IMG/VR virus record: IMGVR_UViG_3300042923_001106
Span: 32,001-96,000 of that record
Reading direction: 5' to 3' (one strand)
Origin: a virus
Length of the DNA: 64,000 bases
The position numbers and the translations under genes are program-made. Position 1 is the stretch's first letter. The number at the start of each line of letters is the position of its first letter. The notes beneath the pieces were generated by a model, which ran no database searches, was not told where the DNA came from, and saw only the letters and a list, made by a program, of their open reading frames with translations. This document shows positions 1 through 64,000 of the stretch, one piece after another.

Positions 1-914
1 CTGTCATACCCCCGAATATCAACCATTGGTATTATAACGATTTTGCCAGTTGCAATCATTGCTTCAACTGTCGGTCTGTCACCAAATTTACTGATGAGAA
101 TATTGCCAATGCTGGATTGTAAAAGTTTTTCGTTCTTGTCACCTTTATAGAAACCTATGGGTTGTGCATGTTTTACAGGTACAGGATTTACTAAGCAAAC
201 TAACTTTGAGTATTTTGTACTGTCGATTAGGCTCATTGCGTAATTTAAGGCAACTAGACTCTTTCCCGATCCTGCTTTGCCTCTTAAAAGGGTCACGTCA
301 TTTGAATGTAGGCTATCTGTAGCACACTTCTGATATATATCAAGAGGCTTGAATTTTCCAAAATGAGCTGAAGAAATTGTTTTATTAGTTACTTGAATGT
401 ATTTACTACCATTCCACTTATAAGCGTCCACAACTTCGCCACTTCGCCGAATAATCAGGTACTGATTAAGAAGAAGATCATATCTATTAATGGTTAAATC
501 CTCATAAAACTGAGCTAATTCTGTGTCATTCATGTTTAATTCGACATACCCACTGTAATCGTCTTCGTTATTATCAAGATCAAAACATTCGATATCTTTT
601 GCTTTTGCTTTCAGTTGAACATTGAAATCTTCACTAATAAGAACAGCGTTGTATTTCTGAGCACAAGCAATAATTACATCGTCGTTGTTCCCATTATGAA
701 GGATTGAATGTTTATTATCGAATTCAAAATCGTATACAACATTGGATGTTTTTAATTTTCTAATTGCTTGTCTTGCTCGATAAGCTGTCTCAGTAAGCCC
801 CATCTTCAATTTATCCAATTCGATCAATACGATGAACGGCAATATTTTATCACCTTCCATATCAAGAAGGTCAGATCGAAGTAATAGAGCGTTAGTGTCG
901 AACACAAACTTCAT
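1..914 (-). CDS. phoH: PIN domain-PhoH ATPase fusion (3' end runs off the window)
   Basis: Manual translation from ATG at 914 gives MKFVFDTNALL (PIN motif), later LLRGKAGSGKS (Walker A) and IIPMVDIRGYD (PhoH-like). Not in the ORF track because it is truncated. Confidence 0.85.
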   Translation of the reverse strand, partial: MKFVFDTNALLLRSDLLDMEGDKILPFIVLIELDKLKMGLTETAYRARQAIRKLKTSNVVYDFEFDNKHSILHNGNNDDVIIACAQKYNAVLISEDFNVQLKAKAKDIECFDLDNNEDDYSGYVELNMNDTELAQFYEDLTINRYDLLLNQYLIIRRSGEVVDAYKWNGSKYIQVTNKTISSAHFGKFKPLDIYQKCATDSLHSNDVTLLRGKAGSGKSLVALNYAMSLIDSTKYSKLVCLVNPVPVKHAQPIGFYKGDKNEKLLQSSIGNILISKFGDRPTVEAMIATGKIVIIPMVDIRGYD

Positions 915-967
915 AATGTTACCCCGTTTCTAGTGTTGGGTAGAATATATAAAGGAGCGATAACAAT

Positions 968-2327
968 GGGTCTGTCAAGAATTTTGTGTAAACTCTTTTA
1001 TTGGAATCTCCCCGGAGGGGAGATCGACCCTCCTCAGCGAAGGTGTTGACCGATTCTCTCTGGGAAGAAGACGGACAACTGCAGGAGCATTTGACCCCAG
1101 TTTTGGACACGGCCGGTCCATTTTCGTGTGACGTCCATCGTGACCAGGTACAGCATCTTCAGTAAAGCCTCGTCGCTTGGGAAAATGCTCTTTCCTTTGG
1201 TGACTTTGCGCAGTTGACGATGGTAGCTCTCGATCATGTTCGTCGTGTAGATGAGCTTGCGCAGCTCCGGCGGATACTTGAAGAAAGTGGCAAGCTCGTC
1301 CCAGTTGCTGCGCCACGAGCGGATAATGAGCGGGTACTTGACGCCCCATGTCTCCTCGAAGCGGTCCAGCTCTAGCAAGGCCATTTCCTCGGTCGTAGCC
1401 TTGTAGATGGGCTTCAGATCAGCCGTCACCTTCTTCAGATCCTTGTAGGAGACATAACGTGTCGAGTTGCGGATCTGGTGGATGATACACTTTTGAATCT
1501 CCGTCTTCGGATAGCAGGCCGAGATCGCCTGTGAGAAGCCCGTGAGGTTGTCCACGCAGGTGATGAGAATGTCCTGGACGCCGCGATGCTTGAGGTCGTT
1601 TAGGACGCTCAGCCAGAACTTGGCGGACTCGTTCTCGCCAATCCACATGCCCAGCACGTCCTTGTTGCCGTCCAGATCAATGCCGATGACCATGTAGGCC
1701 GCTTTGTTCACAATGGCACCGTCCTGCTTGACCTTAAAGTGGATCGCATCCAGAAAGACGACAGCGTACACGCCCTGCAGTGGCCGATTCTGCCACTCCT
1801 TAATGAGCGGAATGATCTTGTTTGTGACATTGGAAATGAAGGTCGGCGAAACCTCCAGCCCGTACAGATTTTGCAGATGGTCTTGGATCTCCCGCGTGCT
1901 GACGCCTTTGGCGTACAGGGCAATAATCTGGTCTTCGATGCCGGTGACATTGGACTGATGCTTCTTCACAACGAGCGGCTCGAACTCGCCCAGACGGTCA
2001 CGAGGGACGGAGATCTCCTGGTCGCCGTATTCGCTGGTAACGGTCTTCTTGCTCTTGCCGTTGCGGCTGTTCTTCGTCTGCTTGTTCTGCACCTCATGCT
2101 TGCTATAGCCTAGATGCGTGTCCATCTCGGCCTCCAGCATCTCCTGCAGCGTTTCGGCAAACAAGTCCTTGAGCGCGTTTTGTGCGTCCTGTGCGGTGAC
2201 CAGGTTGTTTTCTTTGATGAAGCTACGAAGCTGTTCTTTCGTCCATAATCCCATGTGTGCTCTCCAACCTTTCTACTGTTTTCATTTTAATCGGTATGAG
2301 AGTTTACACAAAGTATTTTACAGACTC
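968..2327 (-). mobile_element. IS256-family insertion sequence
   Basis: Imperfect terminal IRs GGGTCTGTCAAGAATTTTGTGTAAACTCT (968) and AGAGTTTACACAAAGTATTTTACAGACTC (ends 2327); 8-bp target duplication ATAACAAT at 960-967 and 2328-2335; GC-rich relative to flanks. Confidence 0.95.
1034..2254 (-). CDS. IS256-family (mutator-type) DDE transposase
   Basis: 406 aa; SRNG, VPRDR, VFLDAIHFK, ILITCVDNL, QKCIIHQIRN and TTNMIES motifs. Confidence 0.95.
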   Translation of the reverse strand: MGLWTKEQLRSFIKENNLVTAQDAQNALKDLFAETLQEMLEAEMDTHLGYSKHEVQNKQTKNSRNGKSKKTVTSEYGDQEISVPRDRLGEFEPLVVKKHQSNVTGIEDQIIALYAKGVSTREIQDHLQNLYGLEVSPTFISNVTNKIIPLIKEWQNRPLQGVYAVVFLDAIHFKVKQDGAIVNKAAYMVIGIDLDGNKDVLGMWIGENESAKFWLSVLNDLKHRGVQDILITCVDNLTGFSQAISACYPKTEIQKCIIHQIRNSTRYVSYKDLKKVTADLKPIYKATTEEMALLELDRFEETWGVKYPLIIRSWRSNWDELATFFKYPPELRKLIYTTNMIESYHRQLRKVTKGKSIFPSDEALLKMLYLVTMDVTRKWTGRVQNWGQMLLQLSVFFPERIGQHLR

Positions 2328-2408
2328 ATAACAATCGCTCCTTGTGTTTCGGCTCCTTACCGGAGACGTATTAAATATATTATTGCACCTCTTAGCGAAT
2401 GTATCGTT

Positions 2409-2681
2409 TTATTTTATCGCTTCCTTCAGTTTATTACCGGCTTTGAAAGCAGGTACAGTTGTTTCTGGGATTTCAATTTCTTCGCCTGTCTGGGGATTAC
2501 GTCCTTTACGAGCAGCACGCTTACGCGGTTCGAACGATCCGAAGCCGATTAGCTGCACCTTCTCTCCATTTTGAAGTGCTTCTGTAATCTCGACTTGAAA
2601 TGATTCAATTACTGTTCCAATATCTTTTTTAGCCAATTCTGTTTTTCCTGCAATATTTTTAATCAATGTTTCTTTGTTCAT
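2409..2681 (-). CDS. hup: HU-family histone-like DNA-binding protein (SPbeta YonN-like)
   Basis: From ATG 2681, MNKETLIKNIA...VQLIGFGSFE...ARKGRNPQTGEEIEIP...PAFKAG, 90 aa. Confidence 0.95.
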   Translation of the reverse strand: MNKETLIKNIAGKTELAKKDIGTVIESFQVEITEALQNGEKVQLIGFGSFEPRKRAARKGRNPQTGEEIEIPETTVPAFKAGNKLKEAIK

Positions 2682-2804
2682 ATTTTTAAATCTCCCTTTT
2701 ATTTTTAGTTTTTTTGGTAAGAAAAGAGCAATCCTCTTCTTCCATATAAGCAATATTTTCATTATTCTCGAAATCCCTTATGTATCAAGGGTTTTCAGCA
2801 CTTT

Positions 2805-3473
2805 TCATTTTCCTAAATTATAATATCTTTTATTTTGTTCGTTCTTTATTATTTTAGCACATGCATTACAGTACTTATGTACGTTCTTATTTTTTCGAAA
2901 CATCCTACTACACTTCAAACACTCACCAATATTGTGACCTTTCCATCTAAGGTAATAATAAACAATATCTCGAAAGTCAGTTATTGTGATTGCAGATTCA
3001 TCTTTGTTATCGGAATAATTAACTCTAATATTTGTGCAATCAACTTTTCTTGATGTATCAACCAAGCCTAAGTTAAGCAATTCGTGAATCATTAGTTCTT
3101 GTTTATGTTTAGTTAATGCTACTTTACAATCACTAAAAACGTCTTTTACATCGCTATTTACCCAATATGTATTGTTTTTGTTTTTAACATTATATATCTT
3201 GCTATAGACTAACAAAACGAATGCTAGTCTTTCCAATTTGTTATTATTTAGAGAGGAAATGACTTGCAATTCTCCTCTAGTTACGTGTAACTCATTTATA
3301 ATTAACATATCCACTTTGTTTCTTTTTTCTTGAATTATTAATTCATCAAATTTTGGCTGCCAATAAGTTGTATTGTAATCTTTATAACTTGTTTTCATAA
3401 ACTCGCTTAAAGTCTGCTTTATCTGATCTGCATTCATCCCTTTATCTAATAGATATCTAATTATTATTCTCAA
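2805..3473 (-). CDS. Hypothetical phage protein with C-terminal CxxC...CxxC zinc finger
   Basis: 222-aa ORF between the RNAP and hup; CLKC...CNAC near the C-terminus. Confidence 0.7.
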   Translation of the reverse strand: MRIIIRYLLDKGMNADQIKQTLSEFMKTSYKDYNTTYWQPKFDELIIQEKRNKVDMLIINELHVTRGELQVISSLNNNKLERLAFVLLVYSKIYNVKNKNNTYWVNSDVKDVFSDCKVALTKHKQELMIHELLNLGLVDTSRKVDCTNIRVNYSDNKDESAITITDFRDIVYYYLRWKGHNIGECLKCSRMFRKNKNVHKYCNACAKIIKNEQNKRYYNLGK

Positions 3474-3561
3474 TGTACCAGATGGATACTTATCTTTTTT
3501 TCCTTTTTTTAATGCATCTTCGGCATACTTCTTTTCATTTACTACTATTTTCAGATTTGAT

Positions 3562-6312
3562 CTACCTCCAATTTTTTGTGGTCATTGACAGATATTGTCC
3601 ATTAAATTCAATATCGCCTTTTTCATTAAGTATAGGAAAGTTATATTTATTACCATTTTTACTTAATAAGTTTTTGATCATTTGCTCTCCGCATATATCC
3701 CATGCGAATTGTTTTGATTTATTGCCATTTTTATAACACAAATCTACTACGATATTACACAATTCTTCTTCATTATTGCACAGTTCTAATGCTTTCTGTT
3801 TAAAGTGCTGTACAAATACTTCTCGATGATTATAAACATTTGAATCATGCATCCGTATATTCTTTAATTCTTTAGCGTGATCCTGCATTTTTACATTATG
3901 TTCACTATATAATTCTTTAATTTTATTATATCTGCCAATAGAATAGTTTGAGTTTGATTTTAAAATAGCATAATCGAAACTCGCTTCTTTAAACTTGTCA
4001 CTAACTCGATCAAATTCGCTCTCAATTTTCCTACATATCTTATTCATTACAGATGAGGATAATGAAACTGGCATTCTTTTTTGGTAAGTATTAATAAATT
4101 CAATTTCTTGAATAGTCTTATCTTGTTTTGACAGAAGTTCAGAGAGTGATAATCCAAATAATCTAATGCAATTTCTCTCGCAATTGTTTATGTATTGCTT
4201 ATACTCCTTCATTAGTTCAGGATAAATATAAATAAAGAAATATGGTTTCTTGTCTGCAAGTATCCTTAAATTTAACTCTTTCCTTTTCTTGACTTCCGTA
4301 GAGTCACCTTCTCTTATTATATTTGATTTATAGTCACACCATTCTTTTGGCATAGGTTTACTAACAATACCTTTGGTTTTATCGATAGCGTTCTGTTGAT
4401 AGTTTTGACCACACTGGATTCTATACTCAAGTTCTTTATATTCTTCGCAACGTGGTTCAAAATTTGCTAATACATCAAACATTGAGGTTATCCTATTGGT
4501 TGTTGTTCCTATTGCATCGCCAAAACTGTCCTTATTAGCCTTTATCAAGTCGCCTTCCTCAACAATCTTCTTCGTAGCTGTTTTCTGAACACACACAATC
4601 GCATCGAGTTCTTTTATTGATTTCATAATAATCGGATTATCTGTCAACAAAACCGTATCACCGTCTTTATCGGCCCCGTTTAAAGCATGAGTAGTTGTTC
4701 CCCATGAATTAAATATGGTGACAGTATTCATGTATGTATACCACTTTCGGGTTTTTTCATTGTCAACCAACCGCAATATTCTTATGTTGTTGTGGCAAGT
4801 CATTGGAGCACGAAAACACGACACTTTATCAATTTTTCGGTCAGTCCAATATTTATTATAAAATTCGCCGGTCTTGAGCAATCCAGTTACTTTTAATCCA
4901 AACATACTTTGACAAAGACTATATGGATCACCAGAGATAGTACTGTAATTACCATGCACCTTTAATACTCCAACTTTAGCATCCTTAATTCGTTTTTTAA
5001 TCATATTATGTATTTTATTTCTTACAAAAGGATCATCAATCATTCTCGCATCAACCATTAATGCCTTCGTGAAGTCATTGCTTCCGTATATAAAATCTTC
5101 TTCTGCTATATGTGTTCCTTTCAAAAAAAGCAACGACTTCCTATAATCTCCACCTAATACCTCATGAATTTCTTTTACAGTCGGATTGGTCAGTTCATCA
5201 ATATCTTGATCAGATAAATCTAATGATTGTATAAACTGATAATTCAGATTTCGTTGATTTTCTAGTTCTTTAGGCGTTATCTTTGTCACACTAAATGTAT
5301 ATCCGTTCTTTTCGCAGCACTCTAAGTAATGCTCAATACTTTTATAAGAATCCCATAGTTTAAGCATAGATGTTGTTAGAACTACTTCAACATTGCGTAT
5401 ATCTTTTTTATGCCCCCATGCATCTATGACGAAATACTGCTCCGCAACTTCAGATGCAAACTGATGAAGGTCGAATGTGAAAAGCATACCTTTTGCATAA
5501 CTATTTCTTACACAAAATCCGCTAGGAATATAATCTTCTCCTAATTCGCTTCCCCAAACCTCACTTAAATAAGGAGATATTAGTCCATACCCATCGCTTT
5601 CTTCTAGCAAAATTTCGAAATCTTGCTCGTTAGTAATAATAGGGTATTCCGAATCAGTGTCATCAATTTTGATTACATTTGTTTTAAATGTAGTGACACA
5701 ATCTTTAACGACAAGTACTCCTCTTGGATTCGAAACCGGGGTGCTTCCACTGCATACCAACGATTTATAAGCTTCAAGCTTTGCTGGAACAAATTGTTTA
5801 TTATTAATTCTATCGTTCTCAATTTTATTATTTAGTTCATCGAAAACAACATCACTTACATAAACTACGGTACTATTTTTTGCTCCACCAGTTGTAGCCA
5901 AAAGTCGTTTGAATTTTGTCCCATTGATAAAGAACCCTTTAGTACTATTTAATCGATCAAAATCTTTATTTTTATCGATTACAATACAAACAAAATGCTT
6001 TATAAACAGAAGATCATATAATTTATCATATAATAGCTTAATTTTTTTACGGTTTTGAATATCTGTTGGAAGTTTCTTTGTTTTTTTGATCTCTAATTTT
6101 ACATTGTTAACTTGTTCTTGAAAAAATGTATATTCAAATGATTTATTTTCAATTTGTCTTATAAATCGTAATGCAGCGCTATCACCAATAGAAATCAATT
6201 CTTTATTTTTTATTGCCTCATCAAGACCGAGATTTAAATTCCAATTAGAATTCCTAAGCCGAGAAGAGTGAATTTTAAATATGTATGACAAACTGGATTG
6301 TTGCTTACTCAA
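3562..6312 (-). CDS. yonO: YonO-like single-subunit RNA polymerase (RdRP-like two-barrel family)
   Basis: 916 aa; catalytic NGADKDGD (DxDGD) motif plus FRAP and SDGYGLI motifs; next to hup as yonO is next to yonN in SPbeta. Confidence 0.85.
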   Translation of the reverse strand: MSKQQSSLSYIFKIHSSRLRNSNWNLNLGLDEAIKNKELISIGDSAALRFIRQIENKSFEYTFFQEQVNNVKLEIKKTKKLPTDIQNRKKIKLLYDKLYDLLFIKHFVCIVIDKNKDFDRLNSTKGFFINGTKFKRLLATTGGAKNSTVVYVSDVVFDELNNKIENDRINNKQFVPAKLEAYKSLVCSGSTPVSNPRGVLVVKDCVTTFKTNVIKIDDTDSEYPIITNEQDFEILLEESDGYGLISPYLSEVWGSELGEDYIPSGFCVRNSYAKGMLFTFDLHQFASEVAEQYFVIDAWGHKKDIRNVEVVLTTSMLKLWDSYKSIEHYLECCEKNGYTFSVTKITPKELENQRNLNYQFIQSLDLSDQDIDELTNPTVKEIHEVLGGDYRKSLLFLKGTHIAEEDFIYGSNDFTKALMVDARMIDDPFVRNKIHNMIKKRIKDAKVGVLKVHGNYSTISGDPYSLCQSMFGLKVTGLLKTGEFYNKYWTDRKIDKVSCFRAPMTCHNNIRILRLVDNEKTRKWYTYMNTVTIFNSWGTTTHALNGADKDGDTVLLTDNPIIMKSIKELDAIVCVQKTATKKIVEEGDLIKANKDSFGDAIGTTTNRITSMFDVLANFEPRCEEYKELEYRIQCGQNYQQNAIDKTKGIVSKPMPKEWCDYKSNIIREGDSTEVKKRKELNLRILADKKPYFFIYIYPELMKEYKQYINNCERNCIRLFGLSLSELLSKQDKTIQEIEFINTYQKRMPVSLSSSVMNKICRKIESEFDRVSDKFKEASFDYAILKSNSNYSIGRYNKIKELYSEHNVKMQDHAKELKNIRMHDSNVYNHREVFVQHFKQKALELCNNEEELCNIVVDLCYKNGNKSKQFAWDICGEQMIKNLLSKNGNKYNFPILNEKGDIEFNGQYLSMTTKNWR

Positions 6313-6333
6313 TATAGTTTTATCCCTCCTTTT

Positions 6334-7074
6334 TTATCGATTTTTGCGTATGTGCATATCTGTGTCTATATTAATAAAATACTGAATATTGTTAACAGTT
6401 GGACAAATTGAATATTCCTCTAGATTTAATACCATCTCCTTAAGAGGGAAAATGTAATATTCTTTAAGTGAATAATCGTTATAAGGCAATTTGTTTTTAA
6501 TTACATCGCTACCAATAGCCACTCGACTCTTTCGCACATCAAGATAAACCTTAATGTACTTCTCAATGTTTTTAAATCTTGACGCATGATCTGCTGTGTA
6601 GGTATAAAATTCAATATTGTATTTGTCTTGTCCAAGAATCCAAATATCTTTTATATCGGCTAATCTGTATAGTTCGCGTCTATTTAAAAATTCTGTTGCT
6701 ATAGGAGTACATTGAAATTCAATTACAAACTTATTACCATCAAGTTCAAAATATATATCTGGTCTTTGCTTCGTCTCTGGAATCCATGCTTCAAGTTTGC
6801 AATTTTTAATGCCATCTAGTTCCCTAATCCATTCATACAATAATTGTTTTCCACACCTATGTTCTTCAGTTTCAGGTTCAGTATAATACCCTTCACATTC
6901 TTTAATTTTATGTCTAAAGTAAGGTGGTGAAATATCGCCATGACAGTATTCACAGCAATCTCCGCAAACAGGGCATTTTAAAGTGTTTTTATCAGACCAA
7001 TTTTTTAAAGTGTATTTATCATATCTACCGTCAAAGCAATTTATTAAGGTTTTTCCAACTCTACAAGTCAGCAA
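6334..7074 (-). CDS. CoiA-like PD-(D/E)xK nuclease with N-terminal Zn finger
   Basis: CPVC...YFRHK, ETEEHRCGK, QRPDI...VIEFQC...DIWILG. Confidence 0.75.
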   Translation of the reverse strand: MLTCRVGKTLINCFDGRYDKYTLKNWSDKNTLKCPVCGDCCEYCHGDISPPYFRHKIKECEGYYTEPETEEHRCGKQLLYEWIRELDGIKNCKLEAWIPETKQRPDIYFELDGNKFVIEFQCTPIATEFLNRRELYRLADIKDIWILGQDKYNIEFYTYTADHASRFKNIEKYIKVYLDVRKSRVAIGSDVIKNKLPYNDYSLKEYYIFPLKEMVLNLEEYSICPTVNNIQYFINIDTDMHIRKNR

Positions 7075-7103
7075 TTATATAATCACCCATCTCGCTGTTT
7101 AAT

Positions 7104-7298
7104 TTATTTATTTTTATTCAATAATTTCAATTCAAAATCATCGTCACAATCATACATAAATTCTTTATATGTAGAAGCCTCAGATAGTGAATTCCATCCT
7201 TGGTCATTATAATTTTTTATGTATCTCATGGTTTTATTATCATAATGTTCAATGCCATCATAATAATCATCTTGCCAAGTTCGACGTGAAAAATTCAT
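7104..7298 (-). CDS. Hypothetical protein
   Basis: 64-aa ORF with RBS. Confidence 0.55.
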   Translation of the reverse strand: MNFSRRTWQDDYYDGIEHYDNKTMRYIKNYNDQGWNSLSEASTYKEFMYDCDDDFELKLLNKNK

Positions 7299-7464
7299 TT
7301 ATTATTTTCTCCCCCTTTCGTATGTGTTAGAAAGTTTGTACTTCAAAAACTTCCCTTGCAATAAATCTATCATAAATAAATAATATTGTAAAGATTTATT
7401 CATAAAATAAAAGGAGTCACGAATAGTGTATACCTCCGTAACTCCGACATATAATATATCGCCA

Positions 7465-7731
7465 CTACCTATTGTCGTCGGTGTTCCTCCATGAACCCGG
7501 CGATTTTGTTTTGTCCTCTAATTTATCAATGTCAATGCATATTTCTTTTTGCCAATCAACATTGTTGGCCATTGATGCCAGCAAGGACATATTCTCGAGA
7601 TAGGACATTTCCCACCAATAGTTCAAATTTGCATTCAAACAATGAGTAAAATCCATTGCTTCTTGATCTGTCAGATCTCCGCACTTCTGTTTTTGCCATA
7701 ACTCAGCTAATCGCCTGAAAATAGGCTCCAT
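7465..7731 (-). CDS. Small conserved prophage protein (IFRRLAELW...ENMSLLAS...DWQ type)
   Basis: Likely start ATG 7731; part of a three-gene leftward unit. Confidence 0.6.
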   Translation of the reverse strand: MEPIFRRLAELWQKQKCGDLTDQEAMDFTHCLNANLNYWWEMSYLENMSLLASMANNVDWQKEICIDIDKLEDKTKSPGSWRNTDDNR

Positions 7732-7733
7732 GG

Positions 7734-7901
7734 TTACCATAGCCTCCACCATCCTACAGCAGCCAGTATGCCTAGTATGAGGACAAACCATGCGGATAGG
7801 TTATTCGATTGATCATCCTTTGGCTCTTCCTGTGAGGTGTATACGGCTTTGACACGATTATCTGCGGTATACCGAATGTGGTAAACTGTTTGCTTCTCCA
7901 T
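7734..7901 (-). CDS. Small membrane protein
   Basis: ATG 7901 after AAGGAG; C-terminal hydrophobic helix. Confidence 0.55.
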   Translation of the reverse strand: MEKQTVYHIRYTADNRVKAVYTSQEEPKDDQSNNLSAWFVLILGILAAVGWWRLW

Positions 7902-7969
7902 TGTACCATCGCTCCTTATCGGTTGATGATACATTATATGCAAGTTCGCTTAAATGATTACCAGTTTGC

Positions 7970-8173
7970 TTAAACTTTTTCAAGCGACCAAATACTCTCT
8001 ACGGGTACACCCAAAGTTTGAGCAATATCCAAAGCAATTTCAATGCGAGTCGATCCACCATTGGCAATTTGGCTCATAGTCGTTTTACTAACCGGTTGGT
8101 TCATTCTTTGTATTAGATCCTGTTGTGTGACATTCTGTTCGGCCAAAATTACTTTTAATCGGCTCTTTAGCAT
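7970..8173 (-). CDS. XRE/Cro-family HTH regulator
   Basis: MLKSRLKVILAEQNVTQQDL...VSKTTMSQIANGGSTRIEIALDIAQTLG. Confidence 0.85.
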   Translation of the reverse strand: MLKSRLKVILAEQNVTQQDLIQRMNQPVSKTTMSQIANGGSTRIEIALDIAQTLGVPVESIWSLEKV

Positions 8174-8337
8174 ATCGATCACCTCGTTTATTACATTCAA
8201 CAGAGGGGCTTGTCGAATCCTTTGTTGATGAATAAGAAGTTTTGACGAATCTAATAAATAAAATAATACAATACATTGACAATCATCATTTTTTACATAT
8301 AATTTGGATATACGCAATTAATGAGGAGGATTATGAA

Positions 8338-9378
8338 ATGAGTAAGTCATCAGTGATCAATGTTAGTAAGCTTAACCAACAGGAATCAGTATTTAAATAC
8401 ATTCAATCTTTTCTGAGAAATAAAGGAGTAAAATCACAAAACACTGAAAAGGCTTATGAGAATGATATACGCCAGTTTTTTCTGTACATGAGAAATAAAG
8501 AAATTGAAAGGCTGCTCGAAGTAGATATTCAGTTTAAAAATGCAGACATGATGGATTACCAGACATACCTTTACAGTGAGTTTGTTCAAACTAATGGTGA
8601 AAAATATTCGAATATTACAATAAACCGTAAAATGAATACAATAGTGGCACTCTATGCATCTCTAAAGCGAAATGGCTTTAGTGTTGACCCGGATATTATG
8701 AAGATTGAGGACTTACCCGATGATAGTAAACAGATTGGTTTTCTGACCGTCGATGAAATCGACCATATGCTGATAGTAACAAATGATTTGGAATTAAAAT
8801 ATTTCATCATGCTTGCATTGAGAACGAGTTTAAGAAAGGATGCTCTGCTCTCTCTAAGGTGGGATCAAATTCAACCATGTCATAATAATCCCGAATGTTA
8901 TATTATTACGACAATAGATAAAGGGAAGAGAGTGGAAAAGGAGATCCATAAGACAATGTATGAACTATTGTTAAAACTAAAAAAGGAAAACGATCCAAGT
9001 GTATTCCACACACCTATCAGGACACTTGATTATCGGTTTAAATCATTATGTAAAAAAATTGGCATAGATGAAAAAAGAAAGGTATCAATCCATTCTTTAA
9101 AAAAGGCTGGGGTTAGTTATGTAAAAGAATTAACAGGTGACATTCATGCAGCACAAATGCAAGCTGGACATAGTTCTCCAGTAACGACATCTAAATATTA
9201 TCTGGAGCGCAAAACAAACCTTGCGGGCATGATGTTGGACATTAAGGTAGAGGATAATATCTTTGAACAATTGACACATCAAGAATTGATAAACCTATTC
9301 CGAAGTTTTGGCAATGGAATTGGGCATCAACTTAAACTTAGAGCCAAGAAAATTATTGATGAGCGTTCGGATAAGTAA
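8338..9378 (+). CDS. Tyrosine recombinase/integrase
   Basis: SAM-like N domain; LRTSLRKDALLSL (Arg I), DKGK (Lys), HSLKK (HxxR with R to K), AGHSS, TTSKYY (Tyr); ATG 8338 after GAGGAGG. Confidence 0.9.
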   Translation: MSKSSVINVSKLNQQESVFKYIQSFLRNKGVKSQNTEKAYENDIRQFFLYMRNKEIERLLEVDIQFKNADMMDYQTYLYSEFVQTNGEKYSNITINRKMNTIVALYASLKRNGFSVDPDIMKIEDLPDDSKQIGFLTVDEIDHMLIVTNDLELKYFIMLALRTSLRKDALLSLRWDQIQPCHNNPECYIITTIDKGKRVEKEIHKTMYELLLKLKKENDPSVFHTPIRTLDYRFKSLCKKIGIDEKRKVSIHSLKKAGVSYVKELTGDIHAAQMQAGHSSPVTTSKYYLERKTNLAGMMLDIKVEDNIFEQLTHQELINLFRSFGNGIGHQLKLRAKKIIDERSDK

Positions 9379-9420
9379 AATAAATAAATATTTAAAAATA
9401 TATTAGTACAAGGAAATGGC

Positions 9421-10203
9421 GTGGTAACAATGAATTCAAGTTTATATGATGCCTTACTGATCAGAAATCATGAAAAAGTCTATATACAAAATAAAATATT
9501 TTTTGATTTAGCAAGGAATACACTGTTCTCCACTAAAAATATAGTTTTTATATACGCTTATTACTGTTTAATCTGCTACTTGTTTAGATATTGCAAGTAT
9601 GGTCAAGGTAGGTTTCTAACCAATGAAGACATAAAGGAGATATTGGGTTATCAAAGAAAATATGCTGGAGTTGATTATCTCATAAAGAGGGGAGGCGTTT
9701 TGGACCATATTGGGTATACAGAATGTATTAGAGATTTTCCCTTACAGTATAAACTTGAATCACAGTATGTTGAATTTAAAATGTATTCTGAGCTAGAACA
9801 GGAAACAAAGAAAGTGTTAGATATGCCGAGGAACTTTTATATTAAGAAGCCAATAATGGCGTTTTATAAAGACGAGAGCAGCTCACAGAATAAAATTTAT
9901 GATGGGACATTTTATGAAATAGAAAATACTCATCTGTTTGATATATCCATCTTGGTGGAAATGATGGTGTCTGGATTGAGCTTAAATGAATTTTATATTT
10001 ATCAATTTTTCAGGCATAAAACGGATTTATTCAAAAGCGGGTATAGTGCAAGTTATGAACGGATAGAGAAAGAAGTTAGAATTCCAGTTAGATCCTTGAA
10101 AAGAATAATCTTAAAATTGGAGGAGTTTGATTATTTGAATATTATACGGGATATCCCAAAAGGAAAAGAAACGAGGCCCAATATATACGAGATAAATAGA
10201 TGA
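9421..10203 (+). CDS. Hypothetical protein with possible C-terminal HTH (replication-initiator-like)
   Basis: 260 aa; C-terminal SYERIEKEVRIPVRSLKRIILKLEEFDYL resembles a wHTH. Confidence 0.55.
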   Translation: MVTMNSSLYDALLIRNHEKVYIQNKIFFDLARNTLFSTKNIVFIYAYYCLICYLFRYCKYGQGRFLTNEDIKEILGYQRKYAGVDYLIKRGGVLDHIGYTECIRDFPLQYKLESQYVEFKMYSELEQETKKVLDMPRNFYIKKPIMAFYKDESSSQNKIYDGTFYEIENTHLFDISILVEMMVSGLSLNEFYIYQFFRHKTDLFKSGYSASYERIEKEVRIPVRSLKRIILKLEEFDYLNIIRDIPKGKETRPNIYEINR

Positions 10204-10220
10204 TACTTTAGTGCGCTAAA

Positions 10221-10337
10221 ACCCTAGGTTTTGGCACACATTATAATATATATATATTATATATATAATAATAATATATAATAATTAAAATAATAATAAT
10301 AAAATAATCTATTATAAAGGGTGCCAAAATCTAGGTT
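10221..10337. repeat. 17-bp imperfect inverted repeat flanking an almost pure A/T tract
   Basis: ACCCTAGGTTTTGGCAC (10221-10237) versus GTGCCAAAATCTAGGTT (10321-10337), 15/17 complementary. Confidence 0.75.
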
Positions 10338-11128
10338 CTTTGATTTTTTATATATGAGTATTGTTGCAGAAGGATGATGACCAGAGATGGTCATTTTTTT
10401 TATTCGATGGATTAGTATCGATGAAAACTGGAATAAACGTTGGTGTAATAAGGGATATAGGGTTAATTTGTGATAAAACAATGGGAGTACATTGAGTGGA
10501 AATAAGGATGCATCGTGTAAATGTAGATGGGAGTAGGGAGGACAGGGTGTGATATGGGGATATAAGAGTATTTATGGTGATATTTATTGAAATTGAGGAG
10601 AGGGGAAAGTGAGGTGGGAGTAGGGATGGATCGATGCGGTATCGATGTGATTATCGATGGGGATTGGAGTGAAAATTGGATTTGGGGGAGGGAGGGATAA
10701 AAATAGGTATAGTGTGTGGATAGACCTGCTGCGGCCCCAAATACCGGCATAAATTGGCTAGGAAATGTAAATATACCCCCCATACCTATGCTATAATGTT
10801 GCGTATATGAATGGTTATACGCAAGATGATGCTACAGGCATACCGAACGAATCAATGCTTTGCGATCCGATGAATGAGCAGAGAATGAGCAATAAAAAAA
10901 GCTAGATACGTCTAGTGAAAAATTTTGAAAATGTCATATTGAAAATATCGAATAGTAACATGCCGCCGATTTTCTAAGTCTTATCATCAACTATAACTAT
11001 TAACTATCACATACACCAATCCAATAACTTTCACCTATCACCTTTACACTATAATCATTCCCTATCACTATTGTGCATATTATAAACTATTCCTATCATC
11101 ACTCACCCCAATATAATAAAATAAACAT

Positions 11129-11157
11129 TTGCAATAACCTTATCATAATGGTATAAT
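11129..11157 (+). promoter_or_regulatory. SigA-type promoter of the toxin gene
   Basis: TTGCAA-17 bp-TATAAT preceded by TAAAATAAACAT. Confidence 0.8.
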
Positions 11158-11187
11158 TTTCTTTGTAGGGGAAAGGAGGTGATTCCC

Positions 11188-11340
11188 TTGCGGTTCCTTG
11201 AATTAATCCCGTTGCTCGTACTTATTCGCCTAATCTTCTTAGACGCTATTGCATTCATCAAATGGTTGTACGAGAAACGGAAGAAAAGGAAAAAGCGCCG
11301 AAAAGGTTCGCACAAACCTAATCGACGCAAGCGCAAGTAA
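11188..11340 (+). CDS. Type I toxin, YonT/Fst-like (50 aa)
   Basis: AAAGGAGGTG RBS, TTG start; MRFLELIPLLVLIRLIFLDAIAFIKWLYEKRKKRKKRRKGSHKPNRRKRK, i.e. one hydrophobic helix plus a polybasic tail. Missed by the ORF track. Confidence 0.75.
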   Translation: MRFLELIPLLVLIRLIFLDAIAFIKWLYEKRKKRKKRRKGSHKPNRRKRK

Positions 11341-11400
11341 AGCCTTATACCTGATACATAAGCAATATGAGAGACAAGGGAAGCCGATTCCCTTGCTTTC
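11300..11400 (-). ncRNA. Putative antisense antitoxin RNA (3' end uncertain)
   Basis: Minus-strand promoter TTGTCA (11435-11430)-17 bp-TAAGAT (11412-11407) with TG extension; 5' hairpin CAAGGGA/TCCCTTG. Confidence 0.6.
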
Positions 11401-11436
11401 CCTTACATCTTATCATACTAATAAAGGGGTGACAAT

Positions 11437-11577
11437 ATGAACAAAACACGCCTTGTCTACGCCTTGCTATTCGCTTTCTGTGCGATTATCTTTGACAATC
11501 CATTCATTCGATACACTATGTTTGCGGCGGTTCTGTATTGCATGATTACAGCTTATATAAAGCGTAATAAACACTAA
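11437..11577 (+). CDS. Small two-TM membrane protein (46 aa)
   Basis: AAAGGGGTG RBS; MNKTRLVYALLFAFCAIIFDNPFIRYTMFAAVLYCMITAYIKRNKH. Confidence 0.6.
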   Translation: MNKTRLVYALLFAFCAIIFDNPFIRYTMFAAVLYCMITAYIKRNKH

Positions 11578-11732
11578 TCGGACCATCACTTGTTGCATCA
11601 TTCTAATGCAAGCAATATCATACGTTGTTGTATCCATCATTTGCAGCTAAATACATTGAAGAACAGCGGAATATAAATATCGAATAGTCCAATGAGTATA
11701 TCGGCTTTTCTTTTCGTTAATAAAATAAATAT

Positions 11733-11761
11733 TTGAAATATAACATTAATCGTGATACAAT
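11733..11761 (+). promoter_or_regulatory. SigA-type early promoter
   Basis: TTGAAA-17-TACAAT with TG extension; upstream TAAAATAAATAT. Confidence 0.75.
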
Positions 11762-11780
11762 GTATTTAAGAAATTAAACC

Positions 11781-12032
11781 ATGGGAGGAATTACAGTGGA
11801 AAAGGTTGTTGTAATGGTAGATTTTAAAAAAGGATACTTTAATGCATCTGCCCAAGCTAACATACCGGGAAGATTTACTGCAGAAATTGTTACTGGTCCA
11901 GACGATATTTTTGAAGGTGGTCATCAATTTTATGGAGACGGTAGAACAGTGGAGGAAGCATTTTCTACAATTTCGAATCAGTTAAAGAAATTCGGGAATT
12001 ATGAAGTTGTTAAAAGTAAAAGGAGCCTATAA
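11781..12032 (+). CDS. Hypothetical protein
   Basis: 83-aa ORF followed by a terminator. Confidence 0.65.
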   Translation: MGGITVEKVVVMVDFKKGYFNASAQANIPGRFTAEIVTGPDDIFEGGHQFYGDGRTVEEAFSTISNQLKKFGNYEVVKSKRSL

Positions 12033-12046
12033 AGGCTCTTTTTTTA
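12020..12046 (+). terminator. Intrinsic terminator
   Basis: GAGCCT-ATAA-AGGCTC followed by a T run. Confidence 0.7.
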
Positions 12047-12060
12047 TATAAAATAAATAT

Positions 12061-12090
12061 TTGCAATATAACTTAAAACTATGATATAAT
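12061..12090 (+). promoter_or_regulatory. SigA-type early promoter
   Basis: TTGCAA-18-TATAAT with TG extension; upstream TAAAATAAATAT. Confidence 0.75.
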
Positions 12091-12121
12091 GAACTTAGTT
12101 AAATAAATCGTTTTATAAGGA

Positions 12122-12469
12122 GTGGTTACCATGAAATTCACTTTCAAACCGGATATCACAATCACATCAATTATTGTCAAGCCTCATGACACGTTCGGAA
12201 ACACTATTGATTTTTATGTACAAGGTAATATCGTTGATTGCATTGACGACGAAAGAACCATCACGGATATTATCAACGATGCGCAAACAGCATTCCCGAA
12301 TGCATCAATCAAAATTGAAAGTGAAGATGATGGAATTTTAACTTTCATTGGTGTCAACTTCAGCAAAAACTTTAATATGGGTAACGGTGCTAAAGTTTAC
12401 AGATTCGCCTATGAAGATGGAAACCACACTGAAATGGTATCTGAATTTGTAAACGAGATTATAAAATAA
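12122..12469 (+). CDS. Hypothetical protein
   Basis: 115-aa ORF with RBS. Confidence 0.7.
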   Translation: MVTMKFTFKPDITITSIIVKPHDTFGNTIDFYVQGNIVDCIDDERTITDIINDAQTAFPNASIKIESEDDGILTFIGVNFSKNFNMGNGAKVYRFAYEDGNHTEMVSEFVNEIIK

Positions 12470-12505
12470 AAAGATGCAATAATATAATCATAAGGAGCGA
12501 GAATA

Positions 12506-13888
12506 ATGAAAAAAATCGACTTAAATCCGTTCATTATCAATTATGCGGAAGGATATCAAAACATAATGGGAAATCGCGTATCGTCCATCCATTCCGAAGG
12601 CAATACAATCTATATTCGCTTTCTCATCAACGCCAACAAAGCAGAGTATGCACTCGACATGGTACGTGTATTCTGCAATGTCGCTTATAACATCGATACA
12701 GGTAAATTATCCAGTGTCACCGAAAATGGAAAAGGTTCACGAAAGTTTAATTCTTACGTTAAACACGAATGCGAACTACTAACAAAATTGTTTGTCGAAG
12801 AGGCAACAAAGAGACTGAACCTTGAAATCAAACAGCAAAATAGTGACTATTACGATTCTTGTCATGTTGAATTGTTATCTTTAATCAATAATGATTCATC
12901 AAAAAAGAATGTATGTTTCGAATACATTAACAAAGTCCAAGAACTATACGTGAGCGGTGCAAATGTCGACGAAATGTCTGCATTGTTCGAAATGGTTAAA
13001 ATCGAAATGTTAAATGATACTCGCCTTTTCCCTGTCGTTTCTGAATCTCCAACTAAAACCATAACAGTAACCGTACAAGATAACGGGCAAACTTTTACCG
13101 CTTTTAATCGTTCCTTCCCTTCTTACAATCAAGCGTATAACTTTTGTATCTCTTCGGACTTCGATCCAGCATACATAATTCCATCTGCTGTTGACTCAAT
13201 AACAGAAACCGCCATAACAGACGGTCAAATATCGAACGGACTAAAACTCGACTTACAACTATTCGGCAATGCTCCTACCTCTGTATACACTCCTGAAGGC
13301 GTTCATAAATGGGGAATAGGAAAACATCTTCAAATACTTTACATAGTCGAGACTACGAAAACCGATAAAGATATTGAGTCAATGAATTATTCAAATGCGC
13401 ATCAATACGAGCATAGAAGCATTCAGTCAGCTATGAATCATATGCTCACTATGCAGCGGAATGGATGGCATAACATCAATTTGAATGTGCAGGTATACAA
13501 CAGAGAACAAATTATAGTTGAGGATATTGCATACGATACCCAATTTGTAAGCACGACAGAACAGGATACTAAACAGGAAAATAGACAACTAATGGAACAA
13601 ATCAGGTGTATGACAATCGAAAATGAAACATATAAAGGATTCATTTCTAAGTACAATGCGAAAAAGACGTTTGAAGCATATACAAATGAACAGCAGAGCA
13701 TAAACAAAGATGATAACGGCTTGTACTGGTACGAAATGTTATACTGTCCATTGTCTCCATTTTGCCAACCAAAAGGACATATTGCCTATGACGACACAAT
13801 AGGAAAACACGGCATAATTGCATATAACAGACCGTTAACAGATAGCGAATTAATTGAATATGAATTAATTAAATGGAAAATTGTATGA
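12506..13888 (+). CDS. Polyvalent-type protein with C-terminal DarA_C-like domain
   Basis: 460 aa; C-terminal YWYEMLYCPLSPFCQPKG...HGIIAYNRPLTDSELIEYEL; internal LKLDLQLFG. Confidence 0.65.
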   Translation: MKKIDLNPFIINYAEGYQNIMGNRVSSIHSEGNTIYIRFLINANKAEYALDMVRVFCNVAYNIDTGKLSSVTENGKGSRKFNSYVKHECELLTKLFVEEATKRLNLEIKQQNSDYYDSCHVELLSLINNDSSKKNVCFEYINKVQELYVSGANVDEMSALFEMVKIEMLNDTRLFPVVSESPTKTITVTVQDNGQTFTAFNRSFPSYNQAYNFCISSDFDPAYIIPSAVDSITETAITDGQISNGLKLDLQLFGNAPTSVYTPEGVHKWGIGKHLQILYIVETTKTDKDIESMNYSNAHQYEHRSIQSAMNHMLTMQRNGWHNINLNVQVYNREQIIVEDIAYDTQFVSTTEQDTKQENRQLMEQIRCMTIENETYKGFISKYNAKKTFEAYTNEQQSINKDDNGLYWYEMLYCPLSPFCQPKGHIAYDDTIGKHGIIAYNRPLTDSELIEYELIKWKIV

Positions 13889-14236
13889 TACGTTCTTTAT
13901 ATGTCCATATTCAAAAATTAATCAAGTGGTACATTGCCCTAGAGGAAACCGAAACTGTCTAATAAGCCTATAACAGCACTCGATTTTTATTACCAGCATT
14001 TTATATAATAACGCTCATGAAATGGATCTGAAAGGATCAATCTTATGTACCTACAAATTCATTACGGATGGTATTATAAAATAACTTCGACTTGGTGCTA
14101 CTGGGTAGAATCAAAAGAAAAGGCTACAAAGTTTGATACAGCTGAAGCAGCCGATAAAGCACATAATTTTCATTTTAACTTTAATAAAGCAATTAAGGTT
14201 ACCGAATAAACCTTTTTATTAAATGGGGGATTACAT

Positions 14237-14671
14237 ATGCTTTATATCGAAACGAAATATAAAACGATTCATGGGAAGCCGGTTTACGCTCACATGCAAC
14301 ATGAGGATGATTCGAATTATCGTTTTGTCACTCTGAAAACGAAACGTCAACTTGTGAAGGAACAAAAAGAATTAACATTAAGCGTTCGCCTTATTCCTCA
14401 TAACTACATTGATCCAATTGAATGCCCTAAGCTGTTCGAAGAGTCACCATTACATTTTAGCTCCTTCATTTCCTCTATGCTTCGTATTTGCAAATGGTTA
14501 ATGCCTTATTATGTCGGTTACATCAAAGACGGCCATGACAGCCGTAGAGCCTTTGATAAAGCGGTTATAAATTATGAGGAATGCCACAACGTAACATTAG
14601 ACGGTTTATGGTATCATCATGCATTCGATATTGTTTCAGCAGCAGCGAAAGGATTGGAGGGAATCGCATGA
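14237..14671 (+). CDS. Hypothetical protein
   Basis: 144-aa ORF with RBS. Confidence 0.7.
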   Translation: MLYIETKYKTIHGKPVYAHMQHEDDSNYRFVTLKTKRQLVKEQKELTLSVRLIPHNYIDPIECPKLFEESPLHFSSFISSMLRICKWLMPYYVGYIKDGHDSRRAFDKAVINYEECHNVTLDGLWYHHAFDIVSAAAKGLEGIA

Positions 14672-14865
14672 TTTGTCCAAAGTGCAATATAAAAATGAAA
14701 CCTAAAACTGATAAAGAATTAAATGAAAAATATTATGATTGTGAGCAATGCGGATTTAATATTTTAAGATCCATTGCAAAAATGAAAATTCACAAGGAGA
14801 CTGAAAGAATAATTAAATACAGTATTCAATAAAATGAAAGTTTGAATTCATAGGAGGGAAAATAA

Positions 14866-15126
14866 ATGACTTATGAAGAAGCCAAAGCACACAAACTAAT
14901 ATTAGAGAAAAAGAATAATACTGATTCTAGCGCGCTGCAATTCTTCGAAAGAAACGCTATGGGATTAATACCGGATCATGTTAGAGAAACGCCAGAATGG
15001 AAAAGTGCTAAAAAGGCTTTTGATAGTTCTTTTGCCGAACTAAGAAACTTTAACGGATGGTTTGTTAAAATGTTTAAAAAAGAAATTTCTGCCGATAGAA
15101 ATTATAAACGATACGTGAGCAAATAA
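14866..15126 (+). CDS. Hypothetical protein
   Basis: 86 aa; stop codon lies inside the 18-bp motif. Confidence 0.75.
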   Translation: MTYEEAKAHKLILEKKNNTDSSALQFFERNAMGLIPDHVRETPEWKSAKKAFDSSFAELRNFNGWFVKMFKKEISADRNYKRYVSK

Positions 15127-15156
15127 AATTTTAATTTTATCATCCAAAATAAAGGA

Positions 15157-15411
15157 GTGTTTACCATTTCGCTATCATACAAAATCAAATTGTTGTCACA
15201 AGAAGAAAAAAGTAAATTTATTAGCATGTTAGATAAATGTTTAAAACTCCAATCTTTTTGGGTTAAATGTTTACTTGATACTAATAAAACAAATGAACAA
15301 TGTGACTTTGCATTAAATAAATTATATTCAATAGAGCAAGAGTTCAGAAACCGATTTAATTATTTGGGTTTGGATAGTTTCAGATTAAACGATAATAAAC
15401 TGTGCCTATAA
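15157..15411 (+). CDS. Hypothetical protein
   Basis: 84 aa; stop codon lies inside the motif. Confidence 0.65.
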   Translation: MFTISLSYKIKLLSQEEKSKFISMLDKCLKLQSFWVKCLLDTNKTNEQCDFALNKLYSIEQEFRNRFNYLGLDSFRLNDNKLCL

Positions 15412-15435
15412 AATGTTACTTTTATTCCTTAAAGG

Positions 15436-15462
15436 ATCGGCAGCCATGCCGGTTTTTGTTTG
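15436..15462 (+). terminator. Intrinsic terminator
   Basis: ATCGGCA-GCCA-TGCCGGT followed by TTTTGTTT. Confidence 0.65.
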
Positions 15463-15605
15463 TGTCTAAGCGTCTATATTCGCTTTATCATTGCTTATCC
15501 AGAATTTAAGTATATCCCTATGATTGAACCTAGAAACGTCTTACATTGGGTTTGTGGCGTTCTCAGCTCATATAAAATAAACATAAACAATAGTAAATAA
15601 AACAT

Positions 15606-15634
15606 TTGTTTATCTATTCTTAGTATGATAATAT
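15606..15634 (+). promoter_or_regulatory. SigA-type promoter
   Basis: TTGTTT-17-TATAAT with TG extension; upstream AAATAAAACAT. Confidence 0.7.
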
Positions 15635-15677
15635 TAATTTTAGGGATTCTATTCGCCCTAACATTAAATAAAATGGA

Positions 15678-16328
15678 GTGGTTTTTATTAAAAAGTGTTC
15701 TGATTGTAATAAAGAAAAACCTTTAAATGAGTATTATTTCAACTTTATTAAAAAGAAAAATGGGGAAGTTAAAATTTCGTATCATCCCAGATGTAGAGCG
15801 TGTTCGGTAATTCGTAATTCTGAATACCGAATAAAAAATGACAACAGAGAGAAAAGATTGGTGACACAAAAGCAATATAATAAACGTGAAGAAACTAAAG
15901 AATATCAAAATAAAATGAGGAGAGATGGATATAGAAAAGAATATTTAAGCGAGTATAGGAAAAGTAATCCTAATAAAATTAAAGAATATAATAAGAAGTA
16001 CTCAAACAAAAAGCATAAAATCACTATGAAAGAATGGGATGCCTGTCGTTTATATTTTGACTATAGGTGTGCATATTGCGGCAAAACTTGGGAGCAGAAT
16101 AAAAAAGAAACAAGAAAAGATTTACATCAAGAACATGCATATGATGACGGTGCGAATGATCTAAGTAATTGTATTCCATCATGTCAAAGTTGCAACAGTT
16201 CAAAACGTGAAAATGATTATATAGAGTGGTATTCGATTAATAACCCTTTGTTTAAGCAGGAAAGAATAGAGAAAATAGATAAATGGTTAATTGAGGAATA
16301 TAAGAGATATATTGAATTCATCCAATAA
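15678..16328 (+). CDS. HNH endonuclease with N-terminal Zn finger
   Basis: CSDC...CRAC at the N-terminus; CAYCG...EH...GANDLSNCIPSCQSCNSSK. Confidence 0.85.
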   Translation: MVFIKKCSDCNKEKPLNEYYFNFIKKKNGEVKISYHPRCRACSVIRNSEYRIKNDNREKRLVTQKQYNKREETKEYQNKMRRDGYRKEYLSEYRKSNPNKIKEYNKKYSNKKHKITMKEWDACRLYFDYRCAYCGKTWEQNKKETRKDLHQEHAYDDGANDLSNCIPSCQSCNSSKRENDYIEWYSINNPLFKQERIEKIDKWLIEEYKRYIEFIQ

Positions 16329-16385
16329 ATTACTGTTTTCATTCACCTATTTAAACTATAATCACAGTAAAGGAGTGAGTACATT

Positions 16386-16604
16386 ATGAATCAAATCACG
16401 AGTTTTTTAATCTATACGCAATACGGATTAGTTAATATCGTACATTCTCTAGAGGAATTGCAGCAGATTGAAAAAATAAATTGGATAAAGGTCGAGATAT
16501 GGAAATTTGGAACACGTCAAAATGTTATCGAAAAATGGAACGGCTACGATAAACTAATGGAATATGCAATCTTTTATTTCAAATTGATTCAGCCTAACAA
16601 ATGA
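16386..16604 (+). CDS. Hypothetical protein
   Basis: 72 aa; stop codon lies in the motif. Confidence 0.65.
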   Translation: MNQITSFLIYTQYGLVNIVHSLEELQQIEKINWIKVEIWKFGTRQNVIEKWNGYDKLMEYAIFYFKLIQPNK

Positions 16605-16638
16605 AAACTGGATTTTATCAATATGAATAAAATAAATG

Positions 16639-16667
16639 TTTGTAATAAAATAAATGTATGATATAAT
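16639..16667 (+). promoter_or_regulatory. SigA-type promoter
   Basis: TTGTAA...TG-A-TATAAT; upstream TAAAATAAATGT. Confidence 0.7.
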
Positions 16668-16700
16668 GTATTTAGACGAAAGAAGAAAGGGGCGATGTAA

Positions 16701-16895
16701 ATGATTATCATACAAGGTGCATACACCATTATGGCAGCAAACATAGCAACGGGAGAAACTGTACAGCATGACATGATTCTTCCTCTAGACGTAACCACTA
16801 TTCAACTTAAAAGGTTTTGTCGTCAAAAGTTTACCCGATTTATTGAGATAACAGATTTTGAACCAATACAAATGGAATTGAGCGGTGATAGATGA
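16701..16895 (+). CDS. Hypothetical protein
   Basis: 64-aa ORF with RBS. Confidence 0.6.
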   Translation: MIIIQGAYTIMAANIATGETVQHDMILPLDVTTIQLKRFCRQKFTRFIEITDFEPIQMELSGDR

Positions 16896-16990
16896 TAAGT
16901 AGATTAACTCGTTCGAGCGAGTATAAAAAGGCCACTAGGCTCGAAGCGTTCCCCTGTAATGGGGAGGAGGCAAGATAAATAATACATAGT

Positions 16991-19792
16991 ATGGAGGCGT
17001 TCCAAATGCACTATATTTACAAACGGGAAGCAAAGGTAATGATTGCTCATGCACTCGAAAAAAACGGATGGAAAGTTTACGGCTATCACGAAGACCAATC
17101 CGACAGCATGACCGACTATTATCACCCGGCCTCGTGGGATGGAATCGCTACAAAGAACGGTCATACACTCGTTATTGATAATTCCAATACATACTATTCC
17201 GGTTATGAAGTAAAGAAATATAACTATTCTGCACGTAAAGCTGTTGTAAATAACAATAACAAGATTGAAAAACTTCGTGCACTCGCTAATGATGAAGGAG
17301 CGACAGAAGGAGAAAAGGCGGCAGCACGTGAAGGAATCGAGCGCCTAACAGGTAAAGAAGCAAATGACGAACCTACATGGACAGTCATCGGCACTTACCC
17401 AACGTTTGCCCACGGTAATCCGGGTAAATGTTCATGGCACATAGAAAAAGACGGTCAAATATTGGCTAAAGGAACCGGCGTGTTTGCTTGCAATGAGTAT
17501 GATTGGGAGGACAAGACAAAAACAGCAGCAGAACAGAAACAGGAAAAAGTTACAGATATTATTGCTCGATTTGAAAAGGTATTAGGGGATTCTGATGCAC
17601 TGCAAGCCGAAGTAATTAAAGTTGAAAAGAAAATTATTAAACATGTAGAAATTGAAAAGACAAGTGTAACAGAAAGTGAAATTACCGAATGTTTTACTTT
17701 TATTATGAAGATTGATTACACGGGAGGTAATTGGAAGGGCAATAAATGGCAGATGGTTAGAAGATATGACAGCGAGAAAAGCGGAGCGAACTTTATATTT
17801 CAGCGCTTAGGTAAGCGCGGCAAGCCTGTTAATGGTGATTGGTGGTTAAGTGTTGAAAAACTTAATAAGATTCTTTCCAAAGGACACATTGCAATTGTAG
17901 AAATGCAAGAGGTTACAGAATACGAAGAAAAGACCGTATTTAAGAAAACTGGACGCAAGCAGCCTCAAGCAAACTTTGACAATGACGCTTTACCGGGAGA
18001 TGTTGAGGAGGAAACAACAGAAGAAACTACACAGGAGTCCGCACAAGCAAAGAAACAAACTGTAAAGCATGAAACAGTATCCGACAACGATCAAGCGACT
18101 AAAAAGCAACTATGGGCGCTACACTGTGCAACAAAGTTAAACACGACTAACCTTTTTATTACAAAAACTAAAGCGTCCGAGTTAATCAGCAAATCGAAAG
18201 CCGGTACAGATATAACGGACGAAGTGAAAGCATTATTAGGTATTGTAGACGCTCCAGAAGTGAAAGAGGAGTCGATAAAAGTAAATGCACAAGAGAGTCA
18301 ACAGAACGACGAAGATCCTGCAGATTGGATCTTAGACTATGCCACAAGTATTATAATGGATGATAATACGGATTCGGTTAAGAAACCGGAAACGGAGGAA
18401 GAAAAAGCAGATTTTAGAAACAAAATAATTGAGTATGTGAAGTACAAAGGAGATTCTGTTACCCAATCTCTTATCAATCATTTTATCTCATTAGGTTCTG
18501 GCGTAACCATCTTGTTAATTGTAGAGGCTTTGCAATCATTGAACGGTTCCCATAACAGCATAGACGAATTAAAGCAGGATGATTATACATTCAATATCGA
18601 TTCGTCATATCTGTACCACGATATACATTTCAAAGCATGGAACATGGAAATAGAACAAATTGAGCCGTATTTGAATGTTCGGGAAATACCATTTTACATT
18701 GCTGGTGATAAGTTTATATGTAAAGGTTTGACTATTGAACAAGTACAATTTATCGAAGGTTTGAACGCATCCAATCAGGCGATATTGTTTTATGATGATA
18801 AATACAACGAAAAGCCCAATAACAGCACCAGAACAGAAGAGCTTGAGAATCAGAATGAAAACACAATTTTATCATCCGATAACATTATATATCATAACTT
18901 TACCAGCAACCAAACCAATAAAGAGGAGACTGAAAACGAATATATGATTGACGATGACTTTTTAAGCAAATTTGATAATGTCGAAGTAACAAATGAGTCA
19001 AAGATTGCCGCTGATGACTTGGAATTCTGTAAGGAACAAGAAGACATTTATAAAAAACTTATTTCAACGTATAACAGTTTTAGTAGTCAATTGCAGGACA
19101 TTTCAAAATTAACTAAATCCATTAGTGAAAATTATACTTATACTAATAATGGATATACGCATAGACACGATACAGCATACTCTAGCAGCTTTTCACAAAG
19201 CGATATTAATGAAAAAATTAATAAAATGAAAGATCGCTTTATTAGCACAATCTGCTATTACTTTGAAAGAAAATACAATATAACAATTCAAGAAGAGAAA
19301 ATACAGAAAAAATATAAAGAATCCGTAACACTAGAAAACATTTTAGATGAAATACATATACAGTTAGAAGGATTCAATTTCACTGAGAAAGCAGAAAAAG
19401 AAATCAAGGACAAATCAAAAGAAATTGTAAGAAATAGTGATAAAATTACAATTAAAAACAACAAATTAATAATTGATGCTTGGTTTTCTCGCCTTGATTC
19501 AATTTGGAAAGAGTATAGAACTAACGGAGAAAGACTTACCAATATTTTTAATGCTCTCCAGCACTTCGAAAATGGGCAAATAAAAGGCAATGAGGAACTA
19601 ACTAAGAAATATATTGGCTATGATAACGAACGCAGCCAGTCAAACTATGAACGTTATGAACCGACAACATTAAGTAAAGTTGCTTCGATCAAAATTTTGA
19701 AAAATGGAAAACTTGAAATTGAATTTAAATCAAATCAACAGGCTACACAATTTGCAAAGGTTTATTGCGGATACAATCAAAAATCAGCATAA
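16991..19792 (+). CDS. Large multi-domain (polyvalent-like) phage protein
   Basis: 933 aa with acidic low-complexity linkers; immediately upstream of the MTase-helicase fusion. Confidence 0.7.
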   Translation: MEAFQMHYIYKREAKVMIAHALEKNGWKVYGYHEDQSDSMTDYYHPASWDGIATKNGHTLVIDNSNTYYSGYEVKKYNYSARKAVVNNNNKIEKLRALANDEGATEGEKAAAREGIERLTGKEANDEPTWTVIGTYPTFAHGNPGKCSWHIEKDGQILAKGTGVFACNEYDWEDKTKTAAEQKQEKVTDIIARFEKVLGDSDALQAEVIKVEKKIIKHVEIEKTSVTESEITECFTFIMKIDYTGGNWKGNKWQMVRRYDSEKSGANFIFQRLGKRGKPVNGDWWLSVEKLNKILSKGHIAIVEMQEVTEYEEKTVFKKTGRKQPQANFDNDALPGDVEEETTEETTQESAQAKKQTVKHETVSDNDQATKKQLWALHCATKLNTTNLFITKTKASELISKSKAGTDITDEVKALLGIVDAPEVKEESIKVNAQESQQNDEDPADWILDYATSIIMDDNTDSVKKPETEEEKADFRNKIIEYVKYKGDSVTQSLINHFISLGSGVTILLIVEALQSLNGSHNSIDELKQDDYTFNIDSSYLYHDIHFKAWNMEIEQIEPYLNVREIPFYIAGDKFICKGLTIEQVQFIEGLNASNQAILFYDDKYNEKPNNSTRTEELENQNENTILSSDNIIYHNFTSNQTNKEETENEYMIDDDFLSKFDNVEVTNESKIAADDLEFCKEQEDIYKKLISTYNSFSSQLQDISKLTKSISENYTYTNNGYTHRHDTAYSSSFSQSDINEKINKMKDRFISTICYYFERKYNITIQEEKIQKKYKESVTLENILDEIHIQLEGFNFTEKAEKEIKDKSKEIVRNSDKITIKNNKLIIDAWFSRLDSIWKEYRTNGERLTNIFNALQHFENGQIKGNEELTKKYIGYDNERSQSNYERYEPTTLSKVASIKILKNGKLEIEFKSNQQATQFAKVYCGYNQKSA

Positions 19793-19852
19793 CAGGAGCA
19801 TAAAAAAGGAGCCAGCGTTTTTATAAGTTGGCTCCTAGAAAGAAGGTTAATC

Positions 19853-22800
19853 ATGTATCAGATATCTAATACGGTCATACCACAAAATAAACGCGAGACG
19901 CTAAACAACAAAATTTTGCATCTGATCGAGAATAACCTAACTCAAAAATATAACGTGACTCCCAGTGATGTCTACAACGGCTATACGGGTTTCGGTGGTT
20001 TGCATGGTCTGAACTACAACGATTTCAATTCATATCATGCATTCAGTGAAGCGAAAAAACAAATCGAACTAGGGGCATTCTATACGCCTCATCATGTCTG
20101 CAAATTTCTTATAGAATGCTTGAAACCTTCTAGCCACGATCTAATAACAGACATGACATGTGGAATCGGAAACTTTTTTAACTGGCTTCCGAATCATTCT
20201 AATGTATATGGAAATGAAATTGACATTCGCGCTTACAAGGTGGCAAAATATCTTTACCCAAATATCAACATAACAGCGGATGACATTCGAAGCTGGTCAC
20301 CTAGCGTTTCGCTCGATTTGGTTATCGGTAATCCCCCATATAATCTAAAATTTAAAGTAGGCAAAGACGAATACCTTTCACAACTATACTACTGTCTAAA
20401 GTCTTATGACGTTCTCAAGCCTTCTGGACTTCTCGCTTTAATCCTTCCAGCATCATTCCTAGCAGATGATTTTAGCGACTCAGGCATGATCAAAACAATC
20501 AACGATAAATTTAACTTTATATATCAGGCCGAATTACCTTCTAATGTGTTCAAGTCTGTATCTGTAGAAAATTATCGTACCAAAATTATGTTCTTTCAAA
20601 AGAAAAGCGAACAAATAGCAGCCGATAAACCATATTCCACAACTTTACCTATAACAGCCATTGATCAAAATAGCAGCGATTTTATTTATAATACATATAT
20701 CAAGCCAGTTATCGAACAAAAAGAAAAAGTTAAGCATAAATTGTTTTTTGAGCAATTACATAGTAACAGTGGTGACGTAGAATTTCAGGAGAAAGTAAAA
20801 AAGTATCTCTTTGATATCAAGCGCAATAAATATGTTAAAAATTACTATGCCAAAGCTACTGAGTACGTGAATAGATATCACACGCAGAAACAACCTGAAG
20901 GAATGAAGTGGGATGAGTGGGAAAAGATCAGAATCAAAAAAGGAATGGTATTGTCATATCTTAAGAGAATCATCAAGAATCAACATAACAATGAACGAGA
21001 TGAGATACGGCTAATTAAAACAAATTTTTCAATCAAACTCAAGGGATACTCTCAGAAAAATAAAATATATCTATCCAAGTTTACCGGAACAAAAGAAATA
21101 TCATTCAATGATATGATCCTTAATGGCTCCTATCCATTTGAAGATGAAACATATAAATTTTTATATAACAGCAAACGTAAAAAGTTTCTAGTGCAATCAA
21201 AACCATTTAAGCAGATTAATGAAAATTCTAATATCAAATCATGGTTAGACAATTTCAGCCTGTACAATCAGGAAAAGAAAGAAACAATTCACCTAAAGGA
21301 TTTTCAAAAAGAGGATTTACAGAAGATCCTCCAGAAAGACAAAGCACTATTGGCTTGGAATGTCGGCCTCGGTAAAACAGAAGCGGGAATCACATGGATG
21401 TCATACATCAACCAGCATAAACATGTTAAGAATACATTCATTGTTTCATCTAGTATTTCAATTAAAATGACATGGACTCAACGGCTATCGAACTATGGCA
21501 TTAACTTTAAAAAAATAGAGTCACTAAAGGATATTAAAACTTTAACAAAAGGCGAGATTGTGCTAATCTCCTTTAGTATGCTTGTTAAGTACCAGAAGCA
21601 CTTAAAACATTACATCAAGAAGCAAGGAAGAAAACTAGCATTGATTCTCGATGAAAGTCACCGCTGTATCTATCCAAACACAAAGACAACGAAAGCAGCC
21701 TTATCTGTATTTCAACGTGTACCGTATAAATTATTAGCTTCTGGAACGCCAACGAAAAACAATGCTAACGAATTGTATTTACAATTCATGATCTTGTATG
21801 GAAGTAGCATCAATTTCTTATGTGAGTGTGAATATATATCTGTAGAAGACAAGAAAACCGGAGAATGGAAAGAGGTTCAGAATAAGTACTACATGAAGCC
21901 ATTCCCACAATATAATCAATCATTGTTTTCTGCTTGCTTCTCGCCAAAAAAAGCATCAGTTTTTGGAATTGAAAAAGGCAACCAAAATATTTTAAACTCG
22001 GATAAGCTGATTAAACTAATTGAAAAAACAATTATAGTGCGTAGTATGTTCGAAGTGTTAAACAGAGATATGGTCGAGTTTAAGACTCATCGTATAGAAC
22101 AGAACGTGAACGAAAAAGAAGTGTATCGGCTAATCATGGAGGAGTTTCATTCTATGGTTAGGAATTACTATGGATCGACTGGAAACCACAGAAAAGATAC
22201 TATGTTGCGGATCATCCAGCAAATTATGCTTCTTCAAAAAGCCGTAAGTATCCCACATAAACTAAAAGAGTACAACGGATACAAAGAGCCGAATAAATAC
22301 AAGAAAATTGTAAATATAGTAAACACTGCTAAGAACGAAAAAGTAGCATTAGGTGTAACGTTTATTGATTCGGCTACTTACTACTATCACAAGTTAAGAA
22401 GCGAGTTTCCAGATAGAAGGCTGTTCCAAATCCTTGGTGAAACACCATTCAAAAAACGCCAAGAGACTATTCAAGAGTTCGAGTCAACTACAAATGGCAT
22501 CCTTGTTTCGTCCCAACAATCACTCTCCGAGAGCGTCAATATCCCATCCTGTGACGTAGTAATATGCGAAGGTCTTCAATATAACATAGCCAACATTATG
22601 CAGTATGTGGGACGATTTACGCGCTTAAACAGCGAGAATAAGACGGTTATTCACTTTGTAACATATATAAACTCATTAGAACAGAATATTCTAGCTCTAT
22701 TAATGGCAAAGCAACGCATAAATGAATTTATAAAACAATGTGAGTACAAAGAAGATGCTGTGATATTTGATGAATTTGGAATCAGTTTGGATATTTTCAA

Positions 22801-22873
22801 CAACATCATCACAAAAGAAAAAGACGAAAACGGTCTGACAAAATTGAAATGGGGAGAGCAGTCAATTGTCTAA
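19853..22873 (+). CDS. N6-adenine methyltransferase-SNF2 helicase fusion (DarB-like)
   Basis: 1006 aa; GAFYTP, DMTCGIG, GNPPY (MTase motifs); NVGLGKT, LILDESH, ASGTP, GRFTR (SF2 helicase motifs). Confidence 0.85.
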   Translation: MYQISNTVIPQNKRETLNNKILHLIENNLTQKYNVTPSDVYNGYTGFGGLHGLNYNDFNSYHAFSEAKKQIELGAFYTPHHVCKFLIECLKPSSHDLITDMTCGIGNFFNWLPNHSNVYGNEIDIRAYKVAKYLYPNINITADDIRSWSPSVSLDLVIGNPPYNLKFKVGKDEYLSQLYYCLKSYDVLKPSGLLALILPASFLADDFSDSGMIKTINDKFNFIYQAELPSNVFKSVSVENYRTKIMFFQKKSEQIAADKPYSTTLPITAIDQNSSDFIYNTYIKPVIEQKEKVKHKLFFEQLHSNSGDVEFQEKVKKYLFDIKRNKYVKNYYAKATEYVNRYHTQKQPEGMKWDEWEKIRIKKGMVLSYLKRIIKNQHNNERDEIRLIKTNFSIKLKGYSQKNKIYLSKFTGTKEISFNDMILNGSYPFEDETYKFLYNSKRKKFLVQSKPFKQINENSNIKSWLDNFSLYNQEKKETIHLKDFQKEDLQKILQKDKALLAWNVGLGKTEAGITWMSYINQHKHVKNTFIVSSSISIKMTWTQRLSNYGINFKKIESLKDIKTLTKGEIVLISFSMLVKYQKHLKHYIKKQGRKLALILDESHRCIYPNTKTTKAALSVFQRVPYKLLASGTPTKNNANELYLQFMILYGSSINFLCECEYISVEDKKTGEWKEVQNKYYMKPFPQYNQSLFSACFSPKKASVFGIEKGNQNILNSDKLIKLIEKTIIVRSMFEVLNRDMVEFKTHRIEQNVNEKEVYRLIMEEFHSMVRNYYGSTGNHRKDTMLRIIQQIMLLQKAVSIPHKLKEYNGYKEPNKYKKIVNIVNTAKNEKVALGVTFIDSATYYYHKLRSEFPDRRLFQILGETPFKKRQETIQEFESTTNGILVSSQQSLSESVNIPSCDVVICEGLQYNIANIMQYVGRFTRLNSENKTVIHFVTYINSLEQNILALLMAKQRINEFIKQCEYKEDAVIFDEFGISLDIFNNIITKEKDENGLTKLKWGEQSIV

Positions 22874-23109
22874 GGGAGAATCGAATATTCTCCCTAAAAT
22901 AAAACTTGATTTTTATAAAGTAAAAGTATATAAATAAAATTAACAAGTAAACCAATTGCAGAAATTTTAAGGGAGGAATACAAAAATGTTCAAAAGCGGA
23001 AAAAGGATTAACGGCAAGTTGTATGTGCGAACCCATAAGGGAAATCTAATTGAATTATCGCTGCTAATTATATAAGTAAAAACATAATATAAAAGGGGTT
23101 TTGTTTATA

Positions 23110-23499
23110 ATGACTGAACAATTGGTAATGGACATAACAAATGATCTGAAAGCAACTGGCAACTTTAAACAGTACAACATTTCCGACATAAACAAGCACT
23201 ATCTTGATTCGTTTCAAAAAGGAAAATACCCGGATCTTTTGACTGATAAAAAGCAACGAATGAGTTTTAACCAATACCGATGCACCGTGAACAATTTTCT
23301 CGAATCGCTTTCTAAAGACGTTGCAATGGTTAAACGTGAGGATATTGATAACTTTCTTGCCCTGATCCCGAATGAGACGACAAGAGGCAACAAAGCAGCT
23401 CACATAAAAAGCTTCCTTGTATATCTCATATCTAACAATGTTAAGAATTGCACGAGCAAGATAAGTCGGGACTTGTTGATAAAACTTTTGGAGATGTAG
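23110..23499 (+). CDS. Stand-alone integrase N-terminal (SAM-like/core-binding) domain protein
   Basis: YRCTVNNFLESL...VKREDIDNFL...TRGNKAAHIKSFLVYL; no catalytic domain. Confidence 0.55.
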   Translation: MTEQLVMDITNDLKATGNFKQYNISDINKHYLDSFQKGKYPDLLTDKKQRMSFNQYRCTVNNFLESLSKDVAMVKREDIDNFLALIPNETTRGNKAAHIKSFLVYLISNNVKNCTSKISRDLLIKLLEM

Positions 23500-23720
23500 T
23501 AACTAAACATGATCCAATGAAATCAGAATTTTATTTGGAGTAAAAAATAAAAAATGGAGTGATAACAATGAAAACAAAAGAAGAATTATTAAAGTATTAT
23601 GAAAAGCAACTAGAAAAGGTAACTAACACCTACAAAGATGATCATAGAAAAGAAGAATACATCAAACAAGCAGAGGAAAATTTAGAGGCAGTAAAGAACG
23701 GGAGAGAGTGGTAATTAATT

Positions 23721-23954
23721 ATGAAACTATACAAAGTTTACGAAGGTAGCATTGAAGCAATGAAAAATACGCCTTGCAAAGTTGTTATATTTGCAGATGG
23801 GAATAACATTAAAATTTTTCAAAAAGCTTTTTATAGAAATAAATTAAGCAGACCAAACTCGATAAGAAATATAATTTTAGAAAAAACAAAAAATATCAAT
23901 TCAATTGAAAGTGTTCTATATTCTTCGGGCTTCGTACCAAAGGAAGTACATTAA
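23721..23954 (+). CDS. Hypothetical protein
   Basis: 77-aa ORF. Confidence 0.6.
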   Translation: MKLYKVYEGSIEAMKNTPCKVVIFADGNNIKIFQKAFYRNKLSRPNSIRNIILEKTKNINSIESVLYSSGFVPKEVH

Positions 23955-24161
23955 ATGTTAATACAATACGAAAAAATTAAAGTCGGCGATACATTGATTT
24001 GTAATGTATTAAGTAATAATGGAATTACACAAATCGAACATATTGTAACTAGAATAGAATTTTTGGATATGTATGGAATCAGATCAGATATTAATAAAGA
24101 AGTTGCTATTCTAGGCGCAAGTATCTTAGAACATAAAACGTCTAATAACACAACAAAATAA
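23955..24161 (+). CDS. Hypothetical protein
   Basis: 68-aa ORF. Confidence 0.6.
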   Translation: MLIQYEKIKVGDTLICNVLSNNGITQIEHIVTRIEFLDMYGIRSDINKEVAILGASILEHKTSNNTTK

Positions 24162-24192
24162 TGCTTTCATCGTCACTTAGGAGCGAACCACT

Positions 24193-24438
24193 ATGCTAGA
24201 CTCAAAAATTATTATGTTAATCCATAACAGAAAAGCAGAAATAAAGCAGGGGCAGAGACAACAATTAATTAAGCATGGGTTCGGAAAAAATTCAAGGGAT
24301 ATTGATAAACAAGCAACGGATGCGTTTTTCAAAATGGCCGAAGAAAGCAAAGAAGACCTAAATGCTTATATTGAATTTGAAAAAGATTATGTCGAGTGTA
24401 ATCAAAGACTTATTCAGTTAAGACTTAGCAGCCAATGA
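24193..24438 (+). CDS. Hypothetical protein
   Basis: 81-aa ORF with RBS. Confidence 0.6.
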   Translation: MLDSKIIMLIHNRKAEIKQGQRQQLIKHGFGKNSRDIDKQATDAFFKMAEESKEDLNAYIEFEKDYVECNQRLIQLRLSSQ

Positions 24439-24549
24439 AAGAAGTTTTCGCAGCCCAATGGGACATGTTATAATTGTCATAATATACATAGGCTAACACT
24501 TAACAGTCAAGGGGAATGAAACCAGTCTTTCATAGGATAACAGAGAGGA

Positions 24550-24807
24550 TTGATAAAAATGGAAGAGGTAAAAGTAGGTTTCCAGCATCCTGATTATGGT
24601 ATTCCATGTATCGCAATATGGGATGAGGATGGGGAAACATTGATGTTTGATATTGAAGATTACGAAGAAGCAGAGAAATGGAATCCCGCCGAAGACGTTG
24701 AAGCGGTTCGTCAATGGTGCATGAGGAACGCAATTAACTGTGACAGTGCAAATCGAGCAAATAATCACTTGGCATTCCTAGGAATTAAAGAGTGCATAGC
24801 CGATTAA
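24550..24807 (+). CDS. Hypothetical protein
   Basis: 85-aa acidic ORF. Confidence 0.65.
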   Translation: MIKMEEVKVGFQHPDYGIPCIAIWDEDGETLMFDIEDYEEAEKWNPAEDVEAVRQWCMRNAINCDSANRANNHLAFLGIKECIAD

Positions 24808-24857
24808 TCACCCTAAATAGGTTATAAAACAAGTATTTTATCTCATGAACAGGGGGA

Positions 24858-25130
24858 TTGCCTGTGCGCTGCAAAGTGTCAAATGGGTATGCAGAAATCG
24901 GAGATATTATTTCTGTTAGTGAGTATGGTAATGCGCAATATAAAGTCACTGAGTTTGGGGACTATGAAGGCGCGCCGCAAATTAGATATCGAAGGATTTT
25001 TCCTGAGACTGGTGAATTCTATCCAGATACAATTGGATCATGGATGAGCTTAGAAGATGCTTCAACGGAGTTAAGATTGGTTAGCCAAAAGAAAAAGTTT
25101 AGTCTTCGTAATTGGATTAGTGGCAGATGA
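24858..25130 (+). CDS. Hypothetical protein
   Basis: 90 aa, bounded by motif copies at 24824 and 25127. Confidence 0.65.
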   Translation: MPVRCKVSNGYAEIGDIISVSEYGNAQYKVTEFGDYEGAPQIRYRRIFPETGEFYPDTIGSWMSLEDASTELRLVSQKKKFSLRNWISGR

Positions 25131-25232
25131 AAACGGCATTTTATTTAGGATTTTTCTCTAATGAATTCTACATACACATTGTGGACTAGATTAAGATGCC
25201 AAAGGATATAAAATAAAACCAATGATGTAACT

Positions 25233-25544
25233 TCAAATAAATAATGGTTTTGGTCGAACTAAAAGTATAACATTTGTGGGTTTATGTTTATTCAATAATT
25301 CATACATTCTAAACCTTCCAAATGGGTTAGCAGAATGAATAACAATCTTTTTTGGATATGTTCTGTTCTGCACCATGTATCTAACGACTTCATAACCAGA
25401 TGGTTTGCCAAAGCCTAGATCATGGTCTAATGACAATGTGTTTACCTTATACTTGGTTATAATCTTAATACATTCATCTACTGTCTGAACATATTTATAT
25501 CCTTTTGGGCATGGACGAAGATCGTCCAAAAACACATTAATCAT
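25233..25544 (-). CDS. Cyclic-phosphate-processing receiver-like domain protein
   Basis: VFLDDLRPCP...LSLDHDLG...GYEV...IHSANPFG. Confidence 0.75.
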   Translation of the reverse strand: MINVFLDDLRPCPKGYKYVQTVDECIKIITKYKVNTLSLDHDLGFGKPSGYEVVRYMVQNRTYPKKIVIHSANPFGRFRMYELLNKHKPTNVILLVRPKPLFI

Positions 25545-25854
25545 AAGTTAATCACCTACAATGGAAGGTAAGATATCCTGTTATTTTATGAAGTGAGCAT
25601 AATGATTGATTGGACACATCGACAAAAAAGTAATTAAATAAAAAGTATAAATAAAAAGTGTATTTCATGTGGTGAACTAGGAGTTGAAATTGATGAATAA
25701 TTTGTTATGTAAATTGTCTGGACATTCACTTGATTTCTCAAAAGTTGTTGGACGACTATCAAAAACAAATTTAGTGAAATACAGATGTGTGCGATGCAAC
25801 AAAATAGTTGTGTGTAGATGAAATGTATCTTTCATTATGGAGGAGTGATGAAAA

Positions 25855-26142
25855 ATGAATCATTATAAATGGTTAGAGGAAAATCTTCCGACATTTTTTG
25901 AAAAGATGGGAATAAATCCTGAATACTCTCACGGCGTCATAGCGGCTCATGGTGATAAATGTGAAATGGCAAGAACATTGTTTAAAAGAAATGGATTAAA
26001 ATACTGTCATGGGGTAGCCATCTATCTTTTACTAAGTTTTGAGCCATATGCTAATCAAGTACGACAAACAGTAAATGGTTGGATTGATCCATTTGAGTGG
26101 ATTGTTAATAACAAAGATAAATTCGAGCCTTACTTGTCTTAA
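25855..26142 (+). CDS. Hypothetical protein
   Basis: 95-aa ORF; its RBS follows the motif at 25818. Confidence 0.7.
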   Translation: MNHYKWLEENLPTFFEKMGINPEYSHGVIAAHGDKCEMARTLFKRNGLKYCHGVAIYLLLSFEPYANQVRQTVNGWIDPFEWIVNNKDKFEPYLS

Positions 26143-26207
26143 CCCAAATAACATTAATAAATAAAAAAATCTACATTTTATTCGATAACAGAGGAGGAGC
26201 AAACAAC

Positions 26208-26396
26208 ATGAAATCTTTGGTTGGGTATAATGTTAAAGTTGAAACATCCAGACAGAATTATAGCGGAGTTGTAGTTGGTCATTTATTCCAGTCCAGTAAA
26301 GTAGATGTGAAGATTACAGAAGTAATCAAAGGAAATAAGAAAGTAGGAAAAGTCGCTCGGTTCTCAATGGATCAAATTACAACGGTTTCGGCATAA
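26208..26396 (+). CDS. Hypothetical protein
   Basis: 62 aa; stop codon lies in the motif. Confidence 0.65.
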   Translation: MKSLVGYNVKVETSRQNYSGVVVGHLFQSSKVDVKITEVIKGNKKVGKVARFSMDQITTVSA

Positions 26397-26429
26397 AATT
26401 TGCATTTTAACGGGAGGGAAGGGGTTAAA

Positions 26430-26783
26430 ATGATTAATCTGTATGTTGACGATCTTCGTGATTGTCCTGAAGGCTTCGTTGTTGCTCGTACATATGAAGA
26501 AGCAATTAACCTTGTGGAAAATAACGAAATTGAAATCCTTACACTTGATCATGACCTTGGAGAAGACGCCAATGGCAAGGAACTTCCCAATGGATATGAC
26601 TTCGTTAAATGGTTCTGTGAAAACGGTAAACGAGCAAACAAAATTTATCTTCATACCGACAACCCTGTGGGTCGCAATAATATGTATGAAACGCTTCTCG
26701 CTGCTCAAAGAAGAGGTTTTATTGATGAAGATATTGAAATTTATCATTATCCGATTACGGCAAACAAATATTCTGGGCAATGA
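26430..26783 (+). CDS. Cyclic-phosphate-processing receiver-like domain protein (second paralog)
   Basis: LYVDDLRDCP...LTLDHDLG...GYDF...LHTDNPVG; bounded by motifs at 26393 and 26780. Confidence 0.75.
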   Translation: MINLYVDDLRDCPEGFVVARTYEEAINLVENNEIEILTLDHDLGEDANGKELPNGYDFVKWFCENGKRANKIYLHTDNPVGRNNMYETLLAAQRRGFIDEDIEIYHYPITANKYSGQ

Positions 26784-26812
26784 AATATCTATTTCATTAG
26801 GAGGACTAACGA

Positions 26813-26974
26813 ATGGTTGAAAAGAAAGATTTCGAATTATTCACTAAAACATATCTTGCAGCAGGAGAAATGTTTGATTATGACGGGGATTCTTATGTTA
26901 CGATTTCTATTCTGGAAGTAAGAAGCAATTGGGAAGGAAAATGCATCATCACAGCACTTGTTGTTAAGCAATAA
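26813..26974 (+). CDS. Small hypothetical protein (53 aa)
   Basis: GGAGG RBS after motif 26780; TAA lies in motif 26971. Below the ORF-track cutoff. Confidence 0.6.
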   Translation: MVEKKDFELFTKTYLAAGEMFDYDGDSYVTISILEVRSNWEGKCIITALVVKQ

Positions 26975-27217
26975 AATGTCCATTTTAATTGGAGGAGTAA
27001 ACGAAGATGAGATATCCTACTTTATACGATAAGGATCAGATTGAATCAATTGTGTATCGACTTGTGGGCTACTGGAACAACGATAACTATGTACAATTTG
27101 TTAAACAATCAAATGAACTTTATGAGAAATACGGAGAGTTTCAAGCAGATGAGTTGATGAAAAAGATTAAGCAACAAATAAAATAATTGTTTTATTAACT
27201 AAAAGGAGTGAAAATAA

Positions 27218-27436
27218 ATGAATATATGTAATGTGTATATAAATGTGTCTACTTCATTGATTGGAACATGTGATGTGGAAGTATTTTATCATGATCCAGT
27301 ATGTGATGAATGGGATATAGATGAGGATTTAACAAAGAAAAATTTGAATTCGAGAACTGAAGCTGATTTATACATCAATGAACTTTGGCAGCAAGACGAC
27401 ATAACTATCCGAATTCAGGATGTTAGATATTTTTAA
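27218..27436 (+). CDS. Hypothetical protein
   Basis: 72-aa ORF with RBS. Confidence 0.65.
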   Translation: MNICNVYINVSTSLIGTCDVEVFYHDPVCDEWDIDEDLTKKNLNSRTEADLYINELWQQDDITIRIQDVRYF

Positions 27437-27451
27437 AAGGAGGAGCAAGAA

Positions 27452-27703
27452 ATGAGCCAACTTTACCTATCTAAACCAAGAGGCGATAACAAACATCGTC
27501 TGTGGTTCAAATCCGAAGATCCTAAGAAGGTGAGCGAGTTTAAAGTGGCATGCTTCATGAAAATGGATATTGTTAAAGTCCAACCAATTCACCATACGGA
27601 TTCGAAGGATTTTCAAGTATTCGAATTTTGGAATGGAACATTCGATGAAATCGTTACAGAGTGTCAGAAGGTTGCTCGTATTCTAAATATAGAATTAATA
27701 TAG
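27452..27703 (+). CDS. Hypothetical protein
   Basis: 83-aa ORF with RBS. Confidence 0.65.
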   Translation: MSQLYLSKPRGDNKHRLWFKSEDPKKVSEFKVACFMKMDIVKVQPIHHTDSKDFQVFEFWNGTFDEIVTECQKVARILNIELI

Positions 27704-27818
27704 GTATATCTTTGACCTTTAATTATGCTTATGCTGATTTTAATATAAATGCATCGGAAGTATCTGAGTCATAAAAGGAGAAGTTACTTTCTGGGCGGAT
27801 AAAATCCAAACAGGAGGC

Positions 27819-28007
27819 TTGGTTTGTATGTGGTTCAAGAAGAAAGAGGAGAGTTATCTTATTGATTTAGTCAAAGAACGAGATGGGTATGTTGTGCGTA
27901 ATCCATCGAACGGAGTAACAGTAAGATGCACAGAGAAATTTCTAGAATCATGGAAAGCAAGAGGTTTTGAAGTGATTTACGCAGGGAAAATAAAGCTTAT
28001 AGAATGA
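27819..28007 (+). CDS. Hypothetical protein
   Basis: About 60 aa; followed by terminator GAGGC-GAAA-GCCTC-TTTTTT. Confidence 0.65.
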   Translation: MVCMWFKKKEESYLIDLVKERDGYVVRNPSNGVTVRCTEKFLESWKARGFEVIYAGKIKLIE

Positions 28008-28112
28008 CGGTGGAGGCGAAAGCCTCTTTTTTGTTGTAATATTCTCAATGTGCGATTTTAAGAAATAAAAGAGCCGTTTTATTTACCGGCTCCTAGAAGT
28101 GTGTCCATATAT

Positions 28113-28484
28113 TTATACCGCTCTCTTGACGTCATTGTTAACAATCTCTTCAATATTGAAAATCAAAACTTTACTATACTCTTTTTGATAATACTCGAGT
28201 TGCTTCATCATTTTTTCTTCTGAGGTGTGTACTTCTCCAAACACGTATCCAATTGTATTACCGGCTCTAGCAATTAACCAGTTTTCTACTTGAACATGAT
28301 CCCCGTATACTATTCCCCATAGATCTAAAATTCTTTCGAAACCAATTGCAAACTTTTTACTTGTCACTATCTTTGCCTCCAATTTGTATTGCATATTGTT
28401 AGTATACATTAAGAACAAGTGTTCTGGTTGAATGTAAATAATGTCCGAAATGTCGTATGTGTACGATGAAAAATGTGGTTTCAT
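28113..28484 (-). CDS. Hypothetical protein (counter-oriented)
   Basis: 123-aa ORF. Confidence 0.55.
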   Translation of the reverse strand: MKPHFSSYTYDISDIIYIQPEHLFLMYTNNMQYKLEAKIVTSKKFAIGFERILDLWGIVYGDHVQVENWLIARAGNTIGYVFGEVHTSEEKMMKQLEYYQKEYSKVLIFNIEEIVNNDVKRAV

Positions 28485-28574
28485 AAATCAATTTAATAAA
28501 TAAATATACATAATAATAATGTTGTTATTGCGGTGTAATAGGTGTATAATATTAGTAAGTGGAAATAAGGAGGA

Positions 28575-28772
28575 TTGAACAGAATGGCTTGGGAGTTTGT
28601 GAAAACAAACATTGTAGGGTATGGTCGGCTGCTTGATCCAAAGGGAAAGGAATATAATGTTCAATACAATAATGAAGGAAATATAGAAGTTACAACGATT
28701 AAGCGTAATACAATAGTAAAAATTCCTCAGAAGGTACATAGAATGATTACCGAAAAAGTCTATAATACATGA
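28575..28772 (+). CDS. Hypothetical protein
   Basis: 65-aa ORF. Confidence 0.55.
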   Translation: MNRMAWEFVKTNIVGYGRLLDPKGKEYNVQYNNEGNIEVTTIKRNTIVKIPQKVHRMITEKVYNT

Positions 28773-28844
28773 GTGGATAAAAGGGTTATTTCAATTGGTT
28801 AATAAAGTTGGTTTGAATAAATTATTGGAGGCGTTTATTGTAAT

Positions 28845-29150
28845 ATGATAACTAACAATCGTAACGAGATAGTGCAAAAATCCTTTCAATTGCAAGTTAG
28901 ACTTTCTAAAATGGCTAAAGAGGATAATCAGAATGAATTATTAAAAGCTTTACATAGCAATCATAACCAATTAAGACTTGATTATCGAATGAAAAGAATT
29001 TCATTTGAACAATTTCACGATGGATTTTTGTTAGTTAGCAATACTCTTGGTGAGATAGACAGGATTAGCACGGAGATACTAATGGATGCAGTTGAAAAGT
29101 TAGGACAGATGTCTTTATTGCATGGACGTCAAAATGTGGGGATAAAATGA
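28845..29150 (+). CDS. Hypothetical protein
   Basis: 101-aa ORF ending in motif 29142. Confidence 0.65.
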   Translation: MITNNRNEIVQKSFQLQVRLSKMAKEDNQNELLKALHSNHNQLRLDYRMKRISFEQFHDGFLLVSNTLGEIDRISTEILMDAVEKLGQMSLLHGRQNVGIK

Positions 29151-29187
29151 CTGTTTCATCATCTTCAATGCTTCAGGAGGATTACAT

Positions 29188-29439
29188 ATGGCAAAAGCAA
29201 AAATACCAAAGCGGACAACTCGAGATGAATTTGTAATGGAAGAATTAGGGGACCAAATATCTGAAGCATTTAACGAAAAATCGGAAGTTCTTTTGACCAT
29301 ATGGGGATGGGAGCAACAATTGCGCGGAACGATAGTGCATTTAGATTCTCGAACAGGTAAGGTTCACGTTCAGAAACAGAATGAAACTGTTAAAGTTCCT
29401 TTCATGGATATTATGCAATTGGATTATCCGAGAGATTAG
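29188..29439 (+). CDS. YolD-like protein
   Basis: RTTRDEFVMEELGDQISEA...LTIWG...GTI...VPFMDIMQL. Confidence 0.7.
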   Translation: MAKAKIPKRTTRDEFVMEELGDQISEAFNEKSEVLLTIWGWEQQLRGTIVHLDSRTGKVHVQKQNETVKVPFMDIMQLDYPRD

Positions 29440-29463
29440 AATCGAACAGTTTTTTCGGGATCA

Positions 29464-29712
29464 ATGAGGGGAGTTACAATGAAATACATAATGCCAACAT
29501 CCGACTGGATAAACTCGCTTAATATTGGTGATACAGTACTTGAAGTAACGACACCAAGAATCGGAGAAGATGCGTTAATAAAAGAAGTTAGAGTTAAATC
29601 TATATCGAAAACCGGAATAATTTCAGTTGAAGGAAGCAGCAACACTTTCAAAGATGGATATCGGAGAGGGTTTCAACACTCTGGAAACTGTTGGCTTCAA
29701 CCGATATCATAA
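29464..29712 (+). CDS. Hypothetical protein
   Basis: 82-aa ORF. Confidence 0.6.
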   Translation: MRGVTMKYIMPTSDWINSLNIGDTVLEVTTPRIGEDALIKEVRVKSISKTGIISVEGSSNTFKDGYRRGFQHSGNCWLQPIS

Positions 29713-30053
29713 AGGAGAAGAAGAAATGAAAGTTCCAGCACATATTAAGGAATGTATAAGAAAAAATGCAAAAGCCAATGATATTGCGAGAAAAACAGAT
29801 GATGTGATACGTGATTGGTGACTGAAGAAGAATATTTGCAATGACTCAATCATAGACCAACTAATCGATTGTTGTGACAATACAAATAATCCTGAAAGTT
29901 TCATATTGTTTTTAGAGAATGAAGCTTCTTTTTTTGAAGGAAACGATGATGAGTATTTAGAGAATTGAAATTAATTGATTTCTTAGCGAAATAGAGAAGG
30001 AGAGTATTATGAAAGAGTTTTTGATTTGATTCAAAAGGCAAAAGGGGATTAGT

Positions 30054-30545
30054 ATGAACTTTCTTGAACAGTTGGCGAATGAGTGGTACTCGTATACGGA
30101 TCATTTTGTTCGCAATAATATTAAGTTTGATAAGCGTCCAAATGGAGGCTACAATGGAGAAATTGATGTAATAGCATTTAATTATAAGGAAAATCAACTA
30201 ATTCACATTGAAGCTTCTATGGATGCTAATCAAAATGAAAAACGAGTTATTGGCTTCAATAAGAAATTCCGTTTAACATTAGGGGAATACAACGAACTGT
30301 TGAAAACCGAGGCTACGAATATAAAGAAAATTGCAATAGTAGGCATATCGAAAACAGCAATTGATTTTGGAAACGGAATTCAGCATATTACTGTACCTGA
30401 TTTTGTAAACAATATAACGAATAGAATTAAGAACATTGATCCAATGAAAGCAGCAATTCCAGAAGGCTTCCCGTTGATGAGAGCAATCCAATTTTCAAAT
30501 TATTATATAAATAAAACAAAGGATGAAATTATCGTTAGGCAATGA
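30054..30545 (+). CDS. PD-(D/E)xK nuclease-fold protein
   Basis: EQLANEW...GEIDVIAF...LIHIEAS. Confidence 0.6.
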   Translation: MNFLEQLANEWYSYTDHFVRNNIKFDKRPNGGYNGEIDVIAFNYKENQLIHIEASMDANQNEKRVIGFNKKFRLTLGEYNELLKTEATNIKKIAIVGISKTAIDFGNGIQHITVPDFVNNITNRIKNIDPMKAAIPEGFPLMRAIQFSNYYINKTKDEIIVRQ

Positions 30546-30594
30546 AATGGTTATTTTATGAATCGAGAAAGGACTATAGAAAGGGGGAAATAAG

Positions 30595-31155
30595 TTGTCT
30601 TACAATTTTAACAGAATAATCAGGTATGTAGCTGGAAATATTGTATTACATTATGATAAGAGGTCTGATAAAAAACGTCCCTATCTAATAATTTCTAACA
30701 ATTCTGCGGCGATTGACGGGTACTCTGATTATATCGTTCTACCGATCACGTCAAAAAATAAGCGAAAGAAGAAATTTATGATTGAAGTAGATCATGAATC
30801 TTGTGGACTAAAAGAACCAAGTTTCATAAAGGGCAATAAACCTGATGTTATAACTCAGGATGGAATAATTAAATTGATCGGAAATGTTGACTCTGTAATA
30901 TTGGAACAATCTAAAGAAGCCCTTGAAGATTGCATTAAAGACGAATCAATGAGCAGATACAAGGAGTCCTTTATGTACTGGATTAAAGCCTATAATGTTG
31001 CATACAGGTTGTCCTACACATTATCGGATGCAACAAATGGTATGAAGGATGAATTCCACACCTCGATAGGCAGATTTATTTTTGAGAATAAGTCAGTTTT
31101 AAAAATATCTTTGAATCCTGAATATCTCGATATATTAAAAATAAGAATTGAATAA
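30595..31155 (+). CDS. PemK/MazF-like endoribonuclease with C-terminal extension
   Basis: GNIV...KKRPYLIISN...IVLPITSK...CGLKEPSFI. Confidence 0.7.
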   Translation: MSYNFNRIIRYVAGNIVLHYDKRSDKKRPYLIISNNSAAIDGYSDYIVLPITSKNKRKKKFMIEVDHESCGLKEPSFIKGNKPDVITQDGIIKLIGNVDSVILEQSKEALEDCIKDESMSRYKESFMYWIKAYNVAYRLSYTLSDATNGMKDEFHTSIGRFIFENKSVLKISLNPEYLDILKIRIE

Positions 31156-31188
31156 AATGGTTCTTTTAATGGGAGGTTGAATTGAATA

Positions 31189-31473
31189 ATGATGAAACAC
31201 GATTTCATTAAGCAAGTTTTCACTAAGATCGAATCCAAAGGATTTACGGTATTTGAAGGGGAACAAAAATCTGAGGCAGTGCATGTAAAGGTTCTACATA
31301 ATCAAACGGCTCACTCGTATGATTTAAAACTCCAATTTAAGAATGATAACTACGATGGTTTTGAATTGGGTGGAGATCAGGAAGTTGAGCATGTAACTCG
31401 AAAAAATTACGAAACCTTTGATATAATGAATCAGATCGAATCGTCTATAAGGGAAGTTTTGTTTCGACGATAA
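31189..31473 (+). CDS. Hypothetical protein
   Basis: 94-aa ORF. Confidence 0.65.
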   Translation: MMKHDFIKQVFTKIESKGFTVFEGEQKSEAVHVKVLHNQTAHSYDLKLQFKNDNYDGFELGGDQEVEHVTRKNYETFDIMNQIESSIREVLFRR

Positions 31474-31510
31474 TAGGCATGTTATTTCTTAAAAATTTGG
31501 ACGTGATTCA

Positions 31511-31741
31511 GTGAGTAAATGCAATTATATATCTTTAAAAGATTTAATTAAAAAACTCATTCTCGATTCTCACGATGATGGTTATGTGCTTCTGTACGAT
31601 GGTGTTGAATGTATTGTACGTAGTTTTGATCGATTTATTTTAGATTATTGTGTAGACAAAGACTATTTCGCTCCATACTTCAGTTATTATATTGCCGAAG
31701 ACACAAAATACTTTGATGATTTTAAATGGAGATATGTATAA
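31511..31741 (+). CDS. Hypothetical protein
   Basis: 76-aa ORF. Confidence 0.5.
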   Translation: MSKCNYISLKDLIKKLILDSHDDGYVLLYDGVECIVRSFDRFILDYCVDKDYFAPYFSYYIAEDTKYFDDFKWRYV

Positions 31742-31758
31742 ATAAAAAACCATGCTGC

Positions 31759-32244
31759 TTAAACGGCATGGTTTTGGTTTGTTCCATCGAGAATCCCAAG
31801 TTTACGGGCATTTTCAATTATTTTGAGCATGTTTTTAAAATCTTCATTTATCTTGATTTCCGGCTTATTTTCTAATTTTATCGTTAGTTCTTCATTTTCT
31901 TTTCTCAATTTATCGATTACATGCTCCATCAATTGTAAGGCTTCAAGAATGTCTGAGATGGGGATGAAATTGTTTTCAGTTACTGTTGGAATAGGATCTG
32001 CTTTAATTTTCGGTTTAACCGCAACAGTATTTTTTCGTTCCATTTTTGCCTCTTTAATCTCTTTCTCATAACGTTTTCTTACTTCGCTATTCCATCTGAA
32101 CCCAGCTGCTGCCGAAGTCCTTTCGAGGCGTTCTGCGACCTCCAAAAATGCCTTTAATTGTGTACTGCCATCTCTTATATGTTGAAGTACAGTTTCAGCT
32201 AAAAGTAAGTCGTCCTCTAAAGTCCATTGATCTTTTCTTTCCAA
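31759..32244 (-). CDS. RsfA/YlbO-family Myb-like transcriptional regulator
   Basis: [31 protein letters not shown]...[18 protein letters not shown]; likely TTG start 32244 after GAGGTG (the ORF track extends it to 32289). Confidence 0.85.
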
Positions 32245-32340
32245 TTGTTCCACCTCAACTTTTAAGTTATTGTTATCCAGTATATTCATTTATGTGAACT
32301 ATATTCATTGGGACAAAATGTAGTTGACAAAATTTAAAAT

Positions 32341-32354
32341 AGAACAAATGTTCT
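32341..32354. promoter_or_regulatory. LexA/DinR (SOS) box
   Basis: AGAAC-AAAT-GTTCT, matching the Firmicute GAAC-N4-GTTC consensus, just upstream of TATAAT at 32362. Confidence 0.7.
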
Positions 32355-32439
32355 ATTGTGTTATAATCATTTACACTATATAATAGGTACATGGATATAA
32401 ATAAATGATAATAATACTATTATACAAGGAGTCGATATT

Positions 32440-32853
32440 ATGGCGGTTGCAATGATGGAAAGAGCATCAATTAATATTCATCAAACTAACTTTACTGCAC
32501 CAAAAACAATCCATAGAGGCGATATCTATTTTGCGGATTTAGGCGATGGAAGAGGATCAATTCAAGGAGGAGTTCGGCCAGTACTTATTATTCAAAATGA
32601 TATTGGAAATCGATTCAGCCCTACCGTTATCATCGCGCCTATTACAGCTCAAATTCAAAAAGCGAAGCTGCCGACTCATGTAGTGCTATCGGCAATAAAG
32701 TATGGACTCGAAAGAGATTCTGTTGTACTGTTTGAGCAAATACAGACAATAAATAAGTCCGAACTTGGTGATAAGATTGCGCATATCAGTAGCCGAGACA
32801 TGAAGGAGATCATTCAAAGTGCAATGCAGATTAGTATTGGTTTGGTCCACTAA
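32440..32853 (+). CDS. mazF: MazF/NdoA-family endoribonuclease toxin
   Basis: RGDIYFADL...GSIQGGVRPVLIIQNDIGNRFSPTVIIAPIT...KLPTHV...DSVVLFEQIQTINKSEL. Confidence 0.9.
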   Translation: MAVAMMERASINIHQTNFTAPKTIHRGDIYFADLGDGRGSIQGGVRPVLIIQNDIGNRFSPTVIIAPITAQIQKAKLPTHVVLSAIKYGLERDSVVLFEQIQTINKSELGDKIAHISSRDMKEIIQSAMQISIGLVH

Positions 32854-32946
32854 TAAAAAGGGATTGATCTGATATGTCGAGGATAACTTAGCCTGATTGG
32901 TGTATGACACTGGTCAGGCTAAAATTATAAAACAGGAAATTTATAG

Positions 32947-32975
32947 TTGACTTAAATAAAATAAAAGTATATAAT
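32947..32975 (+). promoter_or_regulatory. SigA-type promoter
   Basis: TTGACT-17-TATAAT. Confidence 0.75.
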
Positions 32976-33030
32976 AAAATTAATCAAAATCATATTACAT
33001 AAGATCAAATGAAACTATTATTTTTATTGG

Positions 33031-33258
33031 GTGGTGAAGAAGATGAACACAATAATTGAACTTAAGAATGTGTGGATCAATAAGTCATCAACTAAAGAAG
33101 ATTTTTATTTCTGGAGTGCTCGGTATTTAAGTGGAAAGTACGGTGAGGATTATCAGAAAGCAGCGAGAGAAATTGGTGAAATGATTGTAGAACTTCAACT
33201 TACTCGAATCCAATCAAACAAGATTTGGGCAAAAGCGAAGGCGATGCATTCAAGATGA
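33031..33258 (+). CDS. Hypothetical protein
   Basis: 75 aa; stop codon lies in the motif. Confidence 0.65.
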   Translation: MVKKMNTIIELKNVWINKSSTKEDFYFWSARYLSGKYGEDYQKAAREIGEMIVELQLTRIQSNKIWAKAKAMHSR

Positions 33259-33289
33259 AATAATCCTTTCAATTGGGAGATGATGAAAC

Positions 33290-33481
33290 ATGGCAAAGAA
33301 ACCGAAATGCAAAGTGTGTGATCGTGAAATTGACACTAGAAAATACTCGCATTATAAATTCGGCCATGACTTCGTGTGTTATGTTGAAGCCACAGAGGAT
33401 TGCGTTGTTCAATACACTGGACAACATTTCAGAGAAAAGGGCGATGGATCTGGTCGTTTGAGTGGTGATGATTATGAGTAG
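33290..33481 (+). CDS. Small Cys-containing hypothetical protein
   Basis: 63-aa ORF with CKVC. Confidence 0.6.
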   Translation: MAKKPKCKVCDREIDTRKYSHYKFGHDFVCYVEATEDCVVQYTGQHFREKGDGSGRLSGDDYE

Positions 33482-33803
33482 GATAACAATCAAGGAATAT
33501 AGAGCGTCCAAAGGCGGAGATTACGATTGTTATAAGTTATCTAACGGTCAAAAGTATTGGTTATGGCTAAAGGCTCCCTTTAGAGGTGGGGATGCGGCAC
33601 TTGTACATATAGTTACGGACGACGACAAAGAGGTTGGGACTGTGTTCCTAGAGAAAAACATCAGCAGCGTGAGGATGGGCTTTGAGGGAACAGGTAAATT
33701 AATTGAGGTTCCGATAACAGTAATGCAAGATGTTAGGCCGAATAAGAAGTATTACTTTGATAAGATTGTAAGAAACCTATTAATAAAGGAGATGAATCAT
33801 TGA
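33462..33803 (+). CDS. Hypothetical protein
   Basis: 113-aa ORF. Confidence 0.6.
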   Translation: MVMIMSRITIKEYRASKGGDYDCYKLSNGQKYWLWLKAPFRGGDAALVHIVTDDDKEVGTVFLEKNISSVRMGFEGTGKLIEVPITVMQDVRPNKKYYFDKIVRNLLIKEMNH

Positions 33804-34225
33804 GCACACTTGAACAAGCAATAATCGTCGCTGCCGATGGGCATCAAGGTCAATATGATAAAGCCGGACTACCGTACATATTCCATCCATTACGAGTAAT
33901 GATGGCTTTAACCACCGAAGAAGAACAGATCGTTGGGGTATTGCACGATGTTCTAGAAGATACGGTTATTACAGAAGATAGGTTAAGGTACTTCGGATTT
34001 TCTGAATTGATTATCGAGGCTGTGAAAAGCGTGACAAGACGTGAAGGAGAAAGTTATTCAGTATTTATTCGTCGGTGTAAGGAAAATGAAATCGGTGTAA
34101 AAGTTAAGATCGTGGATCTGAAGGATAATATGAACATCTCTAGGATTCCCAATCCGTCTCAAGAAGACTTCAGACGGATTGAAAAATACAAAAAGGCACT
34201 AGCAATATTGCTTGACGAAGAATGA
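33800..34225 (+). CDS. HD-domain (RelA/SpoT hydrolase-like) protein
   Basis: HQGQYDKAGLPYIFHPLRV...GVLHDVLEDT...VKIVDLKDN. Confidence 0.8.
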   Translation: MSTLEQAIIVAADGHQGQYDKAGLPYIFHPLRVMMALTTEEEQIVGVLHDVLEDTVITEDRLRYFGFSELIIEAVKSVTRREGESYSVFIRRCKENEIGVKVKIVDLKDNMNISRIPNPSQEDFRRIEKYKKALAILLDEE

Positions 34226-34551
34226 AACGAATCTTTTATTGAGAGAGGATGAATAAAAAAAAATGAAACTGAAATTCGTGCAAACTCCACATAATTCCAT
34301 TCGGGTATGGATGCTATTCGATGAGGATCATAAAGATGTAATGATAAAATCGAGAGAATTTAACTTTTTCCAATTCATCTGAATATGGGGTGGATTTGAC
34401 AAAGTGGAAAGAGACATGTTTTCGTGGGAATTACCATTGTCGATAAAAGATTATATCAAGAAAAAATTCGCCCATTACCCAGATTGCCAAATCAATATAT
34501 TGTGATTAATATAAAAATGTGAGTTCAATTGAGAATGGGTGAGCTGGACGA

Positions 34552-34965
34552 ATGAACGCTAAGGGGTATCGTCACACGTTGGATGATTTAATTAAGGCAG
34601 AAGTTAAAAAAAGAAAACAAAACATCGTTAGCAATGCTTCTGTGCAAGGAGTTATGCAGGATTTGGCTGATTACTGCAAAATAACAACTGATGCAATTTA
34701 TAATTATAGAAAACATAAAGCCATTCCTCTATTAGCTATAGCTTACAGAATGGCTGAGTATTTTGGAGTAACTGTTTTGGAATTGTACCAAATCGAAAAT
34801 TACGAAACAGCTTTAGGCAAAAGAAATGAACAGGGAATAGGTAGAGGGAGGAAAAAAGAAGATTATAATAAGAATTGCAGAGAATGTGGTGAAATTGGTT
34901 ATGCGAAAGGCTTTTGTTTGAAGCACTATCAACAGCACAGAAGATTCAAATTAAATAAATTATGA
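34552..34965 (+). CDS. XRE-type HTH protein with C-terminal Zn finger
   Basis: QDLADYCKITTDAIYNY...AYRMAEYFGV; CREC...FCLKHY. Confidence 0.7.
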   Translation: MNAKGYRHTLDDLIKAEVKKRKQNIVSNASVQGVMQDLADYCKITTDAIYNYRKHKAIPLLAIAYRMAEYFGVTVLELYQIENYETALGKRNEQGIGRGRKKEDYNKNCRECGEIGYAKGFCLKHYQQHRRFKLNKL

Positions 34966-34971
34966 TTCAAG

Positions 34972-35241
34972 TTGCGTCTATTATCAAAAATGCTAACAGA
35001 AGACGAACTAAATAAAATGAATATTTTAATGGGAGATGAAAAAATGACAAAGCAAAATTATACACTGAAAAACGGTAAGTCAATAACTGTAGGTACTCAA
35101 AACTTCATAAATGGAACTATTCCAGTAATTATCAATGGGAATATGAAAATGAATCATACTATGGTTCAGGATTCAAATGGAGACCTAGGATTTTGGTGTG
35201 ACGGTGAGTTTGTATATTTTAGAGATTTAAGCAGTCAATGA
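34972..35241 (+). CDS. Hypothetical protein
   Basis: ORF whose stop codon lies in the motif. Confidence 0.55.
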   Translation: MRLLSKMLTEDELNKMNILMGDEKMTKQNYTLKNGKSITVGTQNFINGTIPVIINGNMKMNHTMVQDSNGDLGFWCDGEFVYFRDLSSQ

Positions 35242-35278
35242 ATGGATTCTTTTATAATCCAAGTGGAGGAGATATAGA

Positions 35279-35539
35279 ATGTCTGAGAAAAACCCTTTAA
35301 TTAGTCTATATGGCGATGATGCATTTAACTTAGTTTTAATAGAAGTGAAAGAGTTAGCAGTAAATTCAAATATTCCATTCGATAAAAAGTATGTTGATTT
35401 AGGAATATCATTCTTGATGATGAAGGCTAAGGATGCAATTGAAGGAAAGAGGAAGCGAGGTAGTTTACGCCAGTTAGTATGCGAAAGTTTCGGAGAAGCT
35501 GCTATGTTCAAATACAATGTTAATGATGGAGTATTATAA
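35279..35539 (+). CDS. Hypothetical protein
   Basis: 86-aa ORF with RBS. Confidence 0.65.
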   Translation: MSEKNPLISLYGDDAFNLVLIEVKELAVNSNIPFDKKYVDLGISFLMMKAKDAIEGKRKRGSLRQLVCESFGEAAMFKYNVNDGVL

Positions 35540-35764
35540 GAGCAAATGAAAGAAGTATTTTAAGAGGTGATGAAACGAAAAATGAAAAACGTAAAAGAAA
35601 TGAATCCTGCTGAACTTATTGATGAATTAGAGACACTTACATTGAAACGATGGAATGCAAACTACACAGAAGGCTATAGACTTGATAATCGGTTAAGAGA
35701 ACTTAGAATTGAAATGATGGAGAGAATGAAATAAGTCATTTATTTGGAAAGGTGAGTTATAAAT

Positions 35765-36157
35765 ATGAATGTTTACAAAAGCCTTGGAGAAATTGTGAGT
35801 GATTATAATGCGGGTGTCTACAAGAGTACGCTGCCTTATCCTACCGGCAGATTTAGAGAGGATCATGTCTTTGATGAAGACCAATCAATAAAATGGAATA
35901 AAGATGAGGTTGTAAGAAGAAATAGCGAATACGACCAGAAAAGAAATGAGTACCGTGCTGATAACAATAGATTAGATAAGTTACTCAAAGATGATGTAAC
36001 TTACAACTTGATTTATGATTTTGACTTGAATCAAGAACAGGCCGAATATACTTATGACATTGCATATACTGAAAAGCATTCTAGTATGACTGACGTATTC
36101 TATTATGCGGTTGAATTAGCAGAGTATTTTGTGAAAATGAAAGTACTTGAAAGATGA
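35765..36157 (+). CDS. Hypothetical protein
   Basis: 130 aa, bounded by motifs at 35726 and 36157. Confidence 0.75.
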   Translation: MNVYKSLGEIVSDYNAGVYKSTLPYPTGRFREDHVFDEDQSIKWNKDEVVRRNSEYDQKRNEYRADNNRLDKLLKDDVTYNLIYDFDLNQEQAEYTYDIAYTEKHSSMTDVFYYAVELAEYFVKMKVLER

Positions 36158-36473
36158 TAAAAGAGCGATTTTAATGGGAGGTGTGTTAGAGGATACGGAT
36201 TGCCCGATTGATTTTGATTATAACAGATGCTCTTCAAAGGACTTCGGTTTGCAGTGTGATACATGTGTTCATGCTCCAGAGTTTCAAATTTATCAGCACG
36301 GTCTAATGTGGGTTGTATCAGACGATAAATACATTGCAACCGGCAAGACAAGAGATGGAGCAATTGACAACTTCATTGAACTATTAAATAAAGAGTATGC
36401 TCGGTTGAAGCAAAAGGTCGATCAGGATATTCAAGAATCAAGAACGAAGCATCGGAAACTATGGAATTACTGA
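36147..36473 (+). CDS. Hypothetical protein
   Basis: ORF; true start probably downstream of motif 36157. Confidence 0.55.
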   Translation: MKDDKRAILMGGVLEDTDCPIDFDYNRCSSKDFGLQCDTCVHAPEFQIYQHGLMWVVSDDKYIATGKTRDGAIDNFIELLNKEYARLKQKVDQDIQESRTKHRKLWNY

Positions 36474-36521
36474 GCAAATGAAAAAGCAATTTTATTTAAT
36501 AAAACTATTCAATATAAATTA

Positions 36522-36839
36522 ATGAATAAAGAGGTGCGCTGCATGACAATTATTCGTAAACGATTTATTGAACGAGACTATCTTTTTAAAAAGATCATGC
36601 TGAATAGCGAAGCAATTACGGAATCCATGGCCAATGAATTGTTGGACGACATGAAATGCCCATTTGCTGATTATACTTTTTATTTCATTCCCATTGGAGC
36701 AGGATGGAGAACGGAAATCAAAGATAACGATTCAGGAATGCTTGTGTCAGTAGCAAATATAACAGGATTTGCAAATGATTTTTATATTAAACAACTAATC
36801 GAACTTACAAAGAACAAACTCCAACAACAAATTGCGTGA
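36522..36839 (+). CDS. Hypothetical protein
   Basis: 105-aa ORF. Confidence 0.6.
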   Translation: MNKEVRCMTIIRKRFIERDYLFKKIMLNSEAITESMANELLDDMKCPFADYTFYFIPIGAGWRTEIKDNDSGMLVSVANITGFANDFYIKQLIELTKNKLQQQIA

Positions 36840-37033
36840 GGTGGATGTGTATGAGTATAGTTGACTTCGCAAAGAACATTTTAAAGGTTCCTCTGAATTT
36901 CTACCAAGTAGAACTTCTTGAATTGCTGCAGATCAGCGGAGATAGTGCCTTTTACTCTTCGCGTCCACGCACACACGGCATGCTACTGATCCATGAGATT
37001 TACCAAAAATACAAGAACGCAGATTCAATGTAA
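36836..37033 (+). CDS. Hypothetical protein
   Basis: 65-aa ORF. Confidence 0.5.
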   Translation: MRWMCMSIVDFAKNILKVPLNFYQVELLELLQISGDSAFYSSRPRTHGMLLIHEIYQKYKNADSM

Positions 37034-37051
37034 TCTTCTGATAAGGAGAGG

Positions 37052-37243
37052 TTGGAGTCAGTGAGATGTAATGTATTCAGAAGATTAATGGATAGAATCA
37101 AGAGACAGAAGATACATGCTTCGGTAAATCGTATATGTGAAATTCAATCAGAGGAAATAAACTTGCTGAGGGCTGAGAACCAATTGCTAAAGAGAATGAT
37201 AGCAATGTTGGAGGAGGAAAATAAAAAAAAGAATAAAGACTAA
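37052..37243 (+). CDS. Hypothetical protein
   Basis: 63-aa ORF. Confidence 0.5.
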   Translation: MESVRCNVFRRLMDRIKRQKIHASVNRICEIQSEEINLLRAENQLLKRMIAMLEEENKKKNKD

Positions 37244-37282
37244 GGTTACGGTTCATGTGCCAATAGTCCATAAGAGGCTCAG

Positions 37283-37346
37283 GTATACAAAAAGTATACG
37301 AGTATACAGTAGAATACCATTGATTTTATAAGGAGTGAAAGTATAC
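37283..37346. repeat. Four GTATAC palindromes upstream of a coiled-coil gene
   Basis: GTATAC at 37283, 37294, 37302 and 37341. Confidence 0.7.
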
Positions 37347-37350
37347 CTTT

Positions 37351-38181
37351 ATGTCAGATATCCAGAAGCATACGACAATTAAAGTAAACGATGACATTAA
37401 AGATCGAATCAATACTTTGGTCGAAGAGTTGGGTGCCAGTAGTCAAAAAGATGCGATGGATTATTTGTTAGGTTTACATGCAGTCAAAAGAGAAATTGAG
37501 AGCGGTAAAGAAATTCCTCGGATCACTGACATGAAGTATCACTTTGCTCGTATCGAAGGTATTTTCACTGAGTTTGTACTAACATCAAGAGACCGTGAGG
37601 TTTTTGATGCTGAGACCATTAGTATACTGAAACAAACTATAGAAGATCAAAAGATCCAACTGTATGACAAGTCGATTGAGAATAGTAGTCTGAGAGAAAA
37701 TTATGATCAATCTATGCAAGAGTTGACTACTAGGCACGAAAATGAAATATCTGTTTACTCTGCTGAATTTGACAGAGTAAAAGGTGTAAGTGCTCTTGTT
37801 AAAGAAAATACAGCCAAAGAACTTAAACAGATGGAGCAGCTGGTCGAGCAGTATAAGGAGTCAAAAGAGCAAGCTGAGAAGTTAGTCAAGTTAGCACAAG
37901 AAGCAAGCGAAAATGCTCAAAATAAACTTAATGAATATTCAAATAAGGTGAAGGAATATGACTTGCTTCAACAAGTGAATGAGGATCTGAAAAGCAAATT
38001 ATCAGAAATTAAGAATTTGCTTAAAGGAAAAGAGTATGAATGCAAAGAAGCGATATTGGCTACCGAGAGAAAGCGTCTCGAACAGGTTGGTAAATTGCGT
38101 GAAGAGTTAGCGTCTCAAAGAGAAATATATGCTGAACTCAAGATCGAATCGTCTCGGTTAAGAGGAGCACACGATAAATAA
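37351..38181 (+). CDS. Coiled-coil protein with possible N-terminal ribbon-helix-helix domain
   Basis: HTTIKVNDDIKDRINTLVEEL followed by long E/K/Q-rich heptads. Confidence 0.6.
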   Translation: MSDIQKHTTIKVNDDIKDRINTLVEELGASSQKDAMDYLLGLHAVKREIESGKEIPRITDMKYHFARIEGIFTEFVLTSRDREVFDAETISILKQTIEDQKIQLYDKSIENSSLRENYDQSMQELTTRHENEISVYSAEFDRVKGVSALVKENTAKELKQMEQLVEQYKESKEQAEKLVKLAQEASENAQNKLNEYSNKVKEYDLLQQVNEDLKSKLSEIKNLLKGKEYECKEAILATERKRLEQVGKLREELASQREIYAELKIESSRLRGAHDK

Positions 38182-38210
38182 AATAAATAACAGAATGGGA
38201 GTTACTATAA

Positions 38211-38510
38211 ATGAAACTTGAAAAGTACCTTGAGGAAAACCATCCTGATGTGCTTGGTCAATATCGTGCATTTATTAGAAAAGATACACTTCCCAAAATC
38301 GGGGCTACTGTAAAGACCATTCGAGGTGGATTTGGTGACTGGAAGGGTGGACGGCATCTTAGAGTTGTAGGTTATGGATATAAGGGAGAGAAAAGTGGTG
38401 GCGCGTCATGGGGAGATAACTTCATCGTCTTAAGAGGGGATAGTCGGAAGGATGAGTACCTTTCAAGAATGGACGAATGGTGGAATGACTTTGTTATTGT
38501 GAATGAATGA
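38211..38510 (+). CDS. Hypothetical protein
   Basis: 99-aa ORF. Confidence 0.65.
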   Translation: MKLEKYLEENHPDVLGQYRAFIRKDTLPKIGATVKTIRGGFGDWKGGRHLRVVGYGYKGEKSGGASWGDNFIVLRGDSRKDEYLSRMDEWWNDFVIVNE

Positions 38511-38533
38511 AATCACTATTTCATCGGAGGAAT

Positions 38534-39004
38534 ATGATGGAACAAATTAGCAAATACCACTATAAAACTTACGTAGGTTTCAAAGAGGATAATGGATATA
38601 GAATGAGTTGGAATTCAAGTCATCCAGATCTTGAGCCAACAGAAACATTCAGTTTAGGTTATACAGATGTTTATTGTGTCTATTGTTGTGGTCAAGCGTA
38701 TCCAATTCAAGCAGGACTAAAAGGAGTTGTATACGGCTACACCAAAAACTATGATGTGACCGGTTATACATGTATCTGTGAAGCAGCCGAGAATGAAAAG
38801 TTACAAAGAAAAGAATTGAAGGAGTTACAAGAAAGACATAAAAAAGAAGAATTAGAACTGATGAGAAAGTTTCAACCACTTCTAAAGCAGGATAAACGGA
38901 AACGTCTTGAATTGAAGCATAAACGAGAATTGTATGAGCTTGAAAATGATGAGAAATACGAAAGACAGATGTCGTTGAGAAGTAATGAAGTAGTTAGGAA
39001 ATAA
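38534..39004 (+). CDS. Hypothetical Cys-containing protein
   Basis: CVYC...CIC; stop codon lies in the motif. Confidence 0.65.
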   Translation: MMEQISKYHYKTYVGFKEDNGYRMSWNSSHPDLEPTETFSLGYTDVYCVYCCGQAYPIQAGLKGVVYGYTKNYDVTGYTCICEAAENEKLQRKELKELQERHKKEELELMRKFQPLLKQDKRKRLELKHKRELYELENDEKYERQMSLRSNEVVRK

Positions 39005-39024
39005 AATCGGTATTTTATCGAGAG

Positions 39025-39228
39025 GTGATAATGAAAATGAGTGATGAACAGGTGGCGTCACTATATAAATTTTATGTTAAAGAGACGATACGGTTGCTCA
39101 ACATTAAATGTAGAACCAAAAATAGAAGAATTAAATTTAAACTATTTGCAAGGATTATGAAATTAAAAGATAAATATGATTGGACTTATGATGAGATTTA
39201 TAGACGTAGACTATTACAATTCAAATGA
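39025..39228 (+). CDS. Hypothetical protein
   Basis: 67 aa, bounded by two exact motifs. Confidence 0.6.
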   Translation: MIMKMSDEQVASLYKFYVKETIRLLNIKCRTKNRRIKFKLFARIMKLKDKYDWTYDEIYRRRLLQFK

Positions 39229-41053
39229 AATTTGTGTTTCATCTTACGATTTAAAATAAAATAAACCAAAGGGAGAACTAGTAAATGGAATTTAAACAAT
39301 TCAAAGAAATGCTGCAAACAAATTTTCAACAAATGTCGAAAGAAGTAACACACTTATTTGAAGTGAACTTGGATAAGGATGAACTCTGGAACTTGTACTT
39401 AGACAGTTTTCCAGATGGAACTAATTTGATTTTCAGAGAACGAAGAGAATATGACTGTTCTTGCTGTAGACAATTTGTAAAAAATATTGGCAATGCGGTT
39501 GTGATCAAGAACAATAAAGTAACGACCATCTGGGATTTCGAGACGGATGATGTTAAATTTCAACCTGTTCTTGATGCGCTATCATCGTTTGTCAAATCTA
39601 AAGTTGTTTCTGACGTATACATTAGCAAATTTAAGAAAATGGGAACAGATAAAAATTTCGAAGAGGTTAACGGTGGTGCAAAGGAATGGCAACATCTTTA
39701 TCTTGAACTACCTGATAAGTATGTAGATAAAAGTTCGCGTTCTGAGGGTGACATTAAGGGAACTTACCGTGACACGAGAAACGTCTTCAAAAGATCCTTA
39801 GATGAAATTACTGAAGAAAGTCTTCTGACCGTGTTGGAACTCATTTCACAAAACTCGCTCTATAAGGGTGAAGAGTGGAAAGCAGCGTTAACAGAGTTCC
39901 ACAAGCATAAAAAAGAATACGATAAACTCCAGACACAACAAGAGAAGTCAAATTATGCTTGGGAGCAATCCGTAAAAGTTGGTGGCGCTATTGGCAGAAT
40001 CCGAAACCATAGCATGGGCACATTGTTGATTAACCTGAGCGAAGGAATGGATCTTGATACAGCCGTCAGGAAGTATGAAGTAATTGTTGCTCCGTCCAAT
40101 TACAAAAGACCGAAAGCAATCTTTACTAAGAAAATGTTGGATGATGCAAAAGAAACATTGCAACAACTTGGATATATGAATTCTCTTAATCGGCGTTTTG
40201 CCACTCTCGACGATATTACAGTGAATAATATCCTTTTCTCCAACAAAGATTCTGCGAAGCGAATTAGCGGCTCCGACGTGTTCGATGAAATGTTGGGCGA
40301 AGTTGCTATTAATCCGAAGAAATTTTCTAAAGTTGAAGAGATCCCGATTGAAGCATTTATCAAAGAAGTGCTGCCGACATCTAAGGAAGTCGAGGTTTTC
40401 CTAGAAAACAAACACTCTAACAACATGGTTTCCTTGATTGCTCCAGAGAATAGGGATGATAAAACTATGTTTAAATGGGGAAACGGTTTTAGTTGGGCAT
40501 ACTCTGGAAACATTACCGACAGTGCAATGAAAGAGCGAGTGAAGTCGGCAGGTGGCAATGTAGAAGGTGTATTGCGGTTCTCGATTCAATGGAATGACGG
40601 AAATTTCAACGGTAATGATTTCGACGCTCACTGTATCGAGCCAAGTGGCAATCAAATTTATTACGGTAGCAAGAAAAACTGGGCCACTACTGGTGAATTG
40701 GATGTAGATATCATTCGTCCCGAAAGAAGCAAGCCAGCAGTTGAAAATATTACATGGACAAATAGAGATAAGATGGCAAAGGGAACTTATAAATTCTTTG
40801 TTCACTGCTACTCTAACAATGGCGGTCGGGATGGATTTAAGGCAGAGATCGAGTTCGGTGGACAAATTTATTCGTTTGAATACAACAAAGAACTTCGTCA
40901 AGGTGAGAAGGTGCATGTTGCAGAAGTTAATTTCGATCAAGATGGGTTTACAGTTAATGAAAAACTGCCTTCCAATGTATCATCTCGCGACATTTGGAAT
41001 GTAAAATCGAATCAATTTGTTCCGGTTTCGGTCGTCATGTATTCGCCTAACTA

Positions 41054-42774
41054 GGGCTTGCTGAACAAAGTTTTCTCGAGCTAAGCCCAACGAACATTTC
41101 CGTAAACCAAGAATCTGAAAAAAAGAAAAAAGAGAGCCCGTAGTCGGCGCTCCAAGTTCATGACCAAGAATTGGAGGGTGATTACGGTTTGACTGGAATC
41201 GGATCGGCGTGTTCGAATAAGACCAAGCCCAAATCGACGTTTGCCTTCTCCGAATTTCCCTTCGATGGCATTTCGATCTGCAGCGTCTTGGCGTTCTTGC
41301 TTTCGATGATCCTGTTCCTGATTCACTTTTGTGGGTCTACCTAGCTTGGGACCACTTAGCCGAATTCCTAGTGCCTTGCAATAGTTTAAGTTTTCTCGGT
41401 TTCGGTAGATCTTATCGGCCAAGATGACAGCTGGATAGTAGCCATGACGCTCTTTGTATGCTTCAACCGATCCCTGTAATGTGGTCGACTCATTAAAATT
41501 ATCCCATTGCATCGTTTCGATCCAAGTGTATCCGCCCACCAAACTGGCCGCAACCTTGGCACCAAATTCAACTGGTGTTCCTGCTTTTCCCCGGACGATG
41601 GGGCGTACATGAGGCTGCTCGATGCTCACGATACGATCCGCGACGGAATGGGTTTGGTTTTTCATCATCTCGCTCTGTTGCCGAACCAGTTCATGGATGA
41701 CAAGGAGGTGGTGATAGTGGGTTTTGCTGAGTACGGTGAGCGGTGTGTGTTCGAGCAGCTTTTCGATGATTCGCAAGTCTCTACCCACATAGGAAAGCTG
41801 CTTCTTGACTGCTTTTTTAATTGTCTTCCCTTTCACTTTGCGCTGCTTGGATACGTTCAGAAAAGCTTTTCGAGCTTCCTCACGATAGGTCCGTGGCTTT
41901 TCCATTTGGCCGATGTGCGGTTGGTGCAGGGTATCGATGATACGTTCTAGGATCTCTCGAGCATGATTCAGCAAGCCCAAGTCCGTCGGATACTTGATGT
42001 CAGCTGGCGCACACGTCGCATCCAGCATTAACGTTCCCAGGTTGGTTTCGTTCTCACCGGACTTTGGTGGTAAGACTTTGAGTGTTTTCATCGGTTTCCG
42101 CACTTTTTTTAGAGGGGATTCGGCCACCTCTGGAACCGTAAGGGCGTCTCCAACCTCCAACGTCAATTGACCGCTGTCAGGATCGTCATCGTCCTTGTCC
42201 TTACTGGCCTTTTCTTGGCGTTGGGCAGCAGCTTCTTGCTCGGCTTTCAAACCTTCCTTGGCAATCACATCATTGACTTCGGCCAGAACATCGGCACCCA
42301 AACGCACTCGAAAATGAGTCATGAGGGAATGATGGAACGGCTCTTGATCGATATAACCCACATACCCAAGGAAGAACTGAAGGTATGGATTTTCCATGAT
42401 CTGCAGGGTTGTTTCCCGATCACTCAAACCAAGTCTTTCCTTGATGATCAACGCTCCAAGTGCGATTCGAACCGAATACGCTTCTTGACCTAGGAGTGGT
42501 GACCTGAACGAATCGGTATACTTCTCTTCCACCTTGTCCCACGGGATCATCTTGGCAAGTTGAACCCAACGATTATTAGGATTCAGTTTCCCACCGAAAG
42601 GCAGATGGAAATCTTCTATAAGTTTTGGCGTACTTTCACTCATTTTAAACATTATTTATTCACTCCGTATGCAAGGTTTTTGGCCGATTTCCGTCTTTTT
42701 CCTTGCATATAAATTCGACAGAATGAGCTCAAACCCCTTGTGGGAGTAAGAAATTATATTTGTTCAGCAAGCCC
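41054..42774 (-). mobile_element. IS5-family insertion sequence
   Basis: IRs GGGCTTGCTGAACAAA / TTTGTTCAGCAAGCCC; flanking duplication TAACTA at 41048-41053 and 42775-42780. Confidence 0.92.
41081..42652 (-). CDS. IS5-family transposase
   Basis: 523 aa; LMLDATCAPADIKYPTD, RIVSIEQPHVRPIVRGK, ILADKIY, RNAIEGKFG. Confidence 0.92.
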   Translation of the reverse strand: MFKMSESTPKLIEDFHLPFGGKLNPNNRWVQLAKMIPWDKVEEKYTDSFRSPLLGQEAYSVRIALGALIIKERLGLSDRETTLQIMENPYLQFFLGYVGYIDQEPFHHSLMTHFRVRLGADVLAEVNDVIAKEGLKAEQEAAAQRQEKASKDKDDDDPDSGQLTLEVGDALTVPEVAESPLKKVRKPMKTLKVLPPKSGENETNLGTLMLDATCAPADIKYPTDLGLLNHAREILERIIDTLHQPHIGQMEKPRTYREEARKAFLNVSKQRKVKGKTIKKAVKKQLSYVGRDLRIIEKLLEHTPLTVLSKTHYHHLLVIHELVRQQSEMMKNQTHSVADRIVSIEQPHVRPIVRGKAGTPVEFGAKVAASLVGGYTWIETMQWDNFNESTTLQGSVEAYKERHGYYPAVILADKIYRNRENLNYCKALGIRLSGPKLGRPTKVNQEQDHRKQERQDAADRNAIEGKFGEGKRRFGLGLIRTRRSDSSQTVITLQFLVMNLERRLRALFFLFFRFLVYGNVRWA

Positions 42775-43077
42775 TAACTATTGGGATGAGCAGCATGGCA
42801 TTGGACATAAGCATTATTTCTTCATGTTGAAAGATTGCGTTAATCCTGAAAATCCAAATGGATTTTATAATGAATTCTTGAAGGAGGAGTTAGTTCAACA
42901 CAAACGAGTATTTGAAGCGTTGGGCGGCAAGATGGCAGTTAAAGATGTAGATGATCAATTGTCAGGCGTTGGATTCTCTTCGACAAAACGAAATGAGCTA
43001 TTGGTAAAAGTAAAAGGGCAAACCGAACGAGTATTGCAAATTAAATTCTAAATTAAACTAAGGAGATGTTTTAGATT

Positions 43078-43467
43078 ATGACAAATGCAAATATGTTTGA
43101 GGTAGCAGTTCGGACTAAGATGCGGTTTACGTTTAAAGGCGTAATTTCTGTAGAGGATCTGTGGGATTTGTCGGTTGAGAATTTGGATGCAATTTTCAAA
43201 ACACTCAATTCGCAACTGAAGCAAGTAAAAGAAGAAAGTTTATTGAGCACAAAAACGAAAGAAGACAAAGAACTGGACGTAAAAATCGAAATCGTAAAAT
43301 ACATTGTTAACGTGAAATTGGAAGAGCGAGATAAGCAGCAAAAAGCGAAAGAGCAAAAGGAAAAGAAGCAGAAGATTCTTGAGCTAATCTCTAACAAACA
43401 AGATGAAGCCTTGCAAAATAAATCCGTTGAAGAACTTCAAGCAATGCTTAACGAATTGGATAACTAA
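43078..43467 (+). CDS. Conserved phage coiled-coil protein
   Basis: MRFTFKGVISVEDLWDL; 129 aa. Confidence 0.75.
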   Translation: MTNANMFEVAVRTKMRFTFKGVISVEDLWDLSVENLDAIFKTLNSQLKQVKEESLLSTKTKEDKELDVKIEIVKYIVNVKLEERDKQQKAKEQKEKKQKILELISNKQDEALQNKSVEELQAMLNELDN

Positions 43468-43542
43468 GTGATGGAAAGTGGGTGGTGGTTTCTTACCACT
43501 GCCCCATGAAACTCGTCATTCGAGGGAAAAGGAGAATAAAAA

Positions 43543-43806
43543 ATGACAAAAGATGAATGTAAACAAAAATATTGCGAGTTTATTGATTCACTGACTACAG
43601 AAGAATTTCAAAGATATTTAGATGATGATGACGAATATCCTGATTTCTTTTATGGGCTACACTCAAATGTTGAAGACCTAGCTACTGTACTTGTAAGAGA
43701 AATAGATAATAACAAAAGACCAATAGAGATCATCTTATATCCTAAAAATATTCATGGTGAGTTAGAGTTTGCAATTGATATTTGGCACAAATATGAAAGC
43801 AAATAA
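43543..43806 (+). CDS. Hypothetical protein
   Basis: 87 aa; stop codon lies in the motif. Confidence 0.65.
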   Translation: MTKDECKQKYCEFIDSLTTEEFQRYLDDDDEYPDFFYGLHSNVEDLATVLVREIDNNKRPIEIILYPKNIHGELEFAIDIWHKYESK

Positions 43807-43833
43807 AATTCGTAATTCATAGGAGGAGTTTAA

Positions 43834-44379
43834 ATGAATAAACAATATCAAAAAATCGAATTTACGTGGGGCGGAAATATAGAAACGGCGGTTAATAAAT
43901 TACTGAGTTTTAAAGAGAAAGGAATTCTTGCTTGCGGTGAGTTTAACGGAGTAACCCTGTATTCTGACACGGTTACAATGGACGGAGCATACAATTCGAT
44001 TATAGGGCAGACCAAAAGCGAATTTGATGAGTCGCAAAGAAAATGGAGAGAAGACCATGAGCGCAGAGAAAAAGAGTTCAAAGAGAGCATTCCGACGCTA
44101 AGTGAAGAGTGGATGATTAAAGGTAAAGAAGTGTTGTCTGAGGATAAATGGGAACTATGGGATCGAATTGTTCCAGTTAGGCTTAATGATTTGTATCGTG
44201 GGATGGAGTTGGGATGTTGCTTAGACATTGTAAAAATTCTAAACAATGATGGTAGTCTCGATGAGGCGAAAAAGGCAATCGAAGATCAAAATCATTCGGG
44301 AATGTCTTTTGGATTGGTCTGCTCTATGGTCAGAGAGTTTAGTGACCGAGGAAATGAATTCGTAAGTTACGTCAGGTAA
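43834..44379 (+). CDS. Hypothetical phage protein
   Basis: 181-aa ORF with strong RBS. Confidence 0.75.
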   Translation: MNKQYQKIEFTWGGNIETAVNKLLSFKEKGILACGEFNGVTLYSDTVTMDGAYNSIIGQTKSEFDESQRKWREDHERREKEFKESIPTLSEEWMIKGKEVLSEDKWELWDRIVPVRLNDLYRGMELGCCLDIVKILNNDGSLDEAKKAIEDQNHSGMSFGLVCSMVREFSDRGNEFVSYVR

Positions 44380-44502
44380 GGTTATCAAATAAAATCCGCA
44401 TTTTATAAAATAAAAATATAGAGTATTAATTAAATTTGATTAAGAATACCTCTTATACATAACATATCAGTCACCTTAGAGAATGACAAAAAAATCAAAG
44501 AG

Positions 44503-44697
44503 GTGATTTTTATTGGACGGTATTTATTGGAGAAAATGATTGGCTACGATCCGAACACTAAAGTTGAAACTTGGCAAAAGGTAATGGAGAGCGATGATTT
44601 GGATACTCTAAAAGAATTTCTTGGTAATAATTATCGAATCATTGATCGTGCAACCGGCGGATATGGAAGAGAAATATTTAGGAGTGAGTTAGAGTAA
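44503..44697 (+). CDS. Hypothetical protein
   Basis: 64-aa ORF; hairpin ATCCTGCTGA/TCAGCAGGAT downstream. Confidence 0.55.
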   Translation: MIFIGRYLLEKMIGYDPNTKVETWQKVMESDDLDTLKEFLGNNYRIIDRATGGYGREIFRSELE

Positions 44698-44738
44698 CAA
44701 AAATCCTGCTGATGAGATTCAGCAGGATGTACATAATT

Positions 44739-44930
44739 CTAGGATTCTTCTACATCGTCGAATGATATAAATGTATCTAGAACTTCGAATGTTACATTAT
44801 CCTCAACTTCGGTAGCATTTAGATAATCATAGTTTATCATTGCTTGATTTAACGCTTCTTCGGGTGAATTTGCTGGGATTCGAAGTGTTATGTATTTCGT
44901 ATAAGTTCCGTAAACAATGTACTCTTCCAC
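44739..44930 (-). CDS. Small hypothetical protein divergent from the XRE regulator
   Basis: 63 aa; AAGGAG RBS. Confidence 0.65.
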   Translation of the reverse strand: MEEYIVYGTYTKYITLRIPANSPEEALNQAMINYDYLNATEVEDNVTFEVLDTFISFDDVEES

Positions 44931-44947
44931 TGATTATTCGCTCCTTT

Positions 44948-45024
44948 TGTGTCCTTGTGTCCTTTGATTGTTATATTAATCTAAATGTGTCCTTGTGTCA
45001 ATATTTTCTTGGAAACGAGGACAC
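44948..45024. promoter_or_regulatory. Operator-like GTGTCC repeats in a divergent promoter region
   Basis: TGTGTCCTTGTGTC at 44948 and 44986; inverted GAGGACAC at 45017; TG-A-TATAAT at about 45030. Confidence 0.7.
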
Positions 45025-45062
45025 GAAATGATATAATGTAGATAATCGGAGGTTGATTAGAA

Positions 45063-45863
45063 ATGTACAACAAAGACACTCTTGGCGAAATTTTAACAGA
45101 ATACAGGGAACAGAATGGGTTAGGGCTTCGGGAAGCAGCAGAAAAGATCGGGATCAGTTATTCATATTTAGGTAAGATTGAAAGGCAAGATGTTAGACCA
45201 CCTAAAGAGACTGTAATCAAAATTGCTGAAACATTGGGACTTTCAGTATATAGGCTACTAAATTCATCCGGATATGTAGTAGACATTTTGAAGGATGTTC
45301 GCACGGTTGATCTAAATTTAACTCATGTTGAGCTTCTTGAAGTATTGGAAAAACATAGAATTTATGCCACTATGTATTTAAGACAAGAGGTTTATAAAGT
45401 AGAGCCAAATTATCGAAAGTTTTGCGACAAAATAAATTTTGAATATGAGAGATTCTATGACATTACTACAAATGAAAGATATACTACATTGCACGAGGCA
45501 GCGACTTTATGTCTTTTTTTAAATGTTAATTTTAGCGATGTATTTCAAATAAAAAAAGTAAATTATGACGTTAAATTTATTGGCATGCAAAAAGAAGAAG
45601 ACGTAGCACTTCAATGTCACATGATGATAGAGAAATTCAAAATTAAAAGTCGTGAGAAAAAAAATGAGAGTTCAGATGAGATTGCGGTAACTGCAGAAAA
45701 TGATAACTCAAGAAAGATTAATTTTTCAACTCATGCAATTTCTCAAGAGTTAATTAATTCAGATATGAAGAAGTATCTGCTAGATATTAATGATGATGAA
45801 CTTTATTACTTAGTTCGACAACTTCAGTTATATCGACAGTTAAGATTGAAAATAGGTAAATAA
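45063..45863 (+). CDS. XRE-family HTH repressor with C-terminal extension
   Basis: LGEILTEYREQNGLGLREAAEKIGISYSYLGKIERQ...P. Confidence 0.85.
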   Translation: MYNKDTLGEILTEYREQNGLGLREAAEKIGISYSYLGKIERQDVRPPKETVIKIAETLGLSVYRLLNSSGYVVDILKDVRTVDLNLTHVELLEVLEKHRIYATMYLRQEVYKVEPNYRKFCDKINFEYERFYDITTNERYTTLHEAATLCLFLNVNFSDVFQIKKVNYDVKFIGMQKEEDVALQCHMMIEKFKIKSREKKNESSDEIAVTAENDNSRKINFSTHAISQELINSDMKKYLLDINDDELYYLVRQLQLYRQLRLKIGK

Positions 45864-45903
45864 AATCCTGATTTCATACTAACAATAAAAGGAGAATGAA
45901 AAA

Positions 45904-46206
45904 ATGACAGAGTTAATTAGTTATCCAGAACACGAAAAATTGAAAAAGGTAAGAGATAAATCACAAGCGATTGGAGAATTCCTTGTGTGGCTACAAGAAA
46001 GATATACGCTCTGTAGTTATTTACCTGTCAGTACCAGATTGACCGAGGAGGGGCATATTGAGATTGTAGAAGATGAACGCGCCAGACATCCTTTCCATGT
46101 GCCCGTAACAAAAAATATCGAAGACTACTTATCCGATTATTTTGGAATCGATCAAGAGAAATTGGAAAAAGAAAAACGTCAAGCGTTAGCGGCACTAAGG
46201 CAATAA
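45904..46206 (+). CDS. Hypothetical protein
   Basis: 100 aa, motif-bounded. Confidence 0.7.
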   Translation: MTELISYPEHEKLKKVRDKSQAIGEFLVWLQERYTLCSYLPVSTRLTEEGHIEIVEDERARHPFHVPVTKNIEDYLSDYFGIDQEKLEKEKRQALAALRQ

Positions 46207-46242
46207 AACACGGAATTTATTGGGAAAGGAAGAGAATACAAA

Positions 46243-46428
46243 ATGAATGGTGCAGAAGTCCAAATCAGAGACAAAACATCCAGATTTGATGGGATGGTTG
46301 GAAGGATTGTGAAAGTCCAGAAGACACTGCAAGGAAACGATCTTTATATAGTAGCAATGAATCCATTCATCTCTGAGTCATTCTTTCCTGATGAAGTGTT
46401 TGTTTTAGATGATCCAATAAAAAACTGA
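46243..46428 (+). CDS. Hypothetical protein
   Basis: 61 aa, motif-bounded. Confidence 0.6.
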   Translation: MNGAEVQIRDKTSRFDGMVGRIVKVQKTLQGNDLYIVAMNPFISESFFPDEVFVLDDPIKN

Positions 46429-46448
46429 TTTTATGGGGAGGAATCAGA

Positions 46449-46757
46449 ATGTTAACGATTGAGGCACTTGTTAATAAAGGATTTAATCGGACAGTGTATG
46501 AGGATCAAACTGGAAAACCAGTTTTTTATACTAGAGAATTTAACGAGTTAAGCGATGTTAAAAGGTTACATAAATACTTGGGGGAAAGTATTGGTGAGTT
46601 TGATTTTGATTACGATGGACTTCGTTGTGTGGTTGAAATTGTAGAGGATTTAAGTGAAGGCCAGTACCTATTTACGGAGAAAAAAATTGAATTCGGATAT
46701 AGTACTCACGACAGACTTTCGACAGAAGATTTTCAACAATTGTTAGATATTTTGTAA
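46449..46757 (+). CDS. Hypothetical protein
   Basis: 102 aa, motif-bounded. Confidence 0.7.
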   Translation: MLTIEALVNKGFNRTVYEDQTGKPVFYTREFNELSDVKRLHKYLGESIGEFDFDYDGLRCVVEIVEDLSEGQYLFTEKKIEFGYSTHDRLSTEDFQQLLDIL

Positions 46758-46793
46758 AGTGATAAAACGGAGATTTCATTCGAATACAAAGGA

Positions 46794-47168
46794 GTGATTA
46801 ATGTGAAGTTAATGGAAGTATCTCTAGCCTTAGTTGTTAAGCTGGTTATGCAGGACTTGGATAACTATATAGAAGGAAAAGAAGAATACTTAACAACTAA
46901 TATCAGAGATGATATTGATCATTGGTTCGAATGGGCTGTATCTGATGATGTTACAGATAAAGAGAAAGAGATAATACTAAACGAACTTCACGAATGTCTT
47001 AACGATATGCGAGTGTGGGCTGAAGATGAGGAAGAGTACAGTGAAATCTTGAACAAAATTAATAGGTATTTTGAAGAGAAATTAGAGAACTCAGAAGAAG
47101 TAGGTGTGTTTAAAGATATTGTTATCAATTACTACAAAGAACAAATAGCAGAAGAATGGAATATCTGA
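46794..47168 (+). CDS. Hypothetical acidic protein
   Basis: 124 aa, motif-bounded. Confidence 0.7.
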   Translation: MINVKLMEVSLALVVKLVMQDLDNYIEGKEEYLTTNIRDDIDHWFEWAVSDDVTDKEKEIILNELHECLNDMRVWAEDEEEYSEILNKINRYFEEKLENSEEVGVFKDIVINYYKEQIAEEWNI

Positions 47169-47414
47169 GAATAAAAGATTGGTTTCATGGGGAGTGGATG
47201 ATTTGGAGGAATTATTGGCTGTAATCGAGCGATACAAAGAAACATTTAAGCGAAAAGAAAGATTGCTTAAACCATATCGTGATAAAAAAGAACGACAGAA
47301 GATTTACTTATAAATGAATCAATCTCAATGTTAATTTTGGAGGCCGAAATACGTCAATTGAAAGAAATCATCGAGGATCTTGAACATGTTGTTAGCAGAT
47401 AAAAGACTCGTTTC

Positions 47415-47648
47415 ATGGGGAGGGTGAATAGCTTGAGGAGTAAGGTGCCAACTAATATTAAAGAGGCAATCAGAAAAGCAGCGAAATATAATGCTAAGGC
47501 AAAACAGTATGAGGATATTGTTGAACGTTGGTTTGCAGCAAATGGAGTTGAAGAGAATGATAGCTTCAGGGATACATTTATTGATTGTGTGCAACAAAGT
47601 CCCGATCCTGAAAGGGCAATTGAGGTTTTTGAAAGATACTTAAACTAG
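47415..47648 (+). CDS. Hypothetical protein
   Basis: 77-aa ORF. Confidence 0.55.
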   Translation: MGRVNSLRSKVPTNIKEAIRKAAKYNAKAKQYEDIVERWFAANGVEENDSFRDTFIDCVQQSPDPERAIEVFERYLN

Positions 47649-47685
47649 GAAGAGGTGATTTTCAATAAAGATTTCACATTGGGAG

Positions 47686-47910
47686 ATGTTGCTGTTAATT
47701 TATCAGAATCAATTAGAATCCTTCCCTGTGTACAAAATACAGTGCCACAAAACACTTCTACGTACATGTCTTAAGAATGGATGGGTAGAAGAAAAGGAAA
47801 ACGATACTGTTATTGTAACTGACGCAGGTCTTGAGGCGGCAATGATTGAAATAGCTCCGCTTTATGAGCGCAATAAGGCAGCACAAATCGGACAAACATT
47901 TTCAGGATAA
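47686..47910 (+). CDS. Hypothetical protein
   Basis: 74 aa; stop codon lies in the motif. Confidence 0.55.
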   Translation: MLLLIYQNQLESFPVYKIQCHKTLLRTCLKNGWVEEKENDTVIVTDAGLEAAMIEIAPLYERNKAAQIGQTFSG

Positions 47911-47953
47911 AATACTAGTTTTATTTTGAAATAAACACAAAGGAGATGACGGC

Positions 47954-48193
47954 ATGGCGCTTATGGAAGGGGAAAATATAGCACCAAAAACGGCTGCTGA
48001 AGCCAAAAAATTGATTGGGAAGCATGTCCGCTATTTAAGGAGTCAAGACATTGATAAATCTGGAAGAGGTTATTTCTTCCCAAGGTTCGGAATAATTTCT
48101 GAGGTTCATGGAAGAAACATATTTATGGAAAATGGAACAGATATTCAATTGAGCGAGTTGGTTGAGATGGTTGAGATTCAAGTGACTGAATGA
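47954..48193 (+). CDS. Hypothetical protein
   Basis: 79-aa ORF with RBS. Confidence 0.65.
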   Translation: MALMEGENIAPKTAAEAKKLIGKHVRYLRSQDIDKSGRGYFFPRFGIISEVHGRNIFMENGTDIQLSELVEMVEIQVTE

Positions 48194-48224
48194 AAGAAAG
48201 AACTGTTTTATCTGGGAGGATGAA

Positions 48225-48680
48225 ATGGAATCGTTGAATGGACTGTTCCTAGAAAAAATGAAAATGTTAGTTCATTGCCATACTGGTCTGCCTCTAATAG
48301 AATTTGATAATGACTACTACGAAAAAACCACAATGTTTATGGGTTATAACTTTGGTGAAAAACTTATAGCATATAATCTACCAATGTACGAACTTAATAA
48401 GAGTCAAATTCCTGAATTAGCACATCTTTCATTAGAGGAGTTTTTTGAAATAGCAGTTTATCACGAAATAGGACACCATCTTGATTACATTGCAAACCCG
48501 AATAGGAAGATATACAGAGAAATGCATGTTAACGATGCGACCAATGAGTTTATTCTTGAAGGTGAACTCAATGCTTATAAATATGGTAGGGATCTTGTGC
48601 CCGACTCCCTAATAAGTTATTACGATATTTTGAACCAATTCAACATAGAGAAGTACAATGAAGTGGCAAATGAAACCTGA
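48225..48680 (+). CDS. HExxH (zincin-like) metalloprotein
   Basis: AVYHEIGHHLD...EGELNAYKYG. Confidence 0.6.
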   Translation: MESLNGLFLEKMKMLVHCHTGLPLIEFDNDYYEKTTMFMGYNFGEKLIAYNLPMYELNKSQIPELAHLSLEEFFEIAVYHEIGHHLDYIANPNRKIYREMHVNDATNEFILEGELNAYKYGRDLVPDSLISYYDILNQFNIEKYNEVANET

Positions 48681-48918
48681 ATTTCATTCTCAGTTTAAAA
48701 AAGAAATGAGGACTACAAATATGAAGTTTTCAAAAGAAGAATTAGAAGACATGGAAAATGCGATTGATATCGATGTGGAAACAAATAAGGCTTTCTGTCC
48801 TCGTTGTGGTACTGAAATATTAATAAGACAAGAATTTAATAAATGCCCAGATGTAGCGTGTGGGTGGAGACAGTACATGAGAAATAAAAAGACTAGCGAA
48901 AAGTATTATGGTTCTTAA
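48658..48918 (+). CDS. Zn-ribbon hypothetical protein
   Basis: CPRC...CPDVAC; true start probably 48721. Confidence 0.5.
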   Translation: MKWQMKPEFHSQFKKEMRTTNMKFSKEELEDMENAIDIDVETNKAFCPRCGTEILIRQEFNKCPDVACGWRQYMRNKKTSEKYYGS

Positions 48919-48976
48919 TTAATGGATCGAGGCTATGAAAACTGACTTTTATCAGTTGGCAAGGAGGTATTTTTAA

Positions 48977-49195
48977 ATGGTCGCAGTGAAAGAAGCACTT
49001 TGTACCAACGATGTGATCAACATAGGAAATTCAAGAATTTCAGTTGCTTTCTACAAGGGTAGATCGTACCCAGTTTATATAGAAGACGATGGCCGAAGTA
49101 TTTGGGCTTTTAATGAAAAAGGGATTGATCAGATGTTACGTGACTTTGAAACGCCGGATACCTTTTTTGACAATCATTTTAGTATCGTTGACTAA
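48977..49195 (+). CDS. Hypothetical protein
   Basis: 72-aa ORF with RBS. Confidence 0.6.
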   Translation: MVAVKEALCTNDVINIGNSRISVAFYKGRSYPVYIEDDGRSIWAFNEKGIDQMLRDFETPDTFFDNHFSIVD

Positions 49196-49508
49196 AAACA
49201 TTATAGGTTGTCGGGTTGTAATCAATTTTTCAATCAATCATAACAAGATTGAAAGGTGGGCTAGTCTGAACAAACTTTTCATATTCGCATTCTCATCTGC
49301 TATAGGATCAATCGTAATGATAATACTAAATCTAATTTTCTACGGTAACACGCTGGCAACGGGTATATTAGCAGCATCAACAGCGCTAAATAGTGCAATG
49401 CTTTGGACTTTTCATAGAGAAGAAACTGTCGATGCGCTGAAGAGAATATTTTGGAGAAAATAAAACTTGCTCTTATAGAAATTCTAAGTTAAAGGGGATG
49501 TTCTTAAA

Positions 49509-49952
49509 GTGAATAGTTATCTCGAAAGATACATTGAAAATCTTACGGGTAGAACTTTTTTCAAAAGCGTAGTGCAAATGGAAGATAAGCTTATTATTTT
49601 CTTTTATAACTCATACCAAGAGTTTCGGGAAGACAAAAACACTACTCAGATCACTGAGGAAGATTATCAGGAGTACTTTACACAGAACACCATTGAAAAA
49701 ATCTTGGTAGGTGAACCGGCGAGGATTATGAGGGAGTTTCCCTTTATTGATTCAGTAGAGATTAAAATGCCAAAATATGCAACCGAAATCAAAAGGGACC
49801 TACTGAATGAGTTTCTGGGTTTTCGAATTGAACAAACAAGTGTTTTTGATGGTACTTGGAGAAGTCAATTTTCAGATGTGTACATTTATAATAAAACCAA
49901 GCGGAAGCAATTTATTACCGAGTTCGTTAATATCGATAAAGAAGATCAATAA
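49509..49952 (+). CDS. Hypothetical protein
   Basis: 147-aa ORF. Confidence 0.7.
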   Translation: MNSYLERYIENLTGRTFFKSVVQMEDKLIIFFYNSYQEFREDKNTTQITEEDYQEYFTQNTIEKILVGEPARIMREFPFIDSVEIKMPKYATEIKRDLLNEFLGFRIEQTSVFDGTWRSQFSDVYIYNKTKRKQFITEFVNIDKEDQ

Positions 49953-49984
49953 AAGTTCCACTTTTATCGGACGAATGGAGGGTA

Positions 49985-50272
49985 TTGAAATTGTCCACAT
50001 CATTAGTTGTTCTTCTAGTAATTTTCATTATCGTTATCTTTATTTTCGGAAAATCGAATAAGCGGCGTTTTGGACGTAGGGGATATACAAAGGGCTACAA
50101 TAGAAATAGTTATGATGAAACAAGACAACAAAGAGAACAAGAAAGGACCATCAGATATTTGGAAAGGCAGCAAGAGAGAGAAGAAAGATATTCAAAGAGG
50201 CATGGCCAAAGTTATAATTTTCGGAACAATAAGTCTAAATTTGGTCAAACAAACAAGAGCAGATTTAAATAA
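49985..50272 (+). CDS. Small N-terminally anchored membrane protein
   Basis: N-terminal TM helix plus basic tail; stop codon lies in the motif. Confidence 0.65.
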   Translation: MKLSTSLVVLLVIFIIVIFIFGKSNKRRFGRRGYTKGYNRNSYDETRQQREQERTIRYLERQQEREERYSKRHGQSYNFRNNKSKFGQTNKSRFK

Positions 50273-50302
50273 AAGGTCAATTTCATGTGATGGGGTGATA
50301 AG

Positions 50303-50590
50303 ATGAAGCAATCTGACTATAATCGAGCAGCAAGAAAAATTGCCAGAGCGAATGCTGCTTTATGGGATGCTATTGGTCTAATTAACGAAGCATTATCAGA
50401 TCCAGTTATCAGTAAACTCCTTGAGGAACATGATAATGACAAACAAAAACTTTTTGAGAAGTTAGCTACTGCTTATGAAAAGATCAATAAGAAGTATGAT
50501 GGTTTTATAGATGCTGGAATGCATGGTAGAGATATTGATGATTTTGATAATTTTACAACCAAGTTTGCGGAAGTGTTGGAAACCGAATAA
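50303..50590 (+). CDS. Hypothetical protein
   Basis: 95 aa, bounded by exact motifs. Confidence 0.7.
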   Translation: MKQSDYNRAARKIARANAALWDAIGLINEALSDPVISKLLEEHDNDKQKLFEKLATAYEKINKKYDGFIDAGMHGRDIDDFDNFTTKFAEVLETE

Positions 50591-50639
50591 AATGTCAGTT
50601 TCATTTTTTTAAGTAACAGTAAATTAAAGGAGTAGGTTT

Positions 50640-50909
50640 ATGAAACAGACAGTAGCTTTAACCGTATTGTTGGGAATTCTCTCATTAATTATTATCGGAT
50701 GCTCTACCACACAACAGACAAAACAATTTATAGAAGTTCGTGTCAATAAGGATATGGTAACTCTTAACATCGATCATATAGTAAGTATTCAACCTAACGG
50801 CGATAATGGAGCAGTTATACTAATGGATACGTCAAATGGCATGAATGGCGGACACTTGAATATATCTGAAAGTTACGATGTAATTATTAAACGATTATCC
50901 AAACAGTAA
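50640..50909 (+). CDS. Putative lipoprotein
   Basis: Signal peptide ending in LIIIGC. Confidence 0.65.
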   Translation: MKQTVALTVLLGILSLIIIGCSTTQQTKQFIEVRVNKDMVTLNIDHIVSIQPNGDNGAVILMDTSNGMNGGHLNISESYDVIIKRLSKQ

Positions 50910-50955
50910 GATGAAGTAAATAAAAAATCCATTTCATTAGGTGAGAGGGGAAAAG

Positions 50956-51429
50956 ATGAATACCAGACAGCGTTTGTTTACTACCCAATATAGGGAACTT
51001 TTGGATTGTGAGTGGAAAATTATCTTCGATCCAGTTAATTTTGAAGCGAAGATTGTTAATGAAAACGGTAAAGAAATAGATGGCGTTCCACTGAGTCTAA
51101 TGTTGGGCGAAATCGACGATTACGGCAAAAGAAAGCATGAGGAAAAGAGTGATAAGATCCGCAAACAACCACTAGATGAGTTCACGAAAAAGAGATTAGA
51201 GATAGAGGATTATGTCTTAATCAAGGATGAAACGGATAGGATTGGTAGAAGGGTTTTTGAAGTCTACCATGACCAGAATGATATTTTAACGTTAGATTGT
51301 TTTTCGGTTTCAAAATCTAATAACCTCGTTTATCAGGAGTTTACTGCTCATCTGCTTGTAGATGAGGTTGAAAAAATATTACCAACATTGAATGAATTCG
51401 TTCGGAAGAAAATGAGATCTAAAGAATAA
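50956..51429 (+). CDS. Hypothetical protein
   Basis: About 157-aa ORF. Confidence 0.7.
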   Translation: MNTRQRLFTTQYRELLDCEWKIIFDPVNFEAKIVNENGKEIDGVPLSLMLGEIDDYGKRKHEEKSDKIRKQPLDEFTKKRLEIEDYVLIKDETDRIGRRVFEVYHDQNDILTLDCFSVSKSNNLVYQEFTAHLLVDEVEKILPTLNEFVRKKMRSKE

Positions 51430-51481
51430 TATAGATTATGAAAAGTTCATTTTATAATCTCTTAATTGGAGGCGTTGTTGA

Positions 51482-51886
51482 ATGGAACTGGATACTAAAC
51501 AAAGAGTCCTACTTGCTCTTTATACAGAATATCAAAAAGATTTGCCAGAAATGAGAAGTATCAAACCAGACGTATTAGAGTTGGAACCAGATGTATTTCA
51601 TATTGCTATTATGAAACTAGAAACTGAGGGGTATATTACTGATACAACTCCAATAAGGACGTTGGGCATGAGACATCCTGCTTATCGAATTGATAGCGTA
51701 AAATTAACTAGAGACGGAATTGAATATGTAGAATCAAAATTGAATATTGATCCAACATCAAGTGGCAATGAAAAGGCAAGAGGTGTTTGGAGAAAAGTTG
51801 GTGAATGGGGATTGGAACAGTTTAAAGACGTTATTGCGAAAATAGCAGCAGAGGCGATTAAAGGGCAGTTCGATACTAAATCCTAA
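51482..51886 (+). CDS. YjcQ-like winged-helix protein
   Basis: VLLALYTEYQKD...AIMKLETEGYI...VKLTRDGIEYVE. Confidence 0.6.
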   Translation: MELDTKQRVLLALYTEYQKDLPEMRSIKPDVLELEPDVFHIAIMKLETEGYITDTTPIRTLGMRHPAYRIDSVKLTRDGIEYVESKLNIDPTSSGNEKARGVWRKVGEWGLEQFKDVIAKIAAEAIKGQFDTKS

Positions 51887-51902
51887 CTAGGAGATACAAT
51901 CA

Positions 51903-52373
51903 ATGAAATACACCTATGATTACTTTAGCAGAAATCGTGAGATTACACTAAGAAAATTATTAAATATTGAAGGTTCATATTCATCCATTTCAATCCGCGA
52001 ATTTTATGGAGAAGGTAAAAACCCAAATGAAAATCGCGCTATAAACTCTCTAGATCGAGGATTGTATATAATACAAAAGGGCAATTCCAGTGCTTCTGTT
52101 GATGATCTATTGAATTGTAACTTTAGTGATATTTTAAAAATAAGGAATGCTGGTAAGGGCTCTCATATAATTATTTTGAATGGAATTCTCGATTATTTTA
52201 AACTTGGGAAAATTATCGATGAACCAGAATTAATACGGTCGTACAAATGTGAAATAGATAAATTGATCCAGAGTTGTGATAATGACTCGTTAAAAGAAAT
52301 TATTTATTTACTTTTTGAAGAGCTGTCAATTATTGAAGCAGAAAAAGCATTAAGAAAAATAAAAGACAAGTAA
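51903..52373 (+). CDS. Protein with RNAP alpha-CTD-like segment
   Basis: RAINSLDRG...SVDDLLNCNFSDILKIRNAGKGSHIII. Confidence 0.5.
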   Translation: MKYTYDYFSRNREITLRKLLNIEGSYSSISIREFYGEGKNPNENRAINSLDRGLYIIQKGNSSASVDDLLNCNFSDILKIRNAGKGSHIIILNGILDYFKLGKIIDEPELIRSYKCEIDKLIQSCDNDSLKEIIYLLFEELSIIEAEKALRKIKDK

Positions 52374-52415
52374 TGAAAATACTATTTTATTTCTTTCTAT
52401 AGAAAGGAATTTTAA

Positions 52416-53018
52416 ATGAAGAGAATTAGTTTCAAAACGGGGTCAATAATTGGGTCTATATTATTGCTTTCTGCTTGTTTAGTTTCAGGTATATGGGCCT
52501 TCCAGAGTAGAAATGAAATCAAACAACTAAAAGTGTCTTTGCAGAGTAAGGAGAATGCTTTAGTACAATCTGAGGAGAAAATTATAAATATTCAGAACCA
52601 AAATCTAGAGATCGCTGAGTTATTTGAGTTTCTTTCAGAAACCCAAACCACAATGAATCTTGGGAAAAAGATGGTTAGTGATATCAATTCGCAAAAAGTT
52701 GGTGAAATCGATTTTAATAAGTACACTTATCCCACAGAGAAACGAATAGAGCTAGTCGATGCTTTTGTTAACTACCAAAAGAAGTACACAAAAGATCGAT
52801 TAGAAAAAATCTATATACAAATCGGGCAAAAAGAAGAGGAAGTATCTAAACATCAAAAAATGATTGAAGATTATCTTAACTTTGCAGTAAATTTCAGGGA
52901 CCGAAAGAATGAACCTTTAGGAATCTTGCGGCTTAATGATCTTTTAGCAGCTCTACAAGTAGAAAAAGCTATCTCAGCAACTCAAGAAAAAATTCATGGT
53001 CTACTGCAAAATAAGTAA
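52416..53018 (+). CDS. Membrane-anchored coiled-coil protein
   Basis: N-terminal TM helix; 200 aa. Confidence 0.65.
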   Translation: MKRISFKTGSIIGSILLLSACLVSGIWAFQSRNEIKQLKVSLQSKENALVQSEEKIINIQNQNLEIAELFEFLSETQTTMNLGKKMVSDINSQKVGEIDFNKYTYPTEKRIELVDAFVNYQKKYTKDRLEKIYIQIGQKEEEVSKHQKMIEDYLNFAVNFRDRKNEPLGILRLNDLLAALQVEKAISATQEKIHGLLQNK

Positions 53019-53057
53019 ATGAAAAGACTCTTTCATGGGGAAGTAGGAGGTGCATAA

Positions 53058-53318
53058 ATGAGACTTACAGATAAAACGGGTGCTTGGGATAGATTAAAAA
53101 GATGGGAAGGAAAGTATAAAAAGTTTGAAGTATCAATTAGTCAGGGCAGTAGTGATCCACTTAGAGGCATTGTAGACTGCTATTACTTCGTGGTAATTTG
53201 CAACGAACCTGATTTAAGACACAATTCTTTGTGGACTAAGGATAAATACAGTTCAAAAGAAGAGGCTGAACAAGCAGCAATTAACTGGATTGATGAAAAA
53301 CTGAAGGCAATAAAATAA
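53058..53318 (+). CDS. Hypothetical protein
   Basis: 86-aa ORF with RBS. Confidence 0.65.
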   Translation: MRLTDKTGAWDRLKRWEGKYKKFEVSISQGSSDPLRGIVDCYYFVVICNEPDLRHNSLWTKDKYSSKEEAEQAAINWIDEKLKAIK

Positions 53319-53585
53319 CGGTGTTGTAGAAAGGGAGAGGGGAAAATGTATAAGGTTGGAGATTGGGTTAAAACATCTCAGACATCAAGCGACTTTATAA
53401 GAATAATTGAACTCAGCGAATCAGACTCTAAAGGTGGGACACCTGTACGGGTATCATAGCAAATACTCTAAGAGAAGGAAACCAGCGGGGTTCAATACAA
53501 ATATAAATGAGAACAAGTCAGAAATGTACAAAGGGTAGAAGCGAATAATAAAATAACTTTCATAGGGAAATAGGAGGCATTAAAT

Positions 53586-54407
53586 TTGAGCAAAGCTAAA
53601 AAGAAAATCGATGTAAACTCAGAAGAATTTAAAGTGCAGCAACACAGGGATAATCTTATACGTATTGAGGAACGATTGATTCACATTCCAGAGCCAACTG
53701 TTACTTTTGAGATTGGAGAAAGTGTAAGGGTGGGTAGTCTTGAAGATGAGATTGTTTTTTCAATTCTTCATGGTGGCAAAATTCTTGAAATCGATTATAC
53801 CTCTGTTAAGTCAAATTACGGAAATCCAATTCGCGAGGAGCATCAAAAGGGGTATTGGACATGGACAGAGACAAGAAAGAAAAATGACAATGTTAATTCT
53901 CTAATTGAAAACGACGATATCCGTTTGAACTACTCTCAAACCCATCTACGTGGATTGCTAACTAAAGTCTATCATTTTGGCGTAGATTTTAATCCTGATT
54001 ATCAGCGTGATTACGTTTGGGATGAGAGCGACAAAGTTAAGTTAATTGATGCAATATACAAAAATGTAGACATTGGGAAGTTCGCCTTTGTTCGGGTATC
54101 CGATAGAAAGTGGGAAGATAACGGGCATATCTACAGTTATGAAATTCTAGACGGTAAGCAGCGACTCAGAGCAATTCTCGATTATTATGAAAATCGTTTC
54201 CCGTACAAAGGATTTTATTTCAATGACTTATCACGCAGGGATCAAAATCATATGATGGAATACAGTGTTAATGTGGCCGAAGTATCCGAGCTAACTTACG
54301 AGCAAACGTTACGATACTTCCTGATGCTCAACACTAGTGGACGGATTATGAGTGAAGAACATCTAGACAAGGTTCGTCAATTGCTTGATCAAGAGACGAT
54401 GAAATAA
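53586..54407 (+). CDS. DUF262 (ParB/GmrS-like) domain protein
   Basis: FNPDYQRDYVW...LIDAI...EILDGKQRLRAI...FLMLNTSG. Confidence 0.85.
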   Translation: MSKAKKKIDVNSEEFKVQQHRDNLIRIEERLIHIPEPTVTFEIGESVRVGSLEDEIVFSILHGGKILEIDYTSVKSNYGNPIREEHQKGYWTWTETRKKNDNVNSLIENDDIRLNYSQTHLRGLLTKVYHFGVDFNPDYQRDYVWDESDKVKLIDAIYKNVDIGKFAFVRVSDRKWEDNGHIYSYEILDGKQRLRAILDYYENRFPYKGFYFNDLSRRDQNHMMEYSVNVAEVSELTYEQTLRYFLMLNTSGRIMSEEHLDKVRQLLDQETMK

Positions 54408-54434
54408 CGGTTTCATTGAGAGGTAGGGTTAATA

Positions 54435-54638
54435 ATGATTGAGTTCAAGAGAACATCTGTACACGAAGTTGGAGGCTGTAATTATTGTGATCAAGGCAAA
54501 CTGAGCTTCGGTGGACATAATTTAGTGTATCCATATGATGAGGTATTTGAGATTCGCGGCAATAGAACGAGAACAACAATATGCGCGGACTGCTTAGAAG
54601 AGTTAGTTAGTAAGAATCCGTTAAAAATGAATTTATGA
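54435..54638 (+). CDS. Zn-finger hypothetical protein
   Basis: CNYC...CADC. Confidence 0.65.
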   Translation: MIEFKRTSVHEVGGCNYCDQGKLSFGGHNLVYPYDEVFEIRGNRTRTTICADCLEELVSKNPLKMNL

Positions 54639-54651
54639 GGAGTTACAATAT

Positions 54652-54855
54652 ATGATTTGGATGTACACAATAGTAAAAAGAGTAGAAGATAGATTTGGTA
54701 ATAAGTGGACAATTGATGGTAAAATATATGAGCCGTTCACAGATAGGAGTTTGAGTTATGTATTGAACCAGTACGGAGCAGAAGGTTGGGAATTGGTTAC
54801 TAAGGAAGACGGAAATACTTATATTTTCAAGAAGTTGCATCAAGATGATGAATGA
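54652..54855 (+). CDS. Hypothetical protein
   Basis: LNQYGAEGWELV, a DUF4177-like motif. Confidence 0.6.
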   Translation: MIWMYTIVKRVEDRFGNKWTIDGKIYEPFTDRSLSYVLNQYGAEGWELVTKEDGNTYIFKKLHQDDE

Positions 54856-54885
54856 CAAATAAACGATGATTTTATGGGATGAGAG

Positions 54886-55200
54886 GTGAGTAATGTGGAG
54901 TATGGAGTTTTCAATGGAAGAGAATTGATTCAAACATTTGAAAATGATGAGGAAGGTAAGGAGATCGCACTCAATTTATTTAAGGAATCAGGAGAAGTAT
55001 ATTTTTGTAGAAGATTACACTTTGATGAGTTAACAGAAGATTCTAAAATTCGCAGACTAAAAAATCGACTTGATGAGTTAAACGAATTTCTGGATCGAGC
55101 CAAAGAATCTGGTAGAACATATAGGTCGGACACATCAATAAATGCCGATGAACTTGAATGGCTGCTTAACTTAGCACAAAAACAATTACAGATGAAATGA
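54886..55200 (+). CDS. Hypothetical protein
   Basis: 104-aa ORF. Confidence 0.65.
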   Translation: MSNVEYGVFNGRELIQTFENDEEGKEIALNLFKESGEVYFCRRLHFDELTEDSKIRRLKNRLDELNEFLDRAKESGRTYRSDTSINADELEWLLNLAQKQLQMK

Positions 55201-55222
55201 CGACTTCAAAGGAAGTGAGAAA

Positions 55223-55768
55223 TTGCAAATGCTGCTACGTAAATCATTTCATTTTGAGAAGCAGAAGTATATGTTTACAGTGGAAACAGATGGTGTCTTT
55301 TTAGTGTTGAATTGTTACAAGGGCGGAAGTGAGAAAAACGAAGCGGTTCTAATTGAACGATTTTCTCCAATAGAGAAGAAAATTATGAATGTTATTGATG
55401 ATACGATTGGTCACTCAATGGTTACTGATTTACGAAAAGACACAAAGAGAATGAGTGATTATGTCAGAAAATACTATAAAGTTCCTTTCCCAGAAGTAAA
55501 TGAACTCTTGGTTCTGGATGAAGAGATAGAAAAAAATGGGTATTCGGTTTACGAAGATATTTTGGTGTTGGAGTACTTGGAAAATAAAGAAATACCATTT
55601 GTAACTTTTGAGTATGAAGGTAAAAAGTACGTGTTTACTTCAAAAAATAAACTGGATGAATTTCAAGAAGTATTAATGAAAGAAGTTACAAAAAAGAAAA
55701 ACGAAATTAAGCAGATCCAAGATTTAGAGATGGACATTTTTTATAAGTCAAAGCGCATCTTCGGATAG
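55223..55768 (+). CDS. Hypothetical protein
   Basis: 181-aa ORF. Confidence 0.7.
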   Translation: MQMLLRKSFHFEKQKYMFTVETDGVFLVLNCYKGGSEKNEAVLIERFSPIEKKIMNVIDDTIGHSMVTDLRKDTKRMSDYVRKYYKVPFPEVNELLVLDEEIEKNGYSVYEDILVLEYLENKEIPFVTFEYEGKKYVFTSKNKLDEFQEVLMKEVTKKKNEIKQIQDLEMDIFYKSKRIFG

Positions 55769-55832
55769 AGAGATAAAGATTTTTGAGCAATTCCGATGAG
55801 AACATGCTTTTATCTGATAAAAGGTTAGGAAG

Positions 55833-56276
55833 GTGTGGCGAAAAGTGAAAACTAAAGATTACATTAAGATGCTGCAAGTAGGAAAAAATCCAGTTGTTCG
55901 TTTCACTAAATTGATTGATACATTTGAATGCGAAGTGGACGAAGGAATGCTGGCCAGAGCGGTATCTGTGAGGGACGAGGGAGACGGAACAACAAAAGTT
56001 GTATTCGAAGTAAAAGAGTTTGAATCGACAAATATTCCATTTATGAAACTCGACTATTTTGATAAAGATGGAGATCCGACCTTGAGATGGATCGACACAA
56101 ACTTTTATCCCAAAGACGGTATTGAATATTTTTATATTGAAACTGATGGTGAAACACCCTTTGAAATTATTGATGACAACGTTGCTTTGAATGATTATAG
56201 AAACAGCGGATCAAGTCTAAGCTATATTCAATGGCTAGAGGAGCAGTATTTGAAATTATCAAAGAAGCATATCTAA
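55833..56276 (+). CDS. Hypothetical protein
   Basis: 147-aa ORF. Confidence 0.7.
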   Translation: MWRKVKTKDYIKMLQVGKNPVVRFTKLIDTFECEVDEGMLARAVSVRDEGDGTTKVVFEVKEFESTNIPFMKLDYFDKDGDPTLRWIDTNFYPKDGIEYFYIETDGETPFEIIDDNVALNDYRNSGSSLSYIQWLEEQYLKLSKKHI

Positions 56277-56301
56277 ACCTTTTACCAAGGATGAGAGCGG
56301 T

Positions 56302-56568
56302 ATGACTATAGATAAATGTACAATTGAAGGCTGCACTGATCCTGTTAAAGCCAAAGGCTTGTGTAGCATGCACCATCAAAGGTTAAGACGTACCGGAAGT
56401 GTAGAAGCAAAAAAACCAAAAGAAACACAAAGGATCGCCAATAGAAGCTCGAACAAGTCGTTCCTGTTAAAAAAATGTAATGCATATGGATGTAATGAAT
56501 ACGCCTCAAGCATGGGACTCTGTAAAAAGCACTTGGAAGAATGGGATTGCGGGATTAAAATACGATAG
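56302..56568 (+). CDS. Protein with two Cx4C...CxxH zinc-finger repeats
   Basis: CTIEGC...GLCSMH; CNAYGC...GLCKKH. Confidence 0.7.
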   Translation: MTIDKCTIEGCTDPVKAKGLCSMHHQRLRRTGSVEAKKPKETQRIANRSSNKSFLLKKCNAYGCNEYASSMGLCKKHLEEWDCGIKIR

Positions 56569-56657
56569 CTGATTTGTAAATGATTGTTGATCATTTTATG
56601 AGTGTTTATGAAGTGTGACAGTGAAAGGTAATTTTATTTGAGGCGAGAATAACTAAC

Positions 56658-57110
56658 ATGTCTGTCAATGTGATTCAAGGTGATTTACTCAATGCTCCAG
56701 AAAACATAATTGGACATCAGGTTAATTGTCAGGCCGTAATGGGATCAGGTGTAGCTAGAGCTTTGAGGGACAAGTATTCCGATTTATACTCAGCATACAC
56801 AGAGTTTTGTACGGGAAACTCACCAAAAGAATTATTAGGACAGTTGCAAATTGTACCAGTCGCAAAAGACAAATATGTGGCTAATCTATTTGGTCAGCTG
56901 AATTTTGGACGATCTAACATTACATACACTAATTACGACGCTCTGAAAGAGGCATTACTTGCATTAAAAGAATGCGCCAAAGAAAATGGATATACTGTTG
57001 CGCTTCCATATAATATCGGCTGCGGATTGGCCAACGGTAGATGGGCAATTGTTGAAAAGATACTCGAAGATGTTTTTTCGGACTATGATGTGGTATTGTA
57101 CAAAATTTAA
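56658..57110 (+). CDS. Macro domain (ADP-ribose processing) protein
   Basis: IQGDLL...IGHQVNCQAVMGSGVARAL...VANLFGQ...ALPYNIGCGLANGRW. Confidence 0.85.
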   Translation: MSVNVIQGDLLNAPENIIGHQVNCQAVMGSGVARALRDKYSDLYSAYTEFCTGNSPKELLGQLQIVPVAKDKYVANLFGQLNFGRSNITYTNYDALKEALLALKECAKENGYTVALPYNIGCGLANGRWAIVEKILEDVFSDYDVVLYKI

Positions 57111-57127
57111 TAATACTACACAATTTC

Positions 57128-57526
57128 ATGGAGGACAGAAGGATGAATCCAAAAGAAATTGGTAAGAGAATAGTGTATGTTCTACAGCTTGAAAATGATT
57201 ATTTTTATGTTGGACAAACGCCATATTTAGTTAAAAGATTGGATGAACATAAAAGGAACAAAGGATCTGTCTGGACTAAGATTCATAAGTACGAATACCT
57301 GATTGAAACTTATGATGCGGGGTCATGTACATCGAAAGATGCAGAGGCCCTTGAGAATGAAGTAGTCATAAAGTATATGAAAGACAAAGGATGGAGGAGA
57401 GTTAGGGGAGGTAATTTAAGTGCTATTGATGAGAAGGAAATATTGAGAGTACTATTGAAATTTCCGAAAAAGTATAACCTAGATCAAGAATTTATAAATA
57501 TTCTAACTGCCAGTCAATCTGAATAA
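57128..57526 (+). CDS. GIY-YIG nuclease
   Basis: IVYVLQLENDYFYVGQT...RLDEH...LENEV...VRGG. Confidence 0.8.
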   Translation: MEDRRMNPKEIGKRIVYVLQLENDYFYVGQTPYLVKRLDEHKRNKGSVWTKIHKYEYLIETYDAGSCTSKDAEALENEVVIKYMKDKGWRRVRGGNLSAIDEKEILRVLLKFPKKYNLDQEFINILTASQSE

Positions 57527-57563
57527 AACAACAATTTCAATTGATTGTAAAGGAGTATGAAAT

Positions 57564-57872
57564 TTGAATAAAATAGAAAGAAATTATTTATTTGAACTAT
57601 ACAATAACTCTAATTTTGTCCCTAACATCAAAAACAATATGGATATTGGAGCAGCTACTAGTCAGAGATATGACTTAATGGAACAGTCCAAATTAATCAA
57701 ATCACTTTCATACGCTATTCTTATGTTAGGTTCAGAAGATGATAAGGAATATTGGAAAGAAGAATGCGATGAAGCATTGCATGAATTAATGGAGTTTCGA
57801 AAACATAGAGAGGAGGAAAATTGGAATCCTAGAACAACATATGGATACACAGTAAATTTAAGTGGTTGGTAA
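57564..57872 (+). CDS. Hypothetical protein
   Basis: 102-aa ORF. Confidence 0.65.
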   Translation: MNKIERNYLFELYNNSNFVPNIKNNMDIGAATSQRYDLMEQSKLIKSLSYAILMLGSEDDKEYWKEECDEALHELMEFRKHREEENWNPRTTYGYTVNLSGW

Positions 57873-58110
57873 TATGATAAAACAAATAATTCATGGGGAG
57901 TTGACGTACATGCAAGAGTTTAAATTTAAAGGGAAAGTTGTTACCGATCCTATTGACGAAAATAATGTAGCATGGTTAATAGAAGATTCTTTTGGAGTAC
58001 GACACAATGCAGCAGACCTTCTAACTGGAATTGATCTCCTGAGTAATAGTTTCCGCACTGAAGATGGAGATGAAGTAGAGATTATAGTTCATAAGAAGGT
58101 CATAAAATAA
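57862..58110 (+). CDS. Hypothetical protein
   Basis: ORF; true start probably downstream of motif 57877. Confidence 0.55.
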   Translation: MVGNMIKQIIHGELTYMQEFKFKGKVVTDPIDENNVAWLIEDSFGVRHNAADLLTGIDLLSNSFRTEDGDEVEIIVHKKVIK

Positions 58111-58361
58111 TACTTTTATAGGGTGGTGATAAAGTGGCTACGAGCAAGGAACTTGAAGAAGAGCGAAAAACAATTGCAATGCGAGTTTTTCAATTGCATG
58201 GTGTTGCTGTTGATGTTGGCGGATATAATACTAGACAGTTAAAAGATATTGAAAGAATGCTCGATCAGTCTTACACTTATCATAAATTAAATGATACAAA
58301 AAATGAATAAAACAATTCTTTCATTTGGGCAGTCGGAACTTAATAACGATGGGAGACTAAT

Positions 58362-58793
58362 ATGGGAATGTATTATAGTTTGAGATGTAAGCTGAAATTA
58401 AAAAAAGATTTCGTACCATTGATCCAATCATTATTAGATAGTGACAATGATGATGAATGGAGTAATTTAAAAACTGAGATTGATTCGATAAGAGAATACT
58501 CTAAAGCTGATCGAGCATCTTTTATACCGTTTGGAGGGTTGGCATATTCGCCAGAGTTGTGGCAGTCAGAAGAGGATGAGTGGTGCAATGAGATAGTGAA
58601 TGACACTTGGACTTTCCAATGCAGTATAAAGACACTAAGTACAATCGAGTCGTTTTTTCAAAATGTAGTCCCAATTATTACGGAAGTATCATTGCATATT
58701 GAATTATTTTATGAAGAAGATAATAATTCAACGTTTTACAAACTAATCGAAGGTGCGGTCATTGAAACAGGCGAAATGATCACATATGATTGA
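58362..58793 (+). CDS. Hypothetical phage protein
   Basis: 143-aa ORF. Confidence 0.7.
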   Translation: MGMYYSLRCKLKLKKDFVPLIQSLLDSDNDDEWSNLKTEIDSIREYSKADRASFIPFGGLAYSPELWQSEEDEWCNEIVNDTWTFQCSIKTLSTIESFFQNVVPIITEVSLHIELFYEEDNNSTFYKLIEGAVIETGEMITYD

Positions 58794-58857
58794 CTTTCAG
58801 ATGAAACAGCGATCTTAATTAACGAATACTCTCTGTAAATAATTCTCTAGCATTATA

Positions 58858-58876
58858 CGAACATACGTTCTATAAT
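58858..58876 (+). promoter_or_regulatory. LexA/DinR box abutting a -10 element
   Basis: CGAAC-ATAC-GTTCT (58858-58871), then TATAAT at 58871-58876. Confidence 0.8.
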
Positions 58877-58984
58877 AGCGATATAGCCACTACACTATTT
58901 AAGTGGAACCCAGAGATGTCAGTTTCGTACCTTTTTGACTCAATTAGGAGCAATAAAATAGCGTTTTTATAGGAGGGAAATAAA

Positions 58985-59425
58985 ATGACAATTCGTGCTA
59001 TCGAGAACCCAACTTGGAGTAATGGAATCAAGGAAACATTGACACCATACTCTACATCGTTCGAGTTTGAAGGAGTGCCTGACGATAATCCTTTAGACAG
59101 ATATGAGTGGTTCGAGCTTGTTAACGAAGACGGAGCAACTCAGGGAGTCGGTTGGATTGAAATAGACAAATTTATGGGGAAAGTGGAATGTGAAATATCG
59201 TTATGCGTAAATAGTAACCATAGGACAGTTCGAGGAATTGGAGTGAGATTGTTAGAACATTTAGAAGATGTGGCTACTAATAAATCTGCAGATATCTTTT
59301 TGGCAATTGTTAAGATGAGTAACCCTGAACATGATCAGGTTGTAAGTTGGTTTGAAAGAAGAGGATATACAATCGATCCAGAAGAATCCTCCAATACTAA
59401 CACTTGTCTGAAGAAACATATGTAA
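58985..59425 (+). CDS. GNAT-family acetyltransferase
   Basis: EISLCVNSNHRTVRGIGVRLLEHLE...N...VSWFERRGY; bounded by exact motifs at 58953 and 59425. Confidence 0.8.
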   Translation: MTIRAIENPTWSNGIKETLTPYSTSFEFEGVPDDNPLDRYEWFELVNEDGATQGVGWIEIDKFMGKVECEISLCVNSNHRTVRGIGVRLLEHLEDVATNKSADIFLAIVKMSNPEHDQVVSWFERRGYTIDPEESSNTNTCLKKHM

Positions 59426-59681
59426 TAAAATTGGCATTTCATTTCATTTGATCATTGGAGAGTTCCAAGTTTTGAAGAGTATGATGAATATATAAATCGG
59501 CACCTGTAAAACGGGACTATTTTCCTATTATAAATAAACAAAAAGTAATTTGAAAAATAAAACTAATACATATATCCTCAATAATATGAAAATAAAAATT
59601 GAGGTGTTTATGTGTTTGTTTTATTTTTTAATATTTGTGATATAATATATACCAAAGGGTAAAAAATGAGGAGTTGAGGTA

Positions 59682-60989
59682 ATGATTAGAGATCGTTCTG
59701 AACTTGAGCTACATCTGCAAGAGGCTATCGAACGAATAAAATATAAAAGAAAAAATGTCGAAGAAGTAAATAAATCTTTGTTAGAATATGACGTTCCACC
59801 GGGATTTTTCAATGAAGTTTGTAAGAAATACTCGATTCTGCAAGAAATCGATGCAGCATTGTTATGCTTAATAGCTAAAGCAGTATTTATGATTGATGGT
59901 AGTGATTCCATTAGAGTGGAAAATTACTTCACACAGGGCGAAATTGAGAGTGCTTCAAAATATAAACTAGAAAGAGATCAAGATATAAAACTGCCCATTA
60001 TCCTTAATGAAGTTATTAAAATAGACAATGACCGGTACTTTACAAAGATCAAGATGACGGATTTAGTACAATGGTATCACTCAAAGTTAATTGTATATGA
60101 CGCAGAAACACAGAGAGGTTTAAAATTTATTCGCTCCAGAGATGGGGTTGTGCCGGTTCCAATTGTCAATAAAGATAGCGTTGACAATATTGCAAATCAT
60201 ATGGAAGACGAGACATTCTTCACAGACACTATCCGATTAAATGTATACTCTGAGGAGTTTGAACCAGTTATATACAATCCTAAGACACGCATGTTAACGA
60301 TTAAAGAAGGAGTCACAATTTCTATTCTTGATGGTTTCCATCGGCTTCAAGGTGGTGTCAGAGCCGTCATGAAAAACCCCGAACTGCCACTTATAGAAGA
60401 ACTGTCTATTTGTATCTATGACACAGAAACAGCTAAGAAGTTTTTTGGACAAATTAACAAATACAACCCCATTGATCCTCAACGTCTTGAAGAATTAGAT
60501 GAGGAAAAAGTATCATTTGCAGCAGTTAAACAGTTAAAAATACACTCAGTCTTAAAAGGCAGAATTGCATCTGGATCTAAGATTAGTGGACTAGTCGGAC
60601 ATCTTACAACGGAAAGTATACTTGCAACGGCTATTGAGGAAGTTTTCGAACCCAGAAACACCCCACAAGCAAACTCTGTTGGAGTATATCTTGTAGAGTT
60701 TTTTAATTATTTATTTGAGACGTTTAAAGATCAAATTAACAACAAAGATTCGCTACTTGGACATCAGAGAATGTTTATTGGGTACATTGTGATAGCAAAA
60801 CAATTTAAAGATTATGACATTCCTTTAGAAGAGATCAAAGTGGTTGTTAATTATTTTAACTCTGATTATAATGAAGAATTGAGACAATTACTCACCAACA
60901 ATAGAGGAACACAAGCGAGATTACAGAAACTTGTTAAAGAATACTTTGAAAAGACAGATGTGAAATCAATTTTGAAATCAGGAGAGTAA
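59682..60989 (+). CDS. DndB/ParB-like DGxHR-domain protein (SPbeta YopQ-like)
   Basis: 435 aa; ILDGFHRLQG...FFGQINK; directly upstream of the MrpR-like gene. Confidence 0.7.
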   Translation: MIRDRSELELHLQEAIERIKYKRKNVEEVNKSLLEYDVPPGFFNEVCKKYSILQEIDAALLCLIAKAVFMIDGSDSIRVENYFTQGEIESASKYKLERDQDIKLPIILNEVIKIDNDRYFTKIKMTDLVQWYHSKLIVYDAETQRGLKFIRSRDGVVPVPIVNKDSVDNIANHMEDETFFTDTIRLNVYSEEFEPVIYNPKTRMLTIKEGVTISILDGFHRLQGGVRAVMKNPELPLIEELSICIYDTETAKKFFGQINKYNPIDPQRLEELDEEKVSFAAVKQLKIHSVLKGRIASGSKISGLVGHLTTESILATAIEEVFEPRNTPQANSVGVYLVEFFNYLFETFKDQINNKDSLLGHQRMFIGYIVIAKQFKDYDIPLEEIKVVVNYFNSDYNEELRQLLTNNRGTQARLQKLVKEYFEKTDVKSILKSGE

Positions 60990-60992
60990 AAC

Positions 60993-61991
60993 ATGTCCAA
61001 TAAGATTTATCAAGGTGGTTTTTATAACGAATATCAAAAATTTCGTTATCTAAAAACACTGCCTGAAAAATCGGTCGCACAAGCATCCCGAATTTTGAGT
61101 CGAGCAAGGCCAATAGAAGAACAATATGACATTGATTTATACAATTTCAGTCTACATCAAGTTGAAAACCTATTTAATTATCTCGAGCCTTCAACTTTAA
61201 ATGCGAGTCGTTCAAATTTCTATATTGTGCAAAACTATATCAGGTGGGGCATTGAGCAAAACTTAAGAGATGACAACCTCAATCCTATTGAATTGTTTTC
61301 AGATGTTGCATACTTCAACAGATTCATCGATCAATCAAAAAAGGCACTTTACACAAAAGATGAGATTGATGACATTGTTGATACATGTAAGAATGCTCAA
61401 GATTCGTTAGTGATCCAATTGATTTTTGAAGGCATATTTGGAGTATCTGGCTATACAGAACTTCTAAATTTAACAACAAATGATGTACTGGAAAACAACA
61501 CATTGCGGCTCAAAGATGGAGATAGCGAAAGACTTATTCGAGTGTCTGATAAATGTATCAGATTAATTGAAAAAGCCATTAATGAAGAAGTTTATTATAA
61601 AAAGAATGGTAATGCCAGTGTAAACCTCAAATCAGCAGATCATGCCGAGTTAGTTAAAAATAATTATGTTTTAAGAAATGTTAACACGAGAAGTAAAGAT
61701 GACGGGATCGCAGACGCTCACCTTGTATTAAGAAGAATTAAAGCTATAAAAGAATATGCTGAATTAAAAGTTTTAACTCCTTATATTGTAAGGAATTCAG
61801 GAATGTTGTACTTAGCGAAAAAGATATACGAAGAAGAAAACAAATTAGAAAAAGATCAAATAATATCAGTGTGTAGACAGTTCGGTATTCGAAAGATAAA
61901 TAACAATGGTTATGAAGTTTATAATACTCATAGATACACTGAAGACTTTTTAAATGTTAGGACTATCGATGAGGTATATGCAGACAGTTAA
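60993..61991 (+). CDS. MrpR/YopR-like lytic-cycle repressor (degenerate tyrosine-recombinase fold)
   Basis: 332 aa; LIFEGIFG...ELLNL lacks Arg I and YIVRNSGM replaces HxxR; follows the YopQ-like gene. Confidence 0.75.
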   Translation: MSNKIYQGGFYNEYQKFRYLKTLPEKSVAQASRILSRARPIEEQYDIDLYNFSLHQVENLFNYLEPSTLNASRSNFYIVQNYIRWGIEQNLRDDNLNPIELFSDVAYFNRFIDQSKKALYTKDEIDDIVDTCKNAQDSLVIQLIFEGIFGVSGYTELLNLTTNDVLENNTLRLKDGDSERLIRVSDKCIRLIEKAINEEVYYKKNGNASVNLKSADHAELVKNNYVLRNVNTRSKDDGIADAHLVLRRIKAIKEYAELKVLTPYIVRNSGMLYLAKKIYEEENKLEKDQIISVCRQFGIRKINNNGYEVYNTHRYTEDFLNVRTIDEVYADS

Positions 61992-62010
61992 CTCTCTGTC
62001 TGCATTTTTT
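61979..62010 (+). terminator. Intrinsic terminator
   Basis: TGCAGACAG-TTAACTCT-CTGTCTGCA-TTTTTT. Confidence 0.8.
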
Positions 62011-62059
62011 GTTGTTTTCTGACTGTGAAATTACTTTAAACATTTATTTATAAAATGTG

Positions 62060-62089
62060 TTGACGGACTTAGGAAGAATGTGGTACATT
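62060..62089 (+). promoter_or_regulatory. SigA-type promoter of the agr-like cassette
   Basis: TTGACG-18-TACATT with TG extension. Confidence 0.6.
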
Positions 62090-62161
62090 TATATCAAGAA
62101 AACAAACAGTAGATGTTTTAAAGATTTATGTTATAAAACATAATGGGGAAGAGTGATATCG

Positions 62162-62803
62162 ATGGATGCAGTTAGATTTTTCATGTTATCTATCTTAGAA
62201 GTTTCAACTTTGTTTGTTCTCATGTTCTCGATATTTAGATTCAAAGTTAGGTTCTATATAAAAGAAATAATTTTTATAAGCGTGTTGATTTCGTTGGCAT
62301 CTTATTATCTTAGATTTTTTGAGAATCTATATAGTTTAGTTCCGATAATACTCCTTGTTCTTATAATAATAAATTTATGGATTGTGTTTAAAATATCACC
62401 TTTCTACGCAGCTATTATGGGGATTGCTTCCTACGTCGGTTATAGTGTTGTACAGGCACTGATACTTTGGATCATGCAAGAGTCCAACTTTGTTACATTC
62501 AATCAGATAAAAGAAAACAATCTACAAACTGGTCAGTTACTTCAGATAATATCGGTTGCCATTACTCTACTGATATCTGTTGTTTTAGTAAGGTTTAGAC
62601 TATGGTTTACGTTTGTTCCTGTATCAAATTCTGTACTCATAAAGATCAACTCGAAGAATCTTATTACACTAATTGCAATTACAATATCTATCATCATAGT
62701 AGGATCGATTTTTAATATAAATAATATCGCTCTTATACTCATTGGATTAGTATTTGTCGCTGGATTTATTTATTACCTTCTGTATAAAAGGGAGACAACA
62801 TGA
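62162..62803 (+). CDS. Polytopic membrane protein (possible peptide sensor, no kinase domain)
   Basis: About 213 aa, almost entirely hydrophobic helices; overlaps the agrB start. Confidence 0.7.
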   Translation: MDAVRFFMLSILEVSTLFVLMFSIFRFKVRFYIKEIIFISVLISLASYYLRFFENLYSLVPIILLVLIIINLWIVFKISPFYAAIMGIASYVGYSVVQALILWIMQESNFVTFNQIKENNLQTGQLLQIISVAITLLISVVLVRFRLWFTFVPVSNSVLIKINSKNLITLIAITISIIIVGSIFNINNIALILIGLVFVAGFIYYLLYKRETT

Positions 62804-63327
62804 TTGATAAATTAACTCATACAATTGGTATGAAAATCAAAAAGAATTATCCAGAAGCAAACATTGAAATCCTTAAATACTCATTGAACGTAATAATAAA
62901 CCCACTAGCAACAATTATCCTTTCAATGGTAATATCACACTTTACTAATGATACTTATGATGTTGTAATCGCTATGGTATCGTTCGCTGTACTTAGGGCA
63001 TTCTCTGGCGGAATACATATTAAATCATCGGAGCTATGCATAATTATCTCAACGACATTATTTATTGGAATCTCTTTTTTGCACGATTACCTCGTCGACT
63101 ATACACTAATACTCACTATCATATCATCATTATTAGCCTTGACTTTTGCACCATCTAGAATTTATGGTCAAACAAGAATTCCGGAGCAGTTCTATCCGAT
63201 TCTAAAAGTTGTTTCATTGGGTATTATTTCAATTAATTATATATTTAACAGCAGTGTACTTGCTTTAACTTTTTTCATACAAAGTATGCTGCTGATTAAC
63301 ATCGGGAAAGGAGGTGAAAACAAATGA
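62800..63327 (+). CDS. agrB: AgrB-family peptide-processing membrane protease
   Basis: LKYSL...LRAFSGGIHIKSSELC (R, GGxH and C catalytic motif)...FAPS. Confidence 0.9.
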   Translation: MIDKLTHTIGMKIKKNYPEANIEILKYSLNVIINPLATIILSMVISHFTNDTYDVVIAMVSFAVLRAFSGGIHIKSSELCIIISTTLFIGISFLHDYLVDYTLILTIISSLLALTFAPSRIYGQTRIPEQFYPILKVVSLGIISINYIFNSSVLALTFFIQSMLLINIGKGGENK

Positions 63328-63449
63328 AAAAAATCATCGCAAAATATGCTACCTTGGCTTTGTCTGCAGTTGCTGTTGCTACCGTTAGTGGTACTGCAAG
63401 TTTGGTTTTCGTACACAATCCTAAAGTACCTCAAGATCTCTTGAAGTAA
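63324..63449 (+). CDS. agrD: AgrD-like cyclic lactone autoinducer precursor (41 aa)
   Basis: AAAGGAGGTG RBS; MKKIIAKYATLALSAVAVATVSGTASLVFVHNPKVPQDLLK. Missed by the ORF track. Confidence 0.85.
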   Translation: MKKIIAKYATLALSAVAVATVSGTASLVFVHNPKVPQDLLK

Positions 63450-63539
63450 TTTTAGGTTGAAATTGTTGGACTCGGAGAGTGATCGCTGTACTTTCCAGTC
63501 CAACAATTATAGTTTCTAGAATTGGAGGATATCTTTGCT

Positions 63540-63923
63540 ATGGAGTTTTTCGCAAAAAAGAAAGATGGGAAGAATATTTCAGAAAAAGTTGAAAAAATTC
63601 ATAGCAAGGATATCTGCTATGTAACCACCGAAGGAAGAAAAGCTCATACAATTGCAAAAATGAAAGATGGCTCTGTATATTATATTTCTATGCCAATATC
63701 AGAAATTGTTCAAGGATTGGAGGAATATGAAAACTTCAAAACAACGGATCGCAGTGTAACAGTCAATATGGATAACGTTACATATTACGAAACGCTGTAC
63801 GATAGGTTATTTTTTGAACATAACAATGAAATGAGGGAGTTTACGTTTATTACTGTAGCTAGATCATATGCTAAGGAAATCAAAGTCCTAATGAGGGAAT
63901 TACGTGTAGAATTTAGGGAATAA
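63540..63923 (+). CDS. Stand-alone LytTR DNA-binding domain protein
   Basis: KDICYVTTEGRK...FKTTDRSVTVNMDNV...ITVARSY; no receiver domain. Confidence 0.8.
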   Translation: MEFFAKKKDGKNISEKVEKIHSKDICYVTTEGRKAHTIAKMKDGSVYYISMPISEIVQGLEEYENFKTTDRSVTVNMDNVTYYETLYDRLFFEHNNEMREFTFITVARSYAKEIKVLMRELRVEFRE

Positions 63924-64000
63924 GGTTTTTCAAATATAAAGTAAAACAATAAAATACATTAAATAATTTTATGTGACATATTGCGACAAAATTTTCAATA

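Follow-up and report, generated by a model that had tools for sequence, protein, structure and literature searches.

The stretch of DNA analysed here (the window) comprises 64,000 nucleotides of an SPbeta-like phage genome that measures 183 kb as a whole, and the host of the phage is probably a member of the Paenibacillaceae. Positions 62060-63923 form one four-gene operon, which encodes a 7-TM membrane protein, AgrB, AgrD and, behind an RNA hairpin, a LytTR-only protein. An earlier note on this DNA had described such a unit immediately after a yopQ/mrpR-like gene pair, and on both points its description was borne out: all four ORFs were confirmed and each was assigned to the family stated there (PF04647, TIGR04223, PF04397, and a 7-TM AF2 model for the membrane protein), and the adjacency to mrpR is kept in other phages (see below). 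The features, in window coordinates, are:

59682..60989, plus strand: yopQ-like gene (DndB/DGQHR family), first of the repressor pair (PF14072 DndB, 34.8 bits; TIGR03187 DGQHR)
60993..61991, plus strand: mrpR/yopR-type master repressor with tyrosine-recombinase fold (PF22822, 78.8 bits; PF22823, 69.7 bits)
61978..62015, plus strand: intrinsic terminator 3' of mrpR, 10-bp stem with 5 GC pairs and T-run (positions 1979-2006 of L002 correspond to window 61978-62005)
62060..62089, plus strand: predicted cassette promoter, TTGACG-N18-TACATT with TG extended -10 (consensus scan; consensus match only)
62162..62803, plus strand: 7-TM membrane protein, an AgrC-type sensor domain that lacks the DHp/ATPase modules (213-216 aa, depending on the start codon)
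62800..63327, plus strand: AgrB peptidase/cyclase (PF04647, 66.4 bits against a cut-off of 23)
63324..63449, plus strand: AgrD precursor, 41 aa (TIGR04223, 21.8 bits against a cut-off of 19)
63450..63521, plus strand: stable RNA hairpin separating agrD from the LytTR gene, possibly an attenuator or an element for transcript end or stability (dG -29.4 kcal/mol)
63540..63923, plus strand: LytTR protein standing alone, a DNA-binding output domain of the AgrA type that lacks a receiver (PF04397, 29.4 bits against 22.6)
63968..64000, no strand assigned: start of a conserved non-coding block, TGTGACAT..GCGACAAAAT .. TGTCAACTACATTTTGTC, a possible target of regulation (the block continues beyond the window to about 64040)

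The two upstream genes are the YopQ-like and MrpR/YopR pair of the SPbeta-type lysogeny module (PF14072, PF22822, PF22823), the MrpR of the window being 29-35% identical to YopR of SPbeta-family phages (tblastn). The cassette lies directly 3' of mrpR in the window and in three further SPbeta-like contigs (L008, L041, L004), and a yopQ-like gene again precedes mrpR in L008 and L041. The terminator after mrpR, which has equivalents in L008, L004 and L041, sets the cassette apart from the repressor operon; the promoter element TGTGGTACATT is kept in L008 and L003 (TGTGGTA in L004). The membrane-protein ORF opens at GTG 62153, the ATG at 62162 being the likelier start as it fits the homologues and the RBS, and ATGA overlaps couple this gene to agrB and agrB to agrD.

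The catalytic His/Cys motif of AgrB is intact by alignment, as had been claimed, R66, G70, G71, H73 and C80 being invariant across 16 homologues; as a single query, AgrB found no relative among the genome contigs. The AgrD feature of agr systems (amphipathic leader, Cys/Ser ring residue five from the cleavage site, charged tail) is present by sequence, with a predicted Ser-lactone ring SLVFV and the tail HNPKVPQDLLK. TAS-LVFV followed by this tail aligns with TAC-WWFG followed by HRPEVP.. and with others, and in about 45 AgrDs (alignment anchored on the P-x-E-L tail) the ring-start column is occupied by Cys, Ser or Lys, by Ser in every AgrD from IMG/VR and SPbeta-like contigs. The Ser lactone that had been proposed agrees with this family alignment, and Ser is the predicted ring-forming residue. 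The identical predicted ring SLVFV is encoded by prophage L046.

The membrane protein (phrog_15604) had no match in Pfam up to an E of 1. Its AF2 model shows seven TM helices (pLDDT 93.8), the protein of 213 aa ending after TM7. Fold searches with this model yielded helical-bundle noise only (Foldseek against PDB, best E 0.56; wide VIA search, best Z 8.2 over partial ranges), and no solved relative of the fold was found, the protein Atlas giving only unnamed clusters. Proteins of this kind that stand alone, at about 215 aa, form a family of 263 clusters; positions 1-214 of its HMM align to residues 1-224 of SPOB_a+HATPase_c proteins of 438-469 aa, and hhalign of the family against the N-termini of agrB-linked histidine kinases gave 98.1% (E 9e-14). 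AgrC-like kinases of about 440 aa, homologous in their sensor domain to the membrane protein, sit upstream of agrB in other Bacilli, and locus L082 (HK-AgrB-AgrD-(REC+LytTR)) is colinear in gene order with the cassette. By profile comparison the membrane protein is thus a homologue of the sensor domain of AgrC-like kinases, a relationship new here. The earlier label of a "TM-only" protein stands insofar as it is a membrane protein without kinase, but its identity as an AgrC-type sensor domain had been missed. Given this homology, the cassette is a colinear agrC-B-D-A operon from which both phosphorelay modules have been lost.

The LytTR protein counts 127 aa from its ATG, the homologues P0001 and P0002 being equally long, and its family profile matches the LytTR domains of ComE and AgrA in PDB (E 5e-8 to 1e-6); phage LytTR proteins are 14-27% identical to bacterial ones. 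To our knowledge agr, the textbook case of cyclic-peptide quorum sensing, is always described as a two-component phosphorelay. With canonical agr (AgrB-AgrD-AgrC-AgrA of Staphylococcus and the agrC-B-D-A-ordered loci of other Bacilli) the cassette shares the catalytic His/Cys of AgrB, an AgrD whose ring position spans five residues and whose P-x-E-L tail is charged, homology of its sensor with the sensor domain of agrB-linked kinases, LytTR as the output domain and, with the C-B-D-A loci, a colinear gene order. It differs from them in that its ring residue is Ser, not Cys, and in both signalling proteins: AgrC, a membrane sensor fused to DHp and HATPase_c, is represented by the sensor domain only, and AgrA, a receiver joined to LytTR, by a LytTR protein that lacks the receiver, so that phosphotransfer is impossible. 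Intermediate forms exist, in which a TM-only protein is combined with a REC-LytTR protein without kinase, with Glu in place of the phospho-Asp in two of three.

The lack of a kinase and receiver, reported at first for the window, holds for the whole 183-kb genome. An AgrC-type DHp+CA profile matched none of its ORFs of at least 80 aa (best E 0.36), whereas the control of this search gave 28 matches, and a receiver (REC) profile found nothing convincing (best E 0.017, 9.6 bits). A Pfam-model search of the phage genome gave no match to HATPase_c, HATPase_c_5 or Response_reg either; because it also missed the real LytTR gene, the absence of kinase and receiver rests on the local profile searches. 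At least five TM segments were predicted only for the membrane protein and AgrB. The sequence beyond 64 kb, which the earlier note had left as a place for a kinase or for AimR, was inspected and neither was detected: the 14 kb that follow the window carry AAA_24, 3D, thymidylate kinase and methylase genes, AimR of Goe14 matched no phage ORF at E below 0.1 (phmmer --max, best E 0.15), and a further genome search for AimR found nothing. One 378-aa ORF, taken up as a candidate AimR, was rejected, being an integrase.

Regulation without a kinase is known from the LytTR regulatory systems (LRS) of Streptococcus mutans, HdrRM and BrsRM, in which a LytTR regulator that lacks a receiver shares its transcript with a membrane protein (PMC6193735). 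The cassette is similar in this combination, and by analogy LRS offer a precedent for control by membrane sequestration. Unlike in LRS, the order is reversed, with the membrane protein in front and AgrB and AgrD separating it from the regulator; this membrane protein is a homologue of the AgrC sensor with no match to the LRS domains DUF3021/DUF2154; and a dedicated peptide signal is encoded, no LRS signal being named in the literature found.

That the four genes stay together without phosphorelay modules, in most of the genomes sampled from a Paenibacillus's family and in many of their temperate phages, argues for a working phosphorylation-free signal transfer. The reading we prefer, with about as much to be said for it as against it, is that the cassette is a phosphorelay-free descendant of agrC-agrB-agrD-agrA, self-contained in an SPbeta-like lysogeny region, which would signal from peptide to LytTR protein without phosphorylation and govern density-dependent phage behaviour. 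AgrB would make and release a five-residue Ser-lactone peptide with the ring SLVFV, and the sensor-only protein would bind it on the variable face turned outward. Conservation is higher in the half of the sensor predicted to be cytoplasmic than in the outer half (IC 1.99 vs 1.63, p 2e-4), and the conserved cytoplasmic face would contact the LytTR protein directly, passing on the signal without phosphorylation, probably by such contact, in a hold-and-release manner like that of the membrane inhibitors in LRS. The LytTR protein, freed or captured, would then alter transcription from phage promoters, and lysogeny, induction or superinfection behaviour would be tied to the density of phage-carrying cells. 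If a peptide signal can pass from membrane sensor to DNA-binding protein without phosphorylation, LytTR regulatory systems would gain a defined ligand.

The membrane protein might instead be a helper in processing, export or self-protection for AgrD and no receptor, and the LytTR protein an unregulated transcription factor controlled by its expression, which we regard as very improbable. The translational coupling of the membrane gene to agrB (ATGA overlap) would suit a helper, as would the strong hairpin before the LytTR gene, since the first three genes could be an expression unit of their own. The homology is, however, specifically to the ligand-sensing domain of AgrC-type kinases, and the LytTR-only protein, with no other input domain, is yet conserved together with the other three genes.

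The cassette had been put forward as a possible non-arbitrium communication system of a phage; as an object it is not new. At least one copy of the membrane protein was present in 98 of the 151 genomes sampled from one family, that of a Paenibacillus genome, and a single genome held as many as 5; among the 26 bacterial loci fetched its gene was followed by AgrB in all, by AgrD in 25 and by a LytTR-only gene in 24. The kinase-less operon is the majority form and stands on chromosomes without a linked full-length partner. The cassette is therefore neither phage-specific nor a phage invention but a very common chromosomal operon in that family, and as it is mostly chromosomal its primary function need not concern phages. 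In phages, kinase-less AgrC-like membrane proteins lacking the ATPase domain were already remarked on by Hargreaves et al. 2014 (PMC3901668). In the papers on P. larvae and Brevibacillus phages AgrB appears in tables only, and no description of the four-gene unit or of its mechanism was found in the literature searched.

Kinase-less agr cassettes like that of the window are carried by Brevibacillus phages Davies, Emery and Abouo and Paenibacillus phage Harrison (PMC3901668), and for Davies and Harrison the four genes (membrane protein(s), AgrB, AgrD and a small LytTR protein) were confirmed between integrase and repressors. The HMM of the membrane protein finds gp44 and gp45 of Davies and gp38 of Harrison, although tblastn with the membrane protein gave no match in phages; blastn of the cassette against GenBank phages was also without match. 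Word-indexed homologue search did poorly with these hydrophobic proteins. These phages differ from the one studied here in size and switch (44-58 kb with integrase/cI-type switches, against 183 kb, SPbeta-like, with the cassette after mrpR) and in the ring column of their AgrDs, which holds Lys, not Ser. The LytTR gene of this group is annotated "peptidase" and was previously unrecognised. The agr3 locus of the Clostridioides difficile phage phiCDHM1 is likewise a temperate-phage locus with agrB, agrD and an AgrC homologue, but encodes a full 453-aa kinase and no regulator (PMC3901668), whereas here the kinase module is missing and a LytTR protein is present. The presence of the cassette in Davies and Harrison, cultured phages with growable hosts, makes the idea directly testable.

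Sensor-only and LytTR-only proteins are exactly the parts able to compete with full-length host proteins, and the cassette could thus interfere with host quorum sensing, the sensor acting as a peptide sink or as a poison subunit for AgrC-like kinases of the host, the LytTR protein as a dominant negative at AgrA-type sites, and the peptide as a cross-inhibitor of host receptors. Some genomes of the same family, which is that of the Paenibacillus genome, also have agrB-agrD of the canonical kind with long multi-TM ORFs behind them (L066, L072), and the ring shared with prophage L046 would also be compatible with interference. We nevertheless consider it improbable: the kinase-less operon is itself the majority form, on chromosomes lacking a linked full-length partner, and a pure decoy would need neither an AgrB and AgrD of its own nor the conservation of all four genes.

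The link of the cassette to the phage switch comes from its context, and a role of the membrane-sensor/LytTR relay in lysis-lysogeny decisions is plausible from it. The cassette adjoins cI-type HTH or S24 repressors or integrases at L009, L044, L046, L047, L049, L050 and L051-53, as it does in Davies and Harrison. In SPbeta phages, arbitrium (AimR-AimP-AimX) is likewise a phage-encoded secreted-peptide system beside the yopM-R/mrpR lysogeny genes. Its signal is a linear hexapeptide that is imported, and its receptor is a cytoplasmic TPR protein. Its proteins are unrelated to those of the cassette, the phage of the window has no AimR, and arbitrium lies upstream of the repressor operon, the cassette downstream. 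It is a tentative and rather doubtful extension of our reading that the 7-TM AgrC-derived receptor acts on the bare LytTR protein by direct contact and that this channel fills the role of arbitrium in SPbeta-like phages of Paenibacillaceae, setting lysogeny or induction by the number of neighbouring carriers. If true, phages would have, next to the lysogeny switch, a second means of communicating by peptides that is unrelated to the first.

Lysogeny modules are, however, the usual home of accessory genes expressed from prophages, and position alone is no proof of a decision role. By lysogenic conversion the prophage might give its host a private agr-type channel, with the LytTR protein acting on host genes (e.g., of sporulation, secondary metabolites or competition) and not on the phage switch, and the location in the lysogeny module would then mean only that it is transcribed in lysogens. 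Such conversion is possible, though we judge it unlikely. It would fit the PHROGs class of the membrane protein ("moron, auxiliary metabolic gene and host takeover"), the commonness and multiple copies of the operon on chromosomes, the predicted promoter of the cassette with a terminator between it and mrpR, and the result that no LytTR target site was found in the phage promoters by eye or by direct-repeat scan. Against it, the order of mrpR and cassette is kept though the MrpR proteins of the SPbeta-like phages that share it are only 39-48% identical, the cassette recurs beside repressors of unrelated prophages, and the strong divergence of phage from bacterial LytTR proteins is what one would expect of proteins that recognise other DNA sites, possibly those of the phage.

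Searches for DNA sites around the cassette also bear on the mechanism we prefer. Direct repeats of 9 bp, spaced about 21 bp and lying before the promoter, are the hallmark of agr/LRS autoinduction. They were not enriched upstream of 44 cassettes, the best pairs at 19-23 bp spacing equalling those of shuffled controls, which speaks to some extent against the mechanism and is an apparent further difference from canonical agr, where AgrA-type repeats are expected, though the sites here may be of another form. The LRS hallmark, direct repeats that lie 4-11 bp before the -35 box and give positive feedback (PMC6193735), was likewise found at the cassette neither by eye nor by scan.

The hairpin between agrD and the LytTR gene is more stable than expected from its composition (z -5.4; 0 of 200 shuffles fold equally well). 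Its stem arms are kept in L008 and L003 with a variable loop, and at the same position in L041 the hairpin takes in the Shine-Dalgarno sequence of the LytTR gene. 3' of the LytTR gene, L041 carries a LexA-type box (AGAACATTTGTTCC), of which the window has a half-site only (CGAACTGTAATTG). The non-coding block that begins at 63968 is kept in L008 and L003 despite diverged flanks. When the flanking intergenic DNA was scanned for recurrent 13-mers, mostly AT-rich noise came up, except for an 18-mer of the block that recurs exactly once, at 32312-32329. The block also holds the best promoter-like site of the region, TTGACA-17-TATATT on the minus strand.

The source record is 183,208 bp long and rated complete by CheckV, the window being its bases 32001-96000, and the GC content of the phage DNA is 35.8%. 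The four-gene unit described in the earlier note downstream of the yopQ-like/mrpR pair was recovered by ORF prediction and family matches (PF04647, TIGR04223, PF04397), with the following features:

59682-61991, yopQ-like DndB/DGQHR gene and MrpR/YopR-type repressor gene (repressor: PF22822 and PF22823)
61978-62015, intrinsic terminator downstream of the repressor gene
62060-62089, promoter-like site TTGACG-N18-TACATT with TG extension, 3' of the terminator
62153/62162-62803, membrane protein, 213-216 aa
62800-63327, AgrB (PF04647, 66 bits)
63324-63449, AgrD, 41 aa (TIGR04223, above cut-off)
between agrD and the LytTR gene, hairpin (-29.4 kcal/mol, z -5.4)
63540-63923, LytTR protein, 127 aa (PF04397, 29.4 bits)

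The first three cassette genes are joined by ATGA overlaps. AgrB residues R66, G70, G71, H73 and C80 are invariant among 16 homologues, a profile made from 29 LytTR proteins of such cassettes matched the PDB LytTR domains of ComE and AgrA, and the repressor shares 29-35% identity with the YopR proteins of SPbeta-family phages.

The membrane protein belongs to no Pfam family, matched only unnamed clusters in the Atlas, and was modelled by AlphaFold2 as a seven-helix bundle (pLDDT 93.8, pTM 0.90; 44-sequence alignment) with no convincing relative among solved structures. An exhaustive phmmer search gave 263 cluster representatives at E <=1e-3; the 150 of these that were listed are 149-248 aa long and none is kinase-sized. 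A survey of AgrB loci covered 201 genomes from the same class; in many of the loci a 438-469-aa protein lies directly 5' of agrB-agrD on the same strand, and these proteins are histidine kinases (Pfam: SPOB_a DHp and HATPase_c/HATPase_c_5). Positions 1-214 of the 215-aa family HMM aligned to the first 190-225 residues of the agrB-linked kinases (E down to 5e-9), and profile-profile comparison gave 98.1% probability (E 9e-14, 150 columns) with a near-invariant Glu of TM1 aligned. The gene order in L082, one of the surveyed loci, is kinase, AgrB, AgrD and receiver+LytTR regulator; given this order and the sensor homology, the genes of the phage unit are colinear with those of an agrC-B-D-A operon. 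Its evolutionary origin is thereby clear: an agrCBDA operon minus the phosphorelay, in which AgrC lacks its kinase half and AgrA its receiver half. In three viral contigs the unit has no kinase but combines the sensor-only protein, AgrB and AgrD with a complete receiver+LytTR regulator, and it adjoins a serine recombinase; the contigs, with the positions noted, are:

L051, 3663-4541
L052, 5366-6127
L053, 3771-4547

In an alignment at low sequence identity, the phospho-acceptor column holds Glu (TEY) in L051 and L053 and Asp in L052. Contigs of this type look like intermediates toward the receiver-less form.

The lack of a kinase and a receiver, noted earlier for the window, extends to the whole 183-kb genome. 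A profile of the DHp and ATPase halves of 15 agrB-linked kinases, which recovered 28 control matches, found no such kinase in phage ORFs of at least 80 aa (best E 0.36), and the best receiver-domain match in the phage genome reached only E 0.017 and 9.6 bits. Genome-wide, five or more TM segments were predicted for just two ORFs, those of AgrB and of the membrane protein. The Pfam models HATPase_c, HATPase_c_5 and Response_reg likewise had no match anywhere in the phage genome, but this result was set aside because the same kind of search missed the LytTR gene too. The Goe14 AimR query had no match in the phage (phmmer --max, best E 0.15). The 14 kb that follow the window code for proteins of the AAA_24, 3D-domain, thymidylate kinase, DUF7275 and C5-methylase types, and neither a kinase, a regulator nor an arbitrium locus was found just outside the window; with the kinase, receiver and AimR searches negative, the proposal of a kinase-less, non-arbitrium system is thus not refuted. 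A 378-aa ORF (8242-9378), chosen as an AimR candidate for its length, is a tyrosine integrase (phrog_1, E 3e-31).

About 45 AgrDs, aligned by anchoring on the conserved P-x-E-L tail, share the pattern T/S-A-[C/S]-x4-[H/N/G]-x-P-x-x-P-x-E-L, in which the ring-start column holds Cys (TAC-WWFG·HRPEV; the dot follows the predicted ring), Ser or Lys. The window AgrD has Ser (TAS-LVFV·HNPKV), so the Ser lactone predicted earlier fits the family, phage copies having Ser in 13 of 13 IMG/VR AgrDs and in the SPbeta-like ones. The Lys subgroup (K-PLLH·SPEI, K-FAFH·SPEA, K-VSIG·NPVA, K-VFLG·SQPL) includes AgrDs of four compared loci and two cultured phages:

L011, 7787-7906
L015
L018
L039
Brevibacillus phage Davies gp47 (L055 4525-4644)
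Paenibacillus phage Harrison gp40 (L056 4513-4641)

With Lys as the ring residue the autoinducers would be lactams instead of (thio)lactones, a kind that is not known to have been described. An unrelated prophage on a 50-kb contig of 43% GC (L046 6486-6647, IMGVR_UViG_3300048928_000648) encodes the AgrD VASLVFV·HNPEPPEELLK; its predicted ring, SLVFV, is identical to that of the window phage, and cross-talk between different phages with the same predicted ring is conceivable.

Three more SPbeta-like contigs show the same succession of mrpR, terminator and cassette: L008 (membrane protein 81% identical to that of the window), the 174.5-kb IMG/VR phage L041 (MrpR 39%, cassette proteins about 35% identical) and L004 (MrpR fragment, 48%). 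In smaller prophages (L009, L044, L046, L047, L049, L050) a cI-type HTH repressor gene on the opposite strand comes directly after the cassette and is followed by Bro-N or pRha early genes; in L049 this repressor also carries a Peptidase_S24 domain. In L051-L053, Davies and Harrison the cassette adjoins the integrase. That it is found at such sites again and again is the chief argument for a possible role in lysogeny control. Prophage-expressed accessory genes also gather in lysogeny modules, and PHROGs classes the membrane protein as a moron.

The 127-aa LytTR protein has no input module, and the sensor is the only other unassigned protein. For the mechanism, direct coupling of the two is the most economical model. 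The AgrC-type sensor would pass the signal on directly and without phosphorylation, by analogy with the LytTR regulatory systems (LRS) of Streptococcus mutans, in which a membrane protein keeps a receiver-less LytTR activator inactive (PMC6193735). The positive-inside rule places the N-terminus outside and the C-terminus inside, and conservation is higher in the cytoplasmic half (FRF in loop 1, GFTFVP in loop 5, K-E at the C-terminus) than in the outer one. This is what one would expect if the ligand face varies while the output face stays constant, and it lends weak support. A simple agr- or LRS-like scheme is countered by the finding that paired 9-bp direct repeats, the means of positive feedback in both, were not enriched upstream of the cassettes (n=44). 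We give roughly even chances to a sensor-to-LytTR relay acting on phage behaviour; within that, direct, phosphorylation-free contact serving as an arbitrium-like lysogeny signal is a tentative reading, less likely than not.

The best candidate target of the LytTR protein is a conserved non-coding block directly after its gene (63968 to ~64040), kept in L008 and in another compared locus (L003); on its minus strand lies the site of the cassette region that looks most like a promoter. The 18-mer GACAAAATGTAGTTGACA at 64020-64037 (minus strand) has its only other exact genome copy at 32312-32329, where, together with a LexA-type box (GAACAAATGTTC, 32345-32356), it lies in the divergent promoter region of a MazF/PemK-type toxin gene (32440-32853; PF02452, 104 bits). 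Directly 3' of the LytTR gene, the distant SPbeta-like relative L041 (9100-9170) has a TTGCAA-17-TATAAT promoter and a perfect LexA-type box (AGAACATTTGTTCC), whereas the window has only a LexA-type half-site at the matching place. The L041 hairpin ahead of the LytTR gene takes in its Shine-Dalgarno sequence.

The cassette is not confined to this phage but widespread, and the literature has noticed it in part: Hargreaves et al. 2014 (PMC3901668) remarked on AgrC-like membrane proteins of phages such as Davies and Harrison that are without the ATPase domain. AgrB appears only in tables of the phage genome papers, and we found no paper that describes the four genes together as a signalling system or explains the mechanism. 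Membrane-protein homologues occur in 98 of 151 sampled species genomes of the family of Paenibacillus pseudetheri, in up to five copies, and among 26 bacterial loci fetched AgrB is next in all, while 25 have AgrD and 24 a LytTR-only gene. Besides 13 IMG/VR contigs, the cultured phages Davies (gp44/45-gp46-gp47-gp48) and Harrison (gp38-41) carry it; such culturable phage-host pairs make its mechanism and phage role testable. GenBank labels Davies gp48 (L055 4654-5019) and Harrison gp41 (L056 4648-5004) 'peptidase', but both proteins have a LytTR domain (Harrison 29.1 bits against a cut-off of 22.6; Davies a sub-threshold 16.9 bits plus a local-profile match). Davies has two sensor-only paralogues in tandem (gp44 and gp45), and in the bacterial chromosomal locus L011 the cassette is followed (8341-9191) by another sensor-only paralogue plus a hydrophobic ORF of 41 aa, with no further AgrB.
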